A stretch of 64,000 nucleotides of DNA, from assembly GCF_003334315.1 (NCBI RefSeq), contig NZ_QOWR01000007.1; one strand, 5' to 3'. Positions within the stretch are counted from its first letter, which is position 1, and each line of letters starts with the position of its first letter. The notes under the pieces are model-generated. The model was not told the DNA's origin. It saw nothing but the letters and a program-made list of their open reading frames with translations, and did not search any database. A program made the translations under genes and the position numbers. Positions 1 through 64,000 of the stretch are shown one piece after another. This DNA is from Escherichia coli. GTDB taxonomy: Bacteria; Pseudomonadota; Gammaproteobacteria; Enterobacterales; Enterobacteriaceae.

Positions 1-13570: not shown

Positions 13571-15108
13571 GCATCCTCCATCGGCGTAAACAGGCTACTT
13601 TCCATCAGGCGTGGATGCTTGATAATTGGACGGAAGGCCATATACGGCAGAATGTCGCGCTCAATCTCCACACTCGGTGCGATTTCAATTAATTCAACGC
13701 CTTCTGCCGTTAACTGGAATACTGCGCGTTCAGTGATATACAACACTTCCTGACCACTTTGCTGTGCGTAGGCGGCGCTAAAAGTGATTTTTTCCACCTG
13801 GGTAACCAGTTTAGGGATTTGACCTGACTGGGCGATATGCAAGCCATCTGGCGTTACATCAATCTTGCTACCTTTGGCGTCGAACGTGCCGCAGAACACC
13901 ACTTTACGGGCGTTTTGCGCAATTTCGAGAAAACCGCCGGGGCCAATGAGATTGCCATTGAGATGGGAGACGTTGACGTTACCGTACTGATCCATCTCTC
14001 CCATGCCGAGGAAGGTGATATCGATCCCTCCGCCACTGTAGAACTCAAATTGATCGAGTGATGGAATAATGGCATCGGCGTTGCGGGCACAACCAAACAG
14101 AGCATCATCAAGCATCATGCCGTTATGTACGCCTTGCTCGACGCTCAGCCATAAACTTTGGTAAGGAACGCCTTCGCGCAGCGCTACGCCTGGAATACCG
14201 CCAGGAATACCAAAGCCAAAGTTGGTTGAAGCGCCAGCCACCAGTTCGCGTGCTGCCCGACGGGCAATCAGGCGGCGCACCGGATGACTAACCAGTTCAA
14301 TAGCGTCGTTAGAACTCAGACGGCGATGTTGACCGCTAATGGTCAGGTCGTAACCGCCAAGATAGGTTTGCGGTTGTTCGCGGTGTTCAACGATGCCATC
14401 AACCAGAATGCCCGGTAATTTGACCCGGCGTGGTTCAATCGCGCCAGCTTCCAGCACATCGCGTACCTGTACGAACACTTTGCCGCCGCTGTTGTGTGCT
14501 GCCAGCGCCATGGAATAGCTATCCATATCAATCGCTTCTTCTTCAAGGCTGACGTTGCCTCGAGGATCGGCATAAGTGCCACGCAAAATCGCGTAATCCA
14601 CTTTGAAAGGGCGATAACGAAGTTTGGTTTCACCGTCGATTTCAATCAGTTCTACCAGGTCGTCGGTAGTGCATTCATTCGACTTACCGCCGCCATTGCG
14701 TGGATCAACAAACGATCCCAGCCCAACGTGGGTAAAAAGCCCCGGACGTCCGGCGCCGATCTCCCGTAGCAGTGCCTGAATCACGCCACCAGGAAAGCAG
14801 TAGGCTTCAATCGTGTTATTTTTTACCAGCGCCTGCATTTTGGGCGACCAGGTAAAGTGCCCGGCAATAATGCGTTTGAGCATCTCTGCGTGCGCAAAAC
14901 GATTAGTGCCTTTGCAGTCGCGATCGCCAATACCCAGCGAGTGGATTAGCGTCAGGTCGCGAGGGTGTCCGGTTTGCAGGAAACGCGCTTCAATAGCAGC
15001 CAGAATATGGTCGGCTTCTACCATACCGCCGCCGTTACCGCTAATAGCAATAGTCGCACCGTCCTGAATTTGCGCCGCCAGTGCCTCGGCGGTTGTTATC
15101 TTACGCAT
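13567..15108 (-). CDS. Family I acyl-CoA:acetate/3-ketoacid CoA-transferase (YdiF/propionate CoA-transferase-like, fused alpha-beta)
   Basis: 513-aa ORF MRKITTAEALAAQIQDGATIAISGNGGGM...; fused two-domain architecture and glycine-rich oxyanion regions typical of COG4670-type CoA-transferases. Confidence 0.8.
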   Translation of the reverse strand: MRKITTAEALAAQIQDGATIAISGNGGGMVEADHILAAIEARFLQTGHPRDLTLIHSLGIGDRDCKGTNRFAHAEMLKRIIAGHFTWSPKMQALVKNNTIEAYCFPGGVIQALLREIGAGRPGLFTHVGLGSFVDPRNGGGKSNECTTDDLVELIEIDGETKLRYRPFKVDYAILRGTYADPRGNVSLEEEAIDMDSYSMALAAHNSGGKVFVQVRDVLEAGAIEPRRVKLPGILVDGIVEHREQPQTYLGGYDLTISGQHRRLSSNDAIELVSHPVRRLIARRAARELVAGASTNFGFGIPGGIPGVALREGVPYQSLWLSVEQGVHNGMMLDDALFGCARNADAIIPSLDQFEFYSGGGIDITFLGMGEMDQYGNVNVSHLNGNLIGPGGFLEIAQNARKVVFCGTFDAKGSKIDVTPDGLHIAQSGQIPKLVTQVEKITFSAAYAQQSGQEVLYITERAVFQLTAEGVELIEIAPSVEIERDILPYMAFRPIIKHPRLMESSLFTPMEDA

Positions 15109-15117
15109 ACAATTTCC

Positions 15118-15900
15118 TTATTGATTATGGAAGCTCACGCTACTTTTTTCGGCAAAGGCGCGCGTCGCCTGCTGGCAATCCTGAGTGGCAGACATTAATC
15201 CGGCCAGTAGCTGGTGCGGGTAATCGGCATGTTTATTTTCCAGTGCCAGAATCAGTTGCTTAATATGCGCCAGTGCCACCGGACCGCATTTTTCCAGCTG
15301 CGCTAACTGGTTCGCCATCCAGCTTTCCACCTGTTCTTTTTCTACCACTTCATCAATTAAATTCGCCGCCTGGGCTTCCTGCGCCGTCAGGCGTTTACCC
15401 AGCATCAGCATCTGGCGACCGACCACCGGACCAACCTGATTAAGCACACGTTCAATGCCCATCCAGCCAGGCACCATGCCGAGCATCACTTCCGGGTTAG
15501 AGAATTTCGCGCCGGGGCGGGCAATACGAATATCGCAGCACAAGGCCAGTTCAATACCACCGCCGATGGTATGACCGTTGAGATTCGCAACGGTTAATTG
15601 GGGTAAGTTTCGCAGGCGATTAAAAACGTCATTACCGCGTTTAATCCATTTTCTGCCCATATCTAATGGCGAATAGGCCGACCACGATTTAATATCGCCA
15701 CCCGCACAAAAGAATTTATCGCCGGTTGCCGTTAATTCGACTAATCGTAATGTGGTGTCGTTTTCAATTTCATTTAAATAATGGTCGAGAGATTCGATCA
15801 TTTCTTCATTAATAGCATGACATTTATCTTCACGGTTCAATGTCAGGCGGCAAGAAGCCGCCGCTCTGCTGAACAGAACGGGTTGGTCACTCATGATCAT
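15118..15900 (-). CDS. Enoyl-CoA hydratase/isomerase (crotonase fold)
   Basis: 260-aa ORF with crotonase signatures (FFCAGGDI, GHTIGGGIELALCCD); true start may be the ATG 6 nt downstream (15894) judging by RBS spacing. Confidence 0.8.
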   Translation of the reverse strand: MIMSDQPVLFSRAAASCRLTLNREDKCHAINEEMIESLDHYLNEIENDTTLRLVELTATGDKFFCAGGDIKSWSAYSPLDMGRKWIKRGNDVFNRLRNLPQLTVANLNGHTIGGGIELALCCDIRIARPGAKFSNPEVMLGMVPGWMGIERVLNQVGPVVGRQMLMLGKRLTAQEAQAANLIDEVVEKEQVESWMANQLAQLEKCGPVALAHIKQLILALENKHADYPHQLLAGLMSATQDCQQATRAFAEKSSVSFHNQ

Positions 15901-15903
15901 TCC

Positions 15904-16746
15904 TTAACAATAATGCGCGATGCGATCGACGCTAATATCCAGCGTGCTGTTAATATCTTTCTGCCACCAGTAAGGCGAGAATATTTCCAGTTCTATAGCG
16001 CCATTAAATCCGGCGTTTTCAACCAGCCGACGAATTGACGGAATATTGATGACGCCATCTCCCGGCATTCCCCGGTCATTGACCAGATCGGTGGTCGGTA
16101 CTAACCAGTCGGAAACATGAAACGCGAGGATGCGTTTTCCGGCACGCAGGATCTGACTGGCGAGCTCCGGATCCCACCAGACGTGATAAACATCCACCGC
16201 CACGCCGAGGCCAAACTCACCATCGGGATCGAGTTCATCACACCAGTCCAGCGCCTGACGTAACGTGCACAGGCAAGAGCGGTCGGCAGCAGTCATCGGG
16301 TGCAGCGGCTCCAGCGCAATTGGCACGCCGACATCTTTCGAATGTGGCAGCAACTGGCGAATCCCTTGTTTTACTTGTTCCCGCGCTTCGTACAAATCTT
16401 TTGTTCCCTGCGGTAACCCGCCAACCACCTGCATATAACAGGCGGCGTTAAGCACCGCTGCGTCGTCCAGCGCCCGGCGGTTATCATCAATCGCCAGTTT
16501 GCGTTCCGCCTGTGTCGGCGCGGTGTAGTAAGTGCTACGGCACAAACCGGAAACGCTCATGTTACTGGCAGCAAGCTGGCGGGCGATTTGCTGGAGATCT
16601 TCACCCTGCAACTCCCTGCGCCAGGGGGCAATTGCGCCAATACCACGCGCGGCGCAGGCATCAATAATGGCGGGTAGAGGCGTTTTATAGCCCAGTGTTG
16701 CGGTATTGATACTGAATAAATCCGGGCGTTGTAACAGATCTCTCAT
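15904..16746 (-). CDS. Sugar-phosphate isomerase/epimerase-like TIM-barrel enzyme (xylose isomerase-like fold)
   Basis: 280-aa ORF; family assignment from overall similarity to the AP-endonuclease-2/xylose-isomerase TIM-barrel family (IolE, UlaE, dehydroshikimate dehydratase); function within that family is open. Confidence 0.7.
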   Translation of the reverse strand: MRDLLQRPDLFSINTATLGYKTPLPAIIDACAARGIGAIAPWRRELQGEDLQQIARQLAASNMSVSGLCRSTYYTAPTQAERKLAIDDNRRALDDAAVLNAACYMQVVGGLPQGTKDLYEAREQVKQGIRQLLPHSKDVGVPIALEPLHPMTAADRSCLCTLRQALDWCDELDPDGEFGLGVAVDVYHVWWDPELASQILRAGKRILAFHVSDWLVPTTDLVNDRGMPGDGVINIPSIRRLVENAGFNGAIELEIFSPYWWQKDINSTLDISVDRIAHYC

Positions 16747-16755
16747 GATTCAGCC

Positions 16756-17547
16756 TCAGAAGCGCGGCATACTTAAGCCGCCGTCGATGGCGACCGCCTG
16801 ACCACAGGTGTAAATCAGTTTACCTTCCGCCATCGCGCGGACGGTGGAAGCAATATCAGCCGGATAACCCCAACGTCCCCACGGCACCAGACCTTTGGCA
16901 ATCAGTTCGTCGTAATAAGCCGTTGCCGGAATAGTCATATCGGTTTTGATGAGACCAGGGCGCACTTCATAAACGCCAATTTGTTCATTACAAAGGCGAG
17001 CAGCAAACAGACGAGCAGCGGCAGAAACGGCGGTTTTGGCAATGGTGTATTCGCCGCGATTCATCGCCAGCATGATGGCGTTGATGGAACTGACGAAAAT
17101 AATCGAGCGGTGCGGCAGTTCCGCTTCCGGTTTCGGCTGTGCCAGTAAGCGCTTACTGAATGCCTGAGCAAGGAAGAACGGCGCGCGGGTGTTAATGGCA
17201 ATGTTTTGATCGAAGCTGTCTGGTTCGAGGTCGAGGAGGTCACCGCGTTTTTTCACTGAAATCCCCGCGTTATTGAGCAGGCAGTCCAGACGCCCCCACT
17301 GGTTTTGTGCCGCGTCGAGCATCTCTTCATGCAAGGAGAGATCGCCGACATCGGCAGGGAAGCAAATGACTTCCACACCTTCTGCCAGACATTCCTGTTG
17401 TGTGGCATGTAATTTTTCTACGCTGTCAGCATCGGGGCGATCGTTAATCAGCAGGTTAAATCCGCCACGAGCAAGCTCCAGCGCACAGCCCTTTCCAATA
17501 CCACGAGCGGCTCCGGTAATCACGGCAACAGGACGAGTGGATTTCAT
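16756..17547 (-). CDS. Short-chain dehydrogenase/reductase (SDR)
   Basis: 263-aa ORF; TGAARGIGKG cofactor motif near N-terminus and catalytic YTIAK (YxxxK); first gene of the island operon. Confidence 0.85.
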   Translation of the reverse strand: MKSTRPVAVITGAARGIGKGCALELARGGFNLLINDRPDADSVEKLHATQQECLAEGVEVICFPADVGDLSLHEEMLDAAQNQWGRLDCLLNNAGISVKKRGDLLDLEPDSFDQNIAINTRAPFFLAQAFSKRLLAQPKPEAELPHRSIIFVSSINAIMLAMNRGEYTIAKTAVSAAARLFAARLCNEQIGVYEVRPGLIKTDMTIPATAYYDELIAKGLVPWGRWGYPADIASTVRAMAEGKLIYTCGQAVAIDGGLSMPRF

Positions 17548-17734
17548 ACAATAACTCTCTTTTTTGAATATTGTTTTCTAAGTGACAATTAGCTTGCGAC
17601 GTGCCGCAAGAAAGATCAACCATCTGGTTGGTTGATATGCGATAGTGATCACAGGACATTTGATAACTTGATGAAAGTACAAGTTTTTATCCTTTTTACT
17701 GGAGCTTCTAATTAATCGGGTTAAGATAGTTATC
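17548..17734. promoter_or_regulatory. Divergent promoter/operator region between the island operon and its TetR regulator
   Basis: 187-bp AT-rich intergenic region between divergent genes; contains inverted repeats (see operator feature). Confidence 0.45.
17615..17636. promoter_or_regulatory. Candidate TetR-type operator (8-6-8 inverted repeat)
   Basis: ATCAACCA-tctggt-TGGTTGAT, perfect 8-bp arms read directly from sequence, 99 bp upstream of the TetR start; a second IR cttgcg-acgtgc-cgcaag lies at 17593-17610. Confidence 0.4.
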
Positions 17735-18406
17735 TTGAAGAGGTCGTGGGGAAGCGTTATGTATCTTGATACCAGCAACGTACAGAGCCTGAAGGAAAAG
17801 CTGCTGTTATGCGCGGTTAATGAATTTGCCGAATATGGTTATGAAGGGGCCAGGGTCGATAATATTGTTAAGGCTGCGGGGTGTAGTAAACAGACGGTTT
17901 ATCATCACTTTGGTAATAAAGAAAATTTATTTATTGAAGTACTGGAATATACCTGGAACGATATTCGACAAAAAGAAAAGGCCCTTGATTTCTCAGATCT
18001 TCCGCCACAAAAAGCTATTGAGAAAATTATTGATTTTACATGGGATTATTATATTGCTAACCCCTGGTTTTTAAAAATTGTGCATAGTGAAAATCAAAGT
18101 AAAGGTGTGCATTATGCAAAATCACAGCGTCTCTTAGAAATTAACCATGCGCACTTGCAGTTAATGGAATCCTTATTGGATGAAGGGAAGAAACACAATA
18201 TTTTTAAGCCAGATATCGACCCATTGCAGGTGAATATTAATATTGCTGCGCTTGGGGGATATTATTTGATCAACCAGCATACGCTTGGCCTGGTTTATCA
18301 TATCAGTATGGTTTCCCCCCAGGCACTGGAAGCCAGACGTAAGGTCATCAAAGAGACGCTCCTTAGCTGGCTTTTGGTTGATCCTTCATCTACTGCGCAC
18401 GAATAA
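17735..18406 (+). CDS. TetR/AcrR-family transcriptional regulator
   Basis: 223-aa ORF; N-terminal HTH ([28 protein letters not shown]); AT-rich by eye; alternative start at 17759; 3' end overlaps the ytfB stop by 17 bp. Confidence 0.8.
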
Positions 18407-19028
18407 AACTGCCATCCGGCTGGCGGGTAAACAGGACCTGTTGATTATTCCCCGTATCAATAGTTAAGCCCGTCACCACGCCGCTGGCGTTCTGGCGGAT
18501 TTTCACCATCTGCCCGTTTTGCAAATTACTCAGCGGCTTACCCGCGCCTTCTACCTGCGCCATTGCATAGACATCGGTAGCGGGCAGTCCGTGGTCGCGG
18601 AACAGCTGCGCCATCGTTTTACCGGGTTCGACACGGTAAGAGCGCCATTGATTATCAATTCCGCTATCTGGCTGGAATGGTTGTGTTTGGGTAGTTTGCG
18701 GCTGTTCTTCTGGCTGGCCTTCCTGTATAGGTTCTGGAGCGACCGGAGCCACCTGATCAGGATCATTTTGTGGTGTGACTAATTGCGCCCGCAGCTGTTC
18801 TTCTGTCGGCGGTTGTGATTGCGACTGAATATCTAACTGCGCTTCACGCGTCACCACCGGCGCGTTGGGCGTATCATCAGATGGAAGCAGAAATCCGACC
18901 ACCAATATAATGGCGGCAATAATGATCCCCCGACGATGCATCGGCGGCAGCGGGTCCATGAAGCGAAAATTGTCCGGCGCGTGCCAGACTTTCTCCAGGG
19001 TTGGTTTTAGTTCAAAGCGCCCGGGCAT
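18390..19028 (-). CDS. ytfB: Cell-division protein YtfB (OapA/LysM-like)
   Basis: Track ORF 18390-19064 trimmed to [29 protein letters not shown] start (212 aa); single TM segment and Pro/Gln-rich linker. Confidence 0.85.
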
Positions 19029-19246
19029 GGTTTCCTCCTGCTCCGCGTCTTGTTCCTCAATCATAGCCTATGAATAAGCTAACGCTATGATGTCCGTGGT
19101 AAACCCGCCTTTATTATATTCATACGGGATATTGCTATTGTTTCTTTTTCCCCGGGATTTGTCATCATTCCTGCGACAAAGTTTTACCCAAAGAAGTGTG
19201 GCTGATATGCTGCCCGCTACTTTTATACCCTAAGAAAGGAAATACG

Positions 19247-19867
19247 ATGACCACCCCAACTTTTGACACCATCGAAGCGCAAGCAAGCTACGGCATTGGT
19301 TTACAGGTAGGCCAACAACTGAGTGAATCTGGCCTGCAAGGGCTGCTGCCGGAGGCGCTGGTGGCTGGTATTGCAGATGCGCTGGAAGGCAAACATCCGG
19401 CTGTTCCGGTTGATGTGGTGCATCGCGCGCTGCGTGAAATCCACGAACGCGCCGATGCCGTTCGTCGTCAGCGTTTCCAGGCGATGGCTGCCGAAGGTGT
19501 GAAATATCTTGAAGAAAATGCCAAAAAAGAAGGTGTGAACAGCACCGAATCTGGCCTGCAATTCCGCGTGATCAACCAGGGTGAAGGCGCAATTCCGGCA
19601 CGTACTGACCGCGTTCGTGTTCATTACACCGGTAAACTGATCGACGGCACCGTGTTTGACAGCTCCGTTGCTCGTGGTGAACCCGCTGAATTCCCGGTTA
19701 ATGGCGTGATCCCTGGCTGGATTGAAGCACTGACTCTGATGCCGGTAGGTTCTAAATGGGAACTGACTATCCCGCAGGAACTGGCATATGGCGAGCGCGG
19801 CGCAGGCGCATCCATCCCTCCGTTCAGCACCCTGGTGTTTGAAGTCGAACTGCTGGAAATCCTCTAA
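19247..19867 (+). CDS. fklB: FKBP-type peptidyl-prolyl cis-trans isomerase
   Basis: Track ORF 19196-19867 trimmed to [18 protein letters not shown] start (206 aa); FKBP domain at C-terminus. Confidence 0.95.
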
Positions 19868-20175
19868 GCAGCGCATTCTGTTCCCCTCGAACCAGAGGGG
19901 AGCAGGCATTCAGCAATAAACCCTTCAGTTTGCCAAACGGCGCTATTTTGTGTTGCAAAGACCCCGTAAGCGTGTATTTTTGTGAGCTGTTTCGCGTTAT
20001 CACCGTGATATGACACTCACTTTAAACATAAAATTAACATTAGATCTAAATCTTAGTATTCATCCCGCGTATTGTTACCTAATATCGATGAGTCCCGATA
20101 CAGATTCGTCGTATCATAGACTGACTAAAGGCCGTAGAGCCTGAACAACACAGACAGGTACAGGAAGAAAAAAAC

Positions 20176-21588
20176 ATGGTAGATCAGGTAAAAGTCGTTG
20201 CCGATGATCAGGCTCCGGCTGAACAGTCGCTACGGCGCAATCTCACAAACCGACATATTCAGCTTATTGCCATTGGCGGTGCCATTGGTACGGGGTTGTT
20301 TATGGGGTCTGGCAAAACGATTAGCCTTGCCGGGCCGTCGATCATTTTCGTTTATATGATCATCGGTTTTATGCTCTTTTTCGTGATGCGGGCAATGGGG
20401 GAATTGCTGCTTTCGAATCTGGAATACAAATCTTTTAGTGACTTCGCTTCCGATTTACTCGGGCCGTGGGCAGGATATTTCACCGGCTGGACTTACTGGT
20501 TCTGCTGGGTTGTAACCGGTATGGCAGACGTGGTGGCGATCACTGCTTATGCTCAGTTCTGGTTCCCCGATCTCTCCGACTGGGTCGCCTCGCTGGCGGT
20601 GATAGTGCTGCTGTTGACGCTCAACCTTGCCACCGTGAAAATGTTCGGTGAGATGGAGTTCTGGTTTGCGATGATCAAAATCGTCGCCATCGTGTCGCTG
20701 ATTGTCGTCGGCCTGGTCATGGTGGCGATGCACTTTCAGTCACCGACCGGTGTGGAAGCGTCATTCGCGCATTTGTGGAATGACGGCGGCTGGTTCCCGA
20801 AAGGTTTAAGTGGCTTCTTTGCCGGATTCCAGATAGCGGTTTTCGCTTTCGTGGGGATTGAGCTGGTAGGTACAACAGCTGCGGAAACCAAAGATCCGGA
20901 GAAATCACTGCCACGCGCGATTAACTCCATTCCGATCCGTATCATTATGTTCTACGTCTTCGCGCTGATTGTGATTATGTCCGTGACGCCGTGGAGTTCG
21001 GTAGTCCCGGAGAAAAGCCCGTTTGTTGAACTGTTCGTGTTGGTAGGGCTGCCTGCTGCCGCAAGCGTGATCAACTTTGTGGTGCTGACCTCTGCGGCGT
21101 CTTCCGCTAACAGCGGCGTCTTCTCTACCAGCCGTATGCTGTTTGGTCTGGCGCAGGAAGGTGTGGCACCGAAAGCGTTCGCTAAACTTTCTAAGCGCGC
21201 AGTACCAGCGAAAGGGCTGACCTTCTCCTGCATCTGCCTGCTCGGTGGCGTGGTGATGCTGTATGTGAATCCTAGCGTGATTGGCGCGTTCACGATGATT
21301 ACAACCGTTTCCGCGATTCTGTTTATGTTCGTCTGGACGATTATCCTTTGCTCGTACCTGGTTTACCGCAAACAGCGTCCTCATCTGCATGAGAAGTCGA
21401 TCTACAAGATGCCGCTCGGCAAGCTGATGTGCTGGGTATGTATGGCGTTCTTTGTGTTCGTGGTCGTGTTGCTGACACTGGAAGATGACACTCGCCAGGC
21501 GCTGTTGGTCACCCCGCTGTGGTTTATCGCACTGGGGCTGGGCTGGTTGTTTATTGGTAAGAAGCGGGCTGCTGAACTGCGGAAATAA
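20176..21588 (+). CDS. cycA: D-serine/D-alanine/glycine transporter (APC family)
   Basis: 470-aa ORF MVDQVKVVADDQAPAEQSLRRNLTNRHIQLIAIGGAIGTGLFMGSG (amino-acid permease signature). Confidence 0.95.
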   Translation: MVDQVKVVADDQAPAEQSLRRNLTNRHIQLIAIGGAIGTGLFMGSGKTISLAGPSIIFVYMIIGFMLFFVMRAMGELLLSNLEYKSFSDFASDLLGPWAGYFTGWTYWFCWVVTGMADVVAITAYAQFWFPDLSDWVASLAVIVLLLTLNLATVKMFGEMEFWFAMIKIVAIVSLIVVGLVMVAMHFQSPTGVEASFAHLWNDGGWFPKGLSGFFAGFQIAVFAFVGIELVGTTAAETKDPEKSLPRAINSIPIRIIMFYVFALIVIMSVTPWSSVVPEKSPFVELFVLVGLPAAASVINFVVLTSAASSANSGVFSTSRMLFGLAQEGVAPKAFAKLSKRAVPAKGLTFSCICLLGGVVMLYVNPSVIGAFTMITTVSAILFMFVWTIILCSYLVYRKQRPHLHEKSIYKMPLGKLMCWVCMAFFVFVVVLLTLEDDTRQALLVTPLWFIALGLGWLFIGKKRAAELRK

Positions 21589-21600
21589 CCGCATTATCAT

Positions 21601-21629
21601 GCTGGATGGCGCAATGCCATCCAGCTTTT
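21601..21629 (+). terminator. Rho-independent terminator of cycA
   Basis: Stem gctggatgg / ccatccagc (21601-21625) followed by TTTT (21626-21629). Confidence 0.65.
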
Positions 21630-21632
21630 AGA

Positions 21633-22295
21633 TTACTCACCCGCCAGCGCGCGTGGGAACAGTACATTGTTTTCCAGACTGATGTGATCCATCAGGTCAT
21701 CAATCAGTTCATTAATGCCGTTATACATCGCTTTCCAGGTGGTGCAGGCTTCTGGCGGCGGTGTGACGTTATTGGTAGTGTGTTTGATCACTTCCAGCAG
21801 TTCGCCCGCTTCATCGTGCTCGCTTTCCATTACGCTGATTGGCCCCATTGCCTGGCTGCCCATGCCTTGTTTGATCATCGGGAAGAGGATCTGCTCTTCT
21901 TTCATCATGTGGCTGGAAAGCTCTTCATGCAGCATGGTCAGGTATTTTGTCAGCCCTTTTGGCACGCTCGGTTTGTCGGCGTGAACGCGCTCGACTTTAG
22001 TCGCTTGCAGGATCAGCTCCGGCAGTTGCTCGCGGTGACGATCGTGGTAGCGCACGATGATATGGTCGATGATTTCTGCCAGCGGGGCGCTACGCCAGTC
22101 TTTCTCAATCGGTTGTTCAGCAAGCTTTGCCAGCTCAGCTTCAATGACCTCAACATCCAGTTCTTTACGTGCCGCCGCACGCGCCAGCGTTTGCTTACCG
22201 CCGCAGCAGTAATCCATATCATATTTACGAAACAGAGCCGAAGCGCGAGGGATAGAGAGCGCCAGTTCACCTAAAGGTTGGTCGCGATAAGCCAT
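21633..22295 (-). CDS. ytfE: Iron-sulfur cluster repair di-iron protein
   Basis: 220-aa [40 protein letters not shown] (ScdA N-domain plus hemerythrin-like domain). Confidence 0.95.
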
Positions 22296-22321
22296 AGCTG
22301 ATACCTCATTCTTAATAAGAT

Positions 22322-22344
22322 AAGATGTATTTTAAATGCATCTT
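22322..22344. promoter_or_regulatory. NsrR operator at the ytfE promoter
   Basis: Near-perfect 11-1-11 inverted repeat AAGATGTATTT-T-AAATGCATCTT upstream of ytfE; ytfE is a known NsrR target and the palindrome fits the recalled consensus. Confidence 0.55.
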
Positions 22345-22402
22345 TAAGGCAAATGCTATAACCCTTACGTAGCAGAGGCTTATTTAACTCACTGCCAGTA
22401 TG

Positions 22403-38552: not shown

Positions 38553-39509
38553 ATGTGGAAACGCTTACTTGTAGTCTCTGCAGTCTCGGCAGCCATGTCG
38601 TCTATGGCGTTGGCCGCTCCATTAACCGTAGGATTTTCGCAGGTCGGATCGGAATCTGGCTGGCGCGCCGCAGAAACCAATGTGGCGAAAAGTGAGGCCG
38701 AAAAACGCGGAATTACGCTGAAAATTGCCGATGGTCAGCAAAAGCAGGAAAACCAGATTAAAGCGGTACGTTCCTTCGTCGCGCAAGGGGTGGATGCGAT
38801 CTTTATCGCTCCGGTGGTTGCGACTGGTTGGGAACCGGTATTAAAAGAGGCGAAAGATGCCGAAATCCCGGTCTTCTTGCTCGATCGTTCTATTGATGTG
38901 AAAGACAAATCTCTCTATATGACCACCGTCACTGCCGACAACATTCTCGAAGGCAAGTTGATTGGTGACTGGCTGGTAAAAGAAGTGAATGGCAAACCAT
39001 GCAACGTGGTGGAGCTGCAGGGCACTGTTGGGGCCAGCGTCGCCATTGACCGTAAGAAAGGCTTTGCCGAAGCCATTAAGAATGCGCCAAATATCAAAAT
39101 TATCCGCTCGCAGTCAGGTGACTTCACCCGCAGTAAAGGCAAAGAAGTCATGGAGAGCTTTATCAAAGCGGAAAACAACGGCAAAAACATCTGCATGGTT
39201 TACGCCCATAACGACGACATGGTGATTGGTGCAATTCAGGCAATTAAAGAAGCGGGCCTGAAACCAGGCAAAGATATTCTGACAGGTTCTATCGACGGCG
39301 TACCGGATATCTACAAAGCGATGATTGATGGCGAAGCGAACGCCAGTGTTGAACTGACGCCGAATATGGCAGGTCCCGCCTTCGACGCGCTGGAGAAATA
39401 CAAAAAAGACGGCACCATGCCTGAAAAGCTGACGCTGACCAAATCCACCCTTTATCTGCCTGATACCGCAAAAGAAGAGTTAGAGAAGAAGAAAAATATG
39501 GGGTATTGA
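38553..39509 (+). CDS. ytfQ: Galactofuranose ABC transporter periplasmic binding protein
   Basis: 318-aa ORF with signal peptide; LacI/RbsB-type periplasmic binding fold; first gene of ytfQRT-yjfF. Confidence 0.93.
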   Translation: MWKRLLVVSAVSAAMSSMALAAPLTVGFSQVGSESGWRAAETNVAKSEAEKRGITLKIADGQQKQENQIKAVRSFVAQGVDAIFIAPVVATGWEPVLKEAKDAEIPVFLLDRSIDVKDKSLYMTTVTADNILEGKLIGDWLVKEVNGKPCNVVELQGTVGASVAIDRKKGFAEAIKNAPNIKIIRSQSGDFTRSKGKEVMESFIKAENNGKNICMVYAHNDDMVIGAIQAIKEAGLKPGKDILTGSIDGVPDIYKAMIDGEANASVELTPNMAGPAFDALEKYKKDGTMPEKLTLTKSTLYLPDTAKEELEKKKNMGY

Positions 39510-39518
39510 GGGTTGCTA

Positions 39519-39620
39519 TGCCTGATGCCGATTCGTAGGCCGGATAAGGCGCTCGCGCCGCATCCGGCGGTGGTGCGCTGAAGCCTGATGCGACGCTTAC
39601 CGCGTCTTATCATGCCTACT
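39519..39620. repeat. REP/BIME element cluster
   Basis: GCCTGATGCCGATTCGTAGGCCGGATAAGGCG...CGCATCCGGC units between ytfQ and ytfR. Confidence 0.6.
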
Positions 39621-39648
39621 GGGAGCACGCTTTACACCGGGGGAAACC

Positions 39649-41151
39649 ATGACGACTAACCAACACCAGGAGATCCTCCGCACCGAAGGATTAAGTAAAT
39701 TTTTCCCCGGCGTCAAAGCGTTAGACAACGTTGATTTCAGCCTGCGCCGCGGCGAAATCATGGCGCTGCTCGGTGAAAACGGGGCAGGAAAATCAACGCT
39801 AATCAAAGCATTAACTGGTGTATACCACGCCGATCGCGGCACCATCTGGCTGGAAGGCCAGGCTATCTCACCGAAAAATACCGCCCATGCACAACAACTC
39901 GGTATCGGCACCGTCTATCAGGAAGTAAACCTGCTACCCAATATGTCGGTCGCTGATAATCTATTTATAGGCCGCGAACCCAAACGCTTCGGCCTTCTAC
40001 GCCGCAAAGAGATGGAAAAGCGCGCCACCGAACTGATGGCATCTTACGGTTTCTCCCTCGACGTGCGCGAACCGCTCAACCGCTTTTCAGTCGCGATGCA
40101 GCAAATCGTCGCTATTTGCCGGGCTATCGATCTCTCTGCCAAAGTGCTGATCCTCGATGAACCCACCGCCAGTCTCGACACCCAGGAAGTGGAGTTACTG
40201 TTTGACCTGATGCGTCAGTTGCGCGATCGCGGCGTCAGCCTGATTTTTGTCACTCACTTTCTCGATCAGGTCTATCAGGTCAGCGATCGGATCACCGTCT
40301 TACGCAACGGCAGTTTCGTAGGCTGTCGGGAAACGTGCGAGCTACCGCAGATCGAACTGGTAAAAATGATGCTGGGGCGCGAGCTGGATACCCACGCGCT
40401 ACAGCGTGCCGGGCGAACATTGTTGAGCGACAAACCCGTTGCCGCGTTCAAAAATTACGGCAAAAAAGGAACGATCGCACCGTTTGATCTCGAAGTACGC
40501 CCCGGCGAGATCGTCGGTCTGGCTGGATTGCTGGGATCAGGACGTACCGAAACCGCCGAAGTGATCTTCGGTATCAAACCTGCTGACAGCGGCACGGCGT
40601 TGATCAAAGGCAAACCGCAAAACCTGCGATCGCCACATCAGGCTTCGGTACTGGGCATTGGCTTCTGCCCGGAAGACAGGAAAACCGATGGCATCATCGC
40701 TGCCGCCTCGGTGCGGGAAAATATCATCCTCGCTCTCCAGGCCCAGCGCGGCTGGCTACGTCCCATTTCCCGCAAAGAACAGCAAGAGATTGCCGAACGC
40801 TTTATCCGCCAGCTTGGCATTCGCACACCTTCAACTGAACAACCGATTGAATTTCTCTCTGGCGGCAATCAGCAAAAAGTGTTGCTTTCACGTTGGCTAC
40901 TGACCCGACCGCAATTTCTGATCCTTGATGAGCCAACTCGCGGCATTGATGTTGGTGCCCACGCCGAGATCATCCGCCTGATTGAAACGCTATGCGCCGA
41001 TGGTCTGGCGCTGCTGGTGATCTCCTCCGAACTGGAAGAACTGGTGGGCTATGCCGACCGGGTGATCATCATGCGCGATCGCAAACAGGTGGCGGAGATC
41101 CCGCTGGCAGAGCTTTCCGTTCCGGCGATCATGAACGCCATTGCGGCGTAA
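39649..41151 (+). CDS. ytfR: Sugar ABC transporter ATP-binding protein (duplicated ABC domains)
   Basis: 500-aa ORF; two Walker A motifs (GENGAGKST, GLLGSGRTE) and LSGG signatures. Confidence 0.95.
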   Translation: MTTNQHQEILRTEGLSKFFPGVKALDNVDFSLRRGEIMALLGENGAGKSTLIKALTGVYHADRGTIWLEGQAISPKNTAHAQQLGIGTVYQEVNLLPNMSVADNLFIGREPKRFGLLRRKEMEKRATELMASYGFSLDVREPLNRFSVAMQQIVAICRAIDLSAKVLILDEPTASLDTQEVELLFDLMRQLRDRGVSLIFVTHFLDQVYQVSDRITVLRNGSFVGCRETCELPQIELVKMMLGRELDTHALQRAGRTLLSDKPVAAFKNYGKKGTIAPFDLEVRPGEIVGLAGLLGSGRTETAEVIFGIKPADSGTALIKGKPQNLRSPHQASVLGIGFCPEDRKTDGIIAAASVRENIILALQAQRGWLRPISRKEQQEIAERFIRQLGIRTPSTEQPIEFLSGGNQQKVLLSRWLLTRPQFLILDEPTRGIDVGAHAEIIRLIETLCADGLALLVISSELEELVGYADRVIIMRDRKQVAEIPLAELSVPAIMNAIAA

Positions 41152-41161
41152 GGAGAACAGT

Positions 41162-42187
41162 GTGATGCCTCAATCTCTCCCGGACACTACGCCGCCGAAA
41201 AGGCGCTTTCGCTGGCCAACGGGAATGCCACAGCTGGCGGCACTGTTGCTGGTGCTGCTGGTCGATAGCCTGGTGGCCCCGCATTTCTGGCAGGTGGTGC
41301 TCCAGGATGGGCGTTTATTCGGTAGCCCCATAGACATTCTTAACCGTGCGGCCCCCGTTGCGCTGTTGGCTATCGGAATGACGCTGGTGATCGCAACAGG
41401 TGGGATTGATCTCTCCGTGGGGGCGGTGATGGCTATCGCCGGAGCCACAACGGCTGCGATGACGGTCGCGGGATTCAGCCTGCCGATTGTTTTGTTAAGC
41501 GCCCTGGGCACTGGCATCCTGGCGGGATTGTGGAACGGCATACTGGTAGCGATCCTCAAAATTCAGCCGTTTGTTGCCACCCTGATCCTGATGGTCGCCG
41601 GGCGCGGCGTGGCGCAACTGATCACCTCCGGACAGATCGTCACGTTTAACTCGCCGGATCTCTCATGGTTTGGCAGTGGATCGCTGTTGTTCCTGCCAAC
41701 GCCGGTCATTATCGCGGTGCTGACGCTTATCCTGTTCTGGCTGTTGACCCGCAAAACGGCGCTGGGGATGTTTATCGAAGCCGTTGGTATCAACATTCGG
41801 GCGGCAAAAAATGCCGGGGTAAACACGCGGATCATCGTCATGCTTACCTACGTGTTGAGCGGGCTGTGTGCGGCGATTGCGGGCATTATCGTGGCGGCGG
41901 ATATTCGCGGTGCCGATGCCAATAACGCCGGGTTATGGCTGGAGCTGGACGCCATTCTCGCGGTGGTTATTGGCGGCGGATCGCTGATGGGCGGACGTTT
42001 TAACCTACTGCTTTCGGTGGTGGGGGCGCTGATTATTCAGGGGATGAACACCGGAATTTTGCTTTCGGGCTTTCCGCCAGAGATGAACCAGGTTGTAAAA
42101 GCGGTGGTGGTTCTTTGCGTGCTGATTGTCCAGTCGCAACGCTTTATCAGTCTGATTAAAGGAGTACGTAGCCGTGATAAAACGTAA
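41162..42187 (+). CDS. ytfT: Sugar ABC transporter permease
   Basis: Track ORF 41141-42187; GTG 41162 (MMPQSLPDTTPP, 341 aa) lies 6 nt after an AAGGAG RBS. Confidence 0.88.
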   Translation: MMPQSLPDTTPPKRRFRWPTGMPQLAALLLVLLVDSLVAPHFWQVVLQDGRLFGSPIDILNRAAPVALLAIGMTLVIATGGIDLSVGAVMAIAGATTAAMTVAGFSLPIVLLSALGTGILAGLWNGILVAILKIQPFVATLILMVAGRGVAQLITSGQIVTFNSPDLSWFGSGSLLFLPTPVIIAVLTLILFWLLTRKTALGMFIEAVGINIRAAKNAGVNTRIIVMLTYVLSGLCAAIAGIIVAADIRGADANNAGLWLELDAILAVVIGGGSLMGGRFNLLLSVVGALIIQGMNTGILLSGFPPEMNQVVKAVVVLCVLIVQSQRFISLIKGVRSRDKT

Positions 42188-43169
42188 TTTGCCACTGATG
42201 ATCACCATCGGCGTCTTTGTGTTGGGTTATCTTTACTGCCTGACCCAGTTTCCCGGTTTTGCTTCCACAAGAGTGATCTGCAATATCCTGACCGATAACG
42301 CCTTTCTTGGGATCATTGCCGTTGGCATGACCTTTGTGATCCTCTCCGGTGGGATCGATCTCTCCGTCGGTTCGGTGATCGCCTTTACTGGCGTGTTTCT
42401 GGCAAAAGTGATTGGCGATTTCGGCCTCTCGCCGCTACTGGCGTTTCCGCTAGTGCTGGTGATGGGCTGTGCCTTCGGCGCATTTATGGGGCTTTTGATC
42501 GACGCCCTGAAGATCCCGGCATTTATCATTACCCTGGCGGGGATGTTCTTTTTGCGCGGTGTCAGCTATCTCGTTTCGGAAGAGTCGATTCCGATAAACC
42601 ATCCCATTTATGACACGCTCTCAAGCCTTGCGTGGAAAATCCCTGGCGGCGGTCGCTTAAGTGCGATGGGACTGCTGATGCTGGCGGTGGTGGTTATCGG
42701 CATATTCCTCGCGCATCGTACCCGTTTTGGTAATCAGGTATACGCCATTGGCGGCAACGCAACGTCGGCAAACCTGATGGGGATTTCTACCCGCAGCACC
42801 ACTATTCGCATTTATATGCTCTCCACCGGACTGGCAACGCTGGCGGGGATTGTCTTCTCGATTTATACCCAGGCCGGATATGCGCTGGCGGGCGTAGGTG
42901 TGGAACTGGATGCTATCGCCTCAGTGGTAATTGGCGGTACGCTTTTGAGCGGTGGCGTTGGAACGGTATTAGGGACGCTTTTTGGCGTGGCGATTCAGGG
43001 GCTAATTCAGACTTATATCAACTTTGACGGTACGCTGAGTTCCTGGTGGACGAAAATCGCCATCGGCATTTTGCTGTTCATTTTTATTGCCTTACAGCGT
43101 GGATTAACGGTGCTGTGGGAGAATCGTCAGAGTTCGCCAGTGACAAGAGTCAATATTGCGCAGCGATAA
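42174..43169 (+). CDS. yjfF: Sugar ABC transporter permease
   Basis: 331-aa polytopic ORF; overlaps ytfT 3' end; same permease family. Confidence 0.9.
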   Translation: MIKRNLPLMITIGVFVLGYLYCLTQFPGFASTRVICNILTDNAFLGIIAVGMTFVILSGGIDLSVGSVIAFTGVFLAKVIGDFGLSPLLAFPLVLVMGCAFGAFMGLLIDALKIPAFIITLAGMFFLRGVSYLVSEESIPINHPIYDTLSSLAWKIPGGGRLSAMGLLMLAVVVIGIFLAHRTRFGNQVYAIGGNATSANLMGISTRSTTIRIYMLSTGLATLAGIVFSIYTQAGYALAGVGVELDAIASVVIGGTLLSGGVGTVLGTLFGVAIQGLIQTYINFDGTLSSWWTKIAIGILLFIFIALQRGLTVLWENRQSSPVTRVNIAQR

Positions 43170-43201
43170 AAACGCCTCTCCGTGTGGAGAGGCGCAGGAG
43201 A

Positions 43202-44200
43202 TTACGCGTCCGGGAATTCACGGATAAAGCGTTCGACATCTTCAACCATATGGTCGTTGCCGACAAAGAACGAACGGCGCTGGTGCAGAGTTTCCGGGAT
43301 GATATCCAGAATACGCTCTTTGCCATCGCTCGCTTTACCGCCCGCTTGTTCCGCCAGGAATGCCATCGGGTTGCACTCATACAGCAAACGCAGTTTGCCG
43401 TCCGGGTGGCTGGCGGTGCTTGGGTAGAGATAAATACCGCCTTTCAGCAGGTTACGGTGGAAATCCGCGACCAGTGAACCGATATAACGTGAGGTATACG
43501 GGCGGTTGGTGGATTTATCTTCTTCCTGGCAGAATTTAATGTACTTCTTCACCCCGTTCGGAAACTTAATGTAGTTTCCTTCGTTGATGGAGTAGGTTTT
43601 GCCTTTCTCCGGGAAGCGCATCCGTTCCTGGCACAGGCAGAAAACGCCCAGCGAAGGATCGTAAGTAAAGGCGTGAACACCGCATCCGGTGGTGTAAACC
43701 AGCATGGTAGAGGAGCCGTATACCACGTAACCTGCCGCAACCTGTTTGTTACCAGGCTGGAGGAAATCTTCTTCCGTTACCGGCGTGCCAACAGGCGTAA
43801 CGCGGCGGTAGATGGAGAAAATGGTACCGACAGAGACGTTAACATCGATGTTGGACGAGCCATCCAGGGGGTCCATCAGCACCACGTATTTTGCGTGTTC
43901 ACAGCCTTCAAAGACGACAATCTCATCTTCTTCTTCAGAGGCAATGCCCGCAACGATATCGCGTGCTTTCAGTGCGGCTTTCAGTTTTTCATTAGCGAAC
44001 AAGTCGAGTTTCTGCTGAACCTCGCCCTGCACGTTCTCAGCACCGCTGGCACCCAGGATATCAACCAGTCCTGCTTTGTTGATATCGCGATGGATAATCT
44101 TGGCGCCCAGTTTTATTGCCGACAGCAAAGCAGTGAGCTCACCGGTAGCATGAGAAAACTCGTGCTGCTTTTCGACAATAAATTCACCTAACGTTTTCAT
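43202..44200 (-). CDS. fbp: Fructose-1,6-bisphosphatase class I
   Basis: Track ORF 43202-44383 trimmed to [29 protein letters not shown] start (332 aa). Confidence 0.95.
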
Positions 44201-44375
44201 AAAACTTTCCCTGCAATGTTTATGGAGTAAAGCGACCGCAACAATCTTAACAAATAATCTCAATGTTGCGCTCAGGTGAATCGCGCCAGCAAATTGCGGA
44301 TTATCCTGAAATGCGTTTCTCACTTGCCCGACATATGCGTAAAATGAGCGGCAGATTAAAAAAGGATAGTGACGT

Positions 44376-45749
44376 ATGCGCATTCATATTTTAGGAATTT
44401 GTGGCACATTTATGGGCGGTCTGGCGATGCTGGCGCGCCAGTTAGGCCATGAAGTAACGGGTTCGGACGCCAATGTGTATCCGCCGATGAGCACCTTACT
44501 TGAGAAGCAAGGCATTGAGCTGATTCAGGGTTACGATGCCAGCCAGCTCGATCCGCAGCCGGATCTGGTGATTATTGGCAACGCCATGACCCGTGGAAAT
44601 CCGTGTGTGGAAGCGGTACTGGAAAAAAACATCCCTTATATGTCAGGTCCACAGTGGCTGCACGATTTTGTGCTGCGCGACCGCTGGGTGCTGGCCGTTG
44701 CCGGTACACACGGCAAAACTACCACCGCGGGAATGGCGACCTGGATTCTGGAACAGTGCGGTTACAAACCGGGATTTGTGATCGGCGGTGTGCCGGGGAA
44801 CTTTGAGGTTTCGGCGCGTCTGGGCGAAAGCGACTTCTTTGTTATCGAAGCGGATGAGTATGACTGCGCCTTCTTCGACAAACGCTCTAAATTTGTCCAT
44901 TACTGCCCGCGTACGCTGATCCTCAACAACCTTGAGTTCGATCACGCCGATATCTTTGACGACCTGAAGGCGATCCAGAAACAGTTCCACCATCTGGTGC
45001 GTATCGTTCCGGGGCAGGGCCGTATTATCTGGCCGGAAAATGACATCAACCTGAAACAGACCATGGCGATGGGCTGCTGGAGCGAGCAGGAGCTGGTGGG
45101 TGAGCAGGGTCACTGGCAGGCGAAAAAGCTGACCACCGATGCTTCCGAATGGGAAGTTTTGCTGGATGGCGAAAAAGTGGGCGAAGTGAAATGGTCGCTG
45201 GTAGGCGAACATAATATGCACAATGGCCTGATGGCGATTGCAGCGGCTCGCCATGTTGGTGTAGCGCCGGCAGATGCCGCTAACGCGCTGGGTTCGTTTA
45301 TTAATGCTCGTCGCCGTCTGGAGTTGCGTGGTGAAGCGAATGGTGTGACGGTATATGACGATTTTGCCCATCACCCGACGGCGATTCTGGCAACGCTTGC
45401 GGCGCTGCGTGGCAAAGTTGGTGGTACGGCGCGCATTATTGCTGTGCTGGAACCGCGCTCGAATACCATGAAAATGGGGATCTGCAAAGACGATCTGGCA
45501 CCTTCATTAGGTCGTGCCGATGAAGTCTTCCTGCTGCAACCGGCGCATATTCCGTGGCAGGTGGCAGAAGTGGCAGAAGCCTGCGTTCAGCCTGCACACT
45601 GGAGTGGCGATGTGGATACGCTGGCAGATATGGTGGTGAAAACCGCTCAGCCTGGCGACCATATTCTGGTGATGAGCAACGGCGGTTTTGGTGGGATCCA
45701 TCAGAAACTGCTGGATGGTCTGGCGAAGAAGGCGGAAGCTGCGCAGTAA
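44376..45749 (+). CDS. mpl: UDP-N-acetylmuramate:L-alanyl-gamma-D-glutamyl-meso-DAP ligase
   Basis: 457-aa [34 protein letters not shown] (Mur ligase family). Confidence 0.95.
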
Positions 45750-45751
45750 TT

Positions 45752-45872
45752 CGGCCTCAGCCTGATATAGTGTGCGTAGGCCGGATAAGGCATTCACGCC
45801 GCATCCGGCATTTGAGCATAGTGCCTGATGCGACGCTTGATGCGTCTTATCAGGCCTACAGGTGCACCGCAT
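45752..45872. repeat. REP/BIME element cluster
   Basis: Multiple GCCGGATAAGGC / GCCTGATGCGACGC palindromic units between mpl and yjgA. Confidence 0.6.
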
Positions 45873-45904
45873 CCGGCAAACCATACTCACATCAACAACG
45901 AAAA

Positions 45905-46456
45905 TTACCCTTCATTCTCCGCCAGTTCGCGCAGATACTGGAAAATCTGGCGTGCGGATTTCGGCGGCTTATTCCCTTCTTTCTCTTTCTTCGCGTTGCG
46001 GATCAGTGTACGCAGTTGCTGACGATCGGCATCGGGCCACAGATTCAATACTTCAGCGATGGCGTCATCACCTTGATCGATCAGACGATCGCGCAGGTTT
46101 TCCAGTTTATGGAACAGCACCACCTGCTGGTTGTGACGGTTTTTCAGCTTATCCAGCGCCTGACGAATAGGCTCTACGTCGCGCTGGCGCAGCATCTTAC
46201 CGATGAGCTGCAACTGGCGGCGGCGACCTTCCATCTTAATACGCTGGGCGAGCTCAATAGCCGCGCGCAGATCCGCATCTAACGGGATCTTATCCAGCGC
46301 GTTTTTCCCCAGATCAACAATTTCCGCGCCAAGGCGTTTTAGCTCCTCGGCATCACGTTTAATTTCACTTTTACTGACCCAGATAATTTCATCGTCTTCG
46401 TCTTCGATGTCATCACCGGGAACGTCGTCGAGCCAGTCTTCGGGCTGCTTAGTCAT
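45905..46456 (-). CDS. yjgA: Ribosome-associated protein YjgA (DUF615)
   Basis: 183-aa ORF with acidic N-terminus [40 protein letters not shown]. Confidence 0.9.
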
Positions 46457-46550
46457 CTCAGGCTCCTTAAAAAAAAGAGGCTAATGTTACCAGTTAAGAT
46501 GCGCACTGAAAAACGGTTCTCTGTTAGACTTCAGAGAAACTCTCTACATT

Positions 46551-47903
46551 ATGGCACTTGCAATGAAAGTAATCTCTCAAGTTGAAGCGCAGCGCAAGAT
46601 TCTGGAAGAAGCAGTTTCCACTGCGCTGGAGTTGGCCTCAGGCAAATCGGACGGTGCGGAAGTTGCCGTCAGCAAGACCACCGGCATTAGCGTAAGCACG
46701 CGTTATGGTGAAGTGGAGAATGTTGAATTCAATAGCGATGGCGCGCTGGGGATCACTGTTTATCACCAGAACCGCAAAGGTAGCGCATCATCCACCGATT
46801 TAAGCCCGCAGGCCATTGCCCGTACTGTACAGGCGGCGCTGGATATTGCCCGTTATACCTCGCCAGATCCCTGTGCCGGCCTGGCAGACAAAGAACTGCT
46901 GGCCTTTGACGCACCAGATCTCGACTTGTTCCACCCTGCTGAAGTTTCCCCGGATGATGCCATTGAACTGGCGGCCCGCGCAGAACAGGCGGCATTGCAG
47001 GCGGACAAACGCATTACCAATACCGAAGGCGGCAGTTTTAACAGCCACTACGGTGTCAAAGTTTTTGGCAACAGCCACGGCATGTTGCAGGGTTACTGCT
47101 CTACGCGTCATTCACTCTCCAGCTGTGTAATTGCCGAAGAAAATGGCGATATGGAGCGTGATTACGCCTACACCATTGGTCGTGCGATGAGCGATCTGCA
47201 AACGCCAGAGTGGGTTGGGGCCGACTGTGCTCGCCGTACTTTATCGCGCCTGTCACCGCGTAAACTCTCCACCATGAAAGCGCCAGTCATTTTTGCCAAT
47301 GAAGTGGCAACCGGGCTTTTTGGCCATCTGGTGGGGGCGATAGCGGGTGGCTCGGTTTACCGTAAATCTACCTTTCTGCTGGATTCGCTGGGTAAACAAA
47401 TTCTGCCGGACTGGCTGACCATTGAAGAGCATCCGCATCTGCTGAAAGGGCTGGCGTCGACGCCATTCGACAGCGAAGGTGTGCGCACCGAGCGTCGCGA
47501 TATTATTAAAGATGGCATCCTGACTCAGTGGCTGCTGACCAGCTACTCGGCGCGGAAACTGGGGCTGAAAAGCACCGGACATGCGGGCGGTATTCACAAC
47601 TGGCGGATTGCCGGACAAGGGCTAAGCTTCGAACAAATGCTCAAAGAGATGGGCACCGGGCTGGTGGTGACGGAGCTGATGGGCCAGGGCGTGAGTGCCA
47701 TTACCGGTGATTATTCCCGTGGTGCAGCGGGCTTCTGGGTAGAGAATGGCGAAATTCAGTATCCCGTTAGTGAAATCACCATCGCAGGTAATTTAAAAGA
47801 TATGTGGCGCAATATTGTCACCGTCGGTAACGATATTGAAACACGCAGTAATATACAGTGTGGTTCTGTGCTGTTGCCGGAGATGAAAATCGCCGGGCAG
47901 TAA
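46551..47903 (+). CDS. pmbA: Metalloprotease PmbA (TldE)
   Basis: 450-aa [45 protein letters not shown]... Confidence 0.95.
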
Positions 47904-47954
47904 AAAACTGGCGCGACCTGCCGCGCCAAATCTTCATAATAAAAAAGGAAGTGA

Positions 47955-48344
<390 letters not shown>

Positions 48345-48388
48345 TTCCTCATTTCCCTGTTGCCTGCACTCAGGTAACAGGGAACTTA

Positions 48389-48853
48389 TCATCGCAAATG
48401 ATGCACCACCTGATTGCTGCTGCCGCGCCAGATCAGGGAAGGGTCTTTTAAATCCTGCACAAATTTGCCGTCGACCAGCACGTTAATCAAATCAACAACC
48501 TGCATTTGCGCAGCGTTGAGTTCGTCGAGTTTATAGCCTGTCCACACCCAGATGTCTTTACCCGGACACTCGGCGCGGATGCGTTGTACCAGTTTCAGAA
48601 TATCCGGCACGTTTTGCGGATGCAGCGGATCGCCGCCGGAGAGGGAAATACCCTGGCGTTTGATGCGAGTGTCATTCAGATCGTTAATGATCTGGTCTTC
48701 CATTGCTTTAGTAAATGTCTGACCGGAATTTACCCGCCATGTGCTTTTGTTATAGCAACCGGGGCATTCATGAACACACCCGGAGACAAACAGGGTGCAG
48801 CGAGTGCCGGGGCCGTTGACGATGTCGACAGGATAGTACTGATGATAATTCAT
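48389..48853 (-). CDS. nrdG: Anaerobic ribonucleotide reductase activating protein (radical SAM)
   Basis: 154-aa ORF; radical-SAM CxxxCxxC (GCVHECPGCYN). Confidence 0.95.
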   Translation of the reverse strand: MNYHQYYPVDIVNGPGTRCTLFVSGCVHECPGCYNKSTWRVNSGQTFTKAMEDQIINDLNDTRIKRQGISLSGGDPLHPQNVPDILKLVQRIRAECPGKDIWVWTGYKLDELNAAQMQVVDLINVLVDGKFVQDLKDPSLIWRGSSNQVVHHLR

Positions 48854-48859
48854 TGTTTC

Positions 48860-48995
<136 letters not shown>

Positions 48996-49011
48996 TAACG
49001 TAGAGTGAAGA

Positions 49012-51150
49012 TTAACCTATCTGCCCATTCCCCAAATGTTTAACGCGGCGCTTAACTTCTTCCTGCTTACCGGCGTTAAATGGACGTGCATCCGGGCTAC
49101 CTAAATATCCGCACACGCGGCGAGTCACCGACACACGGGAGGCGTCATGGTTACCACATTTCGGGCAAGTGAAACCTTTGCTGGTGCACTCGAACTCACC
49201 GGTAAAGCCACACTCGTAGCACTCATCAATCGGTGTATTGGTGCCGTAATACGGTACATGCTGATAGCTGTAATCCCAGACATCTTCCAGCGCCTTCAGG
49301 TTGTGCTGAATGTTTGGATACTCGCCGTAGCAAATGAAACCACCGTTCGCCAGCGGCGGGTAAGGCGCTTCAAAGTCGATCTTGTCGTACGGGTTCACCT
49401 TCTTCTCCACATCGAGGTGGAAACTGTTGGTGTAGTAACCTTTATCGGTCACGCCCGGCACCACGCCAAACTCAGCAGTATCGAGACGGCAGAAGCGGTC
49501 GCACAGGTTTTCACTCGGCGTGCTGTAGAGACTGAAACCATAACCCGTTTCTTCTTTCCACTTATCCACTGCCTGACGCAGACGTTCAACAATGGCGATA
49601 CCTTTCGCGCGAAGCTGCTCGTTGTCGTAAACATGCTCGCCGCCGAACAGCGCGTTAATGGTTTCGTGGATGCCGATGTAACCCAGCGAAATAGACGCAC
49701 GACCGTTTTTGAAGATTTCAGAAACATCATCGTCAGCATTCAGACGTACGCCACAAGCACCTTCCATATAGAGGATCGGGGCCACGCGCGCTTTCACGCC
49801 TTCGAGACGAGCGATACGGGTCATCAGCGCCTTACGTGCCAGCACCAGACGTTCATCCAGCAGCTTCCAGAAGGTGGCTTCATCGCCTTTTGCTTCCAGA
49901 GCAATACGCGGCAGGTTCAGGCTGATCACGCCGAGGTTGTTACGACCATCGTGGATCTGCTCGCCGTTTTCATTTTCCCACACGCCGAGGAAGCTGCGGC
50001 AGCCCATCGGGGTTTTAAACGAACCGGTGACTTTCACTACCTGATCGTAGTTCAGGATATCCGGATACATGCGCTTGCTTGCGCACTCCAGCGCCAGCTG
50101 TTTGATGTCGTAGTTCGGATCGCCTTTTTTATGGTTCAGACCATCGCGAATCGCAAACACCAGTTTCGGGAACACCGCAGTTTTACGGTTTTTACCGAGG
50201 CCTGCGATACGGTTACGCAGGATCGATTCCTGAATCAGGCGCGATTCCCAGCTGGTGCCCAGACCAAAACCAAAGGTTACAAACGGCGTCTGACCGTTGG
50301 CGGTGTGCAGGGTGTTTACTTCGTACTCCAGCGACTGGAAGGCATCGTAGCACTCTTTGATGGTACGAGAGTTAGCGTAGCCTTCGGCGTCCGGGATGTT
50401 CCACTCTTCTGCGGTCTTGCGATGTTTGTTGTAGCTGGCGGTAACAAACGGCGCCAGCACTTCATCGATACGGTTAATGGTGGTGCCGCCATAAATATGG
50501 CTGGCGACCTGAGCAATAATCTGCGCAGTTACCGCGGTTGCCGTAGAGATCGACTTCGGCGGTTCAATCTCGGCGTTCCCCATTTTAAAGCCCTGGGTCA
50601 GCATGCCTTTCAGGTCGATCAACATGCAGTTGAACATCGGGAAGAACGGCGAGTAATCGAGATCGTGATAGTGAATATCGCCACGCTCATGTGCCTGCAC
50701 CACGTCACGCGGCAGCAGGTGCTGGCGTGCATAGTGTTTAGCCACGATCCCGGCCAGCAGGTCGCGCTGGGTTGGAATCACCTTGCTGTCTTTGTTGGCG
50801 TTTTCGTTGAGTAACGAGGCGTTGGTCTGCTCGACCAGACCACGGATCTCCTGGTTCAGGCGACCGCGTTTTTCACGTTCAATGTCGCGATCGTGACGGT
50901 ACTCGATGTAAGCACGAGCCAGTTGTTTGTATGGACCCGACATCAGCTGGTTTTCAACTGCGGTCTGGATCTCGTTGATATCCACCTGGTTGCGGCCCTG
51001 CATCTGCTCGCTGACAACCGCGGCAACAGTGGCGCAATAATCGGCATCATCGACTTCCGCTGCTTTAGCTGCACGCAGAATCGCTTCTTTGATGCGCTCT
51101 GATTTAAACGGCACTTTGCAGCCGTCTCGTTTCATCACATGCGGTGTCAT
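49012..51150 (-). CDS. nrdD: Anaerobic ribonucleoside-triphosphate reductase (class III, glycyl radical)
   Basis: 712-aa ORF MTPHVMKRDGCKVPFKSERIKEAILRAAK (ATP-cone); C-terminal glycyl-radical region and Zn cysteines. Confidence 0.97.
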   Translation of the reverse strand: MTPHVMKRDGCKVPFKSERIKEAILRAAKAAEVDDADYCATVAAVVSEQMQGRNQVDINEIQTAVENQLMSGPYKQLARAYIEYRHDRDIEREKRGRLNQEIRGLVEQTNASLLNENANKDSKVIPTQRDLLAGIVAKHYARQHLLPRDVVQAHERGDIHYHDLDYSPFFPMFNCMLIDLKGMLTQGFKMGNAEIEPPKSISTATAVTAQIIAQVASHIYGGTTINRIDEVLAPFVTASYNKHRKTAEEWNIPDAEGYANSRTIKECYDAFQSLEYEVNTLHTANGQTPFVTFGFGLGTSWESRLIQESILRNRIAGLGKNRKTAVFPKLVFAIRDGLNHKKGDPNYDIKQLALECASKRMYPDILNYDQVVKVTGSFKTPMGCRSFLGVWENENGEQIHDGRNNLGVISLNLPRIALEAKGDEATFWKLLDERLVLARKALMTRIARLEGVKARVAPILYMEGACGVRLNADDDVSEIFKNGRASISLGYIGIHETINALFGGEHVYDNEQLRAKGIAIVERLRQAVDKWKEETGYGFSLYSTPSENLCDRFCRLDTAEFGVVPGVTDKGYYTNSFHLDVEKKVNPYDKIDFEAPYPPLANGGFICYGEYPNIQHNLKALEDVWDYSYQHVPYYGTNTPIDECYECGFTGEFECTSKGFTCPKCGNHDASRVSVTRRVCGYLGSPDARPFNAGKQEEVKRRVKHLGNGQIG

Positions 51151-51543
51151 GATCGCTCCATATTTTTAAGAACAGGTTATCCACAGAAATTGGGAAAGGC
51201 GTTTTCCGGTTTTTTCGTTTCGTTTTCCGGTGCTTTCCGCAATCGCCATCCGCTTATCCACAACGCCGCACCTTTTTCGTGGGGAGCTGTAGTAGCAATT
51301 ATAGTCGATTAATACAACATATTGGGTTGGGACGCATTTTAAAGTCTATATATAGTGCTTTGCATCAAGGATGTTTGAACTTTTTTTGATGTAGCTCAAA
51401 GTAAAAAGCAGAGCGTACGGATGACGGGCGCTACAGCGTTATGTAAATTTTTTAATGAATTTGCTGGTTGAAAAATCAACAAAAACAACATGCTGACAGA
51501 CAAAACCCCGGAATGACAGGCATTCCCGGGGCTTAGCGGATAC

Positions 51544-53199
51544 TTACTTCTGTAACCACCAGACAGCCTCAAAAGGCCGTAAAGTCATGGCACAGGGTTG
51601 TGGTGAGGCTTCTTCGTAGTTATGCATCACAAGCTGCCAGTTGCCGCGCATTTGCCCTGGCTGCCAGGGTTGGATCTCACGGCTAAGGTTGGCAATGACC
51701 AGCAAGGTTTGCCCCTTCCATTCACGGCGATAGCACCACAATACAGGGCTGTTTGGCAGCAGATCCTGGTAATTGCCCCATGTCAGGATGGCTTCTTGCT
51801 TACGCAGTGCGATTAACTTTTGGTAGGTGTAAAACACCGAGGAGTCATCGGCCAGCGCGGCTTCTACGTTGATTTGTTGATAGTTATCGCCCAGGCCAAT
51901 CCACGGTTCGCCAGCCGTAAACCCGGCATTATCGCCGTTGCTCCATTGCATGGGCGTGCGGCTGTTGTCACGGGATTTACTGGCGAGGATTGCCAATAAC
52001 TCGTCGGCATCACGACCATCGTTGCGCAGCTCGGCAAACATATTGAGGCTCTCCACGTCGCGATAGTCAGTAATGCGCGTGAAATGCGGGTTGGTCATGC
52101 CAATCTCTTCGCCCTGGTAGATATACGGCGTTCCCTGCATGCCATGCAGCACCATCGCCAGCATTTTTGCCGCAGGCACGCGGTATTCACCTTCATCACC
52201 AAAGCGAGAAACAATGCGCGGCTGATCGTGGTTACACCAGAACAAGGCATTCCATGCCACGTTGTGCATTCCTTGTTGCCAGTGGCGGAACAATGTTTTC
52301 AACGCCACAAAGTCAGGTTTAGCCAGCGTCCATTTTTCACCACCGGGATAATCGACCTTCAGGTGATGAAAATTAAAGGTCATCGACAATTCACTGCCTG
52401 TCAGTGCCGCGTATCGCTGGCAATGCTCAAGGCTGGTGGAGGACATTTCACCTACGGTCATTAACCCGCGTGGCGTAAACACATCGCGGTTCATCTCGTG
52501 CAAAAACTCGTGTGCTCGTGGCCCGTCGGTGTAGAAGCGACGCCCGTCGCCATCCAGGTCTTCAGGGAAACGCGGGTCTTTGGAGATCAGATTCACCACA
52601 TCCAGGCGCAACCCGTCGACCCCACGATCGGCCCAGAATTCACAGACTTTTTTCAGCTCTGCGCGTACCGCTGGATTCTCCCAGTTGAGATCCGCCTGTT
52701 CTGGTGCAAAGAGATGCAAATAGTACTGTTCGCTTTCCGCATGCCAGCGCCACGCACTACCGCCAAATTTTGAACGCCAGTTGTTCGGTGGCGTTTCTGG
52801 TTCGCCATCGCGCCAGATATAAAACTGGCGGTAAGGGCTTTCTTTGTTCAGCGCCTCGCGAAACCAGGCATGTTGGGTAGAGGTATGGTTAAACACCATA
52901 TCGAGAATGATACGAATCCCGCGCGATTTTGCCTGCGTCACCAGTTCGTCAAAATCGTCCAGCGTGCCGTAGATGGGATCAATCGCCGTATAGTTCGCTA
53001 CGTCGTAACCGTTATCGACCTGGGGAGAGATATAAAAGGGGGTTAGCCAGATGGCATCAACGCCCAGTTTATGCAGATAGTCCAGGCGTTGGATAACGCC
53101 ACGTAAATCGCCGGTGCCGCTACCCGTGGTGTCCTGAAAACTCTTTGGATAAATCTGGTAGATAACGCCGTTTTGCCACCAGTGGGGAAGATTAGTCAT
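51544..53199 (-). CDS. treC: Trehalose-6-phosphate hydrolase
   Basis: Track ORF 51544-53346 trimmed to MTNLPHWWQNGVIYQIYPKSF start (551 aa); GH13 alpha-amylase family. Confidence 0.95.
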   Translation of the reverse strand: MTNLPHWWQNGVIYQIYPKSFQDTTGSGTGDLRGVIQRLDYLHKLGVDAIWLTPFYISPQVDNGYDVANYTAIDPIYGTLDDFDELVTQAKSRGIRIILDMVFNHTSTQHAWFREALNKESPYRQFYIWRDGEPETPPNNWRSKFGGSAWRWHAESEQYYLHLFAPEQADLNWENPAVRAELKKVCEFWADRGVDGLRLDVVNLISKDPRFPEDLDGDGRRFYTDGPRAHEFLHEMNRDVFTPRGLMTVGEMSSTSLEHCQRYAALTGSELSMTFNFHHLKVDYPGGEKWTLAKPDFVALKTLFRHWQQGMHNVAWNALFWCNHDQPRIVSRFGDEGEYRVPAAKMLAMVLHGMQGTPYIYQGEEIGMTNPHFTRITDYRDVESLNMFAELRNDGRDADELLAILASKSRDNSRTPMQWSNGDNAGFTAGEPWIGLGDNYQQINVEAALADDSSVFYTYQKLIALRKQEAILTWGNYQDLLPNSPVLWCYRREWKGQTLLVIANLSREIQPWQPGQMRGNWQLVMHNYEEASPQPCAMTLRPFEAVWWLQK

Positions 53200-53248
53200 T
53201 ACGTTATTCCTGCAAATGCGAGGGGGCGCAATTGCGCCCCGAAGAAAA

Positions 53249-54670
53249 TTAAACAATATCCAGCGTGCCCAGGCGGTATTTCCGCTGATAGATAAACGAG
53301 GTGAGTACAATCGGGATGATGATGGCGATAACCATTGCCAGCGCAAATACCTGCCAGTAGCTCGGTTGAATCGAGAGAATTCCCGGCAGGCCGCCTACGC
53401 CGATACCATTCGCCATAACGCCGTTCAGGCCGCATAGTAATCCTGCCAGACCAGAACCAATCATCGCGCACAGCATCGGGAAGCGATATTTCAGGTTGAT
53501 GCCGTACATTGCAGGCTCAGTGACCCCAAGCCAGGCGGAGATAGCGGCAGGCACGGAGATCTCGCGTTCATTGTGCTTGCGGCTGGAAATGATAATGCCT
53601 ATCACGGCGGAGCCCTGAGCGATATTCGACAGCGCAATCAGCGGCCACACTGGCGTGCCACCCATGCTTTGAATCATCTGCAAATCAATAGCAAGGGTGG
53701 TCTGGTGTACGCCGGTGATCACCAGCGGCGCGTACAGGAAGCCAAACAATGCCGCACCAATCGGAGCAAAGCTGCCGGTCATCAGGTGACGTACCGCAAA
53801 GGCAACGCCATCGCCAATCATGCGACCAAACGGACCAATCAGCGCATGGGCGAGGAACACCGCGAGGATCAGCGAACAGACGGGCACCACCACCAGATAG
53901 AGGTAATCCGGTACGATGCGTTTAAGGCGAGTTTCAATAACGCCCAGTGCCAGCCCGGCTAACAGTGCCGGGATCACCTGTGCCTGATAGCCCACTTTGG
54001 CGATGCTGAACATGCCAAAGTCCCACACTTCCGGCAGCTGCTGCCCGAGCAGATAAGCGTTCATCAGCTGGGGAGAAACCAGTGTCACGCCAAGCACGAT
54101 ACCAAGGATCGGCGTGCCGCCCATTTTTTTCACCGCTGACCAGCAAATACCGACCGGCAGGTAGAAGAAGATCGCTTCACCGATCAACCACAGAAAATCG
54201 TAGATCGTTTGCAGGGAAGGGTACATTTGCGCCAGCGTCTGACCGTTGCTCATGGGCAAATCGCCGATCACATTGCGAAAACCGAGGATCAAACCGCCGC
54301 TAATCAACGCGGGCAGCAACGGGAAGAAGATCTCCGCGAAATGAGAGATCAACTGCTCATGCCATTTCATATTCTGCCGGGCGGCTTTTTTTACCTGCTC
54401 TTTATCAACCTGCGCCTGTCCGGTTGACGCTATTAGTGCTTGATAGTAATCACCCACGTTGGTGCCAATCACCACCTGAAATTGCCCGGCATTGGTGAAA
54501 CAGCCTTTCACCATGGGGAGTTGCTCAATTTCTTTCGGTCTGGCATTGGCCGGTTGGTTGAGGACAAAGCGCAGGCGAGTAATACAGTGGCTCACCGTCG
54601 CAATATTGCCGCGCCCGCCGACCAGTTCAATCAACCGATCGATATCCGTTTGGTTTATTTTGCTCATCAT
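53249..54670 (-). CDS. treB: PTS trehalose-specific EIIBC component
   Basis: 473-aa ORF MMSKINQTDIDRLIELVGGRGNIATVSHCITRLRF (EIIB cysteine) plus EIIC membrane domain. Confidence 0.95.
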   Translation of the reverse strand: MMSKINQTDIDRLIELVGGRGNIATVSHCITRLRFVLNQPANARPKEIEQLPMVKGCFTNAGQFQVVIGTNVGDYYQALIASTGQAQVDKEQVKKAARQNMKWHEQLISHFAEIFFPLLPALISGGLILGFRNVIGDLPMSNGQTLAQMYPSLQTIYDFLWLIGEAIFFYLPVGICWSAVKKMGGTPILGIVLGVTLVSPQLMNAYLLGQQLPEVWDFGMFSIAKVGYQAQVIPALLAGLALGVIETRLKRIVPDYLYLVVVPVCSLILAVFLAHALIGPFGRMIGDGVAFAVRHLMTGSFAPIGAALFGFLYAPLVITGVHQTTLAIDLQMIQSMGGTPVWPLIALSNIAQGSAVIGIIISSRKHNEREISVPAAISAWLGVTEPAMYGINLKYRFPMLCAMIGSGLAGLLCGLNGVMANGIGVGGLPGILSIQPSYWQVFALAMVIAIIIPIVLTSFIYQRKYRLGTLDIV

Positions 54671-54735
54671 AAAGCCCCATGGCAGATGACATTTTTGGTT
54701 GGCTGCAGAATATATTGCGCGGAAAAATTTAAAAA

Positions 54736-54749
54736 CGGGAACGTTCCCG
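54736..54749. promoter_or_regulatory. Perfect 14-bp palindrome in the treB promoter (candidate TreR operator)
   Basis: CGGGAACGTTCCCG read from sequence, between treR stop and treB start; LacI-family operators are palindromes of this type. Confidence 0.45.
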
Positions 54750-54788
54750 AAACGCAGCGAAGATCACAATTTATCGTTCAGGAAACGA

Positions 54789-55736
54789 TCAGGACAGGGT
54801 GGCGGGGATGATGATTTGTTGCGGTTCGCTGCGCCCGGTTACCTGTGCGATCAACTGGCAGGCCGCCTGGCGTCCAGCTTCGGCGTAACCAGGATCTACG
54901 GTGACGATCTCCGGATGAAGGAATTTCATTAATGGCGTATTACCGACGCTCGCCAGTTGCAAGGTGTCGATGCGTTGCTCTTGCAGGTATTTACTTGCGC
55001 CAAGTGCCAGCGTGTCGGTTGCGCACAGTAAGGCGGTAGTTTCAGGCGTAATCACTTTTGCTACGTTCTCATAGCCTTGCTTCATAGCAAGGCCTGGCAG
55101 AGCGGCAACGGGATGCAGTTTATGCGCTTTGCAGAACGCCAGGTAGGCTTCGTGACGTCGCTTCCCGGTCGTCACGTCACTATGCGGCACGCCGAGATAA
55201 CTGATATTACGATGCCCCTGGTCATACAGCCGTTGCATCAGGATCTTGATTGCCCCTTCGTCGTCATAACAGACCGAAGCAAAACCTTTTGCGTCACGCG
55301 CCAGCAGAACCAGCGATGACTGCCAGTGGGCTAACATTTCTTCTGTTATGCCAGTAAAACCGAACAGCACTACGCCGTCGATATTACGCCGTTTCAGCAC
55401 CCCCAAATGTTCGGCAACTAATTGTGGGGAAAACTGACTTTCCATCATGATTGGGTCGTAACCTTGTTCATAGAACGCTGGCAGCATGGTTTGAACGGCG
55501 AGATTTTCTGACAACGAATCCAGACGGGTAACAATGATGGCGACCACTTTATCGCTTTGCCCACGCATAGCGCGCGCAGAGCGGGAAGGGGAAAATCCAT
55601 GCTGATTCATCACTGCTTCAACACGCTCGCGGGTGCGCTGGCTCACGCCGCTTTCGTTATTCAGCACCCGGGAAACTGTAGATTTCCCCACGCCGCTTAA
55701 GCGTGCGATGTCTTTGATGGTCAGCCGATTTTGCAT
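54789..55736 (-). CDS. treR: LacI-family trehalose operon repressor
   Basis: 315-aa ORF MQNRLTIKDIARLSGVGKSTVSRVLNN (LacI HTH). Confidence 0.95.
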   Translation of the reverse strand: MQNRLTIKDIARLSGVGKSTVSRVLNNESGVSQRTRERVEAVMNQHGFSPSRSARAMRGQSDKVVAIIVTRLDSLSENLAVQTMLPAFYEQGYDPIMMESQFSPQLVAEHLGVLKRRNIDGVVLFGFTGITEEMLAHWQSSLVLLARDAKGFASVCYDDEGAIKILMQRLYDQGHRNISYLGVPHSDVTTGKRRHEAYLAFCKAHKLHPVAALPGLAMKQGYENVAKVITPETTALLCATDTLALGASKYLQEQRIDTLQLASVGNTPLMKFLHPEIVTVDPGYAEAGRQAACQLIAQVTGRSEPQQIIIPATLS

Positions 55737-55810
55737 CCTGTTGTCCTGTAACGTGTTGTTTAATTATTTGAGCCTAACTTTACCCGTGCATTCAGCAATG
55801 GGTAAAGTCT

Positions 55811-55827
55811 GGTTTATCGTTGGTTTA
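55811..55827 (+). promoter_or_regulatory. PhoP box of the mgtA promoter
   Basis: Direct repeat GGTTTA-tcgtt-GGTTTA (PhoP consensus (T/G)GTTTA-N5-(T/G)GTTTA) followed by a TATTAT -10-like hexamer about 12 bp downstream. Confidence 0.55.
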
Positions 55828-55851
55828 GTTGCCAGCAGGTATTATATCGCC

Positions 55852-56114
55852 ATAGATGCTACGAATATTATTGGATTCTCCTTATTATTTGCGGCGCTTT
55901 TTTCACTTACCGGAGGTTATATGGAACCTGATCCCACGCCTCTCCCTCGACGGAGATTAAAACTTTTCCGGTAAGCCCGTCTTTTCACGGCGTTACCGGA
56001 TGCGTAAGGCCGTGACGTTTTAACGTCCCTGCTCAGCTTTATTACCTTCAGGTAAGGCTTCGCCACGCCTGAAGACATTTCTGTACTGTTTCAGACAGTG
56101 CGGAGGGACTCCTT
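55852..56114 (+). promoter_or_regulatory. mgtA 5' leader (Mg2+ / proline-sensing attenuator RNA)
   Basis: About 260-nt untranslated region between the PhoP-dependent promoter and the mgtA start, containing the mgtL leader ORF; extent approximate. Confidence 0.55.
55921..55974 (+). CDS. mgtL: mgtA leader peptide (proline-rich)
   Basis: 17-codon [20 protein letters not shown] within the mgtA leader; matches recalled MgtL. Confidence 0.8.
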
Positions 56115-58811
56115 ATGTTTAAAGAAATTTTTACCCGGCTCATTCGCCATTTACCTTCCCGTCTGGTTCATCGCGATCCATTGCCTGGCGCGCAGCAGAC
56201 AGTGAATACGGCGGTCCCGCCGTCCTTAAGTGCGCATTGCCTGAAAATGACGGTGATGCCCGAAGAAGAATTATGGAAAACGTTCGACACCCATCCGGAA
56301 GGGTTAAATCAGGCGGAAGTGGAATCTGCCCGCGAACAACATGGTGAAAATAAATTACCCGCACAACAACCGTCGCCGTGGTGGGTACATTTATGGGTCT
56401 GCTATCGCAACCCCTTTAATATTTTACTCACCATTCTCGGCGCTATTTCTTACGCCACGGAAGATTTATTTGCCGCGGGCGTTATCGCGCTAATGGTCGC
56501 TATTTCAACGTTGCTGAACTTTATTCAGGAAGCACGTTCCACTAAAGCGGCAGATGCCCTGAAAGCGATGGTCAGCAATACCGCGACGGTGCTGCGCGTA
56601 ATTAACGACAAAGGCGAAAATGGCTGGCTGGAGATCCCGATCGACCAGCTGGTGCCCGGCGATATTATAAAACTGGCGGCGGGAGATATGATCCCGGCAG
56701 ATTTACGTATCTTGCAGGCGCGGGATCTGTTCGTCGCTCAGGCGTCGTTAACCGGTGAGTCTCTGCCCGTGGAAAAGGCCGCTACCACTCGCCAGCCGGA
56801 GCACAGCAATCCGCTGGAGTGCGACACCCTGTGTTTTATGGGCACCACCGTGGTGAGCGGCACGGCACAAGCAATGGTGATTGCTACAGGAGCCAACACC
56901 TGGTTTGGTCAACTGGCGGGGCGTGTTAGTGAGCAGGAAAGCGAGCCGAATGCCTTTCAGCAGGGGATCAGCCGCGTCAGTATGCTGCTGATTCGCTTTA
57001 TGCTGGTGATGGCTCCGGTGGTGTTGCTTATCAACGGTTACACCAAAGGCGACTGGTGGGAAGCGGCACTGTTTGCGCTTTCGGTCGCGGTAGGCTTAAC
57101 GCCGGAAATGTTGCCGATGATTGTTACCTCGACGCTGGCGCGCGGCGCAGTAAAGCTGTCGAAACAGAAAGTGATCGTCAAACATCTGGATGCTATTCAG
57201 AACTTTGGCGCAATGGATATTCTGTGCACTGATAAAACCGGCACCCTGACACAGGACAAAATTGTGCTGGAGAATCATACCGATATCTCCGGTAAAACCA
57301 GCGAACGCGTGCTGCATAGCGCGTGGTTGAACAGTCATTATCAGACCGGACTTAAAAACCTGCTCGATACAGCGGTGCTCGAAGGTACGGATGAAGAGTC
57401 AGCGCGCTCGCTGGCCAGCCGTTGGCAAAAAATTGATGAGATTCCGTTTGATTTCGAGCGTCGCCGGATGTCGGTGGTAGTGGCAGAAAATACCGAGCAC
57501 CATCAGCTGGTTTGCAAAGGTGCATTGCAGGAAATCCTCAATGTGTGTTCGCAGGTGCGTCACAATGGCGAGATTGTGCCGCTCGATGACATCATGCTGC
57601 GTAAGATTAAGCGGGTTACTGATACGCTGAATCGTCAGGGGCTGCGCGTGGTTGCGGTGGCGACGAAATACCTGCCAGCGCGTGAAGGAGATTACCAGCG
57701 GGCGGATGAATCCGACCTGATCCTCGAAGGATATATTGCTTTCCTTGATCCGCCAAAAGAGACAACTGCTCCGGCACTGAAGGCATTAAAAGCGAGTGGA
57801 ATTACCGTAAAAATCCTTACTGGCGACAGTGAGTTAGTTGCAGCGAAAGTGTGCCATGAAGTGGGGCTGGACGCGGGAGAGGTGGTCATTGGTAGTGATA
57901 TTGAAACGCTATCTGACGACGAACTGGCAAATCTCGCACAGCGCACCACGCTGTTTGCTCGTCTGACGCCGATGCATAAAGAACGCATTGTGACCTTACT
58001 GAAGCGCGAAGGGCATGTGGTTGGCTTTATGGGCGATGGTATTAATGATGCGCCCGCCTTACGCGCTGCGGATATCGGCATTTCTGTGGACGGCGCGGTA
58101 GATATTGCCCGTGAAGCGGCTGATATCATCCTGCTGGAAAAAAGCCTGATGGTGCTGGAAGAGGGGGTTATTGAAGGACGTCGCACTTTCGCCAACATGC
58201 TGAAATACATCAAAATGACGGCGAGCTCCAACTTCGGTAATGTGTTCAGCGTGCTGGTGGCGAGTGCTTTCTTGCCCTTCCTGCCGATGTTGCCGTTACA
58301 CTTGCTTATTCAGAACCTGCTGTATGATGTGTCACAGGTGGCGATCCCGTTTGATAACGTCGACGACGAGCAAATTCAAAAGCCGCAGCGTTGGAATCCG
58401 GCGGATCTGGGGCGCTTTATGATCTTCTTCGGACCGATCAGCTCGATCTTCGATATTCTGACGTTTTGCCTGATGTGGTGGGTATTCCATGCCAACACGC
58501 CGGAAACGCAAACGCTGTTCCAGTCGGGATGGTTTGTGGTGGGCTTACTGTCGCAAACGCTGATTGTGCATATGATCCGCACCCGCCGTGTGCCGTTTAT
58601 TCAGAGCTGTGCATCGTGGCCGTTAATGATCATGACCGTGATCGTGATGATTGTCGGGATCGCATTGCCGTTTTCACCGCTGGCCAGTTATCTGCAATTA
58701 CAGGCGCTGCCGTTAAGCTATTTCCCGTGGCTGGTTGCGATTCTGGCAGGGTATATGACATTAACCCAGTTGGTGAAAGGGTTCTATAGCCGTCGTTACG
58801 GCTGGCAATAA
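56115..58811 (+). CDS. mgtA: Mg2+-importing P-type ATPase
   Basis: 898-aa ORF MFKEIFTRLIRHLPSRLVHRDP...; DKTGTLT phosphorylation motif and GDGINDAPAL hinge motif. Confidence 0.97.
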   Translation: MFKEIFTRLIRHLPSRLVHRDPLPGAQQTVNTAVPPSLSAHCLKMTVMPEEELWKTFDTHPEGLNQAEVESAREQHGENKLPAQQPSPWWVHLWVCYRNPFNILLTILGAISYATEDLFAAGVIALMVAISTLLNFIQEARSTKAADALKAMVSNTATVLRVINDKGENGWLEIPIDQLVPGDIIKLAAGDMIPADLRILQARDLFVAQASLTGESLPVEKAATTRQPEHSNPLECDTLCFMGTTVVSGTAQAMVIATGANTWFGQLAGRVSEQESEPNAFQQGISRVSMLLIRFMLVMAPVVLLINGYTKGDWWEAALFALSVAVGLTPEMLPMIVTSTLARGAVKLSKQKVIVKHLDAIQNFGAMDILCTDKTGTLTQDKIVLENHTDISGKTSERVLHSAWLNSHYQTGLKNLLDTAVLEGTDEESARSLASRWQKIDEIPFDFERRRMSVVVAENTEHHQLVCKGALQEILNVCSQVRHNGEIVPLDDIMLRKIKRVTDTLNRQGLRVVAVATKYLPAREGDYQRADESDLILEGYIAFLDPPKETTAPALKALKASGITVKILTGDSELVAAKVCHEVGLDAGEVVIGSDIETLSDDELANLAQRTTLFARLTPMHKERIVTLLKREGHVVGFMGDGINDAPALRAADIGISVDGAVDIAREAADIILLEKSLMVLEEGVIEGRRTFANMLKYIKMTASSNFGNVFSVLVASAFLPFLPMLPLHLLIQNLLYDVSQVAIPFDNVDDEQIQKPQRWNPADLGRFMIFFGPISSIFDILTFCLMWWVFHANTPETQTLFQSGWFVVGLLSQTLIVHMIRTRRVPFIQSCASWPLMIMTVIVMIVGIALPFSPLASYLQLQALPLSYFPWLVAILAGYMTLTQLVKGFYSRRYGWQ

Positions 58812-58868
58812 AGAATAAACTGGGCACGATAGCCCCGATTCAGATTGCAGACAAAGTAAGCTTTGTTC

Positions 58869-58958
58869 ATGCCGGATGCGGCGTAAATGCCTTATCCGGC
58901 CAACAAATTCAATAAATTGCAGGAATCACGTAGGCCTGATAAGCGTAGCGCATCAGGC
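58869..58958. repeat. REP element(s)
   Basis: TGCCGGATGCGGCGTAAATGCCTTATCCGGCC and GTAGGCCTGATAAGCGTAGCGCATCAGGC between mgtA and ridA. Confidence 0.5.
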
Positions 58959-59016
58959 GATTTTGCGTTTGTCATCAGACTTAATCCGGGCATGATAGCC
59001 CGGATTTCCATCAAGA

Positions 59017-59403
59017 TTAGCGACGAACAGCGATCGCTTCGATCTCAATCTTCACGTCTTTCGGCAGACGGGCGACTTCAACGCAAGAACGTGCCGGGAA
59101 GGTGGCGTTGTGTTCGGTGAAGAAGGCTTCGTAGGTAGCATTAACGGTAGCGAAGTCGTTCAGATCTTTCACAAACACGGTGGTTTTAACGATATCGCCC
59201 ACTTTCAGGCCAGCGGCTTCGACAATCGCTTTTACGTTATCCAGCGACTGACGTGCCTGTGCAGCGACGTCTGCCGGTACTTCACCCGTTTTCGGATTTA
59301 CCGGGATCTGACCGGAGGTGATGATCATATTGCCCAGATCAACGCCCTGTACGTAAGGACCGATAGCTGCCGGTGCATTTTCCGTCGCGATAGTTTTGCT
59401 CAT
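59017..59403 (-). CDS. ridA: Enamine/imine deaminase (YjgF/RidA family)
   Basis: Track ORF 59017-59475 trimmed to MSKTIATENAPAAIGPYVQG start (128 aa). Confidence 0.95.
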   Translation of the reverse strand: MSKTIATENAPAAIGPYVQGVDLGNMIITSGQIPVNPKTGEVPADVAAQARQSLDNVKAIVEAAGLKVGDIVKTTVFVKDLNDFATVNATYEAFFTEHNATFPARSCVEVARLPKDVKIEIEAIAVRR

Positions 59404-59475
59404 GATTTCTCCTTTATTACAGCGGTAAAAAGTCTGGCTCATTATAGGGAGCCAGACTTTTATTACCAACCGCAA

Positions 59476-64000: not shown

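Follow-up and report, generated by a model that had tools for sequence, protein, structure and literature searches.

Several described regulatory systems resemble the locus analysed here, which lies in a 64-kb window of Escherichia coli DNA (the window being the whole stretch that was analysed). With TetR/tetO, AcrR (acrR-acrAB) and RutR (rut operon), the locus shares a regulator carrying a TetR_N domain, whose gene and likely target diverge from a gap of about 200 bp. Like these TetR-family systems, it combines a 22-bp dyad in the target promoter region with a local regulator and one site per genome. A second likeness is to class I CRP-dependent catabolic promoters that also have a specific repressor, such as those of the lac type and CytR/CRP at deoP2. 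The shared features are a CRP site that is occupied in ChIP-seq and would lie at -61.5, an adjoining site for a putative pathway-specific regulator, and a weak core promoter. The arrangement differs from lac in the placement of the specific site, which lies between CRP and the -10 element, over the predicted -35 element, and not downstream. It also differs from both lac and CytR in that the regulator, YtfA, belongs to the TetR family and not to the LacI family, and no protein-protein contact with CRP is implied. In kind, this is a textbook arrangement, with the layout of a local TetR-family repressor joined to a predicted class I CRP promoter. In the literature searched, no published description of the operator, its binding or the function of the operon was found, nor was a described box matching the CAACC..GTTGGTT dyad of this locus.

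The acyl-CoA-sensing regulators FadR of Bacillus/Thermus and KstR2 gave the longest alignments with YtfA of all named families and solved structures. The operons regulated by FadR and KstR2 encode CoA transferase or hydratase-type enzymes, as does the operon described here, a likeness that points to a CoA thioester as a possible inducer of YtfA. YtfA is not a member of the FadR or KstR2 families, since its scores are nowhere near the family cut-offs (for FadR, 46 bits where 200 are required), its C-terminal domain is TetR_C_29, and boxes of the FadR/KstR2 type presumably differ from the dyad found here.

The regulator, the operon and the palindrome between them

The regulator gene, ytfA (17759-18406, plus strand), encodes a full-length TetR-family protein of 215 aa, in which Pfam recognises a TetR_N helix-turn-helix domain (E = 3e-14) followed by TetR_C_29 (E = 1e-29). 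This gene name is used in two publications (PMC6790063 and PMC4287617). The ytfA of E. coli K-12 is described as a pseudogene only. On the opposite side of the gap, a six-gene operon of tightly spaced genes occupies the minus strand (10128-17547). It begins with a short-chain dehydrogenase gene, SDR (16756-17547, minus strand; annotated as '3-ketoacyl-ACP reductase', NF009386), and continues with genes for an AP_endonuc_2 TIM-barrel protein, an enoyl-CoA hydratase, a CoA transferase, a 690-aa FAD_binding_2 flavoprotein and an MFS transporter. The gene order in the window, that of an E. coli chromosome, is ula, rpsF-rplI, the island, ytfB, fklB and cycA. Regarding the function of the operon, NCBIfam gave generic names only, the PDB matches of the TIM-barrel protein led to uncharacterised sugar isomerases, the flavoprotein had no PDB match, and nothing relevant was found in the literature searched.

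Further features were observed at the borders and in the interior of this region. The convergent genes ytfA (plus strand) and ytfB (minus strand) share 17 bp at their 3' ends (18390-18406); ytfA ends at 18406, and the stop-codon end of ytfB is at 18390. At the other end, a strong G+C-rich palindrome, AAACGCCGACCAGTGGTCGGCGTTT (10049-10073), lies between the convergent rplI and MFS genes and is probably a bidirectional terminator marking the end of the operon. Additionally, a perfect 16-bp palindrome, CAGTAAGCGCTTACTG (17143-17158), is located inside the SDR coding sequence.

The gap between the start of SDR (17547, minus strand) and the ATG of ytfA (17759, plus strand) measures 211 bp and holds the 22-bp dyad ATCAACCAtctggtTGGTTGAT (17615-17636), which we propose as the YtfA operator. 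A sequence-only reading of this DNA had described a perfect 8-6-8 palindrome at this position, placed between a divergent regulator and an operon. The letters confirm the repeat, which consists of ATCAACCA (17615-17622), the spacer tctggt (17623-17628) and TGGTTGAT (17629-17636), and the SDR-ytfA gap confirms its placement. A length of 22 bp falls within the range of about 15-30 bp for dyad-symmetric TetR-family operators, and the repeat occupies the short gap between a regulator gene and its divergent target, where such a site would be sought.

By its sequence alone, the palindrome is only mildly unusual. Perfect repeats with arms of at least 8 and a spacer of 0-10 arose in 165 of 5000 dinucleotide shuffles of the gap (3.3%), and the 64-kb window, with nested cases included, has 33 of them, compared with 12.3 +/- 5.4 in shuffles. 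With a chance level of about 3%, the repeat by itself is weak evidence, and its significance comes from conservation. The exact dyad pattern, with up to 3 mismatches allowed, has a single occurrence in the window, and searches of the window for further sites (full dyad with at most 3 mismatches, core with at most 2) returned none beyond chance. Neither a dyad site nor a CRP box was found in the 92-bp gap before the MFS gene.

The same reading had pointed to a second inverted repeat beside the dyad, at 17593-17610. This repeat is indeed present and perfect in the window, as a 6-6-6 arrangement of cttgcg (17593-17598), acgtgc and cgcaag (17605-17610), but it is specific to a lineage. Other E. 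coli lineages have AGGTAA or GGATAA in place of its right arm, E. whittamii has CGGAAA and ETEC H10407 has TGCAAG. Since this arm varies even among E. coli strains, we rejected the repeat as a functional element, and it is probably due to chance.

Conservation of the dyad within E. coli and across genera

A 501-bp query around the gap (17400-17900) was used to follow the island in 5426 complete E. coli genomes. It was present in 3142 of them (~58%), with 80-100% identity over the 501 bp, while the remaining 2284 gave no match to the queried region and thus lack at least the gap and its flanks. A 30-mer around the dyad was present as a single copy in each of 3143 genomes, a set that all but coincides with the genomes carrying the island, and in none of the remainder. 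These matches were perfect in 1493 genomes, 95-99% identical in 1316 and 90-95% identical in 334, and no close copy of the 30-mer was detected elsewhere in any of the 5426 genomes. Across divergent E. coli lineages the arms of the dyad are constant and the spacer carries a G/A polymorphism; in some lineages the arms extend to a 10-6-10 repeat.

The island (10128-17758 in the window) is repeatedly eroded by IS1, as observed at two other loci (L001, 6841-7538, and L022, 1748-2445). In strain E308, which is 100% identical to the window over the queried 501 bp (17400-17900), IS1 replaces the three genes that lie between the MFS gene and the TIM-barrel gene. In strain LR-24, IS1 adjoins a ytfA without its N-terminus, and the operon, the dyad and the CRP site are all gone.

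Across genera, homologs of YtfA with 56-99% identity were located on their contigs, and 15 orthologous gaps were compared. The dyad was present in all 15, which represent Escherichia, Salmonella, Klebsiella, Lelliottia, Leminorella, Entomohabitans and metagenomes, with regulator identity down to 56%. The sequence-only reading had suggested looking for the same palindrome upstream of orthologous clusters, and these 15 loci are the outcome. All of them share an invariant core, CAACC (17617-21) and GTTGGTT (17627-33), and the flanks diverge. When 11 species-level sequences were compared in sliding windows of 22 bp, the mean pairwise identity reached 0.86 at the dyad (peak at 17614-17635) against 0.39 for the whole gap. 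The site is thus conserved together with the regulator at the 15 loci while the surrounding DNA diverges. The core is not fully symmetric, the right-hand GTTGGTT being better kept than its left partner, and the outer right arm varies, reading TGGTTGGT in Salmonella and TGGTTTAG in a metagenome locus. No other dyad conserved across the orthologs was found in the gap. In the same orthologs, the recognition-helix region of YtfA is almost invariant.

The position of the dyad relative to the operon is also fixed. Its start lies 64-79 nt from the SDR ATG in all 15 loci and 64-71 nt in 14 of them, in orthologous gaps that range from 204 to 423 bp in length. In Entomohabitans, a G+C-rich insert of about 210 bp on the ytfA side (L009, 5700-5960) parts ytfA from the dyad and CRP module, and the dyad remains with the operon. 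In one metagenome locus (L021), a second full copy of the motif is found over the predicted transcription start site (TSS), away from the -35 position.

The genes on both sides accompany the site. The regulator is divergent from the same operon in Salmonella, Lelliottia, Leminorella, a second Salmonella locus and three metagenome contigs; for K. spallanzanii and Entomohabitans, the comparison covered the SDR-ytfA gap. The same gene order was observed in Salmonella, Leminorella, Lelliottia and the metagenome loci, with six genes wherever the contig was long enough. In Leminorella, the regulator, the gap and the six-gene operon are found at a different chromosomal site, and four loci with regulators 56-67% identical to YtfA also keep the regulator-gap-operon module. 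A scan of genome contigs returned only 10 loci, of which the four most distant (two full-length matches of 30-35% identity and two partial ones) have neither the operon nor the motif; distant TetR_C_29 homologs at 30-35% identity thus occur without both.

The CRP site and the predicted promoter

Next to the dyad lies a CRP binding site, TGCGAtagtgaTCACA (17638-17653), whose letters, TGCGATAGTGATCACA, match 9 of the 10 positions of the TGTGA-N6-TCACA consensus. The site is kept at 8-10 of 10 in all orthologs, and its centre is 20 bp from that of the dyad in the window and 19-20 bp in the orthologs. For ETEC H10407, Haycocks et al. (2015; PMC4287617, Table 1) list a CRP ChIP-seq peak with the site TGTGATCACTATCGCA between ETEC_4557 and ytfA. 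TGTGATCACTATCGCA is the reverse complement of 17638-17653, and both the dyad and the CRP-site sequences of H10407 are identical to those of the window. CRP occupancy beside the dyad in vivo is therefore experimental, taken from the literature (PMC4287617) and matched here to the sequence. Elsewhere in the window, a CRP-like site, TGTGATGAACTTCAAA (8392-8407), is found upstream of rpsF, on the yjfY side, and an identical sequence is listed for the yjfY/rpsF CRP ChIP-seq peak of ETEC H10407 (PMC4287617).

A consensus sigma-70 scan of 17400-17900 found no promoter, so the promoter model is drawn entirely from conservation; an activator-dependent promoter would be expected to lack a strong consensus. 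The left arm of the dyad contributes a putative -35 element, TTGATC (17614-17619, minus strand), which is kept in 14 of the 15 orthologs and reads TTGTTC in the other. At a spacing of 17 bp, a putative weak -10 element, CAAGCT, follows (17591-17596, minus strand). This E. coli version matches the consensus at only 2 of 6 positions and is very weak; the orthologs have CATCTT, CATTTT, CATCGT or TAAGTT, and the A at position 2 and the T at position 6 are invariant in all 15. The operon transcript would then start near 17584, which would place the CRP centre at -61.5 (-60.5 in four loci), as in a class I promoter. The dyad would be centred at -41.5 and span about -31 to -52, covering the -35 element. 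A class II CRP layout, with GATCTT as the -10 element (17617 to 17612, minus strand), was considered and is disfavoured, as the T at position 6 is lost in Entomohabitans, Lelliottia and Leminorella, whereas the class I -10 element retains its A at position 2 and T at position 6 in 15 of 15 loci.

On the other side of the gap, a conserved block holds a candidate -10 element of a ytfA promoter, TAAGAT (17722-17727, plus strand), with TATGAT, TATAGT or TATAAT in the orthologs. The ATG follows about 31 nt downstream of it, and the dyad is about 100 bp away. Since the dyad is tied to the operon side and ytfA has its own -10-like block at this distance, autoregulation is not implied, and the locus gives no evident sign of the kind of autoregulation that characterises tetR and acrR.

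Other elements were observed around the CRP site. To its right, a block TTGATAAC..TGA (17660-17675), at about -76 to -91 of the predicted operon promoter, is partly conserved. Most Enterobacteriaceae orthologs retain its ATAAC and TGA, and the block might represent a second promoter element of ytfA or a site for another factor. Furthermore, GATC (Dam) sites flank the dyad at 17614-17617 and 17648-17651. The former belongs to the putative -35 element and left flank (GATCAACC) and is kept in 14 of the 15 loci, the latter lies within the CRP spacer, and some E. coli lineages have a third in the right arm (TGGTTGATCT).

Proposed regulation of the operon by YtfA

The palindrome is very probably a YtfA binding site. 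The sequence-only reading had named it as a candidate operator of the divergent TetR regulator, and this proposal gained support from several sides: the neighbouring gene encodes a TetR_N protein, the phylogenetic footprint over 15 modules peaks at the dyad, the distance to the operon is fixed, the site occurs once per genome and solely where the module exists, and there is no covariation of the RNA type. The reading had overlooked the neighbouring CRP site, the probable -35 element in the left arm and the tie of the dyad to the operon side. We further consider it likely that the dyad is an operator within the core of the CRP-dependent promoter from which the six-gene operon is transcribed leftwards, and that YtfA occludes this promoter until a ligand releases it. 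In this model, cAMP-CRP would bind at -61.5 (17638-17653), and YtfA, as one or two dimers at the dyad, would block the access of sigma region 4 and the alpha-CTD to the -35 element and the CRP-proximal DNA, so that the operon would be off even with CRP bound. A pathway substrate or CoA-thioester intermediate would bind the TetR_C_29 domain and release YtfA, which would allow CRP-activated transcription of the operon.

A more specific version of this mechanism is possible but doubtful. Here, YtfA would act as a TetR-family anti-activator between CRP (-61.5) and the -35 element, at 19-20 bp from the centre of the CRP site and on the face of the DNA that CRP also occupies, and would block the docking zone of the alpha-CTD and sigma region 4, a CytR-like logic in a TetR fold. 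Two dimers may sit on overlapping dyads, for which the tandem GGTT-GGTT of the right arm, the inner AACCA-tc-TGGTT and the outer 8-6-8 repeat may provide the sites.

Position does not fix the sign of regulation, since -41.5 is also the classic position of a class II activator. YtfA could accordingly be imagined as an activator, or a co-activator with CRP, bound as a dimer at -41.5, where two helical turns would separate it from CRP and place both proteins on one face of the DNA. The -41.5 centre and the CRP spacing of 19-20 bp agree with the geometry of class II or tandem activators, the core promoter is weak, and a few TetR-family proteins do activate, for example those of the LuxR/HapR type and FasR. 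However, most TetR-family regulators encoded divergently from a catabolic operon are ligand-released repressors. The dyad also contains a reasonable -35 element (TTGATC) that a bound protein would occlude, and the second motif copy of L021, over the predicted TSS, is in a repressor position. We regard activation as rather improbable, and repression by YtfA as the better account of the site.

The question of which protein binds the dyad was also considered. A different factor encoded elsewhere, such as a RutR-like TetR protein or another dimeric regulator, might occupy it, with YtfA binding at another place. This idea draws on the inner AACCAtcTGGTT of the window's allele, which resembles the core of the RutR box (which we take to be ACCA-NN-TGGT). 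However, most lineages and genera retain the outer dyad but have a disrupted inner, RutR-like one (TAGTT), and we rejected the RutR-box similarity because the inner dyad is not conserved. Moreover, the site moves with ytfA and the operon into other genomic contexts and into hosts known only from metagenomes, and the gap offers no other conserved dyad. A foreign factor at this site is thus quite improbable.

Conservation might instead reflect promoter and CRP-associated DNA only, namely the -35 element and the contact zone of the alpha-CTD, with the symmetry being incidental. The left arm does overlap the putative -35 element, and the conserved block lies between this element and a real CRP site. 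Yet no general promoter element corresponds to the invariant GTTGGTT (about -43 to -49), dyad symmetry is kept in 15 loci, and the second copy in L021 is complete and off the -35 position, all of which make this explanation very improbable. The reading of the palindrome as a minus-strand RNA hairpin, in the form of an intrinsic (Rho-independent) terminator or a leader structure, is the least credible of all, for although a terminator scan flags a stem of 8 bp on the minus strand (17636 to 17615, with CTTTCTTG after it) and the RNA fold of 17650 to 17600 reaches -12 kcal/mol (z = -2.7), the stem has only 3 G-C pairs and an interrupted T-run, no upstream gene exists on that strand to terminate because ytfA is transcribed away, 4 of the 8 pairs never vary and the outer ones change mostly by breaking, covariation does not exceed that of shuffles (136 of 500), Rfam gave no match (permissive E-values yielded noise only), and the dyad would lie upstream of the TSS in the predicted layout.

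With YtfA as the probable repressor at the dyad, the analysis describes an intact ytfA together with a CoA-dependent catabolic operon in about 58% of complete E. coli genomes, in Salmonella and in other enterobacteria. The operator and promoter model, with the dyad at -41.5, CRP at -61.5 and the invariant core, would provide handles on the role of the operon, through reporter fusions and a search for the inducer by the release of YtfA. The locus may represent a new ligand-responsive TetR switch.

Follow-up and report, generated by a model that had tools for sequence, protein, structure and literature searches.

The window analysed here, a stretch of 64,000 nt of Escherichia coli DNA, follows a gene order that the annotation of E. 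coli ATCC 11775 gives as the ula operon, rpsF-rplI, a strain-specific island, ytfB, fklB, cycA, ytfE and ytfF, and then pyrBI and tabA. The 107-nt intergenic region between ytfE and ytfF contains an inverted repeat (Table 1). Read directly, its + strand is AAGATGTATTTTAAATGCATCTT, i.e. AAGATGTATTT-T-AAATGCATCTT, and on the minus strand, the strand of ytfE, it is AAGATGCATTTAAAATACATCTT. An inverted-repeat search returned two arms of 11 nt separated by a 1-nt spacer, complementary at 10 of 11 positions (91%), the sole non-complementary pair being T22328 and G22338. Between 22200 and 22500 the repeat search found no other inverted repeat. The element lies 26-48 nt upstream of the ytfE ATG, leaving a gap of 26 nt to the initiator codon at 22295, and 58 nt downstream of the stop codon of ytfF on the same strand. 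A sequence-only reading of the window had described a near-perfect 11-1-11 repeat immediately upstream of ytfE, and its coordinates proved to be exact.

This palindrome is almost certainly the NsrR operator at the ytfE promoter, an element that is already well known and that was previously predicted as an NsrR site by comparative genomics. The nsrR gene itself lies outside the window; in ATCC 11775, which is 100% identical to the window over 21600-22450, it is annotated beside rnr, about 12 kb past the start of the window.

Table 1 Features of the ytfE-ytfF region, in window coordinates
Feature	Position	Strand	Basis and remarks
NsrR operator, 23-bp 11-1-11 inverted repeat	22322..22344	.	Arms 22322-22332 and 22334-22344, central base 22333
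ytfE CDS, regulated gene	21633..22295	-	Open reading frame; 220-aa di-iron protein, RIC family; annotated ytfE in 5416 E. coli genomes; K-12 b4209
ytfF, next open reading frame upstream of ytfE, same strand	22403..23377	-	Open reading frame and annotation under the genome match
Shine-Dalgarno GAGG, 8 nt before the ytfE ATG	22304..22307	-	Sequence; GAGGTA fully conserved across species
Central -10-like hexamer of the operator, TAAAAT (site positions 11-16), putative ytfE -10	22329..22334	-	Species conservation
Alternative -10-like hexamer TATCTT at the operator 3' edge (site positions 23-28)	22317..22322	-	Conserved beyond the 23-mer
Common T/C polymorphism, arm position 7 (consensus Y)	22328	.	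T here and in K-12; C in CFT073 (locus L002 position 835)
Second conserved block, candidate NarL/NarP 7-2-7-type site	22356..22374	-	Conservation profile; promoter membership uncertain

Match to the NsrR motif

It is the match to the NsrR motif that singles out the operator; symmetry alone does not. Bare 11-1-11 repeats with at least 10 of 11 matching positions occur four times in the window, against 0.65 expected from first-order Markov surrogates, and the other three, at 6354, 10050 and 28932, are G+C-rich. The degenerate NsrR consensus AAGATGYATTTNAAATRCATCTT, by comparison, has one match in the 64 kb even when three mismatches are allowed, and none in 100 shuffles. When the operator was aligned with the NsrR consensus made of the half-site AAGATGYATTT and its inverse, 1 bp apart, all 22 of the 22 specified positions matched, a result that none of 500 shuffles equalled.

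For a quantitative comparison we used a symmetric NsrR weight matrix derived from 25 distinct published CFT073 11-1-11 sites, from which the ytfE site was left out (PMC5320621 Table 4). The sequence-only reading had called the repeat an NsrR-type site and had named a comparison with an NsrR matrix as the check. With the ytfE-free matrix that identification held: the operator scores 30.4 bits with the window background and 29.8 bits with a uniform background, where the maximum is about 31, and the exact matrix P is 8.5e-13 per position. The training sites score 12-26 bits on their own matrix, so that the operator stands above every one of them. The runner-up among the 64,000 positions reaches 14.0 bits, 16 bits under the operator, and shuffled windows yield best scores with a mean of 13.4. 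Judged by these figures, the ytfE operator is the natural site closest to the NsrR consensus.

A candidate second NsrR site at 61121-61143 (ATAAGTCAAAATATATGCATTTT, beside pyrL at the pyrBI promoter) was rejected, since its 14.0 bits correspond to the shuffle level and the match is most likely due to chance.

The ytfE operator of K-12 MG1655 (b4209) is the same object. Comparison with K-12, which had also been suggested from the sequence, showed an identical 23-mer at the same 26-nt distance from the ATG, flanked likewise by cycA, ytfE and ytfF. The two strains differ by three single bases in the intergenic region (22354, 22393 and 22394), none of them in the operator. The ytfE operator of CFT073, which has been verified by ChIP-seq, occupies the same position at the same gene and is identical in 22 of 23 bases, with C in place of T at 22328. 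Other E. coli NsrR sites (hmp, hcp, ygbA, yeaR, tehA and others) share the 11-1-11 layout and the AAGATGYATTT half-site, and the centre of the yeaR site is also TTTAAAAT; they are, however, more degenerate, at 12-26 bits on their own matrix versus 30 for ytfE.

Conservation of the operator and candidate promoter elements

The region is nearly universal in E. coli. An 851-bp stretch around the operator has a match in 5417 of the 5426 complete E. coli genomes, several of which, including ATCC 11775, are 100% identical, and a 116-bp intergenic query is present in 5416 of the 5426. Within the operator one base is commonly polymorphic, namely 22328, which corresponds to the Y of the published NsrR consensus gATGyAT (PMC1274295). 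C at this position produces a perfect palindrome, while T leaves one mismatch. Counting 32-mers centred on the variable base, we found the T allele in 3557 and the C allele in 888 of the 5426 complete genomes (C about 16%). The alleles differ by 0.8 bit on the matrix with uniform background (29.8 for T versus 30.6 for C). Sampling of the remaining genomes revealed a G-to-T change at 22319, in the flank and outside the operator, and a T-to-C change at 22341 in one strain.

One genome departs from this arrangement. E. coli 09A19CPO004B (NZ_CM151352.1, locus L010) is without ytfE, and a truncated nikR / rhsB junction abuts the downstream side of the operator, at the equivalent of about 22310. The gene that NsrR would regulate is thus missing, while its site and ytfF are retained; a genuine rearrangement or a fault of assembly could explain this.

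Beyond E. coli, a YtfE scan of species-representative genomes yielded 80 loci, giving 81 sequences with the window. Escherichia, Enterobacter, Citrobacter, Kluyvera, Klebsiella, Raoultella, Kosakonia, Lelliottia and Buttiauxella are among the genera represented. All 80 of these other Enterobacteriaceae loci carry an NsrR site of 24.4-30.6 bits whose end is separated from the ATG by 24-27 nt. When the 110 nt upstream were aligned with MAFFT, information averaged 1.80 of a possible 2 bits across the operator, compared with 0.75 in the flank on its upstream side and 1.42 from the operator to the ATG. Conservation across the 81 sequences extends to the outer bases of the arms, AAGATG/CATCTT; changes between species fall at site positions 4, 7, 13, 14, 17, 20 and 21, and all of them stay within the NsrR consensus.

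The same alignment points to a promoter element embedded in the operator. The hexamer at site positions 11-16 is TAAAAT in 55, TAATAT in 24 and TATAAT in 2 of the 81 sequences. The central spacer base of the palindrome is the second base of this hexamer and is A in 81/81 ytfE sequences versus A/C/G/T = 10/6/5/4 in the 25 other NsrR sites. Such an invariant central A is what would be expected for the -11 adenine of a -10 element, an argument of moderate weight, the sequences being related. A second -10-like hexamer occurs at site positions 23-28, where TATATT is found in 67/81 sequences and TATCTT in E. coli; this hexamer could be the real -10 element or the start-site region.

Searching for the promoter by other means gave no further candidates. 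A simple sigma-70 scan of 22200-22500 returned no promoter, and no good -35 hexamer is visible there. Neither a ytfE entry nor matching coordinates for its transcription start were found in the supplements of Kim 2012 and Ettwiller 2016, and a literature text search on the ytfE promoter found one EHEC reporter paper and nothing else. With either hexamer the operator would lie inside the core promoter, and it is from these two candidate hexamers that we infer its overlap with the -10 element and the start site.

Regulation by NsrR and alternative explanations

The sequence, the matrix match, the identity with K-12 and the conservation described above come from our own analysis, while occupancy, derepression and the mode in which NsrR binds DNA are taken from the literature. 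[quoted passage not shown] Both alleles of the polymorphic base are represented in these experiments, since CFT073 carries C (the perfect palindrome) and the K-12 ChIP-chip strain carries T, as in the window. Expression of ytfE rose 69.6-fold in CFT073 with nitrate as the source of NO (PMC5320621) and 544-fold in an nsrR mutant of Salmonella (PMC2884951), and a PytfE fusion showed no activity until it was induced by an NO donor (PMC7336997). The nitric-oxide-responsive repression that the sequence-only reading had claimed is therefore borne out by published ChIP, by induction with NO sources, by derepression in an nsrR mutant and by the PytfE reporter. Its description of ytfE as an iron-sulfur repair gene agrees with the standard annotation, but that function is contested: a study from 2022 makes the case that YtfE is a nitrite reductase producing NO (PMC9052748).

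We propose that regulation would proceed as follows. NsrR is an Rrf2-family homodimeric repressor carrying an iron-sulfur cluster. In the absence of NO, the cluster-loaded protein would sit on the 23 bp with one winged-helix domain on each 11-bp arm. The operator probably lies in the core promoter, given the conserved -10-like hexamer at its centre and the second one abutting it, and ytfE would be off because the bound dimer blocks RNA polymerase there; we infer that repression works by occluding the -10 and start-site region. NO would then nitrosylate the cluster, NsrR would lose its affinity for DNA and ytfE transcription would become high.

The binding mode in this scheme can be compared with the crystal structure of Streptomyces coelicolor [4Fe-4S]-NsrR on the hmpA1 operator (PMC9338935), which shares the 23-bp operator length. 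In that complex each subunit of the dimer places one helix-wing-helix unit on a half-site, and the wings reach into the minor groove at either end of the operator; once NO has driven the loss of the cluster, binding is abolished, and comparison with the apo form shows regions that would collide with DNA (PMC9338935). The two systems are not alike in sequence, however. The hmpA1 operator differs from that of ytfE, binding of ScNsrR to the E. coli hmp operator is very weak, and several DNA-contacting residues of E. coli NsrR are not the same as in ScNsrR (PMC9338935).

That the main ligand of the palindrome is a regulator other than NsrR, such as the Rrf2 paralogue IscR, Fur, FNR or CRP, appears very improbable. 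Such a role would suit YtfE as a di-iron protein with links to Fe-S metabolism and anaerobiosis, IscR is of the same protein family as NsrR, and derepression of ytfE has been reported in fnr and fur mutants (PMC9268430). The latter effects were nevertheless proposed to be indirect in a review that found no recognised Fur or FNR sites in the ytfE promoter (PMC9268430). Our own best intergenic matches were 10/19 for the Fur box, 6/10 for FNR, 6/10 for CRP and 14/25 for IscR type 1, the last under the shuffle mean of 15.4, and 91%-99% of shuffles equal them. IscR type 1 and type 2 sites, although likewise palindromic and A+T-rich, have a different motif, and ChIP places NsrR itself at the ytfE promoter (PMC5320621).

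Two further explanations dispense with a DNA-binding repressor, and we regard both as less probable still. The repeat could act at the level of RNA, as a hairpin that terminates transcription of ytfF or as a structured ytfE 5' leader. Its position past the ytfF stop codon would allow this, and the window's three other 11-1-11 palindromes probably form terminator or leader hairpins. The ytfE repeat, however, has A+T-rich arms and a "loop" of 1 nt with no T-run after it, and a terminator scan of 22200-22500 was empty. Folding of the intergenic RNA gave -22.1 kcal/mol (z = -0.73), with 40 of 200 shuffles at least as stable, no Rfam family matched up to E=1, and the differences between species, which do respect the NsrR consensus, are not paired changes of a kind that would keep a stem. 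It is just as hard to credit that the repeat is A+T-rich core-promoter DNA, accidentally symmetric and conserved for RNA polymerase rather than for a repressor. The central base, left unspecified by NsrR, is invariant, and two -10-like hexamers lie in or next to the repeat; part of the conservation may therefore come from promoter function. A promoter would constrain about 6 + 6 hexamer bases, though, and not 22 symmetric positions, whereas the outer bases of the arms are kept throughout the alignment and an independent NsrR matrix gives the P value reported above. Repression is, in addition, genetically dependent on nsrR (PMC2884951), and NsrR is found on the promoter in vivo (PMC5320621).

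Read as the NsrR operator, the intact element shows that, as far as ytfE is concerned, the NO-stress circuit of this strain matches K-12, and it confirms a known element, one that the first-stage reader could recognise from raw sequence. The ytfE promoter is a standard NO-reporter promoter. The allele frequencies at 22328 and the cross-species evidence for a -10 hexamer embedded in the operator are mildly useful by-products.

An upstream conserved block and other features of the window

The conservation profile revealed a second block, 12-30 nt upstream of the operator. In E. coli it reads GTAAGGGTTATAG (...TGCTACGTAAGGGTTATAG) and in most other genera CCCCGAAAGGGGTAT, with a strong CCCCGAAAGGGGTA version in, for example, Citrobacter and Kluyvera. 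NarP sites upstream of dnrN/ytfE in enterobacteria were predicted by Rodionov et al. 2005 (PMC1274295). In 65/81 sequences the block matches the 7-2-7 pattern TACYYMT-NN-AKRRGTA at 11-13 of 14 positions, at a fixed distance of 21-22 nt from the operator, and random sequence reaches at least 12/14 on this pattern in 0.4% of trials. The Escherichia version (22359-22374) matches at 10/14, no better than shuffles. These alignments suggest a NarL/NarP-type candidate site that is well kept in most Enterobacteriaceae and degenerate in Escherichia. At the NarL-activated genes yeaR and ogt, 7-2-7 sites lie near -43.5/-44.5, and by analogy this spacing would fit a -10 element at site positions 11-16.

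It is conceivable, though on balance we doubt it, that the T/C variant shifts NsrR affinity and the NO threshold of ytfE between lineages and that, separately, the promoter pairs an operator-embedded -10 with a NarL/NarP-type activator site near -44. Both ideas leave the identity of the element as an NsrR operator unchanged.

The upstream block also gave the best match to an IscR type 2 site, which we rejected: the match of 17/24 (P ~0.06) lies on the block and not on the palindrome, and the median across species is 15/24 versus a random mean of 13.7. Farther upstream, about 60-85 nt from the NsrR site, a CRP-like TGTGA-N6-TCAC motif is present in many non-Escherichia genera (Enterobacter, Citrobacter, Kluyvera and Lelliottia; loci L014-L090). 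Escherichia is without this motif upstream of ytfE because the 3' end of ytfF occupies the position.

Elsewhere in the window, a strain-specific island of about 10 kb lies between rplI and ytfB (about 8220-18410). It encodes an HTH protein together with a HipA-family toxin, an MFS transporter, a FAD-binding protein, a CoA-transferase, an enoyl-CoA hydratase, a sugar-phosphate isomerase, a 3-ketoacyl-ACP reductase and a TetR regulator. Next to ytfB, the K-12 sequence that was compared has only the ytfA pseudogene.

Two of the other 11-1-11 palindromes, at 10050-10072 and 28932-28954, are perfect and G+C-rich and are situated between convergent genes, the former between those for the HipA-family toxin and the MFS transporter and the latter between ytfK and paeA. 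Both are probably bidirectional terminators. The remaining one, a G+C-rich 10/11 palindrome at 6354-6376 (AGCGCTCCCCGCCGGGGAGTGCT), stops 5 nt short of the rpsF start codon and may be part of the leader of the rpsF (S6) operon.

Follow-up and report, generated by a model that had tools for sequence, protein, structure and literature searches.

The palindrome upstream of treB in Escherichia coli and its very probable role as the TreR operator

What is the palindrome that lies between treR and treB of Escherichia coli, and which protein reads it? The question arises from a stretch of 64,000 nucleotides (the window, here and below) in which an earlier note had picked out a perfect 14-bp palindrome in the treB promoter, compared its form with that of a LacI-family operator and named it as the likely site of the repressor TreR. 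The palindrome is indeed there. CGGGAACGTTCCCG at 54736-54749 is an exact inverted repeat of seven plus seven bases (CGGGAAC followed by GTTCCCG) with CG at its centre. Its symmetry ends at 14 bp, where the flanking bases are A...A, and the window contains a single exact copy. The palindrome is very probably the operator of TreR, the LacI-family repressor encoded immediately upstream. This is not a new site; it is the TreR operator already known at the treB promoter (treBp) of E. coli K-12.

The tre locus and the treB promoter

The features on which the argument rests are the following, with coordinates in the window.

54736..54749 (no strand assigned): very probable TreR operator, the 14-bp palindrome CGGGAACGTTCCCG, from the exact sequence and its conservation
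54737-54748 (centre between 54742 and 54743): TreR recognition core, GGGAAC joined to GTTCCC, invariant in 80/80 treB loci
54750..54771 (minus strand): predicted CRP-type 22-mer site, with the left half-site TGTGA at 54768..54764 and a weak right half, CTGCG
54730..54735 (minus strand): putative -35 slot TTTTTA, 17 bp upstream of the -10 and directly downstream of the operator, placed by spacing
54707..54712 (minus strand): -10 hexamer TATTCT (TAnnnT across genera), at a fixed distance from the core; the same box is given in PMC2760140
54697 mapped, 54700 predicted (minus strand): treB transcription start, from 454 reads in PMC2760140 and from the conserved -10 respectively
54789..55736 (minus strand): treR, LacI-family trehalose operon repressor, 315 aa, by the TIGR02405 equivalog and RefSeq annotation
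53249..54670 (minus strand): treB, PTS trehalose EIIBC transporter, 473 aa, first gene of the operon, by NF008236 and RefSeq annotation
51544..53199 (minus strand): treC, trehalose-6-phosphate hydrolase, 551 aa, second gene of the operon, by TIGR02403

TreR scores 590.7 bits against TIGR02405 (an NCBIfam equivalog with a cutoff of 357), TreB 974.6 bits against NF008236 and TreC 878.6 bits against TIGR02403 (cutoff 799). The identities of treR and treB agree with the RefSeq annotation of identical E. coli genomes. Both genes lie on the minus strand, separated by a spacer of 118 bp between the end of treR at 54789 and the treB ATG at 54670, and the palindrome sits inside this spacer with its centre 72 bp upstream of the ATG. 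The spacer is identical to that of E. coli K-12 MG1655 at 118 of 118 positions, with the palindrome at 4466246-4466259 of that genome (window coordinates equal MG1655 coordinates minus 4,411,510). Therefore, experiments made with K-12 apply to the site in the window. Within the species the surroundings vary little: of 5,426 complete E. coli genomes, 4,983 carry the 54 bp surrounding the palindrome at an identity of 99% or more.

That the palindrome reaches 14 bp is no strong argument in itself. Perfect palindromes of 14 bp or longer number six in the window; 200 dinucleotide-preserving shuffles predict 4.98 +/- 2.15, and six or more were present in 38% of those shuffles. This means that 14-bp palindromy alone is not beyond chance, even though the number expected in any one spacer of 118 bp is only about 0.009. 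What lifts the palindrome above chance is its conservation and its fixed position relative to the elements of the promoter.

Where is that promoter? A sigma-70 consensus scan of the region detected none, so the -10 and -35 elements were placed from conservation and from the published transcription start. The missing match would be expected for an activator-dependent promoter, and the TTTTTA of the putative -35 slot is a poor match to TTGACA. A TTTT run is conserved directly after the core in the alignment of 80 loci described below, and the TA...T of the -10 stands at a fixed distance from the core across loci. The treB start was mapped at -27 from the ATG by six 454 reads (Mendoza-Vargas et al., 2009; PMC2760140, supplementary file 3), and the same file assigns the -10 box gcaaTATATTCTgcag to it. 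The -10 inferred here from conservation, TATTCT, is the box given for that mapped start. The predicted +1 at 54700 is 7 nt after the -10 and the mapped one is at 54697, which leaves an uncertainty of 3 nt and puts the centre of the operator at -45.5 (mapped) or -42.5 (predicted). The operator is thus situated just upstream of the -35 slot, abutting the CRP-type site, and not over the transcription start.

The CRP-type 22-mer directly abuts the 14-mer, and its centre is 18 bp upstream of that of the operator. Across the aligned loci TGTGATC is invariant and held at a fixed offset of 20 nt from the core (81 of 81 rows). Depending on the start used, the centre of this predicted site is at -63.5 or -60.5, in the class I range (near -61.5), with a right half-site that is weak. 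CRP regulation of treBC has been reported (PMC5888115).

The form of the palindrome is also that of a LacI-family operator. According to published rules for this family (PMC4052901), operators are inverted repeats of even length with CG in the middle, and they usually lie 30-140 bp from the start codon. The site in the window is an even repeat with a central CG at 72 bp from the ATG, and it is upstream of an operon with the repressor gene adjacent to it.

Conservation of the site among Enterobacteriaceae and beyond

If the palindrome is the TreR operator, how far does it follow treB and TreR? To cover the family, 80 treB loci were sampled from contigs representing one genome per species, in about 20 genera of Enterobacteriaceae. 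Their treB upstream regions were aligned without gaps on the 12-bp core, giving 80 unique rows. All 80 loci have the core, GGGAACGTTCCC, upstream of treB, centred 61-203 bp before the start, and all 12 of its columns are invariant across the 80 unique sequences. In the orientation of treB the consensus is tTGTGATC.tcGC...gTTT-C-GGGAACGTTCCC-a-TTTT-(13 variable columns)-a..g..TA.gcT. Hardly any information (about 0 bits) is left in the 13 columns that separate the T-run from the -10. For comparison, the TreR(1) regulon of RegPrecise comprises eight TreR sites in eight Enterobacteriales genomes.

The outermost pair of the palindrome behaves differently from the core. At its 5' position 78 of the 80 loci have C; at its 3' position 71 have A, eight have G and one has T. 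Judged by the aligned sequences, the perfect 14-mer is almost confined to E. coli. Most genera carry C...A instead, and even one Escherichia representative has the CCCA form. The earlier note had taken the perfect 14-mer to be the site. That view needs trimming: the 12-bp core of GGGAAC and GTTCCC is invariant, but the outer C/G pair is poorly conserved outside E. coli.

A treR match is present in the same locus as treB in 78 of the 80 cases and directly upstream of treB in 76. In two Enterobacter loci (L040 and L074) an insertion of 1.86 kb with ORFs on the opposite strand splits treR from treB. In both, the core and the T-run have stayed near treB, 78-80 bp upstream of it, with the end of treR about 1.79 kb away, and no copy of the core is left at treR. 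The predicted site segregates with the treB promoter rather than with the 3' end of treR.

The 1.86-kb treR-treB insertion (637-2420 in L040, with two ORFs of 159 and 230 aa) is also present in L031 and L032 besides L074, and the 159-aa product looks Hcp-like by eye. In the segment 543-680 of a Trabulsiella odontotermitis locus (L008), some 870 bp upstream of treR, a second TreR core lies 73 bp upstream of a treB-like 5' fragment (MLKINQQDIDKLIELVGGR...). The treB promoter and 5' end seem to have been duplicated here.

A search for close homologues was uninformative for the wider comparison, in that the TreR matches listed were all at least 85% identical. Distant TreR proteins were found by a search of clusters formed at 50% identity and by exact-sequence look-ups of their contigs. 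In loci where TreR is 41-49% identical, the order treR-treB(-treC) is kept. In L082 (TreR 49% identical) and L087 (41%) the spacer contains TGGGAACGTTCCCA, at 78 bp upstream of treB in the former and 36 bp upstream of the treB ATG in the latter. In L083 and L084 (47%) the core is accompanied by TGTGA at the identical offset of 20 nt. Two near-copies, TGGGAACGATTCCA and TGGGAACGTTACCA, occur 47 bp apart upstream of treB in L085 and L086 (45%), a lineage whose two-operator arrangement differs from the single site of E. coli. On the strength of these predicted sites the wider TreR operator consensus is TGGGAACGTTCCCA, and the architecture of CRP half-site, operator and -35 is conserved, as judged by alignment, down to a TreR identity of about 47%. 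An autoregulatory TreR site upstream of treR was found neither in the window nor in the distant loci.

One contig, L081 (Logan SRR18107613), was left out of the distant loci as it is C-to-T converted. Every C of its treR-treB spacer is read as T, as in a bisulfite-like conversion of a Klebsiella-like tre locus. The gene called there does not translate to the query, and this entry of the public assembly collection is a data artefact.

The protein side of the comparison is equally constant. Six TreR orthologues with overall identities of 37-100% share invariant residues in the helix-turn-helix (V16, K18-V24 and N26) and in the hinge (S53, A54, R55, M57 and R58). The site is unchanged and so are the recognition helix (K18-V24) and hinge of the protein; in other words, an unchanged site goes with an unchanged reading head. 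The suggestion in the earlier note that the palindrome is the likely TreR site gains support from the 12-bp core in 80/80 loci, from the distant TreR loci and from the way in which the element tracks the treB promoter.

Terminator, Cra site or chance?

Although the TreR reading accounts for these patterns, a G+C-rich inverted repeat followed by a T-run on the transcribed strand is also what a Rho-independent terminator looks like. What if the palindrome acts mainly as RNA? In this scenario the treR transcript would form a hairpin (a CGGGA/UCCCG stem with an ACGU loop) followed by UUUUUAAAUUUUU, and this would be an intrinsic terminator that spares treBC. A terminator scan does flag the same element on the minus strand (five pairs including four G-C, with a loop of 4 nt and a T-run after it), and the hairpin is 40 nt downstream of the treR stop. 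The region between treR and the CRP half-site offers no other consistent terminator hairpin, with 3 of 81 loci terminator-like, and in the literature treR is outside the treBC operon.

However, several observations do not fit. The hairpin is weak, at -7.0 kcal/mol with z = -0.51 relative to shuffles, and in the CCCA form carried by most genera it reaches only -5.4 kcal/mol. All 12 core positions, including the four bases of the loop, are invariant and there are no compensatory changes. Moreover, in L040 and L074 the element and its T-run stay with treB where the upstream neighbour is divergent, which means that there is no co-directional transcript for the element to terminate. The L087 site at only 36 bp from the ATG and the two copies in L085 and L086 are also awkward for a treR terminator. 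Finally, Term-seq data (Adams et al., 2021; PMC7815308, supplementary file 1) have no minus-strand 3' end at the operator. This file lists 3' ends for treC and treB, but no minus-strand end from MG1655 4466176 to the entries beyond treR and, in all of its sheets, none assigned to treR, a gene that is weakly expressed. Set beside Rho-independent terminators, then, the operator differs by its 5-bp, -7 kcal/mol stem, the lack of covariation and the lack of a mapped 3' end. That the palindrome is mainly a terminator is very unlikely.

The same loci provide an internal control for what a true RNA hairpin looks like. The 49-bp spacer between treB and treC contains an 18-bp perfect palindrome, GGGGCGCAATTGCGCCCC, at 53223-53240 of the window (minus-strand transcript). 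It is kept in most Enterobacteriaceae with a variable loop and compensatory changes in the stem (GGGGTGC/GCACCCC, GGGGCCA/TGGCCCC), and the median MFE of the spacer is -18.4 kcal/mol. Among the Term-seq 3' ends of this region in the sheet consulted, the one with most reads (425,606, MG1655 4464728) corresponds to 53218, which is 5 nt past this stem and without a U-tract. The treB-treC palindrome probably forms an intercistronic hairpin by which the treB message is stabilised or ended. Unlike the operator, it covaries.

Three observations on transcript ends and leaders belong here. A minus-strand Term-seq 3' end with 47,785 reads maps to 54666 (MG1655 4466176), 4 nt into the treB ORF, and points to a leader RNA that starts at the treB promoter and is only about 32-35 nt long. 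In E. coli the sole hairpin in the 54755-54788 segment after the treR stop is A/T-rich, with 7 bp and -5.0 to -6.6 kcal/mol. A terminator belonging to treR alone had been expected between its stop and the CRP half-site, but just 3 of the 81 loci qualify, the median over the loci is -5.2 kcal/mol, and the argument was dropped.

A milder version of the RNA idea would leave TreR its operator. The site might also act on treR transcripts as a weak insulator made of a hairpin plus U-run, and the A-to-G change at 54736 in the E. coli lineage (from CGGGAACGTTCCCA to the perfect 14-mer) might have been favoured for a fifth stem pair and not for TreR binding. That pair takes the hairpin from -5.4 to -7.0 kcal/mol, and the change moves the site away from the wider TGGGAACGTTCCCA consensus. 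This refinement is unlikely; what speaks for it is that no other consistent treR terminator was found.

Could another LacI-family regulator bind the palindrome, in addition to TreR or in its place? The most plausible candidate is Cra (FruR), whose motif ctgaAtCGaTtcag is likewise an even palindrome with a central CG, and a ChIP-exo study reported treBC as a Cra target that is co-regulated by Cra and CRP (PMC5888115). Binding at the palindrome would explain that observation. Yet when the TreR core and the Cra motif are aligned on the central CG, only 3-4 of the six positions per half-site are shared, and the invariant GGG/CCC arms of the core are absent from the Cra motif. In addition, the site follows TreR orthologues with an invariant recognition helix down to 41% identity. 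Binding by Cra at this palindrome is therefore very unlikely. Inspection of the treR-treB spacer (54671-54788) revealed no obvious Cra-like site. The hairpin after the treR stop was considered as one and rejected by eye, its TGAA-CG spacing being one base short of the Cra motif.

The idea that the palindrome is a functionless chance occurrence can draw on the count of such palindromes in the window, which equals chance, but it is refuted by conservation: all 80 loci have an unchanged core, distant lineages have it too, and its spacing to the CRP half-site and to the -10 is constant.

TreR repression and its relation to known systems

With TreR as the reader of the palindrome, a mechanism can be proposed. 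By analogy with the LacI/PurR family, a TreR dimer would recognise GGGAAC in each half of the 12-bp core and place its hinge over the central CG. The operator stands between the predicted CRP site and the -35 slot, in a treB promoter that is weak and probably depends on CRP. Judging from this geometry, bound TreR would occupy DNA that RNA polymerase needs for region 4 and the alpha C-terminal domains next to CRP, and initiation at treBC would be blocked by this occupancy of the promoter. Trehalose-6-phosphate is the inducer of TreR (PMC3505978). According to the literature it is made as TreB imports trehalose and lowers the affinity of TreR for the operator, so that the promoter is released. 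Trehalose itself has been published as an anti-inducer; in its free form it binds to TreR but does not induce.

How does this compare with what is known for K-12? Horlacher and Boos are said to have footprinted, in 1997 (J Biol Chem 272:13026), a palindromic TreR operator immediately ahead of the treB -35, and direct, effector-sensitive binding of purified TreR was reportedly published for K-12 in the same work. The reported position of the footprint agrees with the geometry derived from the window. Nothing substantive separates the site in the window from the K-12 treBp operator; locus, sequence (118/118 in the spacer), regulator and inducer are the same. A full-text literature search did not find the 14-mer, and queries for a TreR palindrome or footprint gave no description of the operator. 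The sole solved TreR structure, 4XXH, covers residues 61-315, the effector domain, without the DNA-binding domain.

One discrepancy concerns the number of sites. According to PMC3505978, RegulonDB gives two operator sites for TreR at treBC, whereas the present analysis of the tre region, allowing up to three mismatches to the core, found one site only and no second. Elsewhere in the window, GGGGAATGTTCCCG at 269-282 has one mismatch to the 12-bp TreR core, and that mismatch destroys the central CG. It is about 145 bp upstream of an esterase ORF (422-1171), in what is apparently a divergent intergenic region. This near-match is probably due to chance, since by our own estimate about 0.14 such matches are expected per window.

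The comparison extends to operators of the LacI, PurR and CcpA type. The helix-turn-helix and hinge of TreR align with the family, and in our own alignment Met57 of TreR presumably takes the place of the leucine lever of the LacI hinge. The TreR site differs in that it is single, with no auxiliary looping site visible in the window. It also differs from lacO1 in position. lacO1 is over the transcription start, whereas the TreR site is upstream of the -35 and abuts the CRP site.

A more distant resemblance came from the full-text search for the 12-mer, which retrieved only a paper on CebR2 of Streptomyces. The CebR2 box of Streptomyces scabiei has the 14-nt consensus TGGGAACGTTCCCA (PMC9953190), identical to the TreR consensus of the distant gammaproteobacterial loci. 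However, CebR2 is a predicted LacI-family cellobiose regulator, and its phylum, effector and regulon differ from those of TreR. That the two have a box in common is probably due to the limited range of sequences open to LacI-family operators.

What does the site mean for E. coli and its relatives? It marks where trehalose-6-phosphate-responsive control acts on the operon for trehalose uptake at low osmolarity, which is textbook E. coli regulation. The gain is comparative: the 12-bp GGGAACGTTCCC core is the unit of recognition, held in a fixed register, and the perfect 14-mer is a lineage-specific detail.

Follow-up and report, generated by a model that had tools for sequence, protein, structure and literature searches.

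The stretch at positions 55811-56114 of the window, that is, of the 64,000-nucleotide piece of an Escherichia coli contig analysed here, not only resembles the mgtA control region of E. coli but is that very region, within the treR/mgtL-mgtA intergenic interval; the span runs exactly from the first base of a PhoP box to the last base ahead of the mgtA ATG. This control region is canonical, intact and already well studied, with nothing out of the ordinary in the source genome. Its elements almost certainly form the known three-part control, made of a PhoP-activated promoter, the mgtL upstream open reading frame (uORF) together with an RNA switch, and premature termination of transcription, and nothing in the analysis argues against the identification of the region as that of mgtA. 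The identity with K-12, the membership in an Rfam family, the two near-isoenergetic folds, the conservation in relatives, the covariation and the synteny were computed here; PhoP binding, the Mg2+-dependent change in structure and read-through (K-12 and Salmonella leaders), the dependence on mgtL translation and the involvement of Rho come from published work on identical or orthologous sequences, and the element presumably behaves in the source strain as it does in K-12.

Regarding its genomic setting, the 378 bp that separate the neighbouring ORFs on either side were matched in all 5426 complete E. coli genomes of the RefSeq search, with an identity of at least 99% in 4186 of them, and the RefSeq annotation beneath the match reads "mgtL: mgtA regulatory leader peptide MgtL". 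The exact 378-bp sequence occurs at 100% identity in many unrelated E. coli strains (H1-H10 among 20 records sampled evenly), so the intergenic sequence of the window is a common allele. K-12 MG1655 carries, one after the other, treB and treR on the minus strand, mgtL and mgtA on the plus strand, and then ridA and pyrI, and the window is collinear with it at b4702/b4242. The divergent gene treR starts 75 nt from the PhoP box (window 55736-55827), and a published motif scan in Shigella gave the mgtA box, in reverse-complement form, as a candidate site for treR.

In the plasmid collection, nine records labelled as plasmids (H21-H29) carried the leader at an identity of at least 99%; eight of them measure 0.37-4.9 Mb, all nine are typed as non-mobilizable, and most look like chromosomal pieces misfiled as plasmids. 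One plasmid-labelled record with the leader, NZ_AP023207.1, is just 93.8 kb long. In the dolphin isolate E. coli GCU-H1 (L002, NZ_CP178558.1, 3001-4118), the intergenic match ends after 120 nt, at about the mgtA transcription start (window ~55857 onward), and the sequence beyond the end of the match holds an IS1 transposase and then a truncated pseudogene of the Rid family; from this arrangement, mgtL and mgtA appear to be deleted, which would make GCU-H1 a natural mgtA-null E. coli that retains the PhoP box.

When the whole intergenic region was compared base by base with that of K-12 MG1655, only two differences emerged: position 55779 is T in the window and G in K-12, and position 55832 is C in the window and T in K-12. 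They lie upstream of the transcript, and the window is identical to K-12 from 55833 to 56114; as a consequence, the 5' leader RNA of mgtA (55851-56114, plus strand as for all the features described below unless otherwise indicated), of about 264 nt, is 100% identical to its K-12 counterpart. [quoted passage not shown] The first-pass annotation, made from the letters of the DNA, had described the system as unaltered: this holds base for base for the transcribed RNA, and has to be amended for the DNA upstream of it, with its two single-nucleotide differences, one of which is in the promoter spacer. The alignment with the K-12 leader, which that annotation had proposed as a check, disclosed no divergence at the mgtL codons or at the stem-loops, and the leader length that it had put at ~260 nt is 263-264 nt, with the start deduced from spacing.

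As for the promoter, the PhoP box is the direct repeat GGTTTA-TCGTT-GGTTTA (GGTTTATCGTTGGTTTA, 55811-55827), which points toward mgtA and lies across the -35 position of its P1 promoter. The GGTTTA-N5-GGTTTA repeat had already been noticed on first reading; it is indeed there, and it is the single match to this pattern in the 64-kb window when both strands are scanned, against 0.01 expected from dinucleotide-preserving shuffles, a figure that rules out a chance origin. Its form agrees with the PhoP box consensus (T/G)GTTTA-N5-(T/G)GTTTA (PMC3335776). The Salmonella mgtA promoter has been classified as "architecture I", with a single direct box located 12 nt from the -10 and over the -35, as in class II activation, and with a leader of 264 nt (PMC3335776); the window has the same form of the box, single and direct, over a poor -35, and the same distance of 12 nt between the box and the -10 hexamer TATTAT, which was read from the sequence at 55840-55845. 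Experimental evidence for the box comes from Shigella flexneri, where the mgtA box tGGTTTAtcgttGGTTTAg was bound by phosphorylated PhoP in electrophoretic mobility shift and footprinting experiments (PMC5775216); this 19-nt sequence equals that of the window box, flanking bases included (PMC5775216).

A sigma-70 promoter scan of positions 55600-56300 detected no promoter-like site with a -35/-10 pair, a result that is expected for an activator-dependent promoter and that is uninformative by itself. From the spacing between the box and the -10, and from the 264-nt length of the Salmonella leader, transcription would start at 55851/55852. The PhoP box and a TATnAT hexamer at a fixed distance from it are kept in most of the related genera (alignment A2). 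In Kosakonia and Enterobacter sp. Bisph1 (L003, L013, L016, L023 and others), the first half-site is degenerate, GTATAC-N5-GGTTTA (alignment A2, columns 27-59); these same promoters have an additional GGTTTA half-site ~33 nt farther upstream, and their 5' leader is ~35 nt shorter.

The second component, the mgtL leader ORF, consists of 17 codons plus the stop (55921-55974, with the ATG at 55921 and the TAA at 55972-55974) and is identical to K-12 b4702. Its translation gives exactly the proline-rich peptide of the first reading, in which codons 3, 5, 7 and 9 specify proline and residues 2-5 make up an EPDP motif. The Shine-Dalgarno sequence GGAGG (55912-55916) is 4 nt upstream of the ATG and corresponds to leader nt 62-66, inside the 5' arm of stem A (nt 56-66); the UAA corresponds to leader nt 122-124, and it is contained in the arm at nt 115-125 of stem A as well as in the arm at nt 117-124 of stem C. 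Thus, the ORF has the features of MgtL, namely a length of about 17 codons, the proline pattern with EPDP, a Shine-Dalgarno sequence and a stop codon embedded in stem arms, and a frame that is kept in relatives. In E. coli MG1655, reporter fusions, toeprinting and the dependence on EttA demonstrated that mgtL is translated and that it controls mgtA; EPDP causes an intrinsic destabilisation of the ribosome, counteracted by EttA, and changes at E2 and D4 of mgtL abolish the read-through into mgtA (PMC11282234). Given that the leader of the window is identical to that of MG1655, these results should transfer directly to it.

The third component is the fold of the leader RNA. When all Rfam families were searched, the only match in the interval 54500-57500 was RF01056 (Magnesium-II, or "Mg sensor", the Mg2+-responsive mgtA leader), which the covariance model placed at 55906-56021, including stem-loop A, with mgtL inside it, and stem-loop B. 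The score was 125.8 bits, compared to a gathering score of 40, with E = 2.6e-26; the match covered model positions 1-115 of 115, hence it was not truncated, and it was confirmed on the whole window. The assignment to this family is based on the score, on the position in the mgtA 5' leader and on the occurrence of two mutually exclusive conformations. Elsewhere in the window, other Rfam matches above the gathering score were the RpsF leader, the ES239 sRNA, STnc450, ES036 and two copies of naRNA4 (matches at 8505-8589, 26901-27023, 30375-30432, 30512-30554, 39538-39616 and 45779-45856).

The minimum free energy (MFE) fold of the leader reproduces the Rfam structure; its energy is -88 kcal/mol, and z = -4.2 relative to shuffled sequences. 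Stem-loop A (55906-55975, leader nt 56-125) appears in the Rfam structure, in the MFE fold and in the RNAalifold consensus; the mgtL Shine-Dalgarno sequence is part of its 5' arm CUUACCGGAGG (55906-55916), and the mgtL stop codon is part of its 3' arm UUUCCGGUAAG (55965-55975). Stem-loop B (CACGGCGUUACCGGAUGCGUAAGGCCGUG, 55986-56014, leader nt 136-164) reaches -14.6 kcal/mol when folded alone and belongs to the termination-prone conformation. Stem-loop C (55967-56000, leader nt 117-150), with -17.8 kcal/mol alone, joins UCCGGUAA from the 3' arm of A to UUACCGGA from the 5' arm of B, and because it uses these arms it excludes both A and B. The alternative stem-loops, whose prediction had been suggested on first reading, were all obtained: A plus B in the MFE fold, and the mutually exclusive C when its pairing was imposed. 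For leader nt 56-164, the A+B fold has a computed energy of -36.3 kcal/mol and the best fold forced to contain C has -34.1 kcal/mol; such a pair of predicted folds, mutually exclusive and nearly isoenergetic, is what a switch needs.

The downstream leader (56014-56103) forms three hairpins in the MFE fold, a small one at 56014-56027 and two more at 56046-56074 and 56081-56103, the last of which adjoins the mgtA Shine-Dalgarno sequence. Just 3' of stem B, at ~56021-56050, there is a C-rich and G-poor tract, with 10 C and 3 G in leader nt 171-200, whose composition and position make it a plausible rut region. To mimic a ribosome stalled at the EPDP codons, nt 65-95 were also barred from pairing in a thermodynamic computation: stem C did not form, because the outer part of stem A was still able to pair. 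This computation is a crude equilibrium model and was dropped as evidence; since blocking the footprint alone does not flip the fold to C, the switch between A+B and C is taken to be kinetic or steric, as proposed in the literature.

The conservation of these elements was evaluated by a single scan of species-representative genomes with the pattern M-[DE]-P-[DE]-P-T-P-L-P-R, which returned 26 loci; this pattern fixes the first 10 codons of mgtL, so that their conservation is circular, and the remaining leader was free to vary. All 26 loci are from Enterobacteriaceae, and they include Escherichia, Salmonella, Citrobacter, Kosakonia, Leclercia, Superficieibacter, Pseudescherichia, one Enterobacter and three MAG records. 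The mgtL ORF has 15-17 codons in 26 of 26 relatives, the gaps in its variable C-terminal part are of 3 or 6 nt, and its stop is always within the invariant CCGGUAAG. A homologue of mgtA (75-99% identity over the first 300 residues) begins 189-307 nt after the mgtL ATG in each of the 25 loci that had enough downstream DNA for this to be verified. Within this range, the Kosakonia sacchari group and a soil MAG (L007, L016, L028) have 303-307 nt between the two start codons, compared to 189-212 nt in the other genera, with ~100 extra nt before mgtA. A different length variation is shared by the divergent E. coli E69 (L011) and by E. whittamii (L021), which have a common 12-nt deletion (alignment A1, columns 39-50; window ~55879-55890) in the stretch of the leader that precedes stem A on the 5' side and is poorly conserved.

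With regard to the RNA structure, 92% of the alignment cells are standard pairs in the structure made of A, B and the downstream hairpins, a value that drops to about 40% when the partners are slid by 1-3 columns. RNAalifold, run independently of the supplied structure, found stems A and B again, along with the two hairpins inside A and those of the downstream leader. Stem B has compensatory changes in four pairs, with 97% of the cells paired over 27 sequences, and the three downstream hairpins have such changes in 2, 4 and 6 pairs, respectively. For stem A, the 8 core pairs do not change in any of the 27 sequences; stem C is paired in 90% of the cells across relatives, with invariant arms. 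In the covariation test of stems A and C, neither obtained covariation support, both arms being invariant across the 27 sequences, and the two stems are supported by their pairing potential; this invariance is expected for arms that serve two partners plus the Shine-Dalgarno sequence or the stop codon. At window position 55992 (leader nt 142; alignment A1, column 160), the Escherichia lineage has G or A, whereas the other genera have C; the G or A is a mismatch against G158 of stem B and, in the stem C extension, against G125, and C pairs in both cases. Judged from these pairings, the change is predicted to be a lineage-specific weakening of both alternative helices.

These elements fit in a mechanism that would operate as follows. 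At low periplasmic Mg2+, PhoQ would phosphorylate PhoP, which in turn would occupy the GGTTTA-N5-GGTTTA box over the -35 and activate the transcription of the ~264-nt leader; the two mutually exclusive folds of the latter would then decide whether RNA polymerase gets to mgtA. With sufficient cytoplasmic Mg2+, ribosomes would translate mgtL fully up to its stop, located in a segment that serves both as the 3' arm of stem A and as the 5' arm of stem C; full translation would lead to stem-loops A and B, the C-rich rut around stem B would be exposed, and transcription would stop early in the leader. When Mg2+, proline or charged tRNA-Pro are low, elongation would fail at the early EPDP/proline codons of mgtL, stem-loop C would form, the termination signal would be masked and mgtA would be transcribed. 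In the published model, high Mg2+ is likewise associated with A+B and premature termination, and low Mg2+ with C and read-through; the leader exerts its control mainly via mgtL, whose proline and acidic codons are elongated inefficiently at low Mg2+ (PMC11552253). The first-pass annotation had spoken of the known Mg2+/proline-responsive attenuation system, and this reading is supported, as to the identification of the known mgtL-mgtA leader, by the RefSeq annotation of mgtL, by the collinearity with K-12 and by RF01056; the term attenuation needs a small correction, as the published output step is Rho-dependent and not a classical intrinsic attenuator. In addition, the notion of proline-codon sensing needs widening, because the EPDP motif and the destabilisation of the ribosome are now central to the published model (PMC11552253, PMC11282234).

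Some alternatives to this picture have to be weighed, starting from the identity of the sensor. The RNA itself could perform this task as a true Mg2+ riboswitch, in which the direct binding of Mg2+ stabilises A and B and the translation of mgtL is secondary: Rfam classes RF01056 as a riboswitch aptamer, the near-isoenergetic folds are such that a modest effect of the ligand could tip the balance, and Mg2+-dependent folding alone is enough to modulate Rho termination in vitro, with the possibility that several mechanisms coexist (PMC11552253). Yet, the response in E. coli and Salmonella has been put down mainly to the elongation of mgtL, with the participation of EPDP, bL31, EttA and EF-P (PMC11552253, PMC11282234); moreover, the mgtL frame, the Shine-Dalgarno sequence in the arm of A and the stop codon in the arm shared by A and C are strictly kept in the relatives, with indels that are in-frame, which argues that translation matters. 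The choice between direct sensing of Mg2+ by the RNA and sensing through mgtL translation is still debated (PMC11552253), and on balance a switch driven primarily by the RNA is considered rather unlikely for this leader. Far less credit is due to a functional alteration of the control region in this strain through the substitution at 55832 or that at 55779: two intergenic differences from K-12 do exist, but both spare the box hexamers, the -10 and the transcript, the spacer between box and -10 is variable among species, and many unrelated strains carry the very same 378 bp; being a common allele with its elements and transcript untouched, the sequence makes such a change highly improbable, and this explanation was set aside.

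Returning to the control through mgtL and the RNA switch, the Rho dependence of its output step is disputed for E. coli. Rho-dependent termination is established for Salmonella, and a 2025 review states that it "may not be conserved in E. coli" (PMC12360218); this doubt rests on a ChIP study in which the rho R66S mutation was without effect on E. coli mgtA, with a Rho score of 1.0 (PMC5499598). Instead of using Rho, E. coli could end or pause transcription without this factor once past stem-loop A, or degrade the leader by way of RNase E, and along with the Rho score and the possible non-conservation flagged in the review, two data can be read in this sense: the strong 3' end found just after mgtL by Term-seq in K-12 (PMC7815308 supplement), and the targeting of the Salmonella mgtA transcript by RNase E, as cited in PMC11552253. 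Against it, the same Term-seq data set has a second 3' end that precedes mgtA by 49 nt and was given a Rho-dependent score with bicyclomycin (PMC7815308 supplement), and the authors of the ChIP study noted that R66S may simply not affect the mgtA terminator (PMC5499598). Converted by the K-12 offset, the two ends (4467490 and 4467576 in K-12) fall at window positions 55980 and 56066, respectively; the former follows stem-loop A by 5 nt and adjoins a UCUUUU tract, and it may derive from exonuclease trimming back to the stable stem A. Finally, a scan for intrinsic terminators over 55600-56300 identified none in the leader, a result that fits with factor-dependent termination and is uninformative by itself. 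Taken together, an output step that does without Rho is judged unlikely in E. coli, and it is very doubtful that the end at 55980 marks a discrete ~130-nt RNA encoding mgtL and produced by a Rho-independent termination or pause event. If this latter were true, E. coli would have an additional attenuation step or a stable small RNA derived from the leader, and the conflicting reports on the Rho dependence of its mgtA would be reconciled.

The controlled gene, mgtA (56115-58811), is intact in ORF and annotation and encodes a Mg2+-importing P-type ATPase of 898 amino acids, with the motifs TGES213, DKTGT373 and GDGIND640 and with two residue differences from the K-12 protein, A33V and T46A. In K-12, Term-seq also detected a minus-strand 3' end at 4470082, antisense to mgtA in the 3' portion of the gene and corresponding to window position 58572 (PMC7815308 file 2). 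Altogether, the sequence indicates that the source genome should keep the normal regulation of MgtA. The locus represents textbook layered control of Mg2+ homeostasis, already known and with little discovery value; it is useful as a positive control, because the PhoP box, the 17-codon leader ORF and the long leader could be recognised from the raw sequence alone.

In comparison with other known systems, the leader of corA with its corL uORF, present in E. coli and Salmonella, has a uORF in stem-loop A, mutually exclusive A/B and C/D folds, rut sites flanking stem B and a response to Mg2+ (PMC11552253); it differs in that it controls another gene, its promoter is not under PhoP, and corL has a single conserved proline. 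The corA leader is thus analogous in design, by its published description, and is not homologous to the window sequence. The Salmonella mgtA leader, also a member of RF01056, is closer, as it shares with the window stem-loops A, which encloses mgtL, and B, the alternative C, the PhoP box at 12 nt from the -10 and a length of ~264 nt; the MgtL peptide is MEPDP...RRRLKLFR in the window and MDPEP...RWR[VI]FLFR in the sampled subspecies of S. enterica, and Rho dependence is firmly shown in Salmonella, whereas it is disputed in E. coli (PMC12360218, PMC5499598). The closest counterpart is the mgtL-mgtA leader of K-12, from which the window differs by the substitutions at 55779 and 55832 and by the two in MgtA (A33V, T46A), and with which it shares the treB-treR and ridA-pyrI flanks, the 194-nt distance between the ATG of mgtL and that of mgtA, and identical mgtL codons, transcribed leader and PhoP box.
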